Positions 1 to 64,000 of a DNA stretch of 64,000 nucleotides are shown one piece after another. The notes beneath the pieces are model-generated. The model worked only from the letters and a program-made list of their open reading frames with translations. It was not told the DNA's origin and ran no database searches. The stretch comes from Anthoceros angustus. Taxonomy: Eukaryota > Plantae > Anthocerotophyta. The DNA lies in the NCBI GenBank assembly GCA_010909165.1, contig MU008167.1:186001-250000 (forward strand). Direction: 5' to 3'. A program made the position numbers and the translations under genes. Position 1 is the stretch's first letter. Each line of letters begins with the position of its first letter.

Positions 1-2492
1 GTTAGTAAGAACTGATTCGAGTAGCTCTCGTTTTACAAATCCTTCAGTAGTAAGGGGTAAGAGTGGACTATGTGATTGTATGAAATGACCTAGAAAGTTG
101 TGAGTAATCCAATTAGGATTAATTACTATTATATTTTTATTTTTCAACTGGACAATTTTTCCAACATCATGAAGATAGGATGAAATGGCAGATATTATGT
201 TCTCGCTCGGAAATTATTCAACTCCTCAAGCTGTTGCACACAATAGCTTTCAAATCTCTTTTGTTGCATCAAAGGTTGTGAAGGATGCTTAGATACCCAC
301 TGTATCAAGGTTTTACTCAATTTCTCACATATATTAGGAACTAATTTTGAGTCCTCACATGCAATTTTTAAGCTTTTAAATACCTCACATGATATGTTCT
401 TTATGCATTTCAATGAATAAGCCTTGATAATTTTTACTTTTGGAATTACACCTATTAAATCTAAAAATTCGTTTGTTACATTCTTCATTTGCGTGTTTAA
501 TAAAATTTCTATAAATTCTTTATTTTTTTCAAATTTATCTAGGTACGTAATTATAACCAATAATTTTGGTTTCACTACACTTCCCTGCTTGACATTAGAT
601 GCAATAAAGGTTAGCCAATACTTCAATTCATCCTCAAACCTTCTTTTCATATCTTCGTAAGACATAATCTCTCCTAACTCATGGTCAAAGGGACTAAACA
701 CGAACGAAAATAGACAAGCTTGGTGAATATTAGGAAAGAGATAATCATGGAGAATGCGAAATTCAGCTTGGCCGGCTAGATCCCAAATGCTTACTTGCAA
801 ATCCTCGTCATTATTAAAAATGTGTTCGATTGCTATCCCTTTTGTCATCTTCCACGGTAGGCGCACATTTGTCATACAAGTTGGCACCACTCTCCATCTT
901 TGAGAATAGCGGACCATACTTCGACGAATTGTGCTTTTCCCTGCAAAGATTAGTCAGAGATTATATTAGACATTTACAAGGAGCAATTAATGTTCAAGTA
1001 CTCTGTAACAAAGGATGGAATTACCTGCTCGTGGCGATCCACAAAGAAAGAATCTACCCACTTTTGGAAGTACAAATTTGAATCGCTGTCGATAAAATGC
1101 AGGTAAATATGCAACCTGACGATTATTTCGTTGCACAGCTTCCCCCAACAATGCACTTTTCCCTTCCTTTTCCCATTGGTCATCACTTATTTGTATGCTT
1201 ACCAAAGATGTATTCGAAGCTACGCTACGCATAAGATCTGTAAATATTTTTGAAGTCAACCTCGGATAGCCTCTAATATCGAGATGTTGAATAGTTGTAC
1301 TCCTCCCTAAGGATGTAAAAACTGTATCATTAAAGACTCTGCTAAACTCTCCATGCAATCTCAGTTGCTTGAGGGCTCTGGCCTTGTCTACTTCGAGTCC
1401 CGCTTTGGCATATCTCAAGTCATCACTCGCCATTATCTCGCAGAATTCCAGCACAGCATTCGTGCGTAATACCAAATTTAAATCTGCCACACACCCATGT
1501 GGCAAGTCATAAATTCCGAGCGTAGTGACAGATCTATTGCCCACCGTCACATGTCCTTCAGTGCTGGTTTCTCCCAATCCAGTGCGAAGCAATTCTCCCA
1601 TAATCACGTCTGACTGCGCTCCTCCCATTCCACCAATTTGCAACTCTTGCAACGTTGTGTTCCAGGCCAGGGCTTTGCCGATTATTCTTGCATCTTGCAA
1701 TGTCCAGGAGATGCCCGTAATGTTCAAATCAAGCAAGGAGGGGCATATACCGGGAGCGAGCAGCGCGGCTATTTGTCCAGACCCCGATCTCCCCAGCGCG
1801 TCGTTCCATGACAGGTCCAGGACGCGGAGCGCGGAGTGGGGGGCAGCGCTCAGTGCGCTCACCAGCTCCCCAAACCCGTTCGCTTTCAGGTCGACTGCAC
1901 TCAGACTCAACTCGTGGAGCGTGCGACTGACGCGCAGGAGGGCTCCCAAAGCTTTACATCCAGCCGCGCTGCCCACACCCTTACATCGTCCAAAATCCAG
2001 CTTGTGTAAGGCGGAGGTGTCGGCTATGGATGCCAGCCCCCCCAACAGAGCCTCCACCTCTTCCTTTCGCCCATCCAAGCCGATTCTATACTCGCCCCGC
2101 AACCGGATGCTTTCGAGAGTAGGACAATGGCCGATGGCAGAGAGCACCTGCAGTCGCACTTCCCTCCCCCGCACGCCACTCCACCGCTTTGTCCTCACCG
2201 GTGCGGCAAAAGGCCGGGGGAAGAAGAAGTCCCCGAACCTGTCATCTCTTAGATCGTCTTCAAGAACAGTGCGCAGTGGCGGAGTGTTGGATGAAGAGGC
2301 AGAAGCTGCATTAGCTGGCCATGGGCCGGCGCCCAGCTCGGCCAGGAGCTGCTGCAACGCAACAGGAAGCGGCTCCTCATCCGCATCCTTGAAATCCGAG
2401 CCCGCCATGCGAATTCGATTCATTGCTGTCACGGCCCACCGTGCTACCAGATCCGACTCCGGACCAGTACCCCCACCTCCGAATTCACACAC
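1..2492 (-). pseudogene. TORNADO1-like LRR-ROC-COR (ROCO) gene, frameshifted near 205 and truncated by the window edge
   Basis: Exon 2492-1025 encodes RNI-like LRRs. An 84-bp GT-AG intron (1024-941) joins them to give the P-loop GSPRAGKST, then WDLAGQ and the ROC motifs. The frame stops at 195-197, but the -1 frame continues open to base 1 with COR-like SYLHDVGKIVQL..VINPNWITHNFLG. The true start is uncertain because 2492 is GTG. Confidence 0.85.
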
Positions 2493-3079
2493 CGCGTTTC
2501 CGACGAGAGCCTACAGTACAGGATGCCCCAAGCCCCTGCACCCTTGGACATGAAGCTATCATCAGCACCACTGCGGGGAAACCTGCCCCAGCCACCACTA
2601 TCAGCAGCACTGCACCAATCGTAGGCACACCACTTGCAGCTCGTGATGAGCATGCACGCTCCAAGCTTGTCATGACAACACTCACCCTCGCATGCTCAAA
2701 GCCATCCGGATGGGCACAAACATTGGCACTTACTTCCACCGGCAACTGCAACTGCAACGCCCATCCCACCCTACGCTCACACACGTCCCCCCGGCCGGAC
2801 ACTGCCATTCACGCGTGCAAGCACCTGCAGCTCACCAACCCACAAAGCCAGCACTGGCATGATCACAACACCTCGAGCTCATGGCCAGTCAGAGGTACCT
2901 CTGTGGCAACGTATCTCTGCGTGCGAGGGCAAAAGAGACTAGTCTACCAATTACCTGCATCATCTGGAGACGCTCTTTCCACCACCACCGAGCCTGCATC
3001 AGGTGGACAGCCTCGCCACATCCCCGAGCTGCAGCCTACGTTTTGTAGGCCTGCACACCACGCGCTTGAGAAGCTTCTA

Positions 3080-3296
3080 GGACACTTTCCTGCTCCAAGC
3101 GCTCCCCATTGGGGAGTCATTTTGACCCCGTCCCAAGCTCGGTCCCGCTTCTGGGACTGCTCCAAGCGCTCCCCATTGGGGAGTCATTTTGACCCCGTCC
3201 CAAGCTCGGTCCCGCTTCTGGGACACTTTCCTGCTCCAAGCGCTCCCCACTGGGGAGTCATTTTGACCCCGTCCCAAGCTCGGTCCCGGTCCCGGC
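3080..3296. repeat. Three-copy tandem repeat (periods 67 and 74 bp), probably hAT subterminal repeats
   Basis: gctccaagcgctcccc...gtcattttgaccccgtcccaagctcggtccc recurs at 3092, 3159 and 3233. A perfect 13-bp inverted repeat with a 10-nt loop lies nearby at 3348-3383. Confidence 0.8.
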
Positions 3297-4475
3297 ATGT
3301 GTTAAAAAAAAACATGGGACCGGAGGTTCTTTAGGAATCCGGTCCCCACCCTCGGTCCCCTATTTTTTTCGGGGACCGAGGGTTCATAAAAGGTCCGGTT
3401 TAAAATTAGTAAATTACTTAATTTTATATCTAAAGATTTATATTTATTATGGACAGATAGACCCATCTTATAATTGGTATGGTCATAAAGACACTTACCA
3501 TGGATTTATGGGCTATGTCTTTATTTATCTAATACCATCCATGGCTTATTAATATAGTCTTTATTCTATGAGATTTTATTAACTTATTTTGATACATCTA
3601 TAAAAAGTAGATATGTAATATTTTGCTTTGAATGGAGTTATAAATGTGTACAATAATTTGTTGATATGCACGTTCATCCATGAAGATGGACTAAGATATG
3701 GTATCTCAACCATAGGCTTACATAGGACTCTTATCCTATCATACTATGAATAGATACCCTTCAAGAGTACATAAGACCACAACACTAGCATTTGGAGCAT
3801 CACTCATTGTTGCTCTCCTTATTGTGGTATGCTTGTTGTTCTTCTTTCTTGCTTCTTATTCTTCTTCCTTGCTCCTTGTTGTTCTTTCTTGGTAAGGGAT
3901 CTTTTTTTTTAGAGCTCATCTCTTTTTAAGCTTTTTAGGTTTAGGGTTCATTTTTGTTTGAGCTCATCTCTTTTTAAGCTCTTCGCTTTTAAAAGCTTTG
4001 TTTTTTGGCTCTTCATTTGCTATATTAATTTTTTTAAAAAAATTAAAGGTAAAAATGGCTCATTTTTCTCAAAGTTCATCATCCGGGTTTTTTGGAGGAG
4101 CTCCACGTGATGACCAAACAAGGAGTGGCGACAATAGCCAAACAAGCCAACCGAGTCAAAAAAGACAAAAGGTGCAAAAGGCAAGAGTCTTCAAGGAAGA
4201 ATGGAAGGTTGCATTTCATTGGATGGAGTTGTGCTCAATCAATGTAGAGAATCGAAGGTTTTGTGTTGTTCGTGAAAAACATGGTCATGGTGTAGTGGGA
4301 CAAGCTAAGGCTGCGACTCAAGCTTGGGTAAAAGTTGGCGGTCGAACTTTCAAGAGTGCATTGGAGGACCATGCAAGGAGTACATATCATTTAGCCATCA
4401 AGATGGAGCAAGCCCAAGCCAAGGCTCAACAACCAACCATGCAACGAACTTTGGAAATGCATTTTTCCAAAAAGG

Positions 4476-7400
4476 ATAAGGAGATTCTCAACTTGTTGAA
4501 GTTTGCTTATTTCATTGCTAAGAAGGATTTGAGTTTCCATATGTACGAGGACCTTTGTGAGTTTATGGGGGATATTGGAGTGCAAGGCATTCCAGAGGTG
4601 AAGACATATGGTTCATATCTTACAGATAGTGCTTGCAAGGAGTATGTAGTTCTCATACCCAATTTTTTACGCGAACAACAGAAGGAGAGGTTATATGCAA
4701 GTCCATGGTATGAGATACTCATAGATGAGAGGACAGATAAGGCGATGGTGCAACACATAATTATTTATGTGTATTATTTGCATAATGGGACGGTACGAAC
4801 GGAGTTTTTGAAGCTAGCCAACATAACAAGTGCACGTGCGGAAGACATCTTCAACGCCTTGGTTGAGCAATTGCAACTCTTTGATCGGACATCAAAAAAT
4901 GAGTGGATTTGCAAGCGATGGAGCATCGGTCATGATTGGCAAGGCGAAGGCCAAGGAGATCACAATGTTGTGAAGTTTCGCGAATGTGAATCCGTATTTT
5001 GCTCAAACTCATTGTGTTGCTCACGCGCTTATGCGAGGCATCAAGGTTCCGACTTTGAGGTGGCGGACAAGATTGTCAAGAAATTGCACGCTCTTCATCA
5101 TTCAAGTAAGAAGACTACGGCTTTGCGTGAATTGCAAGTGCAATTAGAAATGCAAGTCTTAATCAGATCGAATTCATGATGTCCGTTGGTTGTCTAGAGG
5201 TCAAGCCATGAGTAGAATAGTTTGTCTATTACCAGCTTTACTTAAATTTGCTCAAGAGGATGAGAGCCTAAATTGGCCAAAAGCAATAAGGGTCCAAGTA
5301 GTTCTTCTTCTTTGCGGGAAGACTCTTCCAAGCTTTACTAACTACTAAGGCCTTGTTTTCATTTCACTTTTATCGGATATTTTAGAGGTCCTTAATTCCT
5401 TGAATACTAACTTTCAACGTGATTATCGGAGCCGTTAGCATAGCTCCCTCATAGATTTTGTTGTTGATAGGTCAAAAGTATGTATAAAGTTGATAGGGTG
5501 AGTATGGGAAGTAGAAAGCTTTTCTCTTCATTGAAAACTTGAAAAAGTCATGGAGTGTATGAGGGTTTTGTAATATCGACTACTGAAAGTGAACTAAGTT
5601 CTTGCATTGCTAGTGCTAACAAATATGCTTTAGTTGTTGATGCAATGAATAATAAGTTTCGATCTTTGTGTGTTGCATGCTTGTCGTCTATTCATCCTAA
5701 ATTTTATCCTCAAGATGCAGATGAGCATATCTGATTAGTTAATAGTTTGTTAGAGGTATTGTTGAAAAGTTTGGAACTAACTCTTTGGATGCAAATACTA
5801 ATGTTGTCGACCCTTTGTAGTTGATGAGGTGTGTCAAGCTGAGTTGCTAACATTTGTGTCCATCTTGAAGTCTTCTTGTGCTGGATTGAGTATGTTAGCA
5901 GCTTACAAAATATACTCAACAACTCGGGAGTGGGTAATCGACACCCTCTATGTTACGTCTTTGGGAATTATGTTTGGTCATACCTTGTAATCGCTATATG
6001 TGAGCGGGATTTTCTAAACAAAACTTTGTGATGAATAACATGAGAACTAATCTTAATATTTTGACCCTTGATGCATTGATGAGTATATCCATCAATGGTC
6101 CGCTATAAGGAGATTCTCAACTTGTTGAAGTTCGCTTATTTCATTGCTAAGAAGGATTTGAGTTTCCATATGTACGAGGACCTTTGTGAGTTCATGGGGA
6201 TATTGGAGTGGAAGGCATTCCGGTGAAGACATATGGTTCATATCTTACAGATAGTGCTTGCAAGGAGCATGTGGTTCTCATAGCCAATTTTTTACGCGAA
6301 CAACTGAAGGAGAGGTTGCGTGCAAGTCCATGGTATGGGATACTCATAGATGAGGACAGACAGGCGATGGTGCAACACATAATTATTTATGTGTATTATT
6401 TGCATAATGGGACGTGAACGGAGTTTTGAAGCTAGCCAACATAACAAGTGCACGTGCGGAAGGGATCTTCAACGCCTTGGTTGAGCAATTGCAACTCTTT
6501 GATCGGACATCAAAAATGAGTGGATTTGCAAGCGATGGAGCATCGGTCATGATTGGCAAGGCGAAGGCCAGATCACAATGTTGTGAAGTTTCGCGAATGT
6601 GAATCCGTATTTTGCTCAAACTCATTGTGTTGCTCACGCCGCAGGCGCTTTGCCATCAAGGTTCGAGGTGGCGGACAAGATTGTCAAGAAATTGCACGCT
6701 CTTCATCATGTAAGAAGACTACGGCTTTGAGTGAATTGCAAGTGCAATTAGAAATGCAAGTCTTAATCAGATCGAATTCATGATGTCCATTGGTTGTCTA
6801 GAGGTCAAGAGTAGAATAGTTTGTCTATTACCAACTTTACTTAAATTTGCTCAAGAGGATGAGAGCCTAAATTGGCCAAAAGCCAATAAGGGTCCAAGTA
6901 GTTCTTCTTCTTTGCGGGAAGACTCTTCCAAGCTTTACTAACTACTAAGGCCTTGTTTTCATTTCACTTTTATCGGATATTTTAGAGGTCCTTAATTCCT
7001 TGAATACTAACTTTCAACGTGATTATCGGAGCCGTTAGCATAGCTCCCTCATAGATTTTGTTGTTGATAGGTCAAAAGTATGTATAAAGTTGATAGGGTG
7101 AGTATGGGAAGTAGAAAGCTTTCTCTTTCATTGAAAACTTGAAAAAGTCATGGAGTGTATGAGGGTTTTGTAATATCGACTACTGAAAGTGAACTAAGTT
7201 CTTGCATTGCTAGTGCTAACAAATATGCTTTAGTTGTTGATGCAATGAATAATAAGTTTCGATCTTTGTGTGTTGCATGCTTGTCGTCTATTCATCCTAA
7301 ATTTTATCCTCAAGATGCAGATGAGCATATCTGATTAGTTAATAGTTTGTTAGAGGTATTGTTGAAAAGTTTGGAACTAACTCTTTGGATGCAAATACTA

Positions 7401-7713
7401 ATGTTGTCGACCCTTTGTAGTTGATGAGGTGTGTCAAGTGAGTTGCTAACATTTGTGTCCATCTTGAAGTCTTCTTGTGCTGGATTGAGTATGTTAGCGA
7501 CTTACAAAATATACTCAACAACTCGGGAGTGGGTAATCGACACCCTCTATGTTACGTCTTTGGGAATTATGTTTGGTCATACCTTGTAATCGCTATATGT
7601 GAGCGGGATTTTCTAAACAAAACTTTGTGATGAATAACATGAGAACTAATCTTAATATTTTGACCCTTGATGCATTGATGAGTATATCCATCAATGGTCC
7701 GCTATAAGGAGAT
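4476..7713 (+). repeat. Tandem duplication inside the hAT element (units 1629 and 1599 bp)
   Basis: 4476-6104 is repeated as 6105-7703. The 10-bp sequence ATAAGGAGAT occurs at 4476, 6105 and 7704. Confidence 0.95.
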
Positions 7714-8422
7714 AGATTGGAATGGTATTTTTAAAGCTTGGAAAGACCAGCCCGACGATAGAATATACTAGACATTTGTATTTTATATTATTATTTATAA
7801 ATTATTTATTTAATATTTATTATATTTAGTGACCAAGGGTCGCAAAGGCACGGTCCTGCTCGGTCCGGGACCGGCGTATGCTAAGCGGCCCGAGTGCGAT
7901 AGTACTCAGTCAAAATGACACCTTGGTAAATAGGCCCTTCCCTATCTTGGACGGCGACATCTTGGGGGCGGTTGGGGGTTACAGGGTACGATAGTGCAGG
8001 GGCACGCTCCCCCCTGGCTTGGTGCCCCGTCGTGGGTTGTCCCCTTTCGCTTCGAGGTAGATGGGATTTCCCATCTTGTTCTTTTTATTAAGTCTCCACA
8101 TTTTCTTCTCAATATGTGCATTCATTGAAGTAGGCTTCCTAGTTCGAGAGCTAGCATACTATCCTATAAAACATCAAAATGACTTTAGGCGGCTGTCAAG
8201 ATAACGAATAACGAAGGCCGGGAAGAAATGGGTGCTGAGCTCCCTCCCCGAAACAAAAATGGGAAGACGTGAGTTTCATAGGCCTTTTACCGCAAACAGC
8301 GGTGTTTATCCACGCCTTTTTCTCTCTCCCATTCCAGGTGAAGTTTGGTCTATCCTGTGAGATATCGTCTCGCAATCGGAAGCAGCGCAGGAAGGAAAGG
8401 AAGGAAAGGAAAGGCGGCAGCT

Positions 8423-9815
8423 ATGGCGGCAGCAACGGCGTTGGGAGCAGCTGTGGGCGTGGCCTCTGGAGGCCCGCACGCTCTCCCCCGCACGTTCCGC
8501 CAAGCCCAGCCCGCGCAGCTTTGCGTTCCCGCCACCTCCTTCATGCACGGCTGCAGGCTGCAATGCGAGCTCCAGGCGGCAGCCCCCGTGTGGGAGAGGA
8601 AGCGAGACGTGCTGCGGGTGGCCAATGTAGCAACCGAGCCCGCTCCCGCCGAGGTGAGCAGCAGCAAGGAGGGAGCTGTTTCTTGCAGGAGCTGCATTTT
8701 TTTTTTTCCTGTGGTGTTGAGCGTGCTTCCGGGGTGTGCAGGCGAAGAAGGGAGTGTCGAAGGATAATGCCCGCCCGGTTTTCCCCTTCACCGCAATTGT
8801 GGGGCAGGAGGAGATGAAAATGTGCCTGATTCTGAACGTGGTGGATCCTAAGATAGGCGGTGTGATGATCATGGGGGACCGGGGGACAGGGAAGTCCACC
8901 ACCGTGAGGGCTCTGGTGGATTTGTTGCCGGAGATCAAGGTGGTGTCGGGGGACCCCTTCAATTCCGACCCAGAAGACCCCGAGCTCATGAGTGAGGAGA
9001 TCCGGCAGCGGGTGCAGAGCGAGCAGGACCTGCCTGTGACCTACGTGAAGATTAACATGGTGGACCTGCCATTGGGAGCAACGGAGGACAGGGTTTGCGG
9101 CACCATCGACATTGAGAAGGCTCTCACTGAGGGAGTGAAGGCATTCGAGCCAGGGCTGCTGGCTAAGGCTAACAGAGGCATTCTGTATGTGGATGAGGTG
9201 AACCTTCTGGATGACCACTTGGTGGATGTTCTGCTGGATTCCGCTGCTTCAGGATGGAACACGGTGGAGAGGGAGGGGATTTCCATCTCCCATCCTGCCA
9301 GGTTCATTCTGATAGGGTCTGGCAACCCCGAGGAAGGGGAGCTCCGGCCGCAGCTGCTGGATAGGTTTGGGATGCATGCTCAAGTCGGCACTGTGAAGGA
9401 CGCCGAGCTTAGGGTGAAGATCGTGGAGGAGAGGGGCAGCTTCGACCAGAACCCTAAGACCTTCAGGGACTTGTATGCAGTACCGCAGGAGGAGCTGAGG
9501 CAGAAGATCACCCAGGCTCGGGCCCGGCTGCCTACCGTGAAGGTGGCACATGATCTTCGGGTGAAGATTTCCAAGGTGTGTGCAGAGCTGGATGTGGATG
9601 GCCTCAGGGGGGATATCGTCACCAACCGCGCTGCCAAGGCCTTGGCTGCTCTCAGCGGGAGGGATGAGGTCACGCCCAAGGACATCCTCACTGTCATCCC
9701 CAACTGCCTCAGGCATCGGCTCAGAAAGGATCCTCTCGAGTCCATCGATTCTGGGCTCTTGGTGGTGGAGAAGTTCAGTGAGGTGTTTGGTTATTCTTCC
9801 AAGATCGCTGCTTAG
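8423..9815 (+). CDS. CHLI: Magnesium chelatase subunit I, plastid-targeted; join(8423..8653,8742..9815), ~434 aa
   Basis: Ala/Ser-rich transit peptide exon, then an 88-bp phase-0 GT-AG intron. The second exon has [16 protein letters not shown], Walker [25 protein letters not shown] and [11 protein letters not shown]. Confidence 0.97.
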
Positions 9816-10313
9816 TACTAGTACCTTGGCTTCTCTTCTTTAGTAGTTCTAGTGCTAGCTTGATTTTAGAAGGGTAAGAATCGGGCAAGGCAAGTCTGGC
9901 CCTGGTATGTCAGAGTTGCTCAAGAGTTGTTCCATTCCTTGCGGCTTACTGTGACTGGAAGGCATTCAACCTACGGAGAACTTGCCCTCCACATATCTTC
10001 ACCTCCTGGACACCTCGGTCAGGGTCCCTCAGGGCTGTATGAAAAGTTGGGCTGTCACATTCTCTGTCAAATTCCACAGGAGCTGAACGTTGATATGAAC
10101 CACTCCGGCTTATGCTTGTCTCGTCATGGAAGCACTCTCGCTATGTGGAGACTTCGAAAACTAGTTATCCTACCATAAAAGTTATCGAAATTATGGAATT
10201 AGTAACAAGCCAAAATTTGAATCAGCAATGAGCCATTGGTACCATGAAGGTTCTATTATTATTGAATCAGCAACAAGGCAAGGTCTCCTATCTCAGAGTT
10301 CTAGAACCACGGA

Positions 10314-10478
10314 ATCAGGAACAAGCTATCCTACGATGAAAAGTTCAAAACCATAAATCAGGAATATCTGGAACAACTATCCTACGATGATAAGTTCAAA
10401 ACAATAAAATCAGGAATATCTGGAACAACTATCCTACGATGATAAGTTCAAAACAATAAAATCAGGAATATCTGGAAC
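10314..10478. repeat. Minisatellite, ~3 copies of a 51-52 bp unit
   Basis: cctacgatga(t/a)aagttcaaaac(a/c)ata...atcaggaatatctggaac recurs at 10330, 10381 and 10433. Confidence 0.9.
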
Positions 10479-10856
10479 GATGCGATGTGCCTCGAGGGAA
10501 TGTTGAAATATGAACCTTCAGCAAGTTTTACTTAAATCTTGAAAGGAATCATGCCTATAATAGGATCTAATAAATTTTGTCATTGCTTAGGCTAACTTAG
10601 AATGTATGAAGTTTTTCAGATCTTTTTAAAATATATATCTTTTAGACTTGGTACCTCATATCATAAAAAGAATCTACCAAGCTTATATTTATTCAAATTA
10701 AATTATTAGAAATTAAAAAATAATTTCACCAATCTCCCAATGCAGGAATTCATTACTACTTGAATGTCAAGTGATATTATTGCCATACTACCTACACTAC
10801 CATGAATTAGTCAGCCAACAAAATTCTTAGACCAAGAAATCCATAATTGACCGGAA

Positions 10857-11216
10857 TCATGTTGGTGTGGCTATAAGAGGCTTGCAATACTCTGTGTTGG
10901 CAAAGCAATAGCTTTCGTATACCTCACGAAAGTGGGAGCAAAGATTGCAAGTATCTCGAGTCGCTGTCCTAATGGCTACATCCATGTAAAAACAACAATC
11001 TCTAGGGGTCCAAAGTCCGACTCTTAGGTATTTTTTACATCTGGGTCCCTCATACCCGATAATTTGAGACATATTTAGAGGTTGATAGTCCAAATCACAC
11101 TGCCATCTTTCTTCTTCATACACACTATGGACGCTCAAAATCATCAGCATATGTATTAAACATACCCCCAAACTTATGCCCAAGGTGGCTGCGTGCACAG
11201 ATGGAGTTAGCTTCAT
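10857..11216 (-). CDS. Small secreted cysteine-rich protein A (119 aa, intronless, 8 Cys in the mature part)
   Basis: ATG at 11216 (the ORF track starts at an upstream GTG). Hydrophobic N-terminal signal-like segment, then C-x19-C-x13-CC-x14-C-x2-C-x10-C-x6-C. Clear paralog at 14316-14630. Confidence 0.75.
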   Translation of the reverse strand: MKLTPSVHAATLGISLGVCLIHMLMILSVHSVYEEERWQCDLDYQPLNMSQIIGYEGPRCKKYLRVGLWTPRDCCFYMDVAIRTATRDTCNLCSHFREVYESYCFANTEYCKPLIATPT

Positions 11217-12027
11217 GTTCACAACTCTATGAAACTAAATCAAGTCCCTTCATGAAAAAAAAACAAAAGTAATAGAGAGTCTATTAAAAAAATAGATCCT
11301 AGCGCATAAATTGATCTAGTGAACAAGGAGTGATGATCTGAATTTGTAAATTTCCCAATGGTTTGAATTGGTGTAAGAGGAAGTATCATATATATATGGA
11401 GAGAATATAAATTTTCAGATATCTACGTAGATATTGACAAGACGCACATGTATATAAGTGTATTGTACTAGAGATATTTCTAAAAGAATATGCTGGCCAA
11501 TCGGCTCATTTATTCACCACACTTTTGGATTCTTCATGAAATATATTAAATAAAACTAGCTACACTTAAACATAATCTTCTATGTACATAGAGATAATTT
11601 TATAAAAAATTAATTTTGGGAATAAAACGTTGTAGTGGTATCTGTATTAAAGTATAATGATGAGATTCCTCTACATAAAATTTATATTTATAGAGACAAA
11701 CATGTTTTTGGAATATTTTTGGAACAATAATATGTTTAACTTATTTCTTGTAAGATAATAATATGGACATCAAGTATGCTAGCAACAGTACAGCAGTTAA
11801 AAAACGTTGATCACTGGATGATAAAGATAATAGATAATACATTTCTTTTGGCCTACTTTGAAACGTTTTTTTTTTTCAACAATGGTGCTCTATAGAAGAA
11901 TTCTAGCGCCTTACAATGAGCCTTAGTTGAAGCAATTTGCAAGTCTACATTAGACGCTCTGCACTTTGTAAGCTTGTCTCCTAAAAGCTTCATTATTCCA
12001 GTCAGTAGTCACCAATACTTTGTAGTT

Positions 12028-12325
12028 TGTCACGATGACGATCTCGTGAGACTCTAAGCCGTGATCAAGCTTGTGGAAAATTAGTTTTCCCTTGTTTAGT
12101 AGGTGCCTCACTTATATATGCCCTGGCTCGGCCAAAAGGGCTGCAGTAGGTCGTTGCCTAGGAGGGCTCTAACGAACTACTTACTTCGTATATTCCTTAT
12201 TAACACGGTCTTTATTTCGAGTTAACTAGAAGTAATTCTAAGTAATCACATAAATAAGGCTTTTCGGAGCTGGTTGGGTTTGAAACAGTTTCACACGGGC
12301 TAGGTCGGGAGTCACGGACGTGACA
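12028..12325. mobile_element. Candidate solo LTR or LTR fragment
   Basis: 298 bp bounded by TGTCACG...CGTGACA (TG..CA with a 7-bp inverted repeat). Flanks (tagtt/atgat) do not form a TSD. Confidence 0.4.
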
Positions 12326-12695
12326 ATGATGTCAATTCTTCAAACACTATTATGATTCATCTCGTGAACCTTTAAACCATTTTAAATACTAAAGGAGACA
12401 TTAGGTCTTTGGATCGTGCAATCTAGTTTCATCTTCATTTTACAAACTTCCTTGTCACAGCTTTGTGTTGCTTGATGAGTCGATCCCACCTTTTATAATT
12501 TCAATAAAAAGCCCCTCTCATATATTAAGAACCGATACATATTCAATATTTGACTAGGGTAGATGGGGTCATCACATCTTTGTCTTCGAATAACGAGTTG
12601 CTTTGCATTTTTCTCTTCGGACAGGAGTATCTATTATTCTCTAAAGAGTTATAGTAGGAGTAATTTTTTGAATAATGACAGGTGTAGGTGATATA

Positions 12696-12975
12696 CAATT
12701 CCTTGGTAGCCTTGTTAATCGATAGATCCTTTTAGCTCTCTAGTTATAACATCACTTATAGAAGATTTCAGGCCTAGTGCCCATAAAGCATATTTCCATT
12801 CTTCATGGTGAGCCCGGGGGTCATCCTGCAGGCGACATCCAATTCCTTGGTAGCCTTGTCAATCGATAGATCCTTTTAGCTCTCTAGTTATAACATCACT
12901 TATAGAAGTTTTTAGACCTAGTGCCCATAAAGCACATTTCTATTCTTCATGGTGACCCCGGGGGTCATCCTACAG
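12696..12975. repeat. Two-copy 144-bp tandem duplication
   Basis: caattccttggtagccttgt... starts at 12696 and again at 12840, with few substitutions. Confidence 0.9.
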
Positions 12976-14315
12976 ATCGACCTAGGATCATTGGTACAAT
13001 GCAACATTGGTACCAGTGAAATCCAATGAAGAGTGCGATGACCCGTAGATGCTCAATTTGCCAGGTTAGCTCTCTTCTTTCCGTTACTCGTTTTTTTCTC
13101 CCTTTTTCTTTATGAATAATAATAGAAGAGGGATTTTAAAATTAGTTTCGGTTTATCCCTCTTCACTATACTAGTGCACTAATAGTACTAAGGTAGCTTA
13201 GTATTACTAGAAGCATCTCCCTATGTTGCATAGGGCACATTGGTTTCCCTTGTGCGAGACCTGCAGCGTATAACAAATCTATTTATCTAACTATCTATCT
13301 AGGGGAAATGGGGTCGTTCTATCTTTTTATAGCTTTCCTTTGCCTATGGTCCAAAATATGTTAACTAGAATCAATTGCATGTATTCTAACTACTTATTGT
13401 GTGCGTAGTTATATATGTACAAATATTTATTTATAAATATATATTATATGTTAGTATATTGTATATATTACAGTAAATTGGTAGACACTAGTATATAGGT
13501 CTTTCCATCTCCATGGACCTGACATCATAGTGCCATAGGTGACTTAAGGTATGGAAAATGTCTCCATCTTAGTGTGACTTGGGGTCTCTCCCACTATCCT
13601 AATGGTAGATGGATTCATCCCATCTTTACTTATTCCAGAAGATTTTTTGTTTACGAAAACTAGAGCTTTGAAATAACAAACAGGCAAAAAGCCCTACACA
13701 ACTAGGTTCCACCCGAGGCTACCAACGCTCATACACACATACCCTCAAGACAACACCCTTGCAACATGGTCAAACCATTTTGACCACTTGCCATCTAGTT
13801 AGACAGCACTTCAAGAAGTTTGTTGGCGAACGAGCAAAGACACATTGAGTAGTCATACTACCTAAGAGGATGTGCAAAAACTCACTAAGTATTGATCCTA
13901 CCAAAGCGGACTCACAGAAACACACTGAGTATATCATGGGTATAGAGACCACAAATAAGGCAATAGGGGTAGTTCATTCGCCGAAAAGACCCACCAAATG
14001 TGGCGAACCTTGTATATTCAATAAGATACATCTTATCTGTAACAGGTAACTTAAAATCCACCCTATTCATTCAATATAAATATTGATATAGCATTATAGA
14101 TTTTATAAAGCATTCTTGAATACCTAGTAATATTATAGGAACCAAAGAAGAATGAACATACAAGTTTACGATATCGTTATTTATATTGTTGGATGAATAA
14201 TAGCTATTATTCTTTACATTGTTGCTGGCAGCAAATAAACAAGGTCATCATTTACCTGCACTAAAAATTATACATTGTTGTCACGAATATAGTTAATAAT
14301 TTTGAAACTTGTGAT

Positions 14316-14630
14316 TCATGGACAATATTGAGTTGTGCAATAAGCTTCATACACCTCGTAAAAATGAGCACATAAATTACAAGTTTCTTCGGTCAATGCT
14401 TTGATCGTATCATCCAAAGATTTACAACAATCACGTGCAGTCCACAACAGCTCTACCTTCGAATATGTGTGGCATTTTGATTTTTCGCTACTCAAAACGG
14501 CCGTTATGTTTACTGGTGTGTCATCTAGGTCACACAAGAAAGGACTTAAAGCTACAATATACGTATTTGAAACTAAAATAAGAAAATAGATGAAAAATAA
14601 AAATTTTGATTTTGAAACAACATTCCACAT
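14316..14630 (-). CDS. Small secreted cysteine-rich protein B (104 aa, intronless, 8 Cys)
   Basis: Signal-peptide-like FLFFIYFLILVS, then C-x19-C-x14-CC-x14-C-x2-C-x10-C-x4-C. Shares CDLD, LWT.RDCC and TCNLC.HF.EVYE.YC with protein A. Confidence 0.75.
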   Translation of the reverse strand: MWNVVSKSKFLFFIYFLILVSNTYIVALSPFLCDLDDTPVNITAVLSSEKSKCHTYSKVELLWTARDCCKSLDDTIKALTEETCNLCAHFYEVYEAYCTTQYCP

Positions 14631-15098
14631 TTTTAAAATCTGTGAATAAGACTGTCAAGAACAAAAAAAATATAAGGACTAAACAGAGATATGATACATT
14701 AATTTAAAGACATACATGGTTTAAATAAAATACTTCTTCAACATATGTTGGAATGCTAGCTATATATTCTTGAAGAGTGAAGATAAAGATATATATAATA
14801 TGATTAAGAATATTCCGAAGTCCAAGTTCAGTTGCACACATAGGTACATGCCCCCTGGTATTAAGAACTATGCAGAAGAGGGTTGAACTATCCATTGGTT
14901 GGAACTATTAGAGTGTGAGATTGGGATCTCACTTTTGAAAAGTTATTGTACCTCTATGTTTAAAAGCGGTTGTGCTTCCTCGGAAAACACAAATTGAAAA
15001 GATCCTAAGCGAATTTCTACAAATGATTAAAGAATAACACCTTAAGAGTTACAAGCCTTGAGAATTGAATGCGTATACTTACTATCCAGTAAGAACCA

Positions 15099-16440
15099 TG
15101 TCACGGCCAGTTGCCCATGAGCGGACAAGCCACTTAGGGATCATGCAGAGAGTGTAGAACATGGTCTTGCAGTTGATACACTTGTAGAGCTGTGGCAATT
15201 TGATCGGCATATATGGGAAGTCATGCAACACAAATTGATACACATCATATATTGACTAGCGCAAATATAATTGATGCACATCATGTATTGACGTATCGCC
15301 CCGAAAGAGATGTTGTATGAGATGCACTGGTCAAAGGCTATAGCTGTTAAGGTTGTTGAGTCCAACACGATATGATCAAAAACGGAGTGGAGAACAGTTT
15401 GCTAGTAGCAACTGTCCTCACTTATGCTTATGCCTCTATCTTGGGGGTGCACATACACAAGATGAGATGAGAACTCCATAGTTGAACACCCTGCGAGCGG
15501 AACAGTATCGGGATGGGGAATCATCCCTTCACAATCTTTCAACCCACTTGAGAAAATTTGTTCTAGTATCGTCTAGCCTACTTGGGCGCGCCGACCTCCT
15601 TTGTCAGTGGTTTGCGCGCGAGAATCTCTCTAAAATACTATTGATTGTGCTGTTGTGGAATGACGTATGCAAGTTGTTAAATCAACAGAGCAATCTATGC
15701 CAACAAAGGATGTGATGCGCAGCACAAAGTCCGAGTGAAAAGGCTGCAAAAAGGTAAGCAAAGCAAGTGAATTCCAGTTTGCAATTACAGCAGTAGCAAC
15801 AGCCAAGCAGCCTAGCATTGTTGCCAGAGCTCCAACAAATGGATGACTAAAAGAGTGCACGAGGAGGGAGCATAGGTCTACAATTCAAGGACAATCCATC
15901 AAGGAAATTCAGCCCTGGAGAGAGCTAGGAGAGCAACTAGGAGGAACCGCCAAGTTGGTAGAGTCAAGATGAGCTCGACACTGGAACTCGGCTATAGAAG
16001 GCGAGGAAGTTTGCCCCCTTCATAGATTCATCTAGAAGTATAAGGAGGATGTCACGGCCTGTTGCCCGTGAACAGACAAGCCAGTTAGGGATCCAGGCTT
16101 GCTAAATATGTACAGAGCCAGCTGATCAGTGGCTAGATGGGCTGTAAGGATAAGGATGAGATTCAGGCAGAGGAGGCCAGCTTAGGCAAGGAGGAAGATG
16201 CATCCAAATAGTTGAACCTAGGAGTAGATGGAGTTTAAGAGTTTAGGTTAGACTAAGCATAGTTCTATGAACTAACTAGTCTAGTTAGATTTGGACCCAA
16301 GGTCAAGAAGAAGATCTTGTGGACAGGCTGGGTAAACAAGAGTGCGCATCTGCGGGAGGGCAGGTCTCTCCATTCCGTAAGCTTCTAGCAAGTCTGTGAT
16401 TCCCCAAAGCACAAAGCATGCTTACACACTAACTATAACA
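15099..16440 (+). mobile_element. LTR-retrotransposon-like remnants (two related LTR-like starts)
   Basis: tgtcacggcc.gttgccc.tga.c.gacaagcca.ttagggatc occurs at 15099 and 16050. No gag/pol ORF and no TSD seen. Confidence 0.4.
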
Positions 16441-18169
16441 CCGATGATAATAACATTCGTCATTTTGCGTGTCCTGGTTGTTGTAAAATCATAAAAGATT
16501 ATTATATTTTTAATAAATTAACCCTAGAATAAAAACCAAGCTCAAAACCAGTTTTTGTCCTACATTTGACATTGTGCACAATTTTTGTATGACGTCAATT
16601 CTACAACGTACAAATATGGATATAGGGAAAGATTGGGCCCTTCTGTTTTTTTCCCAACCTTTCCATATGTTTCAAATCACATTTTTCTTCCTTGTGTATG
16701 CTTTGGTGCATGGAGGCTGTAGCTGCCTTCGGTGTACAAGGATGGACATCTGTGAGTGCACCAATTGGGGCATACATCCTTGAGAGGCGGTTCTCCTGTT
16801 CGTGTGCAACTAAGTTGGAGCAATGGGGAATGATCTGGGCCGGGCCATGATGGCTTGATCTAAGAGGAATGATCGAAGCCAAACCCTAATGCATGTGGCT
16901 TGATCTTGGCCGAGGCATGATGGCCTCATGCCCACGCCCAGTTGGCCCAGTCAGGCCGATGGTCCCATGTCCAGGCTGCCCAATTGGCCCGATTGATCTG
17001 CCTGATTGGGCTCACAGCTTGAAGGAAGACTGAGAGAAAGTAAGTCAACTACCCTCGATTGTGAAGAAAAATTGGACAACTGGACAATCATATTACATCT
17101 AGGATGTAGTGTAGAGTGGTATGACATGCTTTCCTGTAATAAACTTCATTTCCTTCTTTCTTATGTCATAGACTATGAGAAGCTCAAACTAATGTGCTGA
17201 TGAAGGTTTCTTTTTCTTACTTTCAAATATTACTATGAAAACTTAGGTATGTGTATTATAAATAATGAAAAATAGGATTTTTATATAATACAACAAGAAT
17301 GAATATATCAAACAGAAGATTAATTGGATATATCCAGTAAGTATGAAAAAATGTTCAAAATCAACAATCCATGAAGCAAAGAGCACGAATCAGTGTTAGC
17401 AATCCAAGGCAGTACGATAGAAAATCATACAGTGCAATCAATGAAACTGTTTGGATTTAACCTCAGAACACCGGTGGGTCTGGCCTATTTTTGTAGTGAT
17501 GTTCAGTTAGAAATGGTTTAGGGTCTTTTCTTGATCGATTTGTTTACTATGTATTCAATTCGTGAAAAATATGATCAACCATCTTCAAGACCCACTCTTG
17601 GCAGCGCAGCAGCACATAGGCCCTCATTCCATGAAAAGCTCCACCTTTGTGTGGTTAGAAATGATCCATACGATTATGCGAGCGAGAACTTTGTTGCCTA
17701 CTTTCGGGATCAACATACCCATGTCTACATATCATTGGAAAGCCATAAGGAATACCGAAGTCGTCACGGGGCACGGTCTGTGTGATAAGTTTTTTTTGTC
17801 CAGTATTCTACATGATGATGCCGAGGCATCTTCAAGATTCCTTCATCACATACAGGCCACATCAGCATACGATGGGCCGTAGGCACCAGAGCAACTTGCC
17901 CCTTGGTGTTCCGATGTCGTCATCTACTTTTATTTCTGCCATTTAGGGTTTTTGTGATACACACATACACATGTTTAGGGTTCGCCTGGACCAGACATGG
18001 ACATATATGTCGGATTGGACATGTCTCAGCCCCGCGCGAAGGCCTCAAATGTGGGCATGTTAGACGTTGAAGACTGTGTTTCCCTCTCACCGTCGTGCGA
18101 TGGCCCCGGATGTTCGCATGGTACATGTTCAAGACAGTGTTTTCTCCATCGTGCATTTGGCGTGCGTGC

Positions 18170-18356
18170 CAAACAAGGTCTGGATGGCTGCCAAAGCCAG
18201 TCGTGTGAGGCCTGGATGGCTGCTCTAGGCTATCTGCCACAAAGGCCTGGATGGCTGCTCCAAGCTATCTTCCACAAAGGCCTGGATGGCTGCCAAGGCC
18301 AGTCGCGCGAGGCTTGGATGGCTGCTCCAGGCTATCTGCCACAAAGGCCTGGTGAC
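18170..18356. repeat. Degenerate ~33-35 bp tandem repeat, ~5 copies
   Basis: tggatggctgc core with ctatctgccacaaaggcc spacers repeated through the interval. Confidence 0.8.
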
Positions 18357-19114
18357 GGTTGTTCATGGCATATTGACAGCCAGATGGGTGCTTGCGAGGA
18401 TGTGCGAAGACCGATGTTCTGACAGCCCTAAGAAAGAAAACCTTGCATGTCGCAACCTAAAAAGAATCTTGACACACCATTTGACGACATCGGTACATGA
18501 GGGGCAGGCACCCCCGGCCGATGTCGTCAAGTGTGTGACATAAGAGGTTTTCCCGTCGCAAACTTCTTATGTCACCCTCTGATTTTATATCTGATAAAGC
18601 CACACTCTGATTTTATATCAAAACTTTGTAACCACAAACATATTGACCACAAAAGTAGGAGGCCGGGCGTTATAAACTCCTAAAACCTTGAGGAATACTT
18701 TCACCCCAAACATCCTCCTAACTCGAATCGACAAAAAAACAGGCCGGTGGAAAATTCCGGGTTGGGGCGCCACCGTGGCTGCGGCGCCGAACCCCTTCTC
18801 TCATCGATCGGCGTGGTGTTTGAAACGGGGTCAGGTTAGCCCGCAAGCCATGGTCACCCGAGCTTTGGCGATTGTGAGGGCTTCGACCCTCGATTCTTAG
18901 CTTTGCGAAAGCTTCGACCCTCAATTCGGGCGATGGTGGGTTTGAGTAACACGTCCGATGATGCGCCTTTCTCGATGGGAGCGACAGTACACAAACAGCA
19001 AGATTTTTCATTGGTTTTGGAAGTACAGGGAAAGCACCCTCAGTGTCTCACTTTGATATCGTTGGACGATCATTGCAAGCTACACCAGACTATTATGTGG
19101 TTTAATCGCTGATG

Positions 19115-21005
19115 CTAGATAAGAGTATTCTCGATCCATGAGGCTAGAACGAGAGCCGCCTGCTTCCACCTTGTGTCTAACATGACATCGTGTGCAACTT
19201 CTCGAATCAATTCCTTGGACCCTTTGAAAAACTCATGGGTCTCATCTACACCTTGATGGTCCTGCAGAACATACCAATAAGATCCATGAAGAGTCATTTC
19301 CGAATCAGGGTGAGAGTTCTTCGGAAGTGACAAAGAGCATGCAGACAGCTCACCACCAGAAAGTCATTCTCTGCCCCAACGACGAACACAGGTGGAGTTG
19401 CAGAGGAGACCGGTAGAGCAACTGGCAAGGAAGCGTTCAGTTTTCGAAGATCAAACAAAGGTATACGGGAGCTTGTTTTGAGTAACTCTTGGTATCTGCA
19501 TAATGGTTAACAAATTACACAAGGGCCCTGTGAAATGAAACAAAATGCAGCACAATGATTTGAAGCAACCTACCTTTTCACTTGGTCATCTGGCATATCA
19601 GGAGAGAAAAAACTTTCGCGGCAAAGGGGTAGCGAATTTGAGAACATTTTTGCTGCCAGACTTAGAGTAACCTGGCCATGAGGTTTATCCTATATTAGCA
19701 CCAAGAAAATGATGCTGTGACCTTCAACCTAGGGCTAAACTGGGTGCAGGATACCTTGACTGCAGTGATCGGTTTTGACAAGACATACCGTTGGACAATA
19801 CCCCTGCATTCGCTCAACACAATTTCTGTCAGCAGTGCCGCAGTTCTGTCATCCGTACAGACATGGTTTTGTTTTTGTTTCTGTATGCTTACCCATTGCC
19901 TGTGGGTGGTACTGAGCAGAGTAGAATGGCTGCTGCAAGCCTGGGGTAGTGATCTGCACAAAGCCAGCAACACAACGGCTGGCCTGTCAGCGTTAACCAA
20001 GCACCAGGCCAGCCAATGGCACCAGCTGGGCGACGTCTGGAAGGTGCATCAGCATGAGCATAGGTAAGGCCTAGGCTGGTAGAATGGAAACAACCCTCAG
20101 GTGCCACATTCGAAGGTCGCTCCACGGCATGTGACATCCGGCCGAGGTAGTACTGAACGATCAATCCTCCAAACGAATGCCCAACCAGCACAGCCTCATT
20201 GGCCAGGTTGGTCTGGATGAAGTATGCCACATCCCTTGCATGTGACTACTGCAGTCATCAGGAGAAGTGCGGCAGAGCATCAGCTCAGAAGAGAACACTC
20301 CACTCACAGCACTACAATGCCCTGCCAACAGTGCACGACTGATACCTGCAGATCTCCAGCAACCTTCTCTGGGGGAGTGTCACTTCCACCCTACACAGCA
20401 CAGCACAACCTCCTGCATTGAAGCAACTTCTCATGGAGCTAATGGACTCATCAGCCCCCAAGCTGTGTGATGAAAAACGACAAACACAACAAACAATGGC
20501 AGGAAAAGTGACAGCCCACCTGGCCAAGTAGGCTGATTGCATAACAATCATGCCCACGATCTGAAAAAAACGGCAACCAATGCTCTGCCCAGCACCAGGC
20601 TGCATGGTAGCTTCCATGAATAAACACAAGCGGTGCCTTGCCAGACGACCGCTCCCGCCCAAGCTGAGAAATCACCTCGAGTCGCAAGCCGGATGGCAAT
20701 GTTTGGAAAAATCTTGCCTGCCCTTGGCTCAAAGCAAACAGAGGAGACTGTGCCTGAGACGGGGAGTCCACAGATGTATGCACCGCCCTTGAGATTCCTT
20801 TCACCTTCACATTAGAAACGGCCACCGAGGCCTTCAACCCACAATAGTTGCCAGCCTCAGAGCTTGCCGAGAGCCAGGATAACGTCAGTCCAGTTGTTGC
20901 TGGACACCTTCTGGGCGCATGGTGACCTCGGGGATGGGGTATTCCACATACCGTACCCTCCAGAAATGGTGACACCGCAGCAGGGCTGATCCAATTCGAC
21001 GGCAT
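19115..21005 (-). CDS. Alpha/beta-hydrolase with an N-terminal organelle-targeting-like extension, multi-exon
   Basis: Exons give PLVFIHGSYHAAWCWAEHW, the nucleophile motif GHSFGG, VVGAENDFLV and a last exon with EVAHDVMLD (catalytic His) ending at 19115. GT-AG introns were traced by eye. Confidence 0.9.
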
Positions 21006-21157
21006 TGCGAATCGCAGCAGGTAGGAAGTCGCCCTAGTTCACCGGAACCTTGTTCGCTTTCGAGTCTGCTGCGTTTGAGGTTCCCTGCAGAGGAGGAGAA
21101 TAGTTCGAATTTCACAGTTCTGGGAAACTGCCTGCTCTGGTGCAGTGGTCTGCAAAT

Positions 21158-21697
21158 ATGCAGATCTTTGTGAAGACTCTGAGGGGGACGACCATCACTT
21201 TGGAGGTGAAGAGGTACGATACCATCACCAACGTCAAGACCAAGGTCCAGGATAAGGAGAAGATTCCACCTGAGCAGCAAAGACTGATATTTGCTGGCAA
21301 GCAGCTGGACGATGGGCGAATAGTGGCAGACTATAACATAGCCAAGGAGTCCACGCTCCATTTGATGCTCCGACTCAAGGGGGGAACCCTGGCTGCTGTG
21401 TCCAGGGCCTGTGTGAAACGGCTTCAGCTTGTGGGAGTGGGATATCGTGCTGCTGTGGACAGCAGCGAGCTTACCCTGAGCTTGGGCTTCTCTCATCCAG
21501 TCCGCATGCCAATCCCAGAAGGCATTTCTGTCAAGGTTGAGGGCAACACCAAAATATACATCCTTGGCTTTGACAAATGTAAGGTAGGGAATTTCTCTTC
21601 TGCAATACGGCTGCTCAGGCCACCAGAACCTTACAAGGGCAAGGGCATCCGGTATGTGGATGAGGTTGTGAAAATCAAGGAGGGCAAGAAGAAATGA
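21158..21697 (+). CDS. Ubiquitin (76 aa, divergent) fused to the C-terminal half of an organellar/bacterial-type ribosomal protein uL6 (103 aa); intronless
   Basis: 21158-21385 reads MQIFVKTL...[11 protein letters not shown]. 21386-21697 reads [40 protein letters not shown]. One uninterrupted reading frame. Confidence 0.93.
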
Positions 21698-22561
21698 ACT
21701 CCCCCATGGAGTGTGCTACTGCTGATTACTTGGGATTTGAAGTTTCACATGTCAGGGATAGGTTGTGTAGATCGTATGGAAGTGGCGGGAATTCCAAACT
21801 TCTGTAAGGCTGTGATCCTGCAGCAGACTCATTGTCCCTTCCCATTTTACTTAGCAAATCCAATTTTTGTTCAGTTGTTGCAGCTGATTGTGCTGCACCA
21901 AATTTTAGCTTGCCAGAACGTTCTTGTCATGATCAGCGAGCTGGCGATGTCTATGGAAGGCTGCTCACACGAGTGAGCACTTTCAGGAATCATTGGTGTC
22001 TTGTCCCAAGTGTGAAAGCTTCAGTGGTGATAAAGCACTGAACCAAGAGTTTGAGAGTTGTCCACAACGTCCAATTTTCAAGATCAAGATTAGGTTACGA
22101 ATCCAGTGTTAATTGTCAGTAACCACCAAGCATTCTTGAAGGCGGTCAGGTCTCAAAGGCAGTGGGAAGGCAGCCAGTTGTGGCTGGTGCAATCATTTAA
22201 TGGATGACGTTGATACAGCTTCAGGGAATGAGGAAGACATAAGGCTGATTGCCTTCTACCACCGTTCTAGACTGGGTGAAAGGCTTATGGAGTAGATTGA
22301 GACCAATCTTGTGAAGGGTTGGTCTTGAAAAAGATGTACGCAGTCCCTTCAGTATGAAGGTATGCCTGAGAGACATTTGCAGACATTGATAAGTCACTGT
22401 GTCCTAAATCTAAAGTCTCTGTTCAGAGAAGGCGTTTGCAGAGATTTGGACATCGACAGTCTTGATCCCTCGAGTTATTTGCGGCATTACACTTACTTGA
22501 ATTAGCATTGCACCTGTTCCTGTGCTTCTCACAGATTCAGGAGAAGAGACCTTGGTCTGAT

Positions 22562-25500
22562 ATGCAGGAACATAGACAGTCGTCCGGCGTTTTGGAAAAG
22601 AGACTGCCCAAAGAGAAAAAAGCATCTGGCGGTGCAGCTGGGAAGCTAGGAAAACCTGTCCGCTCATCTGTCAGCTCTCTGCCTCTTCTGTTTGATCTCA
22701 GTGATTTCAAGGTAGGCGGCCTGCTTGAATGCGTTTGTACAATTATATATACTATGCACGACGGTGGATATTTTGCACGATGAGTTATCAATCTCTGTTC
22801 GTATGGGCTTCTGTGCAGAGCCAATTCGTCTTTGATGAGTTCTTCAACCAGCTCGTCCAGGAGATATGGGGAGTTCAGGACACGACACCTTCAAAGAGGG
22901 CAAGCATCCAAAGTAGAAAGGAAGCTAATGGTCCAGCACCAATGCAATCGGAAGGGCCAACGAAGCTGATTGCTGGGGTTGCTATTCCAGAAGCAGAACC
23001 CATACTTCGGATATTAAACGATGCCAAGGGAGAGATTGTAGGACTTAGCAGCAAGGTACCTAACAGAGGCTGTTGTGTACAAGCACTAAAAAGCAAAATA
23101 CCGTCAAGTGGACAGTAGCTATTGTGTGGCAGGCCTGCCCTCACCCAATTTCAATGAGCAGGTTATGGGGCGGCTGGATAGTCTGAAGAACGAAATAGCA
23201 TCACATGAAGGAAAGTGCCAGGACCAATTTTTGCAGGTAACGCTCTGCATTTGCTGATATCAACTGTAGCAAGTCAGTACTCAGGTCCCATTTCAGAAAT
23301 GCCTATGCATCTGAACCACAACCTACGAGCAGCAGCACATAAAACTTCTCTGGCATGCAAATATGATTTGTCATGGTCCTTGGTCGTGGATCTGGTATGA
23401 GACATAAATGTGTACCAATGATCATGAAGATGACTTCACAGGTTAAGAAGGCATTAGAAGGATTGTTTGAGTGTTTCACACGGCTTGATAAGCGTGTCAC
23501 AGGAGTGGCTCAGACAGCAGCAAGGATCAGCGACCAACTTCAGGTCTGAGACTATGTTCTGATAGTCTCCTTACTTTCCTCCACAGATATTTGGCTTCAC
23601 CACTAATTAAAGTAATGCGTGTCTGAACAGCATACTGACCAGCAGAAGGACTGTGCTTATGAAACAGTGGACCTTATGAAGGTAACAGACTGCCGCCTCG
23701 CAGGTGGAAGTAGTTATGTATTCCTAGCTCTGGACGCTCGTTCCTTGTAGAGTATCAAGCAGTTATTATCTTTTTCTTGACCTAATATGCAAGTGATTTC
23801 AGTACATGGCAGAGTTCAATTCAAGTTTGCCAAAAAGTGAGGAGAGATCTGGTGAAGATTCAAGTTTGCCAAATAGTGAGGAGAGATCTGGTGAGGCTAT
23901 AAATGGAGATTCTGTGGATCATGCCAACAGCGATGCTGTGAAGCTTAGTGGGCTATCACCAATATTCAGTGATGACAAGAGGGTTGCTGAAGCTGCTGTC
24001 ATTGTTCAGAAGCTCCGTGAGTGCATCTCCCTGCATCTTTTGTGCACATATTGTTGTGGAGTGTTGAGAGAGCCTCTTGCACTCAAAGTAACACTTTCAT
24101 CCAGGTTCCTTCGCTGAGGGGAACATCAGAGGAGCTCCTGCTGGTGGTGGTGCTGATAAGACAGCAAGGGTAGGTCTGGATGTTGCAGTGGCAAGGCTTC
24201 AGGACTACTGCAATGGTCAGTGACATAATGTCAGGTCCCCAACTCGTAAATCTTGTGACATACGCGTATTGGTTTTCTGAGTTGAATCGTCGCTAACTGC
24301 AGAACTGGAAAATCGCCTTCTTGCCAAATTTGATATGGCATGTCAAGAGCGAGACCTGAAATCTATGGCAGATTGTGCCAAGATCCTTGGCGAGGTATTC
24401 ATAAGTAGAGGCTCAGTTTGGCAGTTTTATAAGCCATAAAACATTTGGACTGATCTTCTTCTGGTCCTTACTCGCGGTCCAGTTCAACAGGGGAACAAGT
24501 GCAATGCAACGGTATGTGGCAACATTGCCAATGTTCATCAATGTTGAGGTGATGAATATGGATGTGAAGACTCTGCTTGGTGAGGAGTCCCAGGATGGAG
24601 CACCTTTTTTGGAGCCTGACAAGGTTGGACAAGGGCTGGCCATCCTTTACAAGGGGATCACAGGTAGTTAGATTCCTGATTCTATTTGTACAATTTTTTT
24701 TCTAACGCCACATGCTCTCAAGCGATGCAAACATCTTGTACTTACAGATTCCTGTATCAGACACAGTCAGAAAGGAGTCCGCTGTCATAGCTGTTGTTTT
24801 CCCGTCACCAGCTGCGGTCATGGCAATTCTTGTCCAGGTAACGGAGCGAGTTTTGGAAAAACGTCAGCTGGGTATATGTTAGATAGACACATTGGTTTTC
24901 TTGCCTTGCAGAGAGTTTTGGAGCAGCGAGTCCGATTGGTGGTAGATAAGGTTTTGGTGAGGCCTTCCCTATCAGTTCCTGTGCCAATGGAGCAAGGAGG
25001 CTACTTGCAGGTACAGTTGTCCAGTTTGTCCCATTCTAGACCACCAGCATGGTGTGTGACGCTCACTTGTTCTGATCACAAAGTTCCCTGAAGCAGTATC
25101 TCCAAATCCTCAGCACCTGCTATGAGAGGACACTGGGACTTGCCAAGGATCTGCAAACATTCTGCCATGATCAACTGGAATGTGAAGGTAGGATGCAAAA
25201 CCAACTGAAATAGTTTTAAGAGGCTGTTCCTACAATTCTGCTTTGAGCACATTGTTATTCTGGAAAGCGTAGCTTGATAATTTTTGTGAATTTGGTATCC
25301 AGGGGTTGCTGAATCTTTGTTCTCTGAACACAGAGATAACTATCCAGAGTTTGAACGGGCTTCACTCAAGCAGCTCTTCGAAGCGAAGGTAGACAGGACT
25401 TACACGGCTGTATTCTGGCTGGCAGGTCAGCAACTGTTGTTACCATTGCAGAGAGATGTCCTCGTGCGCTGAGCATTTTCTAAAATCTCTCATGGCCTGA

Positions 25501-27611
25501 CAGATTGAAGAATTAAGAGCGGCATCCTTGATGCCTGCTCAAGGAGGGGTAGTGGCTCCACGAGGAAGTAGAGTATCTTTTGCTTCACAAATGCCTGTAG
25601 CAGTGGTGTCAGAATTTATAAAATGGAATGAAGATGCCATAGCCCGCTGCGTTTTGTTCACCACAAAGGTTTCATGTGCATGGCTTGTTCATGTTTCCAT
25701 TGCATAGTGATGCTCATTCTGGAAAAAGCGTAATGAGCATGACCTACTTTCCATGCTTCCTGATGTGCTAGTGAATCTGGAACTGAGTTAGATTGTGCTT
25801 CTTCCACAGCCTGCTTCTCTGGGTGCACTTGTGAGGGCAATGTTCAGTATATTTCTTGAGCAGGTGTGTAAACCAGACCATTCATTATGTAATTTGGAGA
25901 CTGGATTCCTGATGCAGACTGAACTGATGGGATGCAACTTACCTCAACTCTGTGACACAGCATGTTTGTGTCAGCTTTACTGTTGAGTGCCAAATGCACA
26001 GGTTAGCAAGCATGTCGTGGAAAGCTTGGAAAATGCACAAGCTGTCATTGATGATGCTACTTTGTTGAGAGAGCGATTTGCAATTGGCTCAGGTAGCAGT
26101 AGACGAGTGGCAGCAGCAGCAGCAACAGCAGTGAGTGTAATTTGTTTTCAAGACAAAATACTTTGCATCTTCTAATCGTGGTGTTTCTCTTTCCTAATGG
26201 ATCTGTCTTACAAGAAGCCTGTTGGCAAACATAACCTCTCTGTACCTTCATCTGTAGGCTGAGGCTGCTGCTGTCGCTGGAGAAAGCAGCTACCGAGCAT
26301 TCATGATCAATGCTCAGAGGGCGACAGCGATTGTTCTTTTAGTTCAGCAAGTATGCTCGTTACACCACTGATCCTGTAAGAATGCAATGAAGAAGGCAGT
26401 GCTGTACTCACATTTGGTTGTCTGTGGCACAGCACTTCTCCAGCACAGTGGTGCGCTACATCCAGCATGTTGATGGATTTCGAGCTGGCTGTTTCGATGA
26501 AATGGCCACTGCTCTGTCCACTGCTGAGGCTTTGATATTGAAAGGTCTGCACAGCTGCGTGGATACAATCATGGGTGAGGTAAAAACCCGGCTTGAATGT
26601 ATGCCTGTGGACAGCCTTTTCTTGTTGTGAGGTGGGATCAAGCTATCCAAGGCTGTCTGTTGTCATTGAAGGTGGAAAGGCTACTAGCTGTTGAGCAGAA
26701 ACCCACAGACTTCAAGCCACATGAAGGAGATCAACCTCCTGAGCAGGGTGCTACCAGTGCATGCACAAGGTCTGTATACTCAAGACTCCTAGATCAGAAG
26801 CTCCAGTCGTCTGCCATCTCTTGGTTTTACCCATCACACGTTTCAACGGCAGGGTAATTTCCTATCTAAGTCGCATTTTGGAGACAGCATGTACTGCCTT
26901 GGAAGGCCCGAACAAGCAGGCATTTTTGAACGAAGTGGTTAGACGCCTCCCATTCCTGAAGCTGGTTGAAACTTCTGCACAATTCCTGATTCTGCTGGCT
27001 GGTGGGCATGTCAGGGTTATCGATTGCAGAAGGAACTTATTGCACACTTACAAAAATGTATCTTCAGTCCGAGGTTCGGAATTTATACCACCTACAAAAC
27101 AGCCTTCGGGTGGATACAAATCCAGCTGACATCCAAAGTATGTGCTTCTCTCCTCTTGCCTTCATGTTGCTTGCAGTGGAGCCTTTCGAGTGAAGCGGGA
27201 CCTGTCAGAGTACAAAAACTTTGTGTCGACCCTTCAATCACCTTCCGTGGTTGAGAAGTTCGATCTATTGGGGGAGTACGCTCTTAGCTCTGTGCTCCAG
27301 TTATGCACCATCGTCCGATGTTCAGATGAGCACAACGTGACAAACAACTCCGTTTCGCAGGATGGTCAACGTTTTGATTGTTCCACCAGAGAGTCTTACA
27401 GCTTTGCTGGACAGCAGCCTGAAAGATGTCCGAAAGGATGCACTCAAGTGTGTATTAACTCCTGTTGCCGCTTCTGGAAGTTTTCCCTACAGAAGGATCC
27501 TTACTAGTCCTGAAATTGCTCCTCTCCAGATTCATCGAGTTACGTGAAGACTACAAAACCTCCAAGATTGCGAAGAAACTAGCAGCAGAGCAGGCGAAGT
27601 CCTCTAACTAG
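22562..27611 (+). CDS. SEC10: Exocyst complex component SEC10/EXOC5, many exons
   Basis: Exon peptides match plant SEC10: SSLPLLFDLSDFK, IFSDDKRVAEAA, RVLEQRV, LLAVEQKPTDFK, LEGPNKQAFLNE, FIELREDYKTSKIA. Stop at 27609-27611. Confidence 0.92.
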
Positions 27612-27774
27612 TGTGCTACTCAGGATTGAATCCTGCTCACCGTTGTTTACTGAAACGACCGCATCTATGTTACAAAAATGGGTGTGCACCAGAGTACAGA
27701 TGCTTACTTTGACCTTCAAATGTCAGGCCTCGTGAAAAGATCGCCAAATAACTAAATACACCTACCCAAATTCT

Positions 27775-28746
27775 CTAATCCTTGCCCCACTTGCTTATCA
27801 CATCAGCCTCAGCATTCCCCAAAGCCAAGGGCCCCAACGACGGCGCGTTAGTTGCCTTGCTGGGTGGCTTGTAAGAGGGGCTCCGTTTAAATCCTCGTAG
27901 AACAAAGAACAACGCATTCACTCCGAAAGCAAGCATTGCTTTTCCTTGCGTGAGGACAAGGTACTGCACCAGAACACATACTCGACGTCACAAGAAATCC
28001 AAAGAAACACGGCAACATAAGGAAATCCATCAACCACCAGCAGGCTCACCAGAAACAACAATCCAAAGAACGCATAACCTATCTGCTTAGCCTCTTCCCA
28101 CTTATTCTCAGCAGGAAGATCATCCTCTCCACCTCTGCCTCCTCCTCCCTGCCCTCCTCCGCCGCCTCCACCTCCCCAGCCCTTGCCCCTCCCACGCCCT
28201 TTACCACCTCCACTCTCCTGCCTCTTCTTTATCTCCTCATCCCATTTCTCATAGCTCTCTTTCTTACCACCCAGAGCCTCCTCCAGGGCTTTCCGTGCAG
28301 CATCCTGCAAAGCCAGGGCAGAGTCAGGAAAGCACCAGTCTACTTGATCACTACCCGACTTCTGCTTCAACCAGAATTTTCCACGGAACACATTCCATCA
28401 GCCCAGAACGTCCATGCCCTCTTCAAAGCACAGTCCACGAACAACACAACATGCATAGCCCCGAGCACAAAATGCTGCCCACCCGCTTTTTCCAGCCTCC
28501 AAGACATGTCACTCGAGCATCACCCCTGCACACGGAGGCCACAGCTTCCCACTGATCCCTGCTGGAGCGGGAGCTTCCCACATTTCCCCATCCAGACTGC
28601 TTCTGCCTACTTCCTCCCACTCCTGCTCTCAAACCAGCTTGCTGAGTTATTCCTGATCCAGCCAATCCAGCAGGAGCCGGCCATGAGCTCAGCACATGCT
28701 GTACGTGGTGCAAAGCCGAGACATGAGCCAGCGGTGTCGCCATCAA
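27775..28746 (-). CDS. Glycine-rich membrane protein of unknown function, probably plastid-targeted; ~3 exons
   Basis: Transit-like first exon. Next is ARKALEEALGGKKESYEKWDEEIKKR, a poly-Gly tract and hydrophobic IGYAFFGLLFL / YLVLTQGKAMLAFGVNALFFVLRG split by GT-AG introns. Resembles a conserved plant Gly-rich family (from memory). Confidence 0.65.
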
Positions 28747-30739
28747 TGAATCCCTTTGTCAGTTCTCCCGGATCCTTTGCAAGCACACACCCATCCCCCA
28801 CTGATCCACACGTTAGGGTTCAAAAACGTGTATGCTGGAAAACGAACCTCGTTTTGTTCCCGGAAGCTACATACCGACGAACAGAGTCTATGATGATTTC
28901 ACACCATCACAATCGACCCTGAGCTTTTGCTGTTTGATCAAGTTGTGACTCGTGGTGCTGATGCCAGAGGGCTTGCTCTCTTGGATCTCTTGGACGGGAA
29001 AATGCATGAGAAGTTGCGGTGCAGGAAGTTATGCAAATAAAATGCACTGGTTGTCAGCCCGGTTTGCACCTTCCTGCAGCAAGAGCGGTGTTGTTTCTGC
29101 GTTGGGATAATGAGGACGCTAATGTTTTCCCTGTTGTTAGGCCGACTGGCTTTCCGTGGTGCAAGGCCGGTTGTGAGTGCAATCTAATTGTAAACCCTAG
29201 ATTCCAAACCCTAGCTGATGTTGCAAACGATGGAGGAGGCTGAAGATAGAGAAGTGCCGTGTGGAGATCTTGCACACGTTGCACCAGCGGACCTATTCCG
29301 CTGCATCTAGGTAGCGATGGATGGATGCAGGCTGGAACAGTCTGTATCTTCATTGCCAAATCCAGCTGGCCAGAGGTCATTTCCTGTGATACCATGGACT
29401 GAGCTGGAGACGTGGAGCACAATGGAGTTTAGGAAGGCCTGAACTGCACACTGGCAGCAAGAACCGCCTAGATCGGAAGGAGGGAGGATTCCTGCACAAT
29501 TTCAGAGATATTGGAAGAAGGTATACAGAAGACGTCACCATTTTGCTGGAGGCTTGTGGCTGGGATGCACTCCCGATCTGATGACAGCGTCCCGCAACGA
29601 AATTAGGGCACGATGGCGGGACTGCTATCAGACTCCACCAGCAGCAAGCTTCCGAGTGTATCGGGAATAATTTAATCCCCGGTTTACTCGGCAACCGTGC
29701 AGTTACTGATCCAACCCGGCCTCAGGCTTCCAACCTCGTGTGCTGCGACGCCTGCTTTTCGGCTCTGTCACCTCAAGCTGGATTTAAGAGCGGGCAGCAG
29801 GGCCACGCCGTCACTCACAGCAGGCGGGTGAAGTGGGTTCTGAAATTCTGTATTGGGATTCACACTGGTGCAGCCTGCAAGCCTGGCAGGGACCCCATTG
29901 GCTGATATTCACGCGCAGGCAGCAGCAGGTTACACCGTCCACCAACCTGACAACGAGGTGGGTCGACCTCTCTGACTCTGTACACTAGTGGGGTCACCGG
30001 GGTGCATGGCCCAATAGGCTGCATATGGTAAAATGCATCCGGGATTCCAGTCCCGACAAAGGTGGCAGGAGAACACATGTTGAGGCCACGTTGGGCCCAA
30101 CAAAAATCCGGGTGGCGCCACCCAAGATGCTTCACCCAAAGCGGCGGCAGGAAGCACCAGGCCGGCCAGGTTCCCAAGTTCCAAGGCGCACGCTTTGGGC
30201 CACATGCTTGCGTGACGAGCTACCGAGTAGATAATCACCAGGAAATGGCCAAGAGCTCTGCAGCTGCCTGCCCTCCCGAGTACCGAGCTCAAATCAGACA
30301 TACGCTTCTGCACATCTGTATGTACATTACTGTATAGGTACTCGCATTCCAATTTCCCATTTCCCGCTTCCCATTTTCAAAAGCTTCTTGGGAGCCGCTT
30401 CCTCCAGCTTTCAACCACCAGGAACTCAGTTGCACATCCCTCAAGAAGAGCACGCCAATTTCGGCAATCGCCATATCGGCTTCGAAAGATGCATGCTCCT
30501 CGGTTATCAAACTCTCCGACTTCTTGTACCGTATGTAGATCGTTCCTCCAAAACTTTATACTAGATCTCTACTTTCTGTTCAATCCAGCAATAAAAAAGG
30601 TGAGCAAAAAGCAGAGATGTTGGTCCAGTTGCCCAACGAGCGCCCCATCCCGACCAACGCGCTTTCCGCGTTTTTGTCAGCGAGCACTGGTTATGACGGT
30701 GCCCATTTGGCTACCTAGTACACCTCGACATTCTTCTTC

Positions 30740-31015
30740 CCTATGTATGTATGTACTACACCCCCATAACATAGCAATGGAGATTTTATTAAAAAGAAGG
30801 GATTGGGAAAACATTTCACCCCTATATATGTATGTACTACATCCCCATAAAATAGTATCGGAGATTTTATGAAAAAGAAGAGATGGAAAACATCTACCCG
30901 AACCTACGGACAACCCACTAAAGGGTCAAGAGTTGTGAAAAAGAAGAGATGGGAAAACATCTACCCGAACCCACGGACAACCCACTAAAGGGCCAAGAGT
31001 TGGGGCTAGCCGTTA
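30740..31015. repeat. Nested short tandem duplications (~81-bp pair followed by a ~64-bp pair), TE-terminal-like
   Basis: tatgtatgtactaca.ccccataa occurs twice, then aaaaagaagagatgg.aaaacatctacccgaacc.acggacaacccactaaaggg occurs twice. Confidence 0.75.
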
Positions 31016-31914
31016 CCTCCACAATCGGAACTTACTTATAGCCCCGATTATGTCGTGGTCCTAGATGAGGAAAGGCCTATCTACAACTGGTGCAGATGAC
31101 GTCACTTCTTCTATGCTCGTTACCATCCAGCAAATAGGGTTGGCCACTCTATAATTACTTTCCTACAACAAAATCAATATTTACATAAGATTTTAAATTT
31201 AATATTTAAAAACATAAAATCTAAAGATTTTTTCTATATAAATTTTAACGGTTAATCTAAATACATAAAAAATATAATACTAAAAATTAATAAGGAAACA
31301 CCATCTCAAAGTAGATGAGATTTCCCATCTCTTTTTTTTACATAAAGTCTCTTCTCTTCTTCACACAAAACACCATCAATACTAAACCACGATATCGGAA
31401 CGATACAAGGGCATAGCCAGACAAGTAAACCCAGATAAATTTAATAAATATTTTTTTCACAATATTATTTTATAAATATATATATACACATATTTATTTG
31501 GAAAACAAAATCCACTAGGTGGGATCCTTGCCAAGGCATGTTGGGTCCCTCATACGACCGTCACGACATGTAAGATTAGAATAAAATTCTTTTTCATTGT
31601 ATTAAAAGTTAATTTGAATATATATTTTTAGAAAATAATACCTACATAAATACGTAGATGTTAAAAGTGAATACTATATGGGTGGGATCCACAAGAGTTG
31701 TGTGTTAAAAGGCGGTTGGTGGAAAGGTCGAAGTAAACTAAGGATACAGGCGCGGGAGTCGGAGTCGGAGTCGGACATAAAGGAGGACGTTGAGGTCGTG
31801 AAGTCAAAAGGCAAGTGGGCCCCGTTGAAAGCTGTGTGCAACCCGTTAGGGCTTACCATGCTAATCATTGTGGCATTGTGGGTGGCGAGGCCGAAAATAA
31901 CGAAATGCCGCGCT

Positions 31915-31915
<1 letters not shown>

Positions 31916-31945
<30 letters not shown>

Positions 31946-32150
31946 TTTTCATTGTAGTGGATTTATTGGGTGTAGAACGAGGAAGAGGTCACACCGTTGT
32001 TGCAGACTGCAGAGCAGATACGTTGCAATGCGCGTTGTGCGTGCGTGACGACGCAGGGGCACGTCACTCCTCCCTCGCCTTCGCCTTCGCCTTCGCCTTC
32101 GCCTTCGCCCTCGGCCTCGGGCTCGGCCTCGGGCTCGGGCTCGCCTTGTG
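31916..32150. repeat. Microsatellites: (ATTT)n at ~31916-31948 and (TCGCCT/TCGGGC)n at ~32073-32145
   Basis: Directly visible simple repeats upstream of the TPR/J gene. Confidence 0.9.
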
Positions 32151-32648
32151 CTTCCAGCACGTTGCTGCCCTTTCCCCTCTCATTGGCGCGCATTTGCGCA
32201 AACCCGCTTTTAAATCGCTCCCCAAAAGCCAAGCCATGAAAGCAGCAGGTGGGAGATAAAATCTGGCTTTACAAGGGGAGGCGCCCGCCGGCTCGAGCTT
32301 TTGCGCTTTTGCGGCTCCGGCTGCAGCTATGGCGGCTCAAGGCCGGGCCTCCGCTTCCACCTCCGCCGCTGCCGCACTCGCACCTGCGCTGCCTCTCGCC
32401 CCGCGCGCGCCAGCAGGGACAGCGCCAGCAACGGCAGCAGGAGCAGCAGCAGCAGAGGCCGCGGCTGCAGCGGCAGGATCCCGCGCCCCTCCCCTGGATG
32501 CGGCCGCGGATGCCCCCGATCCATGGCCGCTGCCTCCGCTGAGCAGCCCGCCCTCTCCTGCTCCCGCCGCCTCTGCGCAGAGGCGGCCCAGCGCCGCGCC
32601 TGGCACCCCTCCGTCGCCGGGATCGTGCTCCTCTACTGCGCCGTCGCC

Positions 32649-35184
32649 ATGTTCTCCTTCGTGCTCTTCAAGCGCCGCCGCTGGTCCCGCAGCCGCAAGG
32701 TTTGTGCCTGCTTCCGCAATTTTGAGCTCCAACGGATCTGGGAAGGCGCGGTTCAGTGCTCGCGGTCTGTGCTTTGTGTTGTGGAGAATTCTGTGCGGTA
32801 TCCGGTATGGGAGGGAGGATCCGGTTCAGATCGGGATCTGTCTGTGGAGTGGAAGGATGGAGGAAGGCATGGAGTGGTTTGGTGTGTTTTAGTGTGATTT
32901 GGTCTGGTTTGTGCTGTTTTTTGTCGCGGTGGATCTGCATTTGGAGGTCGGGAGCGGTGGTCGTGACTGTAGCGCTTCTGTTTTGTGCTGTGTTGTGCAG
33001 TTAGCTGAGAAGTACTTAGGTCACGCCAGGCTGCTGGTGCAAAGTCAAGAACCGGCGGACGTGTACGCTGCGGTCGGGCTGCTGGACGGCGCTTTGAAGC
33101 TGCATCCGAATTGGGAGAAGGCGCTGGAGCTGAAGGCGAGGTGCTTGCTGAGCCTGAGGCGGTTTAGAGAGGTGGCCAACTTGTTGTATGAGTACGTTCC
33201 GAGCTTCAAGTATGAGGATAGCACGCCTCCGGATAGTCCTCTCGCGGAGAAGGTGAAGTTGCTGTCGGACTACTTGCCGGATAAGGTTAGGCGGAAGTCC
33301 GTGCTTAGGTACCTGTCTTTCGCTGGGATAAAGAAACGGCTGCTCACCAGAAGGACCGACCGGGAGGAATGGAGGTTTTTAGTGCTAGGGCAAGCGTGCT
33401 GTCATCTCGGGATGATGGAGGATGCGATGATTCTGCTGCAGAGCGGGAAGAGAGCGGCTTCTGCAGCCTCCAGGAAGGAGAGTAATGATCTGAACGAGGA
33501 CAGCTTTTGCTACGAGGGTAGCGTGGGGCCTTCTGAGGCGGATCTTGTGAACCATCTCTTGGGGAATATCAAGTTCCTGCTCAGGAGGCGAGCAGCCGCC
33601 ATAGCGGCCATGGACGCCGGGCTGTACACTGAAGCTGTCCGGCATTTCTCTAAGATTTTGGATGGCAGGAGGGGGACTCCGCAGGGTTTCATAGCGGAGT
33701 GCTATTTGCACCGAGCCGTAGCTTATCAGGCCGCAGGTCGGATCCCTGATGCCATTGCTGACTGCAACAGAACGTTAGCTTTGGATCCGGTCTGTGTCGA
33801 AGCTCTTGGCACTCGAGCTGCTCTTTATGAGATGGTTCGCTGCTTCTATGAATGTTTCCAGGATTTGGAGCAGCTCAAGCTGCTGTATGAAGCTATCATA
33901 CGGCATCGTAAGTTTCCAGGTGCTGTATGGAGGCACACGCAGAATGCCGAGGAGGTAGATGTGCATGGGAACTATGAGGCCGTGAATATGAAAATCGCTG
34001 AGATCAGGCATAGGTTGGAGCATGGTTATACGATCGACTATCACTCCATCATCGGTGTATCTCACCATTGTCTGAGGAGTGAAGTTGAGAGAGCTCATCT
34101 CCTGATCTGCTTGAAGCACCGACCAGATAAAGCGGCGCACTTTGTGGACAGATGTGAGTTCGTTGATGATCGGGACATCGAAGCTGTGAAGGAGGAAGCC
34201 AGACTGGCTGCCATCAAGTTGTTCTGCCTGATCCAGAGGGCTCATTCCGGCATTATCGGCCTCCTATTGGATGAGGAAGAGGCCCAGAGAGAGAAAATGG
34301 GCAATGACGTGGAAGGCCTTCCATGGGACGGTCGATGTGTCGAATATGAACCCAGGGGTGGCCCAGCAGGGGACAGCCGATGGGTGGTGTCTGACTCCGG
34401 GGGTGGCTCTGGAGGAGCTTTGCAGCTAAATGTGTTGGACGCTCAAACAGACAAGGAAAATAAATCTGAAATATCACAGCCGGTATCCAGAAGTCTTCAG
34501 GTGTCCAAGCCTCTCGCTGTAAGCAACAAGATGCAAGGTACTCATCCTGTAACTCAACTCCGGAAGCAGGATGATGTTAGAGAAAAAGGGCTGCTGCATC
34601 ACAAGTCGCCTCCCACTGAGCCGCCTTGTGGCGACAAGGATGGTGAACTCGAGGGTGAGACTGAGGATACGTGTAGGCCGTCCGTGACTGGGGCGAACAC
34701 TAGCAGTCCGTCTGCCGGGAGTGGGCACCAGCTGGGCTGTGGTGATGTCACAGCAAGCACCTCCTTGCCTTTCGGTCTGGGGGAATTGACTGCCAGTCCT
34801 CATGCCGATGGGGAAAGCGAGGAAACATGTATGGAGGAAATGTCTGTGACTGGTGGCATGCTTGTGACGCCTCGACTTGAAAATTACTTCTCTTTTTCCA
34901 GAGAAGTACAGGAACCTTCTCAAAGCTGTGAGATTGAAAAAGCTGTGTGTCTCAACTGTAATGGTTTACCAGCGAATAGTGATGTGGGCAGACCTACTGC
35001 TGTTTGCACTGAGGATGCTGTCACACAAGCAGATGCCACCAGCTCAGTCGGCGGGGTGACTTGCAGAGAACTTGCTGCTGTAGGGGCGAAACTGTCCAAC
35101 TCTCTAACACCGAGCACATGGATCACCTCGAATGAAAACTGGCATTACCAGGGCTATGGCACGATCTCCTTGCAAGTGACTTAA
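32649..35184 (+). CDS. TPR-repeat protein with a J-like domain and a long low-complexity C-tail; join(32649..32699,33001..35184)
   Basis: Phase-0 splice AAG|GT...CAG|TTA. Contains WRFLVLGQACCHLGMMEDAMILLQSGKR, LLRRRAAAIAAMDAGLY and DYHSIIGV..LKHRPDKA, typical of the plant TPR-DnaJ family. An in-frame ATG at 32523 is an alternative start. Confidence 0.88.
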
Positions 35185-36571
35185 GTACTGCCGTCAAGGG
35201 TTGTCCATGCGAATGGTGGTCAGGCTAAGAATTTCACCTTCTTGTGGTGACCTAGTTGCAGGGGGACTTGCTGCAAGTAGTAGGTGCCCGTGTCATCCGA
35301 TTGTCGTATGTCAAGCAGAAGGTTGCTGCTGTGTATTCCCTCCTAGATAGGCGAGACTAACTAACCAGGGTACGTTTTCAAGTGTGGAGCAAGCAGCACT
35401 TGACCAATAAGGAGCTTAAAGCTCCTTTACCAACCTCAGGGCAGCATGTGTGCAGGTGGATGGGATGTGTCAAGTGAGGAAGGGAGATGCTTGGCTGCAT
35501 AAGCAGTCATGGAGAGCTGGGGTTGCTTTCTCTCATGATCCCCGAGACATAACCCTCGGGGATCTTCAGTCCTCCTTCCTATTTGGAGTTTGGTGAATCC
35601 AGTAGCTGGGCTCCATTGTAGTGTATGATAGCGGTTCTGAAAGGGGACCACATAATCGGCTCCTCGCCTCGTGAAGGCAATGCTGCTATCGCGCAAGAAT
35701 GTGAGTACCTACGGTAAGTCCGCTTCTTGATGGGGTCTGCGATGTGATTCTCAGTTGGCGTTGGCTCAGCAAGTTCGTTTCCCCTGGCAAGCACTGTTTT
35801 AGACTCAAGATGTCATTCGTGTTTGCAGGCTGTGGATTAGGGGTGGGATTACGGATGTATTGTACGCGGAGCATGAAGCTGGTCTCGGGGAGTTAGTTGT
35901 GCACGCTCGAGGCTGCCTTTGTCACCTGTGGTTCGAACCCTAGACTTTCCTGTGACAGGGCGGTTGGACGCGGCTGTTGGTGTCCTTTCTTCCACGGCGT
36001 CCTCACCCGGTTGCCTTGCCTTTCATCTCCCGTCGTGTCTCATCTGTTCAATTGTGCTAGACACCATGGATAACCCCAACCACATTGCCAACGAATGCTC
36101 GGTAATGCTCAAGGACCTGCTCGCCATCGTCTCCCCTGATGCTGGTGACGCGGAGCTTGTGTCCGACAGCGACTCTAGTGAGAGCGCTTCCAGTGAGAGT
36201 GCGTCCATTTGGGATCAAGCAGCAGCAGTAGGACTCCACCGGCCTGAGCAGGCGGAGCAGGAAGTAGAGAGTCAGGCGTGTTTGCTCAAGATGCAGATTG
36301 GGCTTAAGGGAGGGGCAAATGCCGTGGAAACTCTGATATCCGAATTCAACAGTAGTCTTGACAGCACCGCTGCTGCGGTGGATCTTTTCCCCCTCAGTGT
36401 CTCGTTTGTGGAATCTGTTGAAAGCCCTCCAAACGCTGTGGCAATGGTAGAATCTGTTGTAGCTTAACGTAAGACATGCAGTGTGGGTACAATAGTTCCA
36501 ACCCTCTAGCCAGTTGAACGAGCGGTTATCCATACAATTCTTGGGCTGCTGAATGCAAGCACCCTATTACT

Positions 36572-38818
36572 CTATATCTTCGCAATCTCAGTGCTTTGGC
36601 TGCGGTTCCGTATTTCAGTGGAAGAAATATCCATCTGAAATAAATCTTGTGGCACGGCCCTAAACAGACCTTCAATTTCATCAGGAATCCCCACATCAGA
36701 TAGCACCTGCAGTGAGTAACATGGGCAACGTTTTCAACAGTTTCGACCAGATGGTTCTCTTTCGTTGAACAGTTTGTGACTAGTCAGCTCCCTACCTGAA
36801 ACCTTCCGTCCACTTTGCGACCTGCGACAAGGAAGTCACATCCCAGCTGCCTGATAGAGCACATCACCTCCAGCATCCTTGCTTGACTCCCTCCATAGTA
36901 CTTGGGCTGAACAAGAGTGAATGTCTTTGAGGGATTTGAGCTGGACAATAGAAAACAGCAGGAGTTGGGCAAGAGCATGAAGTCTCACGTTAAGTAACCT
37001 GATGGCGGTATCAAAACCCACAACAAAAGAGCTGTCGGGGAAGAGCTCCGCCTTCTTGTAAAAGTATGGTTGATTAGTTACAACAACCACTTTTCCTGCA
37101 TACAAAATAGTTGCCTGCTTTCAGTATGTTTGAAGGCATTTGATGTGACATGCCAGGACATTACAAACAGCAAATTCTGGGAATAGAGACAGGACAAACG
37201 GAGGAGGAAAGAAATACCTCTATCCTCAAATTGCTTCACCCTTGATTTGATCACCTCCAGAGACAGCGGCGGCTTGTCGGGATTTAAGGCTGACATCTCG
37301 AAGCAGGGAATACCACCCTCCGAAAGACTGATCATAGCCACCATGTACTTGTAAAATACATGTCATCGTAGAGAGAGGGTGATAAATTGGAAAACGCAAG
37401 TACCTTGTGAGGGCTGGTTGGCAAGAAAGTTAGAACCTGCAAGCAGTATCCAGGAGCTTGACATGACCTTCGTGCAATGGATTGAAGGATCCGCATAGCA
37501 CAACTCTCCTCCCCTCGTTGGCTGCTAGTTGAAAATAGACACACTTTATCAACAGCAGTGCCGTGAAACTGCACACACATACAGCTCGCCAAAGCATGAG
37601 AACCAAAGAAAAGATCACCAGAAACAGAAAATACAACAGAGACAATGCATATAACTGACCAGTAGCTTTCCCACACGTGATGGACGAAATTTCCCCACTC
37701 AACAGCTGCTGGATTTGGTCGTCCTCTGTGTAGTCTAAGCTGAACTCTCTCAACATCTCATCTGCTTCATTGAGATCCAAAGGGACCTTAGGTTGAACTC
37801 CACACACGTCTGCCAAAGTCTGCCAACAGGCTAGTACATAGTTGAATTCTCTGCTGATGCCCAAGAAGGAAGTTCAAACTATAGAGTCGGTAGCTAAGAC
37901 TTTCTACAGCTAGCCAGAGATTATGGTTACAGTACCTTGAGCAGAACTCGACTTGTCACTTGATCTTCACCAACACGATCCCTTAAGCCCTACGGACGAG
38001 AGTGGTTAGACCGATAGTATCCTCTCAGAGGATGTAAAGACAGCAGTTTGCAGCTTAGTCATCAAGTTACTTTTGAAAGCGTGATGTCATACTCCCATTG
38101 TTTTCCCAGGGTTCGTGCTGTCACATAACACCTGTTGTACAAAACCTCCCTTAAAATCAAAGGCAGGAATTGGATGGCAAGATATGAGCCTCATCACTGT
38201 CACAAAACTGGCCTACCTGTGTTCACCCCGCTTTGGAGCTCCTGATACCAATGCACCCGTGAAGCCTATCCCTGCCACTGGCACACCTGTTCTCACAACG
38301 TCAGAAGCACTCGAAAATGCAAGGCGACTGCCGTGTTGCTGCCAATCACATTCGTAATCTAAAACTTGCGGACAACCTGGCATGGAAAGCCGGAGGGCCC
38401 GATTGTAAGCGGCCAATGCCAAGTCATTCGCTGTTTCCCGGCTCACAAATTGAGATGGCAGCTATGCGACATTTCATGAGATTGTGAGCCCAAGAATCAT
38501 AAGCCTACAAAAACCACCCCATCAACATGCTGGGTTCCAACTGCAGGCATACTTTTCCGATAAGCTGAACCATGGAAGCCCTGGAGTAGGGAACTGTGAC
38601 CTCGAGGATAGTGGCAGATGCACCAGGCACCGACAGAAGCCATCCCACAGCCTGCACAAATTCGATCATTCACATAACATCTGGACAGTGTGAAAGCATC
38701 CACATTCGAACTGCAGCACCACCTGTATCACCTGTGAAGCACCACCAGAAAGGTGGAGGACGACTTGAGTTGGGGATCCGTGGATAGCTTCAATGACTGC
38801 CCTCATCACAGGCTCCAT
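36572..38818 (-). CDS. Nucleotidyltransferase-superfamily protein (CinA-like N-domain plus cytidylyltransferase-like C-domain), multi-exon
   Basis: Exons give VIEAIHGSPTQVVLHLSGGASQ, LAAYNRALRLS, GIGFTGAL, CGSFNPLHEGH, NQPYFYKKAELFP and MDISSTEIR. Stop at 36572. Confidence 0.9.
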
Positions 38819-39541
38819 CGCTGTCGCTGCCAAAAGATACAGTGCGTTATCTGGCAAGCTGCACTCTTGAATTCAGTGCCAGCTGTTCAACGGAAAGGCC
38901 ATGCCATGAGGTCAGGAACGAGACGACACGGATTACCTCGGGTTTGGAACCCTCGGCACGATTTTCAGGATCTATGGCACAGTCAGTCAGATAGCATCTG
39001 ACGGGAGCGGAACGCAGACGGAGAGTCCTTGAACCGGAGCAAAACTACCAGCCTTTGGTAAGTTCTGTTCCTTGCCTTCGTTTGCACGATCAGAGTCGCA
39101 GAAAACTAGTCCACGATTCTGGCGCTCTGCTACGAAGGTCCATGGAATGACCATGAATTTGAGATGACTGAATTGGAATCCATTGGGTCCATGCCCCTGG
39201 CTTTAGTCGGAACATATTGCTGCATTTCCCTTCCCTTTCAGCTCGTCCAAGAGTCTGTCTGGAGAACGATCTTCCAGCGAGGGTGGTCGGAGCTGTGGAC
39301 AATTTCTCTGGACCCGGCATACGGAATTCCAGAAGGTTCCTTGCTGAACAACTTCCAAAAACCAGCTTGGGTGCATCGCAGCTGTGTGTTTTGGATGTGA
39401 GAGGGAGTGTTTGTAGGGATATGATGCTCAGATTGAAGGAGTGTCCAAGCAGGTTTTCGGAAGCTGGAGTCAACCATCTCTGGATGATCTGTTGCATTTA
39501 TCATGTACATACCAGCAGAATTGGCAAAAATGTGACAAGAC

Positions 39542-42032
<2,491 letters not shown>

Positions 42033-42507
42033 CTCCAGATCCGGTAGCAACTCACCAGACGATTGTCAATGAAAATCATTTAGGCCGAACTAAACGTTGC
42101 ACTACGAGGGTGGGTTATGAACACTTTAGGTACCCTGGAGACTCTATGAAAAAGAGATTTTCCCATCTACCCCTGGGAACAACCCTTAGAAGGGCACAAC
42201 CCTTAGGTGGGTTATGAACTGGATGATAGAAGTTGGTTCAGCCCATAATGCTATGTACAGATTAGGTAGTTCCTTCGGCAAGCAGACTTTTTGAGGCAGC
42301 GTTTAGATGCAGCTGTTTGTGTTGCCTGGATTCGTGCGTGGGGGGGAGCTTCTACAATGCACGCCGGAAGGCGTGTCTTTGCCATTGGGAAACGTCTACA
42401 CAGCCCTTGCTGAGGGTACTGTGACCTCTTCACCTGTTGGGTGATGCAGAGTAGCTAGGCATCCTTGCAGCTGCAGCGTCTCATCTGCCGAGAGCGGTGC
42501 CCATCAG

Positions 42508-44805
42508 ATGGCCACAGTATGGCAAAGAGATCCGTCATGGACCCAACCAGTTGGTGGGTGTACAGCAATGGTGCGAAGAGCTCCCGCTCTGCTCACTTCA
42601 TGGAGTCAACCGGTGGCAAACAACGAAGCCTCTAGGTGCAGCAGCGTAAGGAACCCAGCACTGCCCACAAAATCTTTGTCTGGGGAAGTTTTATACAGGG
42701 ATGGTCGTCGCCAGGAGCTGGAGCTGTTGTGGCGGCAGTTTTTTTACGACCCTACCATGTGGTGGGATAATAGGCGAGATAAGAAGAGCTCCCGTTCGCC
42801 TGACTTCCGACGTAAGGGGTCTGGCGAGGCCCTGTGGTTGGACAACTTCTCCAACCCAACTTGGGTGGATGAGCAGCTTGTTGCTTTGGATATGCAGATG
42901 GCTCATGCTGCCTCTCCTTCTAACTCCAACTGCAGCTTTTTCGATAAGCCTGATCCCGGGAGGCCTGCAGGATCAGAAATGGGTGTCACGGCTGTAACTG
43001 TGATCACGTTATGTCAGCAAGGAAACCTGACTGAGGCCATGGCAGCCCTGGAGTTTTTGGCGGTCACAGACTGTCCTATATCGCAGTCCCTGTTGTATAC
43101 TGTGCTGAAATTGTGTGCAGCTAAGAAGGATGTGGTTGTGGGGAGAAGAATTCATGATCTTACTGTCAAACTTGGGTTCGAGTCAAGTACGTACGTGGGG
43201 AACCATCTCTTGCGTATGTATGCAGGTGGAGGTATGCTAGAAGAGGCCATGGATGTGTTCACCAATGTAGGCAAACCAGATGCGTTTATGTGGGTTTCCA
43301 TCATCTCCGCACATGCTAAACATGGGAAACCTAATGAAGCCATACAGCTTTACCATGAGATGTGTAGCTCAGGTGTGAAAGCAGATGCTCATGTCTTTGT
43401 AGCTGCCCTTCAAGCTTGCACGCTTGCCACCGACCTGGAATCTGGCAGAAAAGTGCACTCCGATGTCTTGCTCAGTGGCTTTCCTCCTAACGTGTTTGTT
43501 GGCAGCTGCCTGGTGGACATGTATGCAAAATGTGGCCAGCTGGAAGATGCACGCCAGGTTTTTGACAGCTTGCCTACAAAGGATGTGGTGACCTGGACGG
43601 CCCTGATCTCTGGGTACGCAAATCACGGGCTTGGTCAAGAGGCGCTTGTTCTGTATGGACAAATGAAGCAAGACGGTCTGATTTTGTGTAACGATTGTAC
43701 GTTTTCTTCTCTTTTGAAGGCTTGTGCAAGCGCTGGTGCTCTGAAGGAGGGCAGGCAGCTGCACTCACAGATTGTGGGAAGAGGACAGCTAAATAACATT
43801 CTGGTGGGCACATGCCTGGTGGACATGTACGCCAAATGTGGTGAACTGGAAGTTGCTCGTACTGTTTTTGACAGCTTGGCCACGAAGGACGTGGTCACAT
43901 GGAATGCCCTGATAGCTGGGTATGGAGCTTGTGATGAAGGTCACAGGGCATTGGTTTGTTTTGAGGAGATGGTACTCGCAGGTATTCAGCCTGATGATGC
44001 TACCTTTACCAACGTCTTGGTAGCATGCAGTCATGAGGGATTGGTTGATGAGGGTCACAAGCACTTCCGGGCCATGGTTGAACAGCATGGCATCAAACCT
44101 AATGTCCAGCACTACAATTGCATGATTGATCTTCTTGGGCGTGCAGGCCATCTAGATGAGGCAGAGAAGATGCTACGATCATGTGAAGGCCAAGACAATG
44201 TTGTGGGCTTGACGTCTTTGCTGACTGCCTGCAAAAGTCACGGGGATGTAGAGAGGGCGACGCGGTGTTTTGAAAGTCTTGTCAGAGTGGACCCTAAGCG
44301 GGCATCCACGTATGTGCTCATGGCCAATGTCTATGCAAATGCAGGTAGGTGGGGAGATGTAGAGAGGATTGAAAGGCAGAGAATGGTAGCAGGAGCTAAA
44401 AAGAAACCTGCAGTGGCAGGCATCGAGGTAAATGAGCAGGTACATACATTTGTGGTGGGAGATAGTAGGGATGATATTTCCCTCACCTTAGAGACCATGA
44501 ATGTACGGGTGAAGGAGGAAGGAGGCCATGTCCCGCACACAAAGTTGGTGTTGAAGCCACTGTCTGAGAAGGAAAAGGAAGATGCGCTTTGCGGGCATGC
44601 TGAGAAGCTAGCCCTGGCGTATGGTCTTCTGAATACTCCCAGTGGCACACCCTTGATGGTAACAAAGAATTTACGCATGTGCAGTGACTGCCACAGTTCC
44701 ACCGAGATCATGTCAAGGGTTGAAAGGAGGGACATTGTTGTAAGGGATGCATACCGTGTGCATCGATTCGCAGCGGGTTGTTGCAGTTGTAAGGGTCGAC
44801 CATAA
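42508..44805 (+). CDS. PLS-class PPR RNA-editing factor with E1/E2 and a DYW:KP (GRP-ending) domain; carries an N-terminal OSB-type PDF motif; intronless, 765 aa
   Basis: About 11 L-S-P repeats, then E1/E2 and KPAVAGIEV (KPAxA box). Deaminase motifs HAEKLALAYG and NLRMCSDCH; C-terminus CSCKGRP. Codons at ~42715-42880 give WWDNRRDKKSSRSPDFRRKGSGEALWL. Confidence 0.95.
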   Translation: MATVWQRDPSWTQPVGGCTAMVRRAPALLTSWSQPVANNEASRCSSVRNPALPTKSLSGEVLYRDGRRQELELLWRQFFYDPTMWWDNRRDKKSSRSPDFRRKGSGEALWLDNFSNPTWVDEQLVALDMQMAHAASPSNSNCSFFDKPDPGRPAGSEMGVTAVTVITLCQQGNLTEAMAALEFLAVTDCPISQSLLYTVLKLCAAKKDVVVGRRIHDLTVKLGFESSTYVGNHLLRMYAGGGMLEEAMDVFTNVGKPDAFMWVSIISAHAKHGKPNEAIQLYHEMCSSGVKADAHVFVAALQACTLATDLESGRKVHSDVLLSGFPPNVFVGSCLVDMYAKCGQLEDARQVFDSLPTKDVVTWTALISGYANHGLGQEALVLYGQMKQDGLILCNDCTFSSLLKACASAGALKEGRQLHSQIVGRGQLNNILVGTCLVDMYAKCGELEVARTVFDSLATKDVVTWNALIAGYGACDEGHRALVCFEEMVLAGIQPDDATFTNVLVACSHEGLVDEGHKHFRAMVEQHGIKPNVQHYNCMIDLLGRAGHLDEAEKMLRSCEGQDNVVGLTSLLTACKSHGDVERATRCFESLVRVDPKRASTYVLMANVYANAGRWGDVERIERQRMVAGAKKKPAVAGIEVNEQVHTFVVGDSRDDISLTLETMNVRVKEEGGHVPHTKLVLKPLSEKEKEDALCGHAEKLALAYGLLNTPSGTPLMVTKNLRMCSDCHSSTEIMSRVERRDIVVRDAYRVHRFAAGCCSCKGRP

Positions 44806-45895
44806 GAACGGATTCGAGGAACTGGCCAGTGTTGTGTAAAAGCCTGAATAGAAGCTGGTCCGACCTCGGGTCGTGTACCTAGTGTCGTATTGCGCATCAT
44901 CAAGCGCTTACCATTCCTTTACATGAGGCTGGATTCACGCCTGGTACCTACATCCGGTAGCAGGAACACAAATACAGCGGCGTGAGTCGGTTCATGGGAG
45001 TGTTTCCGCGGGAGTTTTCCGTTGTTTCTAGAGAAAGTAAGAAACACTGCCTCGGCTTCTTCCTGTTCTCCTGTTCTTCCTGTCCTCGGCTTCATTCTCC
45101 TCTCGCTCCTTTTCATCCTCTTCAAGTCCGCACAGTTGTGTGAGGTCGTTGCTGTTCCCTCAACTAGTGTTGAATACCGGCGCACCGCTGATGTCCGCTG
45201 GCTGGTCACCCGCATGCGAGTGTAGCCATCCCGCACATTTTCTAGGGTTTCTAGCCATCGAATGCGGCAGCATATTCCATTTCCCCCTCTGTACCACGCA
45301 TTTGAAGCCGAATTGAATGCTTGTATGCGTGAATGCGTGATAGGAGCTTGGACCAGATGATCAACCATGGATGAAAATCGGATGATCAACCATAAGTCAA
45401 CTTTCAAAGGATCTTGTCACACGCTGTTCCGGGTTAATTCCAGGCGGCACACGGGATGCACATCTGTGGCGGCAAGCTTGAATTAAATCCGGAAGAATTG
45501 AGGTTTTAAAGGATGTTCAAGGCTAAGCCAATTGTACGGGCTAGGACTCTACAGAAGCTTGGACTGTACAGAAGTGTGCACCTTCCAACCAGAACAACCT
45601 TGGAGCAAGCTCAGGGGGCTCTTGAATGGCTTTTTTGGTTACAGTCCTAGGGACCTGTTTAGCTGATACAGCTCACGGACTGTCCCAAGGACTGGAACCA
45701 AAAAACCCATTGTCCCGCCCATATTTGCCTGGGGCTTGGCTTGCTGTGCCCAAATAACATATCTCTGGTGAATCTCAGGGTGGAAGGGATTGTCAACGGA
45801 AATTTGTTTTCCACCAACAGTGAGTGTGACGTAGTACTTGATTGCTATAGCATCTATCTGCTTTCTGTTCGTGTTGCATCCGAAGATGCTCCCTT

Positions 45896-47863
45896 TCAAC
45901 TATTCAAGAGTCCTGTCGCCCCTGTAAGTAGCTTCAAGTGAGCTATGATTTCCTTGCGTTGGGGATGGTCTGTGTCTTCTACCTGAAAAGTATGGACTTG
46001 ATTGTCGATCTCAATCCAGGTTCTCCCTGGAGTCTTCGTCACACCTGCAGCTTGCATCCTGTTTCTAATCTCAGCTCGACCTTCCCAATTTCCTGTCGCT
46101 TCATAAATGTTGGACATAAGCACATACGCTGCAGCATTAGCTGGCTCTAGGTTGACGATAGAATCAAAGGCAGTTCTACCCAATTTCATGTTACCATGCG
46201 TAAGGCATGCTCCAAGTACAGTGGTCCAAACTACAACATCTGGCTGCAGAGGCATGTTCTTAATTAAGTCCTCTGCCTTGTCCAGATATCCAGCACGGCA
46301 GAACAGGTCCACCATGCAGGCAAAATGTTCCATTCCTGGACTGATCCCAAATTCCTCGAACATTGATTGAAAGAGTGCACGCCCCTCATTCAAAAGGCCC
46401 TCGTGGCCACATGCTGAGAGCACACAAAGAAAAGTTACGTGATCAGGTTTCATCCCTGCTGCGCGCAGTTGCTGAAAAAGCTGGAGTGCTTCCTGTCCGT
46501 GGCCATGCTGGGCATAGGCGGCTATGATGGCCGTCCAAGTCACAAGATCAGACTTGGGCAGGCTGTCGAAAACTGCCCTGGCTTCAACAAGGCTGCCACA
46601 CTTGGAATACATGCTCAGCAATGTGTTTCCAAGCACAGCATCCAGCTCTAACCCACTTTTAACAAGCATGATATGAATCTTCCGGCCCTGTTGCAGTGCT
46701 GCTATGCTGCTACACGCCTTGAGCGCACCCAAGAACGTAACCCTGTTAGGCTTGATGCCTTCCTGCTGCATTCTTTCGAAGAGTTGGAGAGCTTCCTGCC
46801 CATGACCAGACTGAGCATACTCTTCGATCATAGCAGACCAGGTCACAACATTCCTTTCAGGCATCTGATCAAAGAGAATCCACGCTTCCTCGAAGCTCCC
46901 GCCCTTAGCATACCCTGTAACCATGGCATTCCATGAGAACAAATCTTTCCGAGGGAGGCTGTCAAATATCTCCCTTGCTTCACCCAGGCTCCCACATTTG
47001 GCATACATGTCAACCAGGGTATTCCCGATCACAGCATTTGACACAAGGCCACTGTTCATGAGCTGCATGTGCACCCACCGCCCATCTTTCAAAGCTCCAA
47101 TGCCTGCACAGGCCTTGAGAACAATCGAAAATGTGAACATATCCGGCTCCATTCCCTCCTGTTGCATCCTCCGGAAAAGTGAAAGAGCTTCCTCCCCTCG
47201 CCCACGCTGAGCCAATCCTGCCAGCAACGCATTCCAGGACACCACGTCTCTCTCCGGCAGTTCATCAAAGACTCTGCGAGCCTCCTCCAGGCTACCACAT
47301 TTTGCATACATGTCCACAAGAGTGTTTCCAACGAAGATATGATCCTCATAACCAGCTTCTGCAATCTGGGCGTGAATTGCCCTGCCATCTGCGAGGGAAC
47401 GTGTGCTCGCACAAGCTTTAAGCACAGCAACATACACATGGTTGTCCGGCTGAACCCTAGAAAGCTGCATCTCCTGGAACAATCTGATACTCTGCTTCCC
47501 CGCCCCATGCCTGCAATTTGCCAGAATAATAGCTTGCCAAGCATGCGAATCAGGCTCGAAAATCCTCCGGAACGCCTGGTTCGCCTCCTGCAAACTCCCA
47601 CACACCTCGAAGAGGCGAATCAGCTTGTTGCCCCACCAAACCAAGGAGTCGAACCCCCTCTCAGCAATCAGCGAATGCACCCTCCTCCCTACTTCCAACT
47701 CCCTCCCTTTGGTGCACCGCTGCAGCAGACACTGCAGAACATGCGTCGGCAACACAAATCCGCCCTGCCGAAAAGCATCAGCCGCATTGAGTGCCTCATC
47801 CAGCCGTGCTTTCTCACAAAACCTCGCCACCTCCCGGAGAGAACCAAGCAGTAAGTAGGCCAT
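45896..47863 (-). CDS. PLS-class PPR protein, E+ type (PG box, no deaminase domain); intronless, 655 aa
   Basis: Multiple P-L-S repeats and E1/E2, then KTPGRTWIEIDNQVHTF..HPQ, with a stop before any HxE/CxxC motif. Confidence 0.93.
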   Translation of the reverse strand: MAYLLLGSLREVARFCEKARLDEALNAADAFRQGGFVLPTHVLQCLLQRCTKGRELEVGRRVHSLIAERGFDSLVWWGNKLIRLFEVCGSLQEANQAFRRIFEPDSHAWQAIILANCRHGAGKQSIRLFQEMQLSRVQPDNHVYVAVLKACASTRSLADGRAIHAQIAEAGYEDHIFVGNTLVDMYAKCGSLEEARRVFDELPERDVVSWNALLAGLAQRGRGEEALSLFRRMQQEGMEPDMFTFSIVLKACAGIGALKDGRWVHMQLMNSGLVSNAVIGNTLVDMYAKCGSLGEAREIFDSLPRKDLFSWNAMVTGYAKGGSFEEAWILFDQMPERNVVTWSAMIEEYAQSGHGQEALQLFERMQQEGIKPNRVTFLGALKACSSIAALQQGRKIHIMLVKSGLELDAVLGNTLLSMYSKCGSLVEARAVFDSLPKSDLVTWTAIIAAYAQHGHGQEALQLFQQLRAAGMKPDHVTFLCVLSACGHEGLLNEGRALFQSMFEEFGISPGMEHFACMVDLFCRAGYLDKAEDLIKNMPLQPDVVVWTTVLGACLTHGNMKLGRTAFDSIVNLEPANAAAYVLMSNIYEATGNWEGRAEIRNRMQAAGVTKTPGRTWIEIDNQVHTFQVEDTDHPQRKEIIAHLKLLTGATGLLNS

Positions 47864-48069
47864 GCCTCACACTCCCACCACCATGACCCATCATCCATTC
47901 TCGCTCCTTTCAGTCCCCACTTCCTCACCAGCCAGCCATGTATGCTGCTCTCCTCTGAAGAATCTGGGACGAAACCGAATCCGAAGCTCCGGATTCCTGT
48001 GATGCTGGCTCATCCTCCCTGGATGGAGGGCTTGGTGTGTTCTGTGCAGCACTTGCTTCTAACCGAAAC

Positions 48070-48550
48070 GTTAAAGAAGGTCTGTGATGCCTTGAGAGAT
48101 ACCCAGAAGGTTGGTGATGCAGTGGCAACAACGGGAGAATCTTATCAAAATCTGCGTCCGTTTGATAAAGCTAAGAAATGGCAGTTAAAAAGTCTGGAGA
48201 TCTGCAAACGGCTTGGTCACATAGAGGTCGGTGTGCAGACAGCTGCTTTTCTGCTAAACCTAGGACTTCTGCATCGTCTCTATAGACTTTTGTTTCAAAT
48301 GTTGAGGTGTCTTCGCATCTACATGCAGCATCACGCGTGCATCTTGATACTGACAGGGGCAATCAGCGGCCCTTCTGAACTATGGACAAGCTCCGGATAA
48401 CTGTGGAAAGGTCATGCTCTCGTCCTGAGGAATTTCAAATAACATGTTGGGCTATGCAGGAAAGCAGGTCACAGGGAGAGTCGAAGTACCCGAATTTACA
48501 AGTTCAGGCTCTGGAGAACATGCGTTCATCTTATCTGCTACGCGTAGAAC
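48070..48550 (+). pseudogene. Isolated internal fragment of a TONSOKU/BRUSHY1-like TPR gene
   Basis: KKVCDALRDTQKVGDAVATTGESYQNLRPFDKAKKW..SLEICKRLGHIE and YPNLQVQALENMRSSYLLR resemble the TSK segment ..ELCDKEKLSDAF..VGESYQNLRNF.K..KW / ..LPSIQLSALE (recalled from memory). No flanking TSK exons were found. Confidence 0.6.
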
Positions 48551-49054
48551 TTTTCGAAGCCTCCGAGGATATTGCTTGTTTTACCCCGCAATTGAGATGA
48601 CTTCTCTGATTTGTGTCGCTTGTCTGGTTGATCAGCATGACGCGCCTGATTGAGTTTCCCTGGCCCCTTGTACGTGCAGGAGGGTGGCTTCCACCTTGCA
48701 CCAGCTGAAGCAGTCAACTCAGAAGCCCTTCTCTACTCAAAGACTCAGAAGAATGTCGTCCTGAAACAGACTGTGAGGAGGATTCTCCATCGCGCTCTCA
48801 GGCCTGCGAAAACCAGGAAGTCCAGCTCTGCCCGAATTCCTGCCAAATCGCAACAGTTCGACATGTCTCATCAAAAATTTACAACGCTCATCACAACTTT
48901 CATTTCCATTGTACTCATTGCAAGAGTTCAATACATCTTATACATTTACAAAACTTATTAGAACATAAATTACACTAAAAATTATAATAATTCAAGACAT
49001 CTCATACTTTTATAAAACCTATTATATTATAAATTATAATATATATTACAATAG

Positions 49055-50040
49055 TTTGAGACGTCTCAAATATTTACCTATTACCATACACATTATAATA
49101 AATATTGTAATAGTTCGAGACGTCTCAGACATTTACAATATTTATTGCGACTCAAATTACAAACGTATTGCAGTAGTTCTAGATATCTCAAACATTTACA
49201 ATATTTATGCGACACAAATTACAATACGTATTGCAGCAATACGAGACTATAGAATACCGATCTGGTCACGCGGCATCCACGTTTTTTTAGGGTTGTGGAC
49301 AGAAAGAAATAGTCCCGCCACATACGGCGGAACTATTTCGGTACGTCACGCATGACCACATCGGTCGGGGCTGCAGCCCCCCGGTGTATCGATGTCATCA
49401 ACCTACCCAATGATGCACACAAAGCTTTCACAATACACAGAAACTTTTCTTCTCTCAGGTTTAGGGTTGCGCTTAGGGTCATTTGCGTTGTCGCGCCATT
49501 GCGGCACTAGGCGCCGTATGTGAGCGGTTCCTTTGCGCTGCGCTTACCGTTTGCAATTGCGTTTGCCCTACACTCATCGTCTGTGTTTGCGGTGCGGCTG
49601 AGCGCGTTTGCCCTTATACATGCAAGGCTGCAAGGTTGCAGTGTTTGGCACTGGCTACATACAGGGCTGCAACATTTCCTAGGCCTGCCCCCTATGGGAG
49701 TGCAGTATGTGTGTCTTGGCCACCTTAAACATGTGTGTGCGAAACCCTAAAACCCTAAACAAGAAAACATGTGCATGACACAATCGGAACACCAGGCTAT
49801 CATCGTGTCATAGAAAGTTTTTGCCCCACGTACGAACCTAGAGAAGCTGATGTGGCACGTATTATACGTATATTATATGCAGTTATCTAGAAGATGCAGT
49901 GTAGCGTACACCCAAAGAAAACAAAGTCATACACACGATGCCAAGTGACCATATTGGTATTCCATACGAGACATCCCAAACATTTACAATATTTATGCGA
50001 CACAAATTATAATATGTTTTGCAACAATACGAAACTAACT
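49055..50040. repeat. AT-rich ~60-bp tandem array interrupted by a TIR element
   Basis: Units of the form gagac.tctca.a.atttac...gcgac.caaattac recur at ~49058, 49118, 49180 and 49242, and resume at 49967. Confidence 0.75.
49248..49966. mobile_element. 719-bp non-autonomous TIR element (MITE / Mutator-like)
   Basis: 30-bp terminal inverted repeats with 5 mismatches (tatagaataccgatctggtcacgcggcatc vs reverse complement tatggaataccaatatggtcacttggcatc). Flanked by the direct repeat cgagac, extendable to atacgagac. Contains telobox-like aaaccct motifs. Confidence 0.8.
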
Positions 50041-51016
50041 ACTTGTCACAAATATTGCTTGGTTTGATAATATCAAGTACGCCTTAGACCTTAAAGTACC
50101 TTTTTAAACTATCTCCCATAAATATTGCTTGGTTTGAAAATACCAAGTGCGGAATGGACCTTAAAGTTTTTAGCTTCCATATATATTTGCAGGACTATGT
50201 GTCATATAAAATATACTAGGTTCAAAGAAATATAACTTCTCATATTGTTGCAGCCAACATATCACCAAGGTCTTCAAAGACAAACTCTTTGAAGTATATT
50301 TCAAAATAAACAGATATTTTAAAATATACATAGTACAAATTTATTTGGAGTAGTGCGAGCTTTTATCAAAAGCCTCTGCCCTTGTTATCATGCCAATCAT
50401 TTTGGCCTGGGACAGGTGCCATCCATGGGACTGGGACAGGTGCCATCCATGGCACATATGTGTGGACTTGAAGGGAGGACCTCTACCTAGTTTTTCTTTT
50501 TCTCCCTACCGACAAATTCCATGCGCGGGAATAAACTGGTTCGACTACCTATTTACACCGGAAAGCAAGGTCCTTCCAGTTACACCGAGAAAGCAAGTCC
50601 TTCCATTTACACTGGGAAAGCAAGGTTCTTCCATTTATAATGGGAAAGCAAGATCCTTCCATGTAAAAACAAAATTAGATGCCACATGGCAGCATGCACG
50701 GCGTAACCAACTTGGCCCTGCCACTTGTTACCAGCCGCGGCTGCAAAGTGGCAACGGGCTGCTCACCTGACCGCCCTCCTGCTTCCTCATAAATCCATCT
50801 CTATGTTCGCCAGCGTTGTGGCCAGTATCCACGCGCTGTTGCGGGAGATGTCCTGGATCTGCTTGAAATTGGAACGTGTCTTGCAGATGCTTCAGACTAG
50901 ATACGTGCAACTTTCTGCAGACTGTTTGGAATTAAAAGTCGGCAGTGCTTGTGAAGGCATTGTAGCCTGCGTCTGATACATTTGCTCTTGAAAGTGGTCG
51001 GTGTTGAGCAACATCC

Positions 51017-52764
51017 ATGGCGTCAGCTCTGGGATCAGCAGCCATGGCTGCTGGAAATGTCGCTGCGGCGACACACAGGACTGCACAGGACATGCGGAGG
51101 CCGCTTTCCCAGGCACTGACAGGTAAAACACCACACCGAGCCTGCCATCTCAAGGTGCCATGGAGTCGCACCATCTAGATTTTTGTGCTTGCCTGCGAGA
51201 GGAATCATGGAGACGGCTCCTCCTTGGAAAGAACAAGGACAGTGAAGCTCCTCGTACGTTGTTGTTGCAGGGCAAGCGGCTTGTGTGAGGCGAGGCTCGG
51301 TTGCGGGATGGATGCCGAGCAACAGCGCCGAACTGAGAGCAAGAATTGCAAGAACGGCGGGAGGAAGGAGGCGCGGAATGGCAGGCTCGATCGTGAAGGC
51401 GGAGTTTGTGCGGAGCGAGGCGCAGGAGAGGGAGAGACGGTGTTCTTGAGGACGTGGCTTCGGGGAGCGAGGGAGGGATAGGAGACGCCTCCGCGCTGAG
51501 GGACATCGCGTCGGACGAGGCCGCCGAGGGAGGAGCCACCCCCGAGCATCACAGCCTGGCCAGGGAGAAGGCGAAGGAGTCCCCGCTGCACGAGAGTGTG
51601 GAAGACATCGAGAGCAAGGCGGAGGAGGTGGCAGCCGCGGAGGCGGAGAGGGAAGGGTCCGGGACGGAGCGCAATGGGAGTCACGGGTTTCAGGACGTGA
51701 AGCTTCCGGGAAAGGCCGGCCCGGGCGTGAGGCCGTGGGACACGGTGGAGAACCCGCTGGCGGGGGGGAAGAGTGATGATGACGGGGAGTTGCCCACGGT
51801 GCAGGAGATTGGGACGGAGATAGTGGAGACCATCAAGGACGGGATCGAGGGGCTGAGGTGGTCGGCTGAGAAGGTGATTGGGTCGGGGGCAAATACTAGG
51901 AGAGGGCTGGAGATGGTGAAGGAAGTGATCGACAAGAGGCTGAAGGGGCTGTCACTGGCCGCGGAGGAAGTGCGGGAGATTGGGGCCCAGGCTGCGGATA
52001 TTGCGATGAAAGGGTGGGGAGGTTTATCTGAGAAAGTGGAGGTGGTGCAGAAGGAGGTGGCCAGCTTGACGGAGGAGTTGCAGGGGGCAGAGAAAACTAC
52101 CAGGGCGGGTGATGGGTCGGAGAGGTCGAGGTCGCAGATCTTGCAGAAGCTAGAGGAGGCGGAGAATAGGGCAAGGGCTGTGGGGGAAAAGGTGACGGAG
52201 ACGGCTAGGCAGATCGGGGAGGAGGCTCAGAATAGGGGTGAGAAGATCGGGGAGTCCGCAGAGAAAGTGATCCAGGACTTACAGGCGCAGGCAAGGAATG
52301 TGACGGAGAAGGCAGACCAGATAGCCCAGGATGTTGATCAGCAGAGGAGGAAGATTCAGGAAGATGCCCAGAACGCTGCTTCAGATGCTGGCCAGCATGT
52401 GCAAGAGCAGGGGGGCCAGGTCAGTGAGGCTTCGGGTAAAATAATACAAGAGGTACAGAATCTGTCCAGGGATCTGCAGAAGGGAGGTGAGAGTCAGCCC
52501 AACTCGCAGGAGAATTTTACTCAGAAGCTGCAGAATCAAGGGAGTAAAGTGAGTGCCTCGGTAGGGAATGTGCTCAGGGAGTCTGAAGGGCTGTGGAGGA
52601 ACTTCCTGGGATTTGAGAAGAAAGAGAGCTTGGAGAAGCAAGGGGTTTCGTCAGGCGGAGGAGATGGGGAGCTAACGTCTGAAGCTGGTCGCGGTGACAG
52701 CAGTGGATTCGACATCCAGCCTGAAAATAACGATGATGAGTGGGGTGAAGTGAGGCAACAGTAG
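51017..52764 (+). CDS. Plastid-targeted LEA-like / amphipathic helical-repeat protein with an apparent frameshift at ~51425-51440
   Basis: Exon 51017-51122 (MASALGSAAMAAG..) splices in phase 1 across a GT-AG intron (51123-51270). That frame stops at 51446. The +1 frame is a 452-codon E/Q/K/A-rich ORF with ~11-residue periodicity and no ATG near its 5' end. Confidence 0.6.
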
Positions 52765-53475
52765 AGGGTGATGGAAAAGCGGATAGTGCGGCCCTGCATG
52801 TGGCTTAAGATTGACAAATTGTCAGTGCAACAGGCGGGTCAGTTCTGGAGCAGGAAATGCTTCAGTTGTATCATTAGCGATGCTGTGGGACCAAGACAGT
52901 ATCGTGTGTACCATGACGCGTTGGTGTTGTGCAATAGGATTGTGGTAGTGGTCTGCACAACGGGCATAGATAGGCAGAGACAAGCGTGAGTGGGATATGG
53001 GTGTCCATTTTCAAGAGTGGCATGCGCAACACAGACCTGCTGGGCAGAGACAAGCCTGAGTGCGAGTACATTCTGTACTAAATTGTGAGAATTGACAGAT
53101 TTGAAAATGATGGACCTATGTCCGTAATGCTGACCTCCAGACGTTGTTTGTCTGCTCTCGTGTTCCCTGTGAGATGCTGTCCCACCTCAGCTCTGTGGGG
53201 TGCATCCATCACACACTCACTGTGCAGTGCGCACTAGTGTCAATGGGTGGACAGTAGGCACGCTTCCTAGTGGGATGCTCTCACTTTTCCCATACAAGAT
53301 CCTACATCCATCCGCATACAGACGTAAGTCCAAAAATATTACTGTTCGTATGCTTGAAGTAAACGGTGAATTTTGAGAGGACAGTTTCCACAGAATTAAA
53401 AGAATCGTAGACAGAGCGTGAACGCGTGACAGCCCACCAGCCATTCTTCCAGCTTTAAATGTAAAATACCTTGAA

Positions 53476-54847
53476 TTAACTTTGGACATTTTGCGGCAGA
53501 ACTTGTATCATGAAACTTCTCTCGAATTCAAGTTTGGCGATATCCGATGCAGTGTCATCTTCCGCGTGTTCTATACACTCGGCTGGTACGACCTGAATTG
53601 AGCCTGGAGTGACCTCGGTGTCGATAGGCTCGACTTTCAGCTCCCCCAGCAACCTTCTCATCACCTCATCACATCTCGCATGGATGACCTGGAAAGCAGC
53701 GCATGCTGATGTTAGTCTACCACGGGAAACACCGACAGGTGTCCAGTCCAAGAAGCAGTGGGGCATGTTCAACTGAATTGATACCAGCGATGCCCTGGCG
53801 TCCAGAGGTGTACGTTGCAGGTTCACAATCACAAGCTTGCCTCCTCTAGCAAGAACGTCGGCTGGCAGCTGACAAGCAGGCCTCACTTGCAGACTGGACC
53901 CCAACACCAATGCCAAGTCAGCTAGCTCAGACTGTTGGATTGCTACTTCCATGACCTGCAAAAACACAGTAAAAATCAGCTAAAGTTGTTTAACGAACAA
54001 GTTTCTTGGTTGCGGGTGGAACGGTGGACCAAACTTACCCCAGAATTAATTTCCTCGTGAAAAAGTACAACAGAGTCCATGAGTTCCCCATGGCAGCCCT
54101 TCTGTTCACATGTTCTCCCAGTTCTATGGTCATGCTGCTTGGGCTGGCGCTTCACTCTTTTTGAACTGCTTGCATCAGGTTCTGAGCTAACTGTGTTTGA
54201 TTCAGAAGTAGGTTCAGCGACTGTCAAGCCAGTCCAAACAGGAAAATCCCGAAAGTAGGCAGCCTGACAGACCTGGCAAGTCTCAGACGAGTAATTCCCA
54301 TGCAGTTCACTAAGATTTCCAATTGAAATCCCACTTTTGATGTGAAGGCCATCAATATTTTGTGATACTACGTGGTGACAAAAACCAGCATCCAACAATG
54401 CTTTGACGGCAAAGTGGCTAAAAGTAGGTACCACCTGCACGGATAGGTCCACAGGGTACACAGGTAAGATGTAAAAAATGATAGCTCTCACACACTTCCT
54501 AATTCTACACGACACTCTCCCCCTGAATGGTGAGTAGGAGAGCGGGATTAGCAACCAACCTTTTGCAGCTGTGGTTCTGGCAGACTCTTGCCCTTTGCTC
54601 TCAATGTCCACACTCCAGAAGGTCCCCGAAAATCTGGAATGCCGGCTGCGGTGGACAAACCAGCGCCCGTATACACCTACTCCAAAACATGCCTGGAATT
54701 AGAAACTCTGACTGGCCGACCTAACCTAGCACAGCAACCTATCCAGAGCTGAGCTGGTACCACAACATGCTTGCTACCGCGGATGAACTTGGCTAACTTC
54801 TGGACTTTCTGTCTAAGACCAAATTCGGTCTCACAGAGCTCCTCCAT
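53476..54847 (-). CDS. Class IV sirtuin (SRT1/SIRT6-7-like NAD-dependent deacylase), multi-exon; 5' end uncertain
   Basis: Exons give [49 protein letters not shown], CxxC..Cxxxx[14 protein letters not shown] and IVNLQRTP. Confidence 0.92.
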
Positions 54848-55759
54848 AACGTTCACAGTCGAAGTAATGTCACTTAGATCCGAACCAAAGCATATCCATT
54901 TGTAAACCTCAAACAAACCAACTAAGATCAGAACGGCCTCCCACAGGAAACGCTCACAACAAAACTGGCTGGTGTTTAAAGCCGTTACGGCAATGCTGCA
55001 TCCACCAGGCCAAGACGGCTTGGATTAGGTCATGCAGAAAATCTCAGAACCAGCAAACAGCATTCACCTCATCCAAAATGTTGGGACCTCACTGATCCTC
55101 CTCCTGCTCAGCTTTTCCAAGCCCGGGAATCTGTAAACCCGGAAAACCTGAGATCCCTGCGCGTTATCAGCATGAAATTGCTGGGAAGCTTCCTCCAAGA
55201 GCTGTCACGACACCATCGATGCAGCCTCGGAAAACACGTAAAAAGGATCGAGCATACGAAAATCCGCCTGGTTATTATTGTAAACCTGCGTTTACCCGAG
55301 GTTGGCACGATTTCCAAGCCGCGCCCAGCTCAGAGAGAAAATCTGCTTTACAACCGCTGCGCTTGAATTGAATGCCAAGGAGGGCTGATGTAGCTGGCTG
55401 CTTGAATGCACGATGCGGCTGGCGGCGCGAACCGCATGGGAGAGCATGCGGCCAGGCCAACCTGGAAGTGCGTGAACCTGGCGAGATCCAGTATCGCCAC
55501 TTTCGCCGAACGCCGTTCCGTGCCCCGGATCTCCCGTTCTCTAACCAATTTCATTTTACGATTTTACATTTCAAATGAAATTTGGGCGCCCATCCCCGCG
55601 TGTGTTCAAGAGTGGGAGGCAGATCGTCCCTTTGAATCGGTACAGGGCAAGGTCTGTCGGCCTTTCAACAGAATACATGTGTTAAAGAGTTTGCCTATAT
55701 GTTAGTCTTGAAGGTAGGGTAGGACTTAAGAAAAATGTATCTTATCACAAGGCTGGAGA

Positions 55760-55845
55760 AATACAATATTATACAATATTGTATACAATATTATAAAATA
55801 TTGTATTATAAAATATTTTATTATAAAATATTATACAATATTGTC
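55760..55845. repeat. AT-rich micro/minisatellite (acaatatt(a/g)t variants)
   Basis: Directly visible repeats. Confidence 0.85.
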
Positions 55846-56590
55846 TAGTTACCTATCCGAGTTCTAATAGACCGTAGTCTAATATCATTCCTCAAGGGAG
55901 AACTAAAAATAACTAAGTTTTGATGAACACCTGTCTAGAACTCATGTCTAGAACTCCTGCCTAGGATTCTAAAGTCAATCCTCAAAAGATGACTTAAAAA
56001 AAATAAGTTCTTATGAACTTGTATCTGTAAAATAGTAAAATGGCATATGCCCTTTGTGGTTGTCCGTGGGAAGGGAGCGCTGGACTCCCTGGAACGAGTT
56101 CTTAGTACGAGAATTTTTTAATAAACTTGAACTTGACCCAGAACTACATACTCAACAATCCTCGAAGGAGGACTTAAAAGAAATAAGTTTTTATGAACTC
56201 TTGTTTAGAACTTTAGAAAGTCGATCCTCGAAGAAGGATTGTTGTACAATATTATACAGACTAACATACTGGATAGGTAACTAGACTCTTGATTGAGATA
56301 ACATACTTGATTGCTTCATGTAGACTCAATGATATATGAAGATGATCTTGAAATAAAAATGATCTTCAAATTAGTAACACTATCACAAAAGAAAAAAAAT
56401 TAAAAATTAAAAATAATATACATCACCATATTTAAAATATATTTAATTAAAAGTAAAATAATAATAAACAAGAACCAAAGTCCATCTTTCTCATTGAGCC
56501 CGTAGGTACAGTGCGGGGCAATCCCTTTCCTACTTCACGACGTTTTCAAACAGCGGGTCTCAATTGCCCTTCAACGAGCCCTTTCCACGG

Positions 56591-56887
56591 CAATCATCCA
56601 CAGAGTGGCGGCACCATGTGATGCATCCTCCTCTTCCTCTGTTGTTTGCAGGTCGTTTACCCTTCCCGCATACGACATTATAGGCACAAGCGATCATCCA
56701 CTGAGCGGCGACAACAGGTGATGCATCCTCCTCTTCCTCTATTGTTTGTAGGTCGTTTACTCTTCCCGCATACGATATTGTAGGCACATGCGATCATCCA
56801 CAGAGCGGCGACAACAAGTGATGTATCCTCCTCTTCCTCTATTGTTTGTAGGCCGTTTATTCTTCCCACATACGACATTGTAGGCGC
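56591..56887. repeat. ~3 copies of an exactly 100-bp tandem unit
   Basis: atg(c/t)atcctcctcttcctct starts at 56621, 56721 and 56821. Confidence 0.92.
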
Positions 56888-58325
56888 AATTGGTGCCTTC
56901 CAGTAGGGAGCTTAGCTGCTCCTTTTCAGCACGACCCTTTAGGGTCTCCCTTGGTTATCCTCTGCCCGATGTGCTTTTCCTATCAATTTTTTCCCCTCAA
57001 TAAAAATTAACCTTCTAATCTTTCTCACATCACATCTTTCTTAAAGCCAAGCCAGGTGATATGCCCTAAAAGGGGATATGTGGGAAAGGGGATGATGTGA
57101 GAAAGACAGGAGCGGCGACATGTGAAGGAATCCACTACAGTACAGTAGTACATGGTACGTGAACGTCGTGGGCCGTTCCGTTCTGTTCTGGGCCGTCCCT
57201 CCCGTTGCGCTTGAGAGGAGGTTCGAACCGAACCGGAGCCTGCGCTCCGGGTGGCGCTAGTGAAATGAAAGCAGGCACGGGTGATAATAATTACGGACGC
57301 ATGTCAGCCAGGGTACCCCGCAGCACAAATCAGGGCGATACAGATCTTTCCCTCCAAAAAAAGGGCGCGAACAGTTTGGCCAGTTGCGCCGCGCGCGCCA
57401 CCTGGGCCGGGCGAATCTGCTGGAGGCCATTCGGCTCGACAGGTGGCCGGGCTGTGGGTCCCCCGCCAGAATCGCCCCTGTATAGGCGGGGCAGCGAGGC
57501 GAATGAAACGGCACCCGCCATGCCCCGTTTGAAATCCTGCCACCCCTGGCCCCCGTTCCGTGCGGCCGGGCGAAGCGTTTCGGGGATATTTGGGGGTTGG
57601 CATTCGCCGCTTTCGCCTGTTTCGCCGGTTTCGCCGGCTTCGCTCACGCGACAGGCCGGCCCGGCAGCACTTGGTAAGCAAACGCTTGCGAGGGTTTGCG
57701 TCGCCTTCGCCTTTGCCTTTGTGTTGCAAGCGCAGACGCAGCGAGCAAGCCAGCCTCCGCTGCTGCGCTCAGCGTCCCCGGAATCTGCATCTCGCACCCG
57801 GGATCCGCCCCTGCTGCGACGCTGCAGGTGCGTGATTCGCGTTTCTCGTCTCGCCGTGAGTCCAATCTTTCACTCTCCCAGCCGCTGCCTGATTTCATGT
57901 CTCTGCTCGCAATCTCCACGCTCCGCTTCCCTTTCCGCATGCCGCAATCTTGGAGCCTCTGATTCGAGTCCCCTGTTTCTGTTCTGTTTGTGACTGTTGC
58001 TCCCGGGAGCCCCAGGAGGCGCCCGAGCCGCCCCTGATTTGCGTTTGTGAGTCGTCTTTTTGGACATAGCCGCAAGGCAGGCTGCGGAGGAGAGGAGAGG
58101 ATAGCATAGGACCCGAGAGTAAGGAAGCTGAGGGAGGGAGGGAGTGTGCGGATTTTTGTGGGCGGTAGGGTTTGGGGCTGGGGTTTGGGGCGTGGAGTTT
58201 CTCTGGGTATGTGTGGTAGAGGAGGAGGAGCGTGTGGATCTGGGGGTTTAGGAGGCGCGGCCGTGGTGGTGCGGGGGTTTTGACGACATCGTCCTGGTTT
58301 TGTCTTTCTGCAGAGGCAGGTCATC

Positions 58326-59559
58326 ATGTCTGACCATGATGTGTCGTCTGTAGCTGCTGCCGCAGCGAATTCCGTCTCGGAAACCTATAACAAGCTGCCG
58401 GCTTCCCACACGTCCCACGCGCTGGGCAGTGGGAAGACGTATCTCTTCAACCGACAGAGATCGGTTCGCGACGTCCTGGGTGGCGGAAAATGTAACTTCG
58501 CTGATGCTCTCATGGTTCGATCTGATGAGGAGTTGAGGGAGGGGGTGGATTGGTCGCAATTGGGATGTGGTGCTGGGACGGGATCGAGGCGCTTTCCTGT
58601 TGGGTCTCTTACGTGGCAGTGTTGTCGTGGTGTTGCAGTTGCTGATGTGGTTTTGTGGAAGAATAAGAGTCTTGCAGCCGGAATCCTGAGTGCGGTTGCA
58701 ATCACCTGGTTCTTGCTGGAGTGGTCGGGGTATACGCTGCTCACGCTGGTTTCCAATGTGCTGCTCTTCCTGGTAGTGATCCTGTTCATCTGGGCCAATG
58801 CCGCAGCTCTGCTCAACAGGTGGGATGGTCGATCAGGTCCTTCGGGTGCTGGGTAGGTTGTGCCTGTTGTCTGTCGTTAGGTTTCGGGTCTGATGGAGGC
58901 TGGTTTTTCTGGCTCTCAGGGCTCCTCCTCCTCTTCCTGAGTTAGCGTTGTCGGAGCAGTTCGTCACCAACGCAGCGCGCAACCTGCGTTACGAACTGAA
59001 CAGAGCTTTGAAAGTGGTGCACGATGTTGCGCTTGGCAAGGACGTCAAGCTCTTCTTGAAGGTAAGCTCGCAGCCATATGAACTGGGATGGCTTGCCGGT
59101 TTTGCAAGATCGCAATTTTTCATAGCCTTCTCTTGGACGACTTGTTTGGATGCAGGTCCTCTTTGGGTTGTGGGTGCTGTCAGTTATTGGTGGATGGACC
59201 AGCCTTTTGACTCTCGCTTTCATCGGTCAGTACAACCGTCATCTCTTTTTGCTGGCAGGAAGTTGGGTTTATGTCTCGTCTGTTCCAGGCATCCGGTTCT
59301 CCGCAGTCCCGTTGTTAAGTTTGATCCCTCGGTATCCTGTCCCTCCTGACTGCCAAGTGTTCGGCTGTGTTGTGTCTGTCTGCGCCGAACAGGTGTTCTT
59401 TTGTTGTTTAGTGTTCCCGTTTTCTATGACAAGTACGAGGATGAGGTTGACAAGTACGCCAAGATTGTTGCCGACGAAGCCCACAAGCAATACAGGAAGT
59501 TCGATGAGGTTGTTCTCAGCAAGATCCCCAGGGGCGTGAAGGCAAAGAAGGCAGATTAG
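58326..59559 (+). CDS. RTNLB: Reticulon-like protein B, five exons
   Basis: Exons give LFNRQRSVRDVLGGGK, ADVVLWKNK, hydrophobic hairpins, GKDVKLFLK and VPVFYDKYEDEVD. Stop at 59557-59559. Confidence 0.93.
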
Positions 59560-60654
59560 ATCCTGTAGTATTTAGTTGGCCTATAATGCTGCTGTTAGAA
59601 ACCCTAATCTCCTAGCGGAGAGCTCAGCATGTATATTTTTTGTACAAGCTTCCTGTGACGTGGGACAGCCCGCAGATCCTAGTTAGTCTCACCCTCACCC
59701 TTCTGTCGTAGCTGTTACATTTACGTAAGGCGAGTCCGAGTGTTGCCTTTGACTCAGGTTGTTTATCTACGGAATTTTTGACGGGACGCTTTGACCTTGC
59801 TCATTGATCGAAAATGTTGGAGGCCTTGCCTTGCCTGCATAATTGAATAAGGAGGGGACTCGTTATTCAGCTTCTCTGTCCATTTGATTTCACGTCCTGT
59901 TGCTGCTGTGGGTTATCTCTTCTCTGCCTTCGTGTCGAGTTTGCAATGTTGTTGAGACTGCCCGGATCCTTCTATTTGGCAGATGCAGGCATGGAAACTA
60001 ATCGCATGAGATTCAACACGCAAGCCTTGTGACATGTATGCCTTTAACGTGGCGAGCTGCGGCCCTTTAGCTTGGATTTCACTCTACATGTCGAACAAAA
60101 TCCGATTCTCTCCTTGCGTCAGACGCCTGGCCTAGACAATTGCATAATTCTTTTAGAAAAATAACTCTTTTAGGAAAAATAGGAAAAACATTTAGCATGT
60201 GCAGCAGCGGCTGGCGTCACTCGTCTGGTACGAATCGTCCGTTGTTGATACGAGTGCCTTACTTTCTGGGAGGCGCTCAGCCCCGATCCAGGTTGCGACG
60301 AGGACCATCTCTCCTGCCTCATCTTCTTCTTGGCCAATGTTCTCGATTTCAAGGACGGAAGGAAAGCTACAATGGCAACAACAAGTGTATAGAAAAGAAC
60401 CGGCACACTCCTGAACGCTATGTTATCGCAATGTTATCGGAAGGAGAAATTGGTGAGAAGGACACAGCTAGCATTGGATATGGCGACGTCCACCACCCTA
60501 TCATGTGGACAGAGCGGCGGATGAGGAGTCCGATTCTAACTCACAAAACACGAGTTCACGTCAGCCCTAGTTCTCACAGTCTACTAGGGCTAACTGGAGT
60601 GGTGCATGTTGAGCTGACGCCATGGCGGTCTGGATCAGTCCCCAGGTAGGCTGA

Positions 60655-61980
60655 GTGCGGAAGATCCCGCAGAGATGTGGAGGTTTTGTGAAACATGTGA
60701 GGTCCAAAGGAACTCTGGAAGGAGTCTTGCATTGCATGGAGCACCAGGCACCAGAGATTGACGAAGGTTTGGAGATGGCGGAGTTCCGATTGGCCAAACA
60801 TGTGGCAGTGGTAGGGCTGGCAGCATGCGAGCTGGCGGACTCCGGGATGGGAGTGAGGAGGCTGGGGGAGCTGGACCAGGAGTGGGACAAGGTGTGGAGC
60901 AGTATGTTCAATGACGGCCGGGAGCGCGGCCGGGACAATTCTCTGCCGCAGAAGTGTGCGGAGATGTCTTCGATCTGGGACAGGTTTCTTGAAGAGAAGC
61001 AGAGCTGTCCAGGCCTGTTGAGCAAGCTGAAGGAGACGAACGAGTGCTTCGTGGAGAAGATTCACGACGCGGCTATGGCGGGGCTGAAAGAGGTGGACGA
61101 GCTCACGGGGCACGGGCACGGCAAGTCGTTTCCGGAGCTCACGTCTTGGAATTTGCGGGAGGATCGGGAGGCTACTCTGCCTGAGGTTATTCAGCATTTT
61201 GCGGGTATTCTGTGCGCGCTGAGCGGGAAGGTGGAGGCTCTTGTGCATCAGATCGAAGAGCAGAACCGGCAGGTTCAGATGGTGCGGGACCAGCCGTTTC
61301 AGGTGGCCCTGACTTTGTTCCAGGTGCCTGAGGAGGCTGCGCTGTCCAAAGAGCCTCAGTCGTATGTGGTGTGGAGATTGGCGCTGCCCTTCTCCCATCA
61401 GGAAGCTGTGGAGTTCCGGGCGCATCGGGCCATGGAGGAGCTCAAGACCGGATGGGAGGCCGAGATGCTGCAGTCTGAGACACAAGCGTTTGCTGCGCTC
61501 CTCAAGTACGGGTCCAGGTCCGCGATTGGGGTTCGGGAATTAGGGTACATGAATCTGCCTGACCACGAGCTGCAATGCTCCAACATGCTGGCCCGGTATC
61601 AGAAGGCGGACTTTCCGCACCACATGCAAGGAAGTTACCAGCCTGACGAGGTTTGTGAAGAGGATGATGAATTGCAGGGAATGGCTGGCGTCCGAGTGTA
61701 TCCTTCCGAAGTCTGTGCGAGGAAGGAGATGGCGGACCTTGCGGCCCTGCAAACTTCCTGCGCGGATTGTAAGGTGCAGGAGTATCTGTTCCCGGCCATG
61801 GTCTTTTGTTGCCGGAAGTGCTTGAGCCCGCAGGCATGGAACTACAAACTTCGCCGCCGGGCCACGTTGTCGGAAACCATCGCCTATCTCATTGCCGCCA
61901 TCTTGTACCGACAGAACACGATCAAAACTCTGGAGTTTGTTGTCCGAATCCAGGGAGAGGGTCTTCAACACTGGGATTGA
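60655..61980 (+). CDS. Intronless 441-codon ORF of unknown function; first ATG at ~60735
   Basis: Long open frame with GC-rich coding-like composition, predicted helical/coiled segments and a Cys cluster CADC...CCRKC. No recognised domain. Confidence 0.6.
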   Translation: MRKIPQRCGGFVKHVRSKGTLEGVLHCMEHQAPEIDEGLEMAEFRLAKHVAVVGLAACELADSGMGVRRLGELDQEWDKVWSSMFNDGRERGRDNSLPQKCAEMSSIWDRFLEEKQSCPGLLSKLKETNECFVEKIHDAAMAGLKEVDELTGHGHGKSFPELTSWNLREDREATLPEVIQHFAGILCALSGKVEALVHQIEEQNRQVQMVRDQPFQVALTLFQVPEEAALSKEPQSYVVWRLALPFSHQEAVEFRAHRAMEELKTGWEAEMLQSETQAFAALLKYGSRSAIGVRELGYMNLPDHELQCSNMLARYQKADFPHHMQGSYQPDEVCEEDDELQGMAGVRVYPSEVCARKEMADLAALQTSCADCKVQEYLFPAMVFCCRKCLSPQAWNYKLRRRATLSETIAYLIAAILYRQNTIKTLEFVVRIQGEGLQHWD

Positions 61981-63070
61981 AAGAGGAGGCTTCCCGATTT
62001 GCTGCCAAGCCAGGAAGCTGCCACGGATGAAATGTGAAGCATGATGTCTCCATGAAGAGGCAGGCAGACCTGAAGTGTGCACTCAGGTTTGTTCGCAATT
62101 GTCCAAGTCTTCTGCTTAAATCCTTCTTCCCGCGTTAAAAAAAATCCTCCCTCTCCCACTAGAACTGGCAGTTCCTAGACCTCCGCCCCTCGTCCTCCTC
62201 AAGCTAATACTTTCCCGTGACCGCATACGTATGGATAACAGGTTCTGCGGGTACGTGGTCACCCAGTATACCTGCGTCTTGTAGGAGTTCGATTCCTACC
62301 CGAAGCTAGAGCCGAAGCTAGAGGGGTCGAGCTACACCTGCTTGTTCAGAACGCGCTATCCAAGTCGCGAAGGGACTGTAGATTATGTTTATATCCCTTG
62401 AAGGAGCAGGTATGACACTGACTTGCAACTGCTTACTAGGGGATACTTCTTCCTTTTCGCCTCACGCTTCTAATTTATTTCATCACTTGCTTTTAGTAGA
62501 CTAACAAGTGCTCGTTTGGTGTTGCGTTTTGCTATCCATACTGTCCGGATAATAGATTTATATAGGTAATTCTTGCCTTTAATTTCAACTTGCTCTTGTT
62601 TCTAGGCTTGCAGGTAATATATACGTAGATATGAGATTGTTAAAAGTGGATTACAAGTGTAAAGTAATCTATCTAGCCATGGGCTAATTCGATATATACA
62701 TGGAAAATCGGGATCAATAAAGTCTTATTCGCAATAATACTACACTGAAGTTTGTCCGAGACTATACCACAATTCTTCGATCCGGAGCCAACTGTCGCTT
62801 GTTGCGTTGTATTTACCTCCTTCAATCTATCTTTTACCTACCATAAGCGTCGTGCTTGAACGTCGGATGATGAAGGAGGGAGACGCTTTGAAAGCCAGCA
62901 GGAGATGCGTGGTCAGGAGCTTGGTGTGCACATTGCGCAAGCGTGTTATTCTGCGGTAGCTCACTTGGACATGGACGCTGTGATTTGCTCAGCTAATCCA
63001 GCCGGCGCACCGGAGCCGGATTTTGTTGGGTTCTGCCGTGTCTTCACAGGTGCGGGTTGTGGGTGTGGAG

Positions 63071-64000
63071 ATGATGGCTATGACAATTCAGCTACAGAGT
63101 GGGCGAAAGGGCCTCCTGCGGCGGCAAAGGAAAATTGGTGGGATCCCGGACCTCAATTTCAGGGCTGCAGGATACCAAAGGGGCGTGACGGCTGAAACTG
63201 TGAGCCAGCTATGTCAGCAGGGGCAGCTCAATGAAGCTGTGGAGGCTCTGGGAGTTCTGGTGCAGACAGACTGTGGCATTGCTCAATCCCTTTTTCGGGC
63301 TATCATAAAAAAATGTGAGATTCAGAGGGAGCTGGTCGTGGGTCGCCGTGTCCATGCTCTGGTGGTGAGGAAGGGGTATGAGTCGGACACGTTCTTGTGC
63401 AACTACATCATGCGAATGTATGCTGTCCATGCCAGGTTGGCTGAAACGATGGATGCCTTTACCGTGGCTGCCAAACCAGATGTCTTCATGTGGTCTTCCG
63501 CGATCTCTGCAAATGTTCGCCACGGAAAAGCTGAGCAGGCCATACAGCTGTATCAGCAGATGCTGAGGTCAGGTGTGAAGCCAGATGGGCATGTGTTTGT
63601 GGCAGCTCTTCAGGCCTGTGCAAGGAGAGCAGACTTGAAAACTGGGCAGCAGGTTCATGCCGATGTGTTGGCCTCTGGGGTTGACCATAGTTTGTTTGTC
63701 TACAATTCCCTGGTTGACATGTATGGAAAGTGTGGCAGCTTGGAGGATGCTCAAAAATTGTTTGACGGACTTGGTCAGAAGGATGTAGTGACTTGGAATG
63801 CCATGATAGCAGGATACTCCCAGCAGGGTATGGGCTGGGAAGCCCTCCGTCTTTACAGTGTTATGCAAGAAGAAGTTACTCTAACACCCACGTCTGTGAC
63901 CTTTCTGTGCCTCCTGCAGGCTTGTGCAACTGTGGGCTCTCCAGCTTTGGAGATGGGGAAGCAGCTTCATGCAAGAATTAGTGAAGGAGGGCATGAAGCT
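63071..64000 (+). CDS. PLS-class PPR gene, close paralog of 42508-44805, running off the window edge (missing from the ORF track)
   Basis: Hand translation is open from ATG 63071 to 64000: GVTAETVSQLCQQGQLNEAVEAL..RRVHALV..KPDVFMWSSAIS..DVVTWNAMIAGY. It aligns with GVTAVTVITLCQQGNLTEAMAAL of the DYW:KP gene. The true start may lie upstream. Confidence 0.88.
   Translation, partial: MMAMTIQLQSGRKGLLRRQRKIGGIPDLNFRAAGYQRGVTAETVSQLCQQGQLNEAVEALGVLVQTDCGIAQSLFRAIIKKCEIQRELVVGRRVHALVVRKGYESDTFLCNYIMRMYAVHARLAETMDAFTVAAKPDVFMWSSAISANVRHGKAEQAIQLYQQMLRSGVKPDGHVFVAALQACARRADLKTGQQVHADVLASGVDHSLFVYNSLVDMYGKCGSLEDAQKLFDGLGQKDVVTWNAMIAGYSQQGMGWEALRLYSVMQEEVTLTPTSVTFLCLLQACATVGSPALEMGKQLHARISEGGHEA

Follow-up and report, generated by a model that had tools for sequence, protein, structure and literature searches.

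How can a ribosomal protein of organellar type come to be made as the tail of a ubiquitin precursor? To our knowledge, fusions of ubiquitin (Ub) with ribosomal proteins are almost universally limited to eL40 and eS31, and one may ask why it is that pair. In the window (the whole stretch of DNA analyzed here, 64,000 nucleotides), positions 21158-21697 of the forward strand form a single intact open reading frame of 179 codons and a stop, in which a Ub unit ending in LRLKGG passes without a spacer into part of ribosomal protein uL6 (…LRLKGG, then TLAAV). Pfam places ubiquitin (PF00240) at residues 3-73 (E 4.5e-27, 94 bits) and Ribosomal_L6 (PF00347) at residues 92-166 of the same frame (E 7.6e-19). 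The frame, both domain assignments and the match to plastid uL6 (uL6c) described below bear out the first-pass annotation, which had read here an intact 179-aa frame with a 76-aa Ub ending LRLKGG, directly joined to 103 aa of uL6.

Gene Structure and Transcript

The features of the gene and of its divergent neighbor are the following:

19574..21020, minus strand: divergent neighbor gene, an alpha/beta-hydrolase with CT..AC introns, syntenic with the locus of a relative
20995..21020, plus strand: non-coding 5′ exon 1, minimum extent (own-species RNA joint from 21016 to 21142, cut +4, with 26 letters on the short side)
21021..21145, plus strand: leader (5′ UTR) intron, GT..AG, 125 nt long, its end lying 12 nt ahead of the Ub ATG (RNA contig joints)
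21146..21157, plus strand: 5′ UTR part of exon 2; start context aatATGc, with A at -3
21158..21385, plus strand: Ub unit, 76 codons, ending LRLKGG (PF00240, residue comparison, AlphaFold2/Foldseek)
21380..21388, plus strand: junction codons GGG GGA and ACC (Gly75, Gly76 and Thr77), predicted deubiquitinase cleavage site between Gly76 and Thr77
21386..21697, plus strand: C-terminal alpha/beta domain of plastid-type uL6, 103 codons and stop (PF00347, uL6c matches, tree)
21698..22357, plus strand: 3′ UTR, end uncertain (RNA contigs of relatives stop at 22042, 22322 and 22357)

RNA evidence comes from Logan contigs of four runs aligned to 19500-23500; these are cDNA-derived, as the introns of the neighboring gene are spliced out of them. 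One contig from the window's own species (record 3) spans 21142-22357 with 0 differences and 0 gaps, so that a single RNA carries the Ub and uL6 halves, unspliced from one to the other. Contigs from three related organisms likewise span the junction at 21385/21386, and the misassembly that had been named as a possible undoing of the fusion is thereby excluded. The Ub part alone is present in RNA runs of four organisms from eight studies. The leader intron also occurs in unspliced form (RNA record 2, unbroken over 20991-21171), and at the 3′ end one own-species contig splices out 22358-22532 and extends to 22613.

Plant polyubiquitin genes typically have a 5′ UTR intron immediately before the ATG (PMC3161867). 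The gene described here shares this arrangement, its leader intron ending just before the Ub ATG, which suggests that the gene head was derived from a polyubiquitin-type gene; it contains one Ub unit followed by uL6, and no head-to-tail repeats of the polyubiquitin type.

Two features of the surroundings may be recorded. Exon 1 overlaps the 5′ end of the divergent neighbor gene, and a KP-type DYW domain (…KKKPAVAG…CSCKGRP), of a type not known outside hornworts, lycophytes, and ferns, forms the C-terminus of a neighboring PPR gene; this narrows the lineage to one of those three groups, while the look-alikes of a neighboring PPR gene place it no more closely than Streptophyta.

Within exon 2, the first ATG is the Ub start at 21158, in good context. 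Two others precede the uL6 part: one at 21312, out of frame, and one at 21365, in frame and in weak context, which encodes Ub Met70, arises from a derived V70M change and stands 7 codons before the junction. With ACC as the junction codon in the window's species, the Ub ATG is the earliest start codon in frame. We considered a coding exon further upstream, from which a transit peptide would be joined by way of the leader intron, and rejected it: the upstream frame carries a TGA at 20970 and lacks an ATG, so that exon 1 can contribute no transit peptide. There is very little doubt that this is a real, expressed fusion gene, and in the window's species the Ub ATG is likely required for its translation.

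Identity of the uL6 Half

For the last 103 aa, the strongest match is to residues 117-215 of spinach plastid uL6c (5mlc_H, E 1.6e-37, 131 bits), followed by those to bacterial uL6 (~100-110 bits) and to Arabidopsis mitoribosomal uL6 (uL6m; 6xyw_Af, 102 aa, 80.6 bits), where residues 11-102 of the half align with residues 7-100. Identity to land-plant uL6c is 64-69%. The earlier description of this segment as a "half-domain" needs correction, since it is the complete second alpha/beta domain of uL6, without the N-terminal domain and without a transit peptide; its first residue, Thr77, aligns with the internal Met, conserved in uL6c, at which the second domain of that protein begins (…DNMVVGVSKGF…). 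Foldseek likewise matches the model of this domain to chloroplast and bacterial uL6. The segment thus groups with plastid and cyanobacterial uL6, and it has neither the transit peptide nor the two domains of uL6c; conversely, it has the single C-terminal domain of ~100 aa that is found in plant uL6m (103 aa after the GG), and its scores (80.6 vs. 131 bits) do not indicate orthology with AT2G18400 or mitochondrial rpl6.

In a tree of 55 uL6 sequences, built without any mitochondrial-type uL6m sequence, the window half pairs with full support with a 103-aa protein of a distant relative (P0121), and their common stem is long (0.84). The two fall within the plastid-type group, an algal uL6c and the bacteria being further removed, and outside a supported clade of 33 land-plant uL6c rows; besides the long stem, the pair has conserved N-terminal and C-terminal changes of its own. 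The relative's sample also contains a normal full-length uL6c gene (P0127, locus L082), with a Ser/Thr/Ala-rich N-terminal extension (transit peptide), a first domain, an intron just before RTLTDNM and a second domain, and P0127 and P0121 are identical at 67 of 101 residues. Since the full-length uL6c is present as well, the half-size uL6 gene is an extra, old, separately evolving paralogue. The 105-106-aa plant proteins annotated as "uL6c-like" were considered as members of an old half-size family and rejected, because each pairs tightly in the tree with the full-length uL6c of its own species; those of flowering plants are last-exon fragments, isoforms, or recent copies.

Conservation of the Fusion Across Species

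RNA contigs from three related organisms are collinear with the window over the junction. The contig of organism D shows 42 differences in 900 nt with 2 listed indels, that of organism C 63 differences in ~1180 nt with 5 listed indels, and that of organism B 167 differences in ~1840 nt with 9 listed indels. All of these indels fall in the 3′ UTR or the 5′ leader, and none in the 540-nt frame.

Among 5.8 billion proteins, a comparison scored on the uL6 part gave P0121 as the only close relative (87%) and no fused protein; the 103 aa of P0121, of which 89 are identical to the window half, begin MLAAVTRASVKRLQ. The contig that encodes P0121 (L001) carries the same alpha/beta-hydrolase gene head to head, a shared neighbor that identifies the two loci as orthologous. 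Directly upstream of its ATG lies a broken Ub relic with at least three frame breaks, in which MQI is followed by a frame shift, VKTLTGK…, a 4-nt insertion, …DQQRLIFAG, a 10-nt deletion and the end …ADYNIQKESTLHLVLRPRED; the relic closes with ...LHLVLRPRED, and the ATG and uL6 half follow with no extra nucleotide between. Thus the junction codon is ATG in L001 and ACC in the window.

For the uL6 half, comparison of the window with L001 gives dN 0.074, dS ~1.55 (saturated) and omega 0.048. This half is a strongly constrained, translated protein, far from the neutral evolution that had been named as grounds for giving up the fusion. Two further grounds, a lack of expression and the lack of an orthologous junction in related species, have likewise fallen away, given the own-species RNA contigs, organisms B, C, and D and the distant L001. 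Because the junction is shared at a saturated synonymous distance, the fusion is old. With the same junction in L001, made up of a Ub relic and an ATG, the common ancestor already had Ub joined to a uL6 half beginning with Met. One lineage then kept the Met while its Ub decayed, and the lineage of the window lost the Met (to ACC) while keeping the Ub frame open. This comparison lends support to the initial suggestion that Ub supplies the translation start; the first-pass interpretation is thereby supported in part, its further suggestions of deubiquitinase cleavage, a chaperone function and import that needs no presequence standing as proposals.

Searches for Comparable Fusions

The fusion was not found in the protein collections or the literature searched, in agreement with the first-pass statement that no fusion of Ub to an organellar-type ribosomal protein was known. 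With the full 179-aa query against 5.8 billion proteins, polyubiquitins dominate, and PF00347 is absent among the 120 matches listed. HMMER with the uL6 half against 1.84 billion representatives retrieved 266 uL6 relatives, none with a ubiquitin domain, and a scan of metagenome contigs returned bacterial uL6 only, at 48-60% identity. A 2021 survey of ubiquitin architectures reported rare fusions with eS8, eS19, uL1, and eL41 (PMC8122580), and its architecture table has no PF00347 entry; the survey used a threshold of 80% identity to yeast ubiquitin, which the window's unit may just miss. In Arabidopsis and Chlamydomonas, a targeted search found no extra ubiquitin fusions (PMC6332867).

Proposed Expression and Processing

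The arrangement could be explained if a polyubiquitin-type head (promoter region, leader intron, and one Ub unit) had been joined in frame, after Gly76, to a stand-alone paralogue of the uL6 C-domain. The Ub head would drive expression of the half-size uL6 and start its translation, and the precursor would be cut co-translationally after LRLKGG by ordinary deubiquitinases, releasing a basic 103-aa protein of pI 9.9 with a stabilizing residue, Thr, at its N-terminus. Until it is removed, Ub would contribute the start codon and high expression, and it might help a small, very basic ribosomal protein to fold. On balance we favor this explanation as a whole, leaving aside the further step to the mitochondrion that is taken up below.

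Linear ubiquitin fusions are generally cleaved after Gly76 in eukaryotes, and in plants they are used to raise transgene expression (reviewed in PMC8122580; references in PMC3161867). By analogy, cleavage after the GG is probable here as well: the GG is preserved, Thr and not Pro stands at P1′, and the junction lies in what the structural model presents as a disordered linker. AlphaFold2 (with a small alignment) gives two well-folded domains, with Ub residues 1-60 at pLDDT 81-90 and residues 61-70 at pLDDT 70; the linker at about residues 74-81 is poorly modeled, with pLDDT below 50 at residues 76-80. Foldseek matches the Ub domain to ubiquitin at TM 0.92-0.94 and rmsd 1.3-1.4 Å. The tail reads LRLKGG in place of LRLRGG (R74K), which tempers the cleavage reading.

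Constraint on the Ubiquitin Unit

Canonical ubiquitin hardly changes in evolution. The Ub of this gene is present and complete, as first described, and it departs from the canonical form: compared with plant ubiquitin (79% identical), 16 of its 76 residues are replaced, namely T9R, K11T, E18K, S19R, S20Y, D24T, A28T, I30V, G35K, D39E, E51D, T55I, L56V, Q62A, V70M, and R74K. The unit keeps K6, K27, K29, K33, K48, K63, I44, H68, R72, L73, and GG and has lost K11, and it has become basic, with a net charge of +5 and a pI of 9.75 as compared with 6.56 for ubiquitin. It is therefore not a near-identical copy of the free ubiquitin of the cellular pool (16 changes in 76, K11 lost, R74K, V70M), and at 79% identity it is unlikely to feed that pool.

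Such change in an otherwise almost invariant protein raises the question of whether the Ub is a decaying passenger, in a gene that is itself real: it would have no selected role beyond carrying the start codon, it would be drifting, its cleavage would be incidental, and it would disappear when Met70 or another new start took over. The frameshifted relic of the distant relative fits such a course, as does the derived V70M change, by which an in-frame ATG has appeared 7 codons before the junction. So does the comparison of close relatives, where the coarse 31-mer share of the Ub part (20 words sampled) amounts to 0.10 for organisms C and D and to 0.25 for B, next to 0.17-0.18 for the whole 1.2-kb stretch; the Ub part is thus no better conserved there than its surroundings, and in C and D it does not rise above them. 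Against drift, however, the frame has stayed open and free of indels in four organisms while the UTRs gained 2-9 indels, the fifteen core positions of ubiquitin are unchanged except for I30V and L56V, and the GG is intact. Over 61 alignable codons of the relative's relic, pN (0.22) is far below pS (0.85). The window's unit is 79% identical to canonical ubiquitin, whereas a simple neutral simulation at 0.78 substitutions per site leads to an expected identity of ~23%, with a 6% chance of remaining stop-free. The ATG at 21158 moreover has a better context than that of Met70, so that the fusion protein is made in any case. We consider the passenger explanation unlikely. We read these observations as relaxed but real constraint on a unit that must remain open, foldable, and GG-ended and need not be ubiquitin; the constraint on it may be weak. 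The decay of Ub in the distant relative indicates that it is dispensable once a start codon exists.

Possible Destination of the Half-Size uL6

Under the explanation that we favor, in which Ub starts translation and is then removed, the released half-size uL6 may serve the mitochondrial ribosome. AT2G18400 is listed as uL6m (PMC6953067). Of their ribosomal protein genes, hornwort mitochondrial genomes are reported to retain rpl10 and rps13 alone, while that of Selaginella retains none and that of Isoetes four (bioRxiv 10.1101/2022.12.23.521604). A mitochondrial destination, with replacement of the rpl6 product, is suggested by analogy, since plant uL6m is also a single C-domain of ~102 aa and the plastid has the two-domain uL6c; we regard it as the best guess among the destinations, if a slightly doubtful one. 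Among the first 24 aa after the junction, 4 are basic and none is acidic; the segment contains more Ala, Ser, Leu, and Arg than the corresponding stretch of uL6c, and in both species it is without the acidic residue and the two glycines that uL6c has there. A mitochondrial role would imply retargeting, because the half is plastid-type and not related to Arabidopsis uL6m (131 vs. 81 bits).

The same gene and the same processing could instead yield a half-size uL6 that acts in the plastid or the cytosol, in an extra-ribosomal or assembly role. Its plastid type, by sequence and in the tree, and its 64-69% identity to uL6c would suit such a role. The absence of a transit peptide on the half-size protein argues against it, however, as do the normal two-domain uL6c with a transit peptide in this lineage, the long stem branch with its conserved terminal changes, and a size equal to that of plant uL6m. 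We find this placement rather improbable.

It is more improbable still that cleavage does not occur at all and that the Ub-like domain stays in place as a new N-terminal domain, for example to replace the lost first domain or to dock elsewhere. R74K does alter the recognition tail, a basic Ub domain (+5, pI 9.75 vs. 6.56) is what would be expected of an RNA-contacting part, and Ub-eS31 was reported to be uncleaved in Giardia (PMC8122580). Yet the GG is intact and is followed by Thr rather than Pro, the junction is modeled in a disordered, exposed linker, and the relative does without the Ub domain while keeping its uL6 half under strong constraint. In addition, a ubiquitin that stayed stably folded at the N-terminus would be an obstacle to import into organelles.

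An assembly chimera or a recent neutral insertion (a young chimeric retrocopy), as an intronless coding part with its junction 6 codons from the intron site of uL6c genes might suggest, is refuted by the exact RNA contigs over the junction, the collinear transcripts of three other organisms, the syntenic orthologue at a saturated synonymous distance, and the uL6-half omega of 0.048.

Returning to a processed fusion as the preferred account, and adding the mitochondrial step to it, the locus may offer the first natural case of a nucleus-encoded organellar (probably mitochondrial) ribosomal protein made as a Ub fusion, in which deubiquitinase processing replaces an own start codon and a cleavable presequence, and in which a plastid-derived half uL6 took over the role of rpl6 after loss of the mitochondrial gene. 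We put this forward tentatively, as a reading that we hold to be more doubtful than probable in its entirety. If the product does go to mitochondria, an organellar protein would be expressed through the cytosolic deubiquitinase system, and a further mitochondrial ribosomal protein would have been replaced by a truncated plastid paralogue.

Comparison With Known Systems

The closest parallels in architecture are Ub-eL40 (UBA52/UBI1,2) and Ub-eS31 (RPS27A/UBI3), in which, as here, one mRNA encodes a single N-terminal Ub and, directly after its Gly76, a small, very basic ribosomal protein. The window's gene shares with them a Ub fold that ends in Gly-Gly and continues in frame into a ribosomal protein. 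Their logic is one of co-translational cleavage and a chaperone role in cis (PMC8122580; PMC6721733), and we propose the same for the fusion described here. The partner differs, however: it is the C-domain of a plastid-type uL6 (PF00347), and not a cytosolic, eukaryote-specific protein such as eL40 (PF01020) or eS31 (PF01599). The window's fusion, unlike those two, is also lineage-restricted and was lost again in a relative.

FUBI-eS30 (FAU) offers a second parallel, for there too a ribosomal protein is preceded by a diverged, Ub-like leader that ends in GG. The FUBI leader is removed by a protease, and we know of no conjugation role of its own. FUBI is older and much more diverged, and its partner is the cytosolic eS30, whereas the leader in the window is clearly Ub-derived and recent enough to reach 94 bits against PF00240.

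Mitochondrial ribosomal proteins provide comparisons for the other half. Plant uL6m (AT2G18400; PDB 6xyw chain Af, 102 aa) is alike in being a single C-terminal-half domain of near-equal length, but the window half is closer to plastid uL6c (131 vs. 81 bits), and Arabidopsis uL6m is not reported with a Ub leader. In Arabidopsis, as Adams et al. reportedly described in 2002, the mitochondrial rps13 was replaced by a duplicated plastid counterpart, the new copy of which gained a mitochondrial presequence. In that case, too, the nucleus carries an additional paralogue that is separate from the plastid ribosomal protein proper, and the mitochondrial genome of the lineage may be without the gene; in the window, by contrast, the N-terminal addition is Ub, and only half of the protein was copied.

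Other lineage-restricted Ub fusions occur in chlorarachniophytes and cryptophytes, where Ub-actin, Ub-P1/P2, Ub-NiSOD, and Ub-IMP have been described (Archibald 2003; Sibbald 2019; PMC6332867). These algal fusions resemble the window's gene in their restriction to lineages, their N-terminal Ub, their non-standard partners, and their expression, and in being easily missed by automatic annotation (PMC6332867). No organellar ribosomal protein is among their listed partners, however, and the window's gene differs from them in that the comparison of species gives evidence of a start codon lost by the partner. Small Ub units in front of other genes escape annotation, and no matching fusion protein was found in the protein collections searched.

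Hence the principle of an N-terminal Ub in front of a small basic ribosomal protein is known, and what is new is a bacterial-type, organelle-related partner, the loss of that partner's start codon, and the decay of the Ub in a sister lineage. Between them the two lineages provide a natural comparison of a partner that depends on the Ub start with one that has its own ATG behind a decayed Ub, a contrast that permits asking what a Ub leader contributes, be it a start codon, expression level, folding, or a defined non-Met N-terminus.

Transcripts and Neighbors of the Ub-uL6 Gene

The Ub-uL6 gene (+), in which a diverged ubiquitin is joined directly to the C-terminal half of plastid-type uL6, and its alpha/beta-hydrolase neighbor (-) lie head to head, with overlapping 5′ exons (window 20991-21042). 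In close relatives C and D, both genes are present on one RNA contig that does not contain 21042-21142. The ends of this skipped segment are non-canonical (CC..TG), and it corresponds either to a leader intron that is placed differently or to a 101-nt genomic deletion in these organisms. The first-exon ORF of the hydrolase gene, 20451-21005 (-), has a weak Pfam match to the ubiquitin-binding motif (UBM; E 0.0013, under the curated cut-off), which is probably a chance match.

At the other end of Ub-uL6, one own-species RNA contig (+) has a GT..AG intron, 22358-22532, removed from the 3′ UTR. Such an intron in the 3′ UTR could expose this isoform to nonsense-mediated decay. The same contig runs on as far as 22613, arriving where a separate gene starts:

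22423-23500, + strand: region of the separate gene downstream of Ub-uL6, with introns 22710-22816, 23054-23159, and 23234-23438 in own-species RNA

The spliced contig may represent read-through into this gene, or else an alternative 5′ exon belonging to it.

Elsewhere in the window are two intronless PPR genes:

42508-44805, + strand: PPR gene of 765 aa, C-terminus at 44302-44805
45896-47863, - strand: second PPR gene, PLS-type

C-terminally, the 765-aa protein carries a KP-type, DYW-like deaminase domain (…KKKPAVAGIEV… HAEKLA… CSDCH… CSCKGRP-stop).

The uL6 Half and the Full-Length uL6c Gene in a Distant Relative

At the syntenic locus of a distant relative (contig L001), the relic ubiquitin's ATG has become the start of a 7-codon upstream ORF (MQILSKR-stop; 4097-4120) 5′ of the uL6 start, and translation of the uL6 half may therefore rely on reinitiation, leaky scanning, or a shifted transcription start. 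A putative splice acceptor (tttcag) persists 6 nt upstream of the relic ATG.

Another contig from the same sample, L082, carries the ordinary plastid gene:

2298-3123, + strand: uL6c gene, consisting of exon 1, an intron, and the last exon

Exon 1 supplies the transit peptide together with the first domain and ends …HGLF immediately before the intron; the last exon opens with RTLTDNM. Since the half-size paralogue begins 6 codons after the start of this last exon, the half is a nearly exact counterpart of uL6c's last exon.

Follow-up and report, generated by a model that had tools for sequence, protein, structure and literature searches.

A transcribed ubiquitin–uL6 fusion gene in a hornwort, with a plastid-type uL6 half as a candidate substitute for mitochondrial rpl6

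The window, the 64,000-nucleotide stretch of hornwort DNA analysed here, contains a forward-strand ORF (21158–21697) for a protein of 179 aa, in which one ubiquitin unit (residues 1–76) is joined in frame to the C-terminal domain of ribosomal protein uL6 (residues 77–179). This ubiquitin–uL6 gene is real and transcribed, and its uL6 half is under strong selection. The half was probably taken from the last exon of a nuclear gene for chloroplast uL6; it would be released from ubiquitin after translation, and its most likely destination would be the mitochondrial ribosome. Taken whole, this account of exon-capture fusion, release and mitoribosomal use seems to us about evenly poised between right and wrong.

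Structure and transcription of the gene

RNA contigs of the window organism (organism A, run X1) delimit the transcript (Table 1). One contig joins position 21016 to 21142, which becomes 21020 to 21146 when the cut is moved by +4, and the leader intron so defined has its 3' end 12 nt upstream of the ATG. Plant ubiquitin genes typically carry a leader intron just ahead of the ATG, so the 5' part of this gene resembles that of a ubiquitin gene. The X1 contig that spans 21142–22357 has 0 mismatches to the window and, being an independent RNA contig, argues that the ORF is not an assembly artefact; the X1 contigs are identified as RNA because they skip the introns of both neighbouring genes. The single ubiquitin and the ribosomal protein domain lie in one ORF, within one transcript contig. 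Contigs of two congeners also cover the ORF, at about 91% (organism B) and about 95% (organism C) identity. Their gap letters can all be placed outside the ORF, at 21093, 21751 and later positions in B and at 21770 and later in C, and the frame is therefore kept in three species.

Table 1. Features of the ubiquitin–uL6 gene in window coordinates
Feature	Position	Strand	Basis
Non-coding first exon, 3' end (5' UTR)	20995–21020	+	X1 RNA contig joint, 26 letters on the short side
Leader intron, 125 nt, GT..AG	21021–21145	+	RNA contig joint; donor gcag/gtagga, acceptor gtgcag/
Exon 2 5' UTR, 12 nt	21146–21157	+	Sequence and RNA contig
Ubiquitin domain, 76 codons, ends Leu-Arg-Leu-Lys-Gly-Gly	21158–21385	+	PF00240 match, identity count, fold model
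Junction Gly-Gly/Thr-Leu: predicted deubiquitinase cleavage site and putative former plastid RPL6 exon boundary	21380–21391	+	Comparison with L002
Plastid-type uL6 C-terminal alpha/beta domain, 103 codons	21386–21694	+	PF00347, TIGR03654, PDB matches, tree
Stop codon TGA	21695–21697	+	Sequence
3' UTR	21698–22245	+	Organism C contig ends at 22245

Downstream, the organism A contig continues to 22357 and is then spliced to 22533, in an exon of the next gene. Two readings offer themselves: an overlap between the 5' UTR exon of that gene and the long 3' UTR, or read-through by some of the transcripts. The next gene (22357–23500, forward strand) has further introns at 22710–22816, 23054–23159 and 23234–23438 and a probable ATG near 22562. 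Upstream, a divergent alpha/beta-hydrolase gene occupies 19574–21020 on the reverse strand, with five CT..AC introns (GT..AG when read on the minus strand); it has its start codon at 21005 and therefore overlaps, at its 5' end, with exon 1 of the ubiquitin–uL6 gene. In the RNA runs, word depth rises to thousands over the ubiquitin part only (21108–21375), where loose ends read like canonical ubiquitin. This depth stems from polyubiquitin transcripts that cross-map at the 80% likeness threshold, and not from strong expression of the ubiquitin–uL6 gene.

The ubiquitin part matches PF00240 over residues 3–73 (E 4.5e-27). Canonical ubiquitin is essentially identical across plants. The window domain departs from this near-invariance: it shares 60 of 76 residues (59/75 plus Met; 79%) with a canonical plant unit of the polyubiquitin match P0087. 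The 16 substitutions include K11T and R74K, and K48 and K63 are kept. The beta-grasp fold and the C-terminal Gly-Gly by which ubiquitin is recognized are both present: the domain ends LRLKGG, and an AlphaFold model, built on a small alignment, predicts a confident beta-grasp for residues 1–72 (pLDDT about 80–89). In the same model, the linker across the Gly-Gly junction (residues 74–82) has a pLDDT below 50, and residues 85–167 form a separately folded unit at about 80–85.

Residues 77–179 match one Ribosomal_L6 domain (PF00347, E 7.6e-19). The profile TIGR03654 (L6_bact) is matched at profile positions 77–175 of 175 only, with 131 bits and a full-protein cut-off of 168.55, and no match to its positions 1–76, the first uL6 domain, was found within the fusion protein. 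Bacterial-type uL6 is built of two tandem domains over a full length of about 175 aa. The single PF00347 match and the restricted TIGR03654 match indicate that here, as a sequence-only reading of the window had described, the second domain alone is present, and that ubiquitin replaces the first. The GVGYRA and PPEPYKGKG motifs of the uL6 C-terminal alpha/beta domain are present, and they are invariant in our alignment (A2).

Plastid-type ancestry and the exon boundary of RPL6

We searched a collection of 5.8 billion protein clusters by BLASTP with residues 77–179, a search with the whole fusion protein having been dominated by polyubiquitins. The closest protein is P0121, of 103 aa, at 87% identity (89/103 by our own count). 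All other matches of the half in this collection are at most 70% identical and are ordinary plastid uL6c. The gene for P0121 lies on L001, a genomic contig from Logan in synteny with the window. An identity look-up of the window protein in a 15-billion-protein collection did not find it, and a search of the ESM Atlas with the half returned bacterial uL6 fragments only. Automated annotation is likely to miss or mis-call ubiquitin-fusion genes of this type.

Among structures in the PDB, the half is matched best by spinach chloroplast uL6c (5mlc_H; 131 bits, E 1.6e-37). The score drops to about 105 bits for E. coli-type uL6 and to 80.6 bits for the mitochondrial uL6m of Arabidopsis (6xyw_Af, 102 aa), which aligns from its residue 7 to 100. 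We then compared the half with 20 plastid-type, 10 plant mito-type and 22 bacterial sequences. Identities are 60–69% to the plastid-type (n=20), 52–60% to the bacterial (n=22) and 38–44% to the plant mito-type set (n=10). At 11 columns that are diagnostic for plastid versus mitochondrial sequences, the half has the plastid state in nine and the mitochondrial state in none. A first impression from one motif, that the domain lies nearer to plastid than to mitochondrial uL6, is borne out by the bit scores and by these columns. The mito-type sequences were obtained by scanning metagenome contigs with a short degenerate DNA pattern for PPEVYKGKG, which recovered ten plant mito-type rpl6 ORFs of 100–103 aa; one of them matches 6xyw_Af over its full length at 211 bits. 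Contigs L118, L131 and L162, from gut metagenomes, carry bacterial rplF and were left out beyond the ORF listing.

In a maximum-likelihood tree (LG+C20, 112 columns), the window half and its L001 orthologue pair with each other (100/99) and are nested in the plastid-type clade (97/96), which is the placement that the sequence-only reading had anticipated. The mito-type clade (100/100) stands apart on a branch of length 1.56, and the stem branch of the two halves is long (0.37–0.50). AU tests on these 112 columns rejected neither a grouping of the halves with the mito-type sequences (dlnL 7.6, p 0.29) nor one with alphaproteobacteria (dlnL 15.1, p 0.18), and a clade of the halves with P0127 and P0176, the closest plastid-type sequences, was neither supported nor rejected. 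The long mito-type branch can be re-attached at other places cheaply. Since AU tests are weak on so short an alignment, our assignment to the plastid type draws instead on clade support in the tree, sequence identity, the diagnostic columns and the gene structure. Together these support a plastid-type ancestry of the half, which would then not descend from mitochondrial rpl6. Its size is nevertheless that of plant mitochondrial uL6, as the sequence-only reading had also remarked: it has 103 aa, compared with 102 aa in uL6m, and the same single-domain architecture.

Two length changes mark the half. Relative to plastid uL6c, five codons are deleted after Thr-Leu, and the C-terminal basic tail (21670–21694 in the window, and likewise in P0121) lacks three residues that every plastid-type sequence has, reading EGKKK in place of EGKxGKKK. 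The shortened tail has the length of that in bryophyte mito-type rpl6, a match that may be convergence or chance.

The junction with ubiquitin can be read against a plastid RPL6 gene. The sample that yielded L001 also carries a separate full-length, two-exon plastid-type RPL6 (L002), so the species with the orthologous half has a full-length plastid gene as well. Exon 1 of L002 encodes a long, transit-peptide-like N-terminal extension and the first uL6 domain; P0176 likewise has a long N-terminal extension and both uL6 domains. The L002 intron is in phase 2, inside an Arg codon, and the last exon opens with ACC CTC ACA GAT AAT ATG, that is Thr-Leu-Thr-Asp-Asn-Met, in the conserved context R/TLTDNM. 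In the window, the codons that follow the ubiquitin Gly-Gly are ACC CTG (Thr-Leu), the same two residues as the first two full codons of the L002 last exon. This correspondence is most simply read as the attachment of the last plastid RPL6 exon, at its intron boundary, to the end of a ubiquitin unit. The fusion point had earlier been placed at the boundary between the uL6 repeats; that placement holds and is now more exact, as it coincides with the last-exon boundary of plastid-type RPL6. The plastid protein proper is a two-domain uL6 with a transit peptide; here, ubiquitin opens the ORF, and in L001 the orthologue begins directly with the C-terminal domain.

Of eight residue states specific to P0127 and P0176, the halves share at most two, and the duplication can therefore be dated no more finely than before the split between P0127 and P0176. 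It is old, and predates the split of these two species. We also considered a family of about ten half-size plastid-type matches (about 105 aa, starting MVVGVSKGF). Longer ORF calls for these show unrelated upstream residues followed by RTLTDNM, and most of them are thus ordinary plastid RPL6 genes whose last exon was called as an ORF; we rejected them as a family.

The orthologous locus on L001 and selection on the half

An Abhydrolase_6 gene lies upstream on the opposite strand both in the window and on L001, which identifies the two loci as orthologous; their flanking DNA is unalignable. Between the window half and its counterpart at 4001–4309 of L001, differences at the three codon positions number 9, 7 and 50, with a dN of 0.074, a dS of 1.56 and a dN/dS of 0.048. 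For bona fide plastid uL6c, the dN of the same domain between L002 and its relative L208 is 0.119. The dN of the half is not above this value, so the constraint on the half equals or exceeds that on a genuine ribosomal protein. The halves went through a burst of change, seen in their long stem branch, and then came under constraint, a course also described for plastid-derived mitochondrial rps13 (PMC2258280).

On L001, the ubiquitin is a relic. It persists in pieces in three frames, with Gly75-Gly76 changed to Glu-Asp and K48 to Gln. The codon immediately behind the former Gly-Gly has changed from ACC to ATG, and the ORF consists of the 103-aa half alone, so that the L001 protein starts at the residue that cleavage would expose in the window protein. 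We considered whether the L001 Met might instead be the conserved Met of the plastid TDNM motif, and dropped this after inspection of the L002 exon start, where Thr-Leu is the beginning of the exon and the ATG is derived from ACC. The decay of the L001 ubiquitin together with an ATG at the post-Gly-Gly residue suggests that selection acts on the free 103-aa half, with ubiquitin as a leader to be removed. On this comparison, a functional product consisting of the half alone is well supported, if indirectly.

The ubiquitin part has evolved differently in the two lineages. Comparing the window domain with the L001 relic, codon-position differences are 20, 10 and 39, with a pN of 0.21 and a pS of 0.77. 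In the window lineage, ubiquitin is still under purifying selection and is not merely kept open, because 79% identity to the canonical unit is retained at saturated synonymous sites. A28T is the only substitution common to the window ubiquitin and the relic, and the ancestor therefore probably carried a near-canonical ubiquitin unit. The window half lacks a separate ATG, and its translation relies on the start codon of ubiquitin. The pair of species amounts to a natural before-and-after series in which a ubiquitin leader is gained, persists under relaxed constraint and is finally dropped; its two ends are the intact fusion of the window, and L001 with its decayed ubiquitin and new ATG at the cleavage point.

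Release, destination and alternative explanations

We propose that a ubiquitin gene acquired, in frame and directly after one ubiquitin unit, the last exon of a nuclear gene for chloroplast uL6, and that the fusion retained the promoter and leader intron of the ubiquitin gene. The product would be translated as a 179-aa ubiquitin fusion. Natural ubiquitin–eL40 and ubiquitin–eS31 precursors are cleaved by deubiquitinases after Gly76, and we infer a cut at the same place here, where the site reads Lys-Gly-Gly, Arg74 having changed to Lys. Cleavage would free a 103-aa single-domain uL6 starting Thr-Leu-Ala-Ala-Val. The freed half could then enter mitochondria without a cleavable presequence, as seed-plant uL6m does, and take the place in the mitoribosome of the product of rpl6, a gene that in hornwort mitochondrial DNA survives as a pseudogene. 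Import into mitochondria and a ribosomal function of the half have less support than its cleavage.

Several observations bear on the mitochondrial destination. Published tables score mitochondrial rpl6 as a pseudogene in each of the four hornwort mitogenomes sequenced, those of Leiosporoceros, Nothoceros, Phaeoceros and Anthoceros (PMC6082510), in keeping with the loss of ribosomal protein genes on which the sequence-only reading had built its proposal; uL6m must therefore be nuclear-encoded in hornworts. The plastid ribosome is provided for by the full-length L002 in the L001 species, and the product of the window gene has no transit peptide. Plant uL6m is the product of AT2G18400 (PMC6953067), and the nuclear-encoded uL6m of rice has no presequence, its residues 1–52 targeting GFP to mitochondria (PMC2631504). 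By a crude heuristic, the first 23 residues of both halves contain no acidic residue (+4/-0), and their fraction of Ala, Leu, Ser and Arg is 0.52, compared with 0.25 in the plastid parent. In nuclear-encoded seed-plant uL6m (L087, L091, L116, L179, L146, L147 and L170), the first 19 residues have a net charge of +4, compared with 0 in mitochondrially encoded rpl6 (L154, L167 and L182). This gain of charge fits the published view that a targeting signal evolved inside the mature N-terminus, and the N-terminal shift in the halves appears, on the same crude measure, to be of the kind that separates nuclear angiosperm uL6m from mitochondrially encoded rpl6.

A family search with a bryophyte-type mitochondrial rpl6 found no hornwort mito-type rpl6 copy among the best 120 of 2062 members. 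These 120 consist of mitochondrial genes of liverworts, ferns and charophytes and nuclear genes of seed plants, and three non-angiosperm family matches that we checked are mtDNA-encoded and come from other samples. Two further mito-type rpl6 ORFs (P0249 and P0266) look degenerate, with substitutions in the otherwise invariant PPEVYKGKG motif, and may be nuclear or mitochondrial pseudogene copies.

The destination is where an alternative has most to say. The gene could be functional and the half released while a separate nuclear mito-type rpl6 supplies uL6m, in which case the half would do something else, for example bind RNA in the cytosol in an extraribosomal or assembly-related capacity, or perform a specialised plastid function. 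The search for a nuclear mito-type copy covers the best 120 of 2062 family members, and a long stem branch would fit any new function. We nevertheless consider this reading unlikely, though deserving of real weight, because the half is constrained as tightly as a bona fide ribosomal protein, its domain boundaries coincide with those of uL6m, and uL6m has to come from some nuclear gene, mitochondrial rpl6 being dead in every sequenced hornwort. Normal plastid import is also improbable for a protein that lacks a transit peptide and has its N-terminus occupied by ubiquitin.

Release itself might be doubted. Ubiquitin has diverged at 16 of 76 residues, with K11 lost and Arg74 replaced by Lys beside the cleavage site, it is nevertheless under constraint, and it is similar in size to the missing uL6 domain; the fusion might therefore stay uncleaved, with the ubiquitin fold either filling the structural place of the N-terminal uL6 domain or docking on the ribosome. 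We judge this quite improbable, since L001 discarded its ubiquitin and starts at the post-Gly-Gly residue while the half remained strongly constrained, which shows ubiquitin to be dispensable for the function of the half. Moreover, Gly75-Gly76 is retained and lies in the disordered linker of the model, and an N-terminal ubiquitin would block N-terminal import signals. The unusual divergence of ubiquitin and the restriction of the gene to one lineage could also suggest a non-functional chimeric relic, whether a processed or shuffled pseudogene or an assembly artefact. To this we give next to no credence, given a dN/dS of 0.048 at saturated dS between syntenic loci with unalignable flanks, a frame that is intact in three congeners, and spliced RNA contigs with 0 mismatches.

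Release of the half followed by use in the mitoribosome, the reading that we prefer, combines two ingredients that both have precedents, namely ubiquitin–ribosomal protein fusions and plastid-type substitutes for lost mitochondrial ribosomal genes. The window gene resembles ubiquitin–eL40 and ubiquitin–eS31 (Arabidopsis UBQ1/2 and UBQ5/6 type) in three respects: a single N-terminal ubiquitin runs in frame through Gly-Gly into a small basic ribosomal protein, an intron in the leader closely precedes the ATG, a trait of plant ubiquitin genes, and deubiquitinases are expected to free the partner. It differs in that the partner is an organelle-type half uL6 and not the cytosolic eL40 or eS31, that the ubiquitin is 79% identical to the canonical sequence, and that the gene is lineage-restricted, with one lineage having already discarded its ubiquitin. 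Ubiquitin also acts as a cleavable N-terminal leader on a non-ribosomal partner in the ubiquitin–NiSOD fusions of algae (PMC6332867). There, too, removal of ubiquitin sets the mature N-terminus of the partner, and such fusions are easily missed by gene predictors; partner and lineage are different, and loss of the leader is seen here in a related species.

Plastid-type nuclear duplicates have replaced mitochondrial genes in the case of rps13 in rosids (PMC2258280) and of rpl10 in Brassicaceae and monocots (PMC2818186). As in those cases, a plastid-type nuclear duplicate exists here beside a plastid copy, the mitochondrial gene is lost or dead, and a post-duplication burst of change was followed by constraint. 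The differences are that only the last exon, one of two domains, is involved here, that a ubiquitin leader takes the place of a presequence, and that the plant is a bryophyte and not an angiosperm. Mitochondrial localisation was shown for rps13 and is proposed for the uL6 half. Plant uL6m (AT2G18400; 6xyw chain Af; liverwort and moss mitochondrial rpl6) resembles the half in having 100–103 aa, the C-terminal uL6 domain only and no cleavable presequence; it differs in its ancestry, with 38–44% identity, a separate long-branch clade and none of the 11 diagnostic columns of the half in the mitochondrial state. The rps14 gene within sdh2 of grasses is a transferred organelle ribosomal gene that is expressed through its host gene (PMC1543663). 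In both systems, a coding piece without a promoter or start codon of its own gains expression by joining a nuclear gene; the host here is a ubiquitin gene, and the connection is a direct in-frame fusion and not alternative splicing.

The combination of the two ingredients, the truncation to one domain and the bryophyte setting were not found in the literature searched. With a confidence that falls slightly short of even, we suggest that the dead mitochondrial rpl6 of hornworts was replaced, in place of a transferred copy of its own, by the last exon of chloroplast uL6, trimmed at its intron boundary to the single-domain form of plant uL6m and launched by ubiquitin as a cleavable fusion, and that one lineage then evolved an ATG at the cleavage position; this would be the first plastid-to-mitochondrion substitution of a ribosomal protein outside angiosperms, and the first ubiquitin fusion to an organelle-type ribosomal protein. 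If the half does serve the mitoribosome, a subunit of plastid ancestry would have been accepted there provided that it was trimmed to the architecture already in use. Organelle gene substitution of the kind known for rps13 and rpl10 in flowering plants would then extend to bryophytes, and in-frame capture behind ubiquitin would be a new route by which a promoter-less exon gains both expression and a defined N-terminus.

Short copies of plastid uL6c also occur in other plants. The annotated angiosperm genomes of Tasmannia (P0173 and P0138) and Ancistrocladus (P0234 and P0225) each list a 106-aa uL6c-like protein beside a full-length plastid uL6c, with the 106-aa copy probably on the same chromosome as the full-length gene. 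Three residues distinguish the short Tasmannia copy from the long one, which makes it a partial last-exon copy in its own right. Duplication of the last exon of plastid RPL6 may be a recurrent event.
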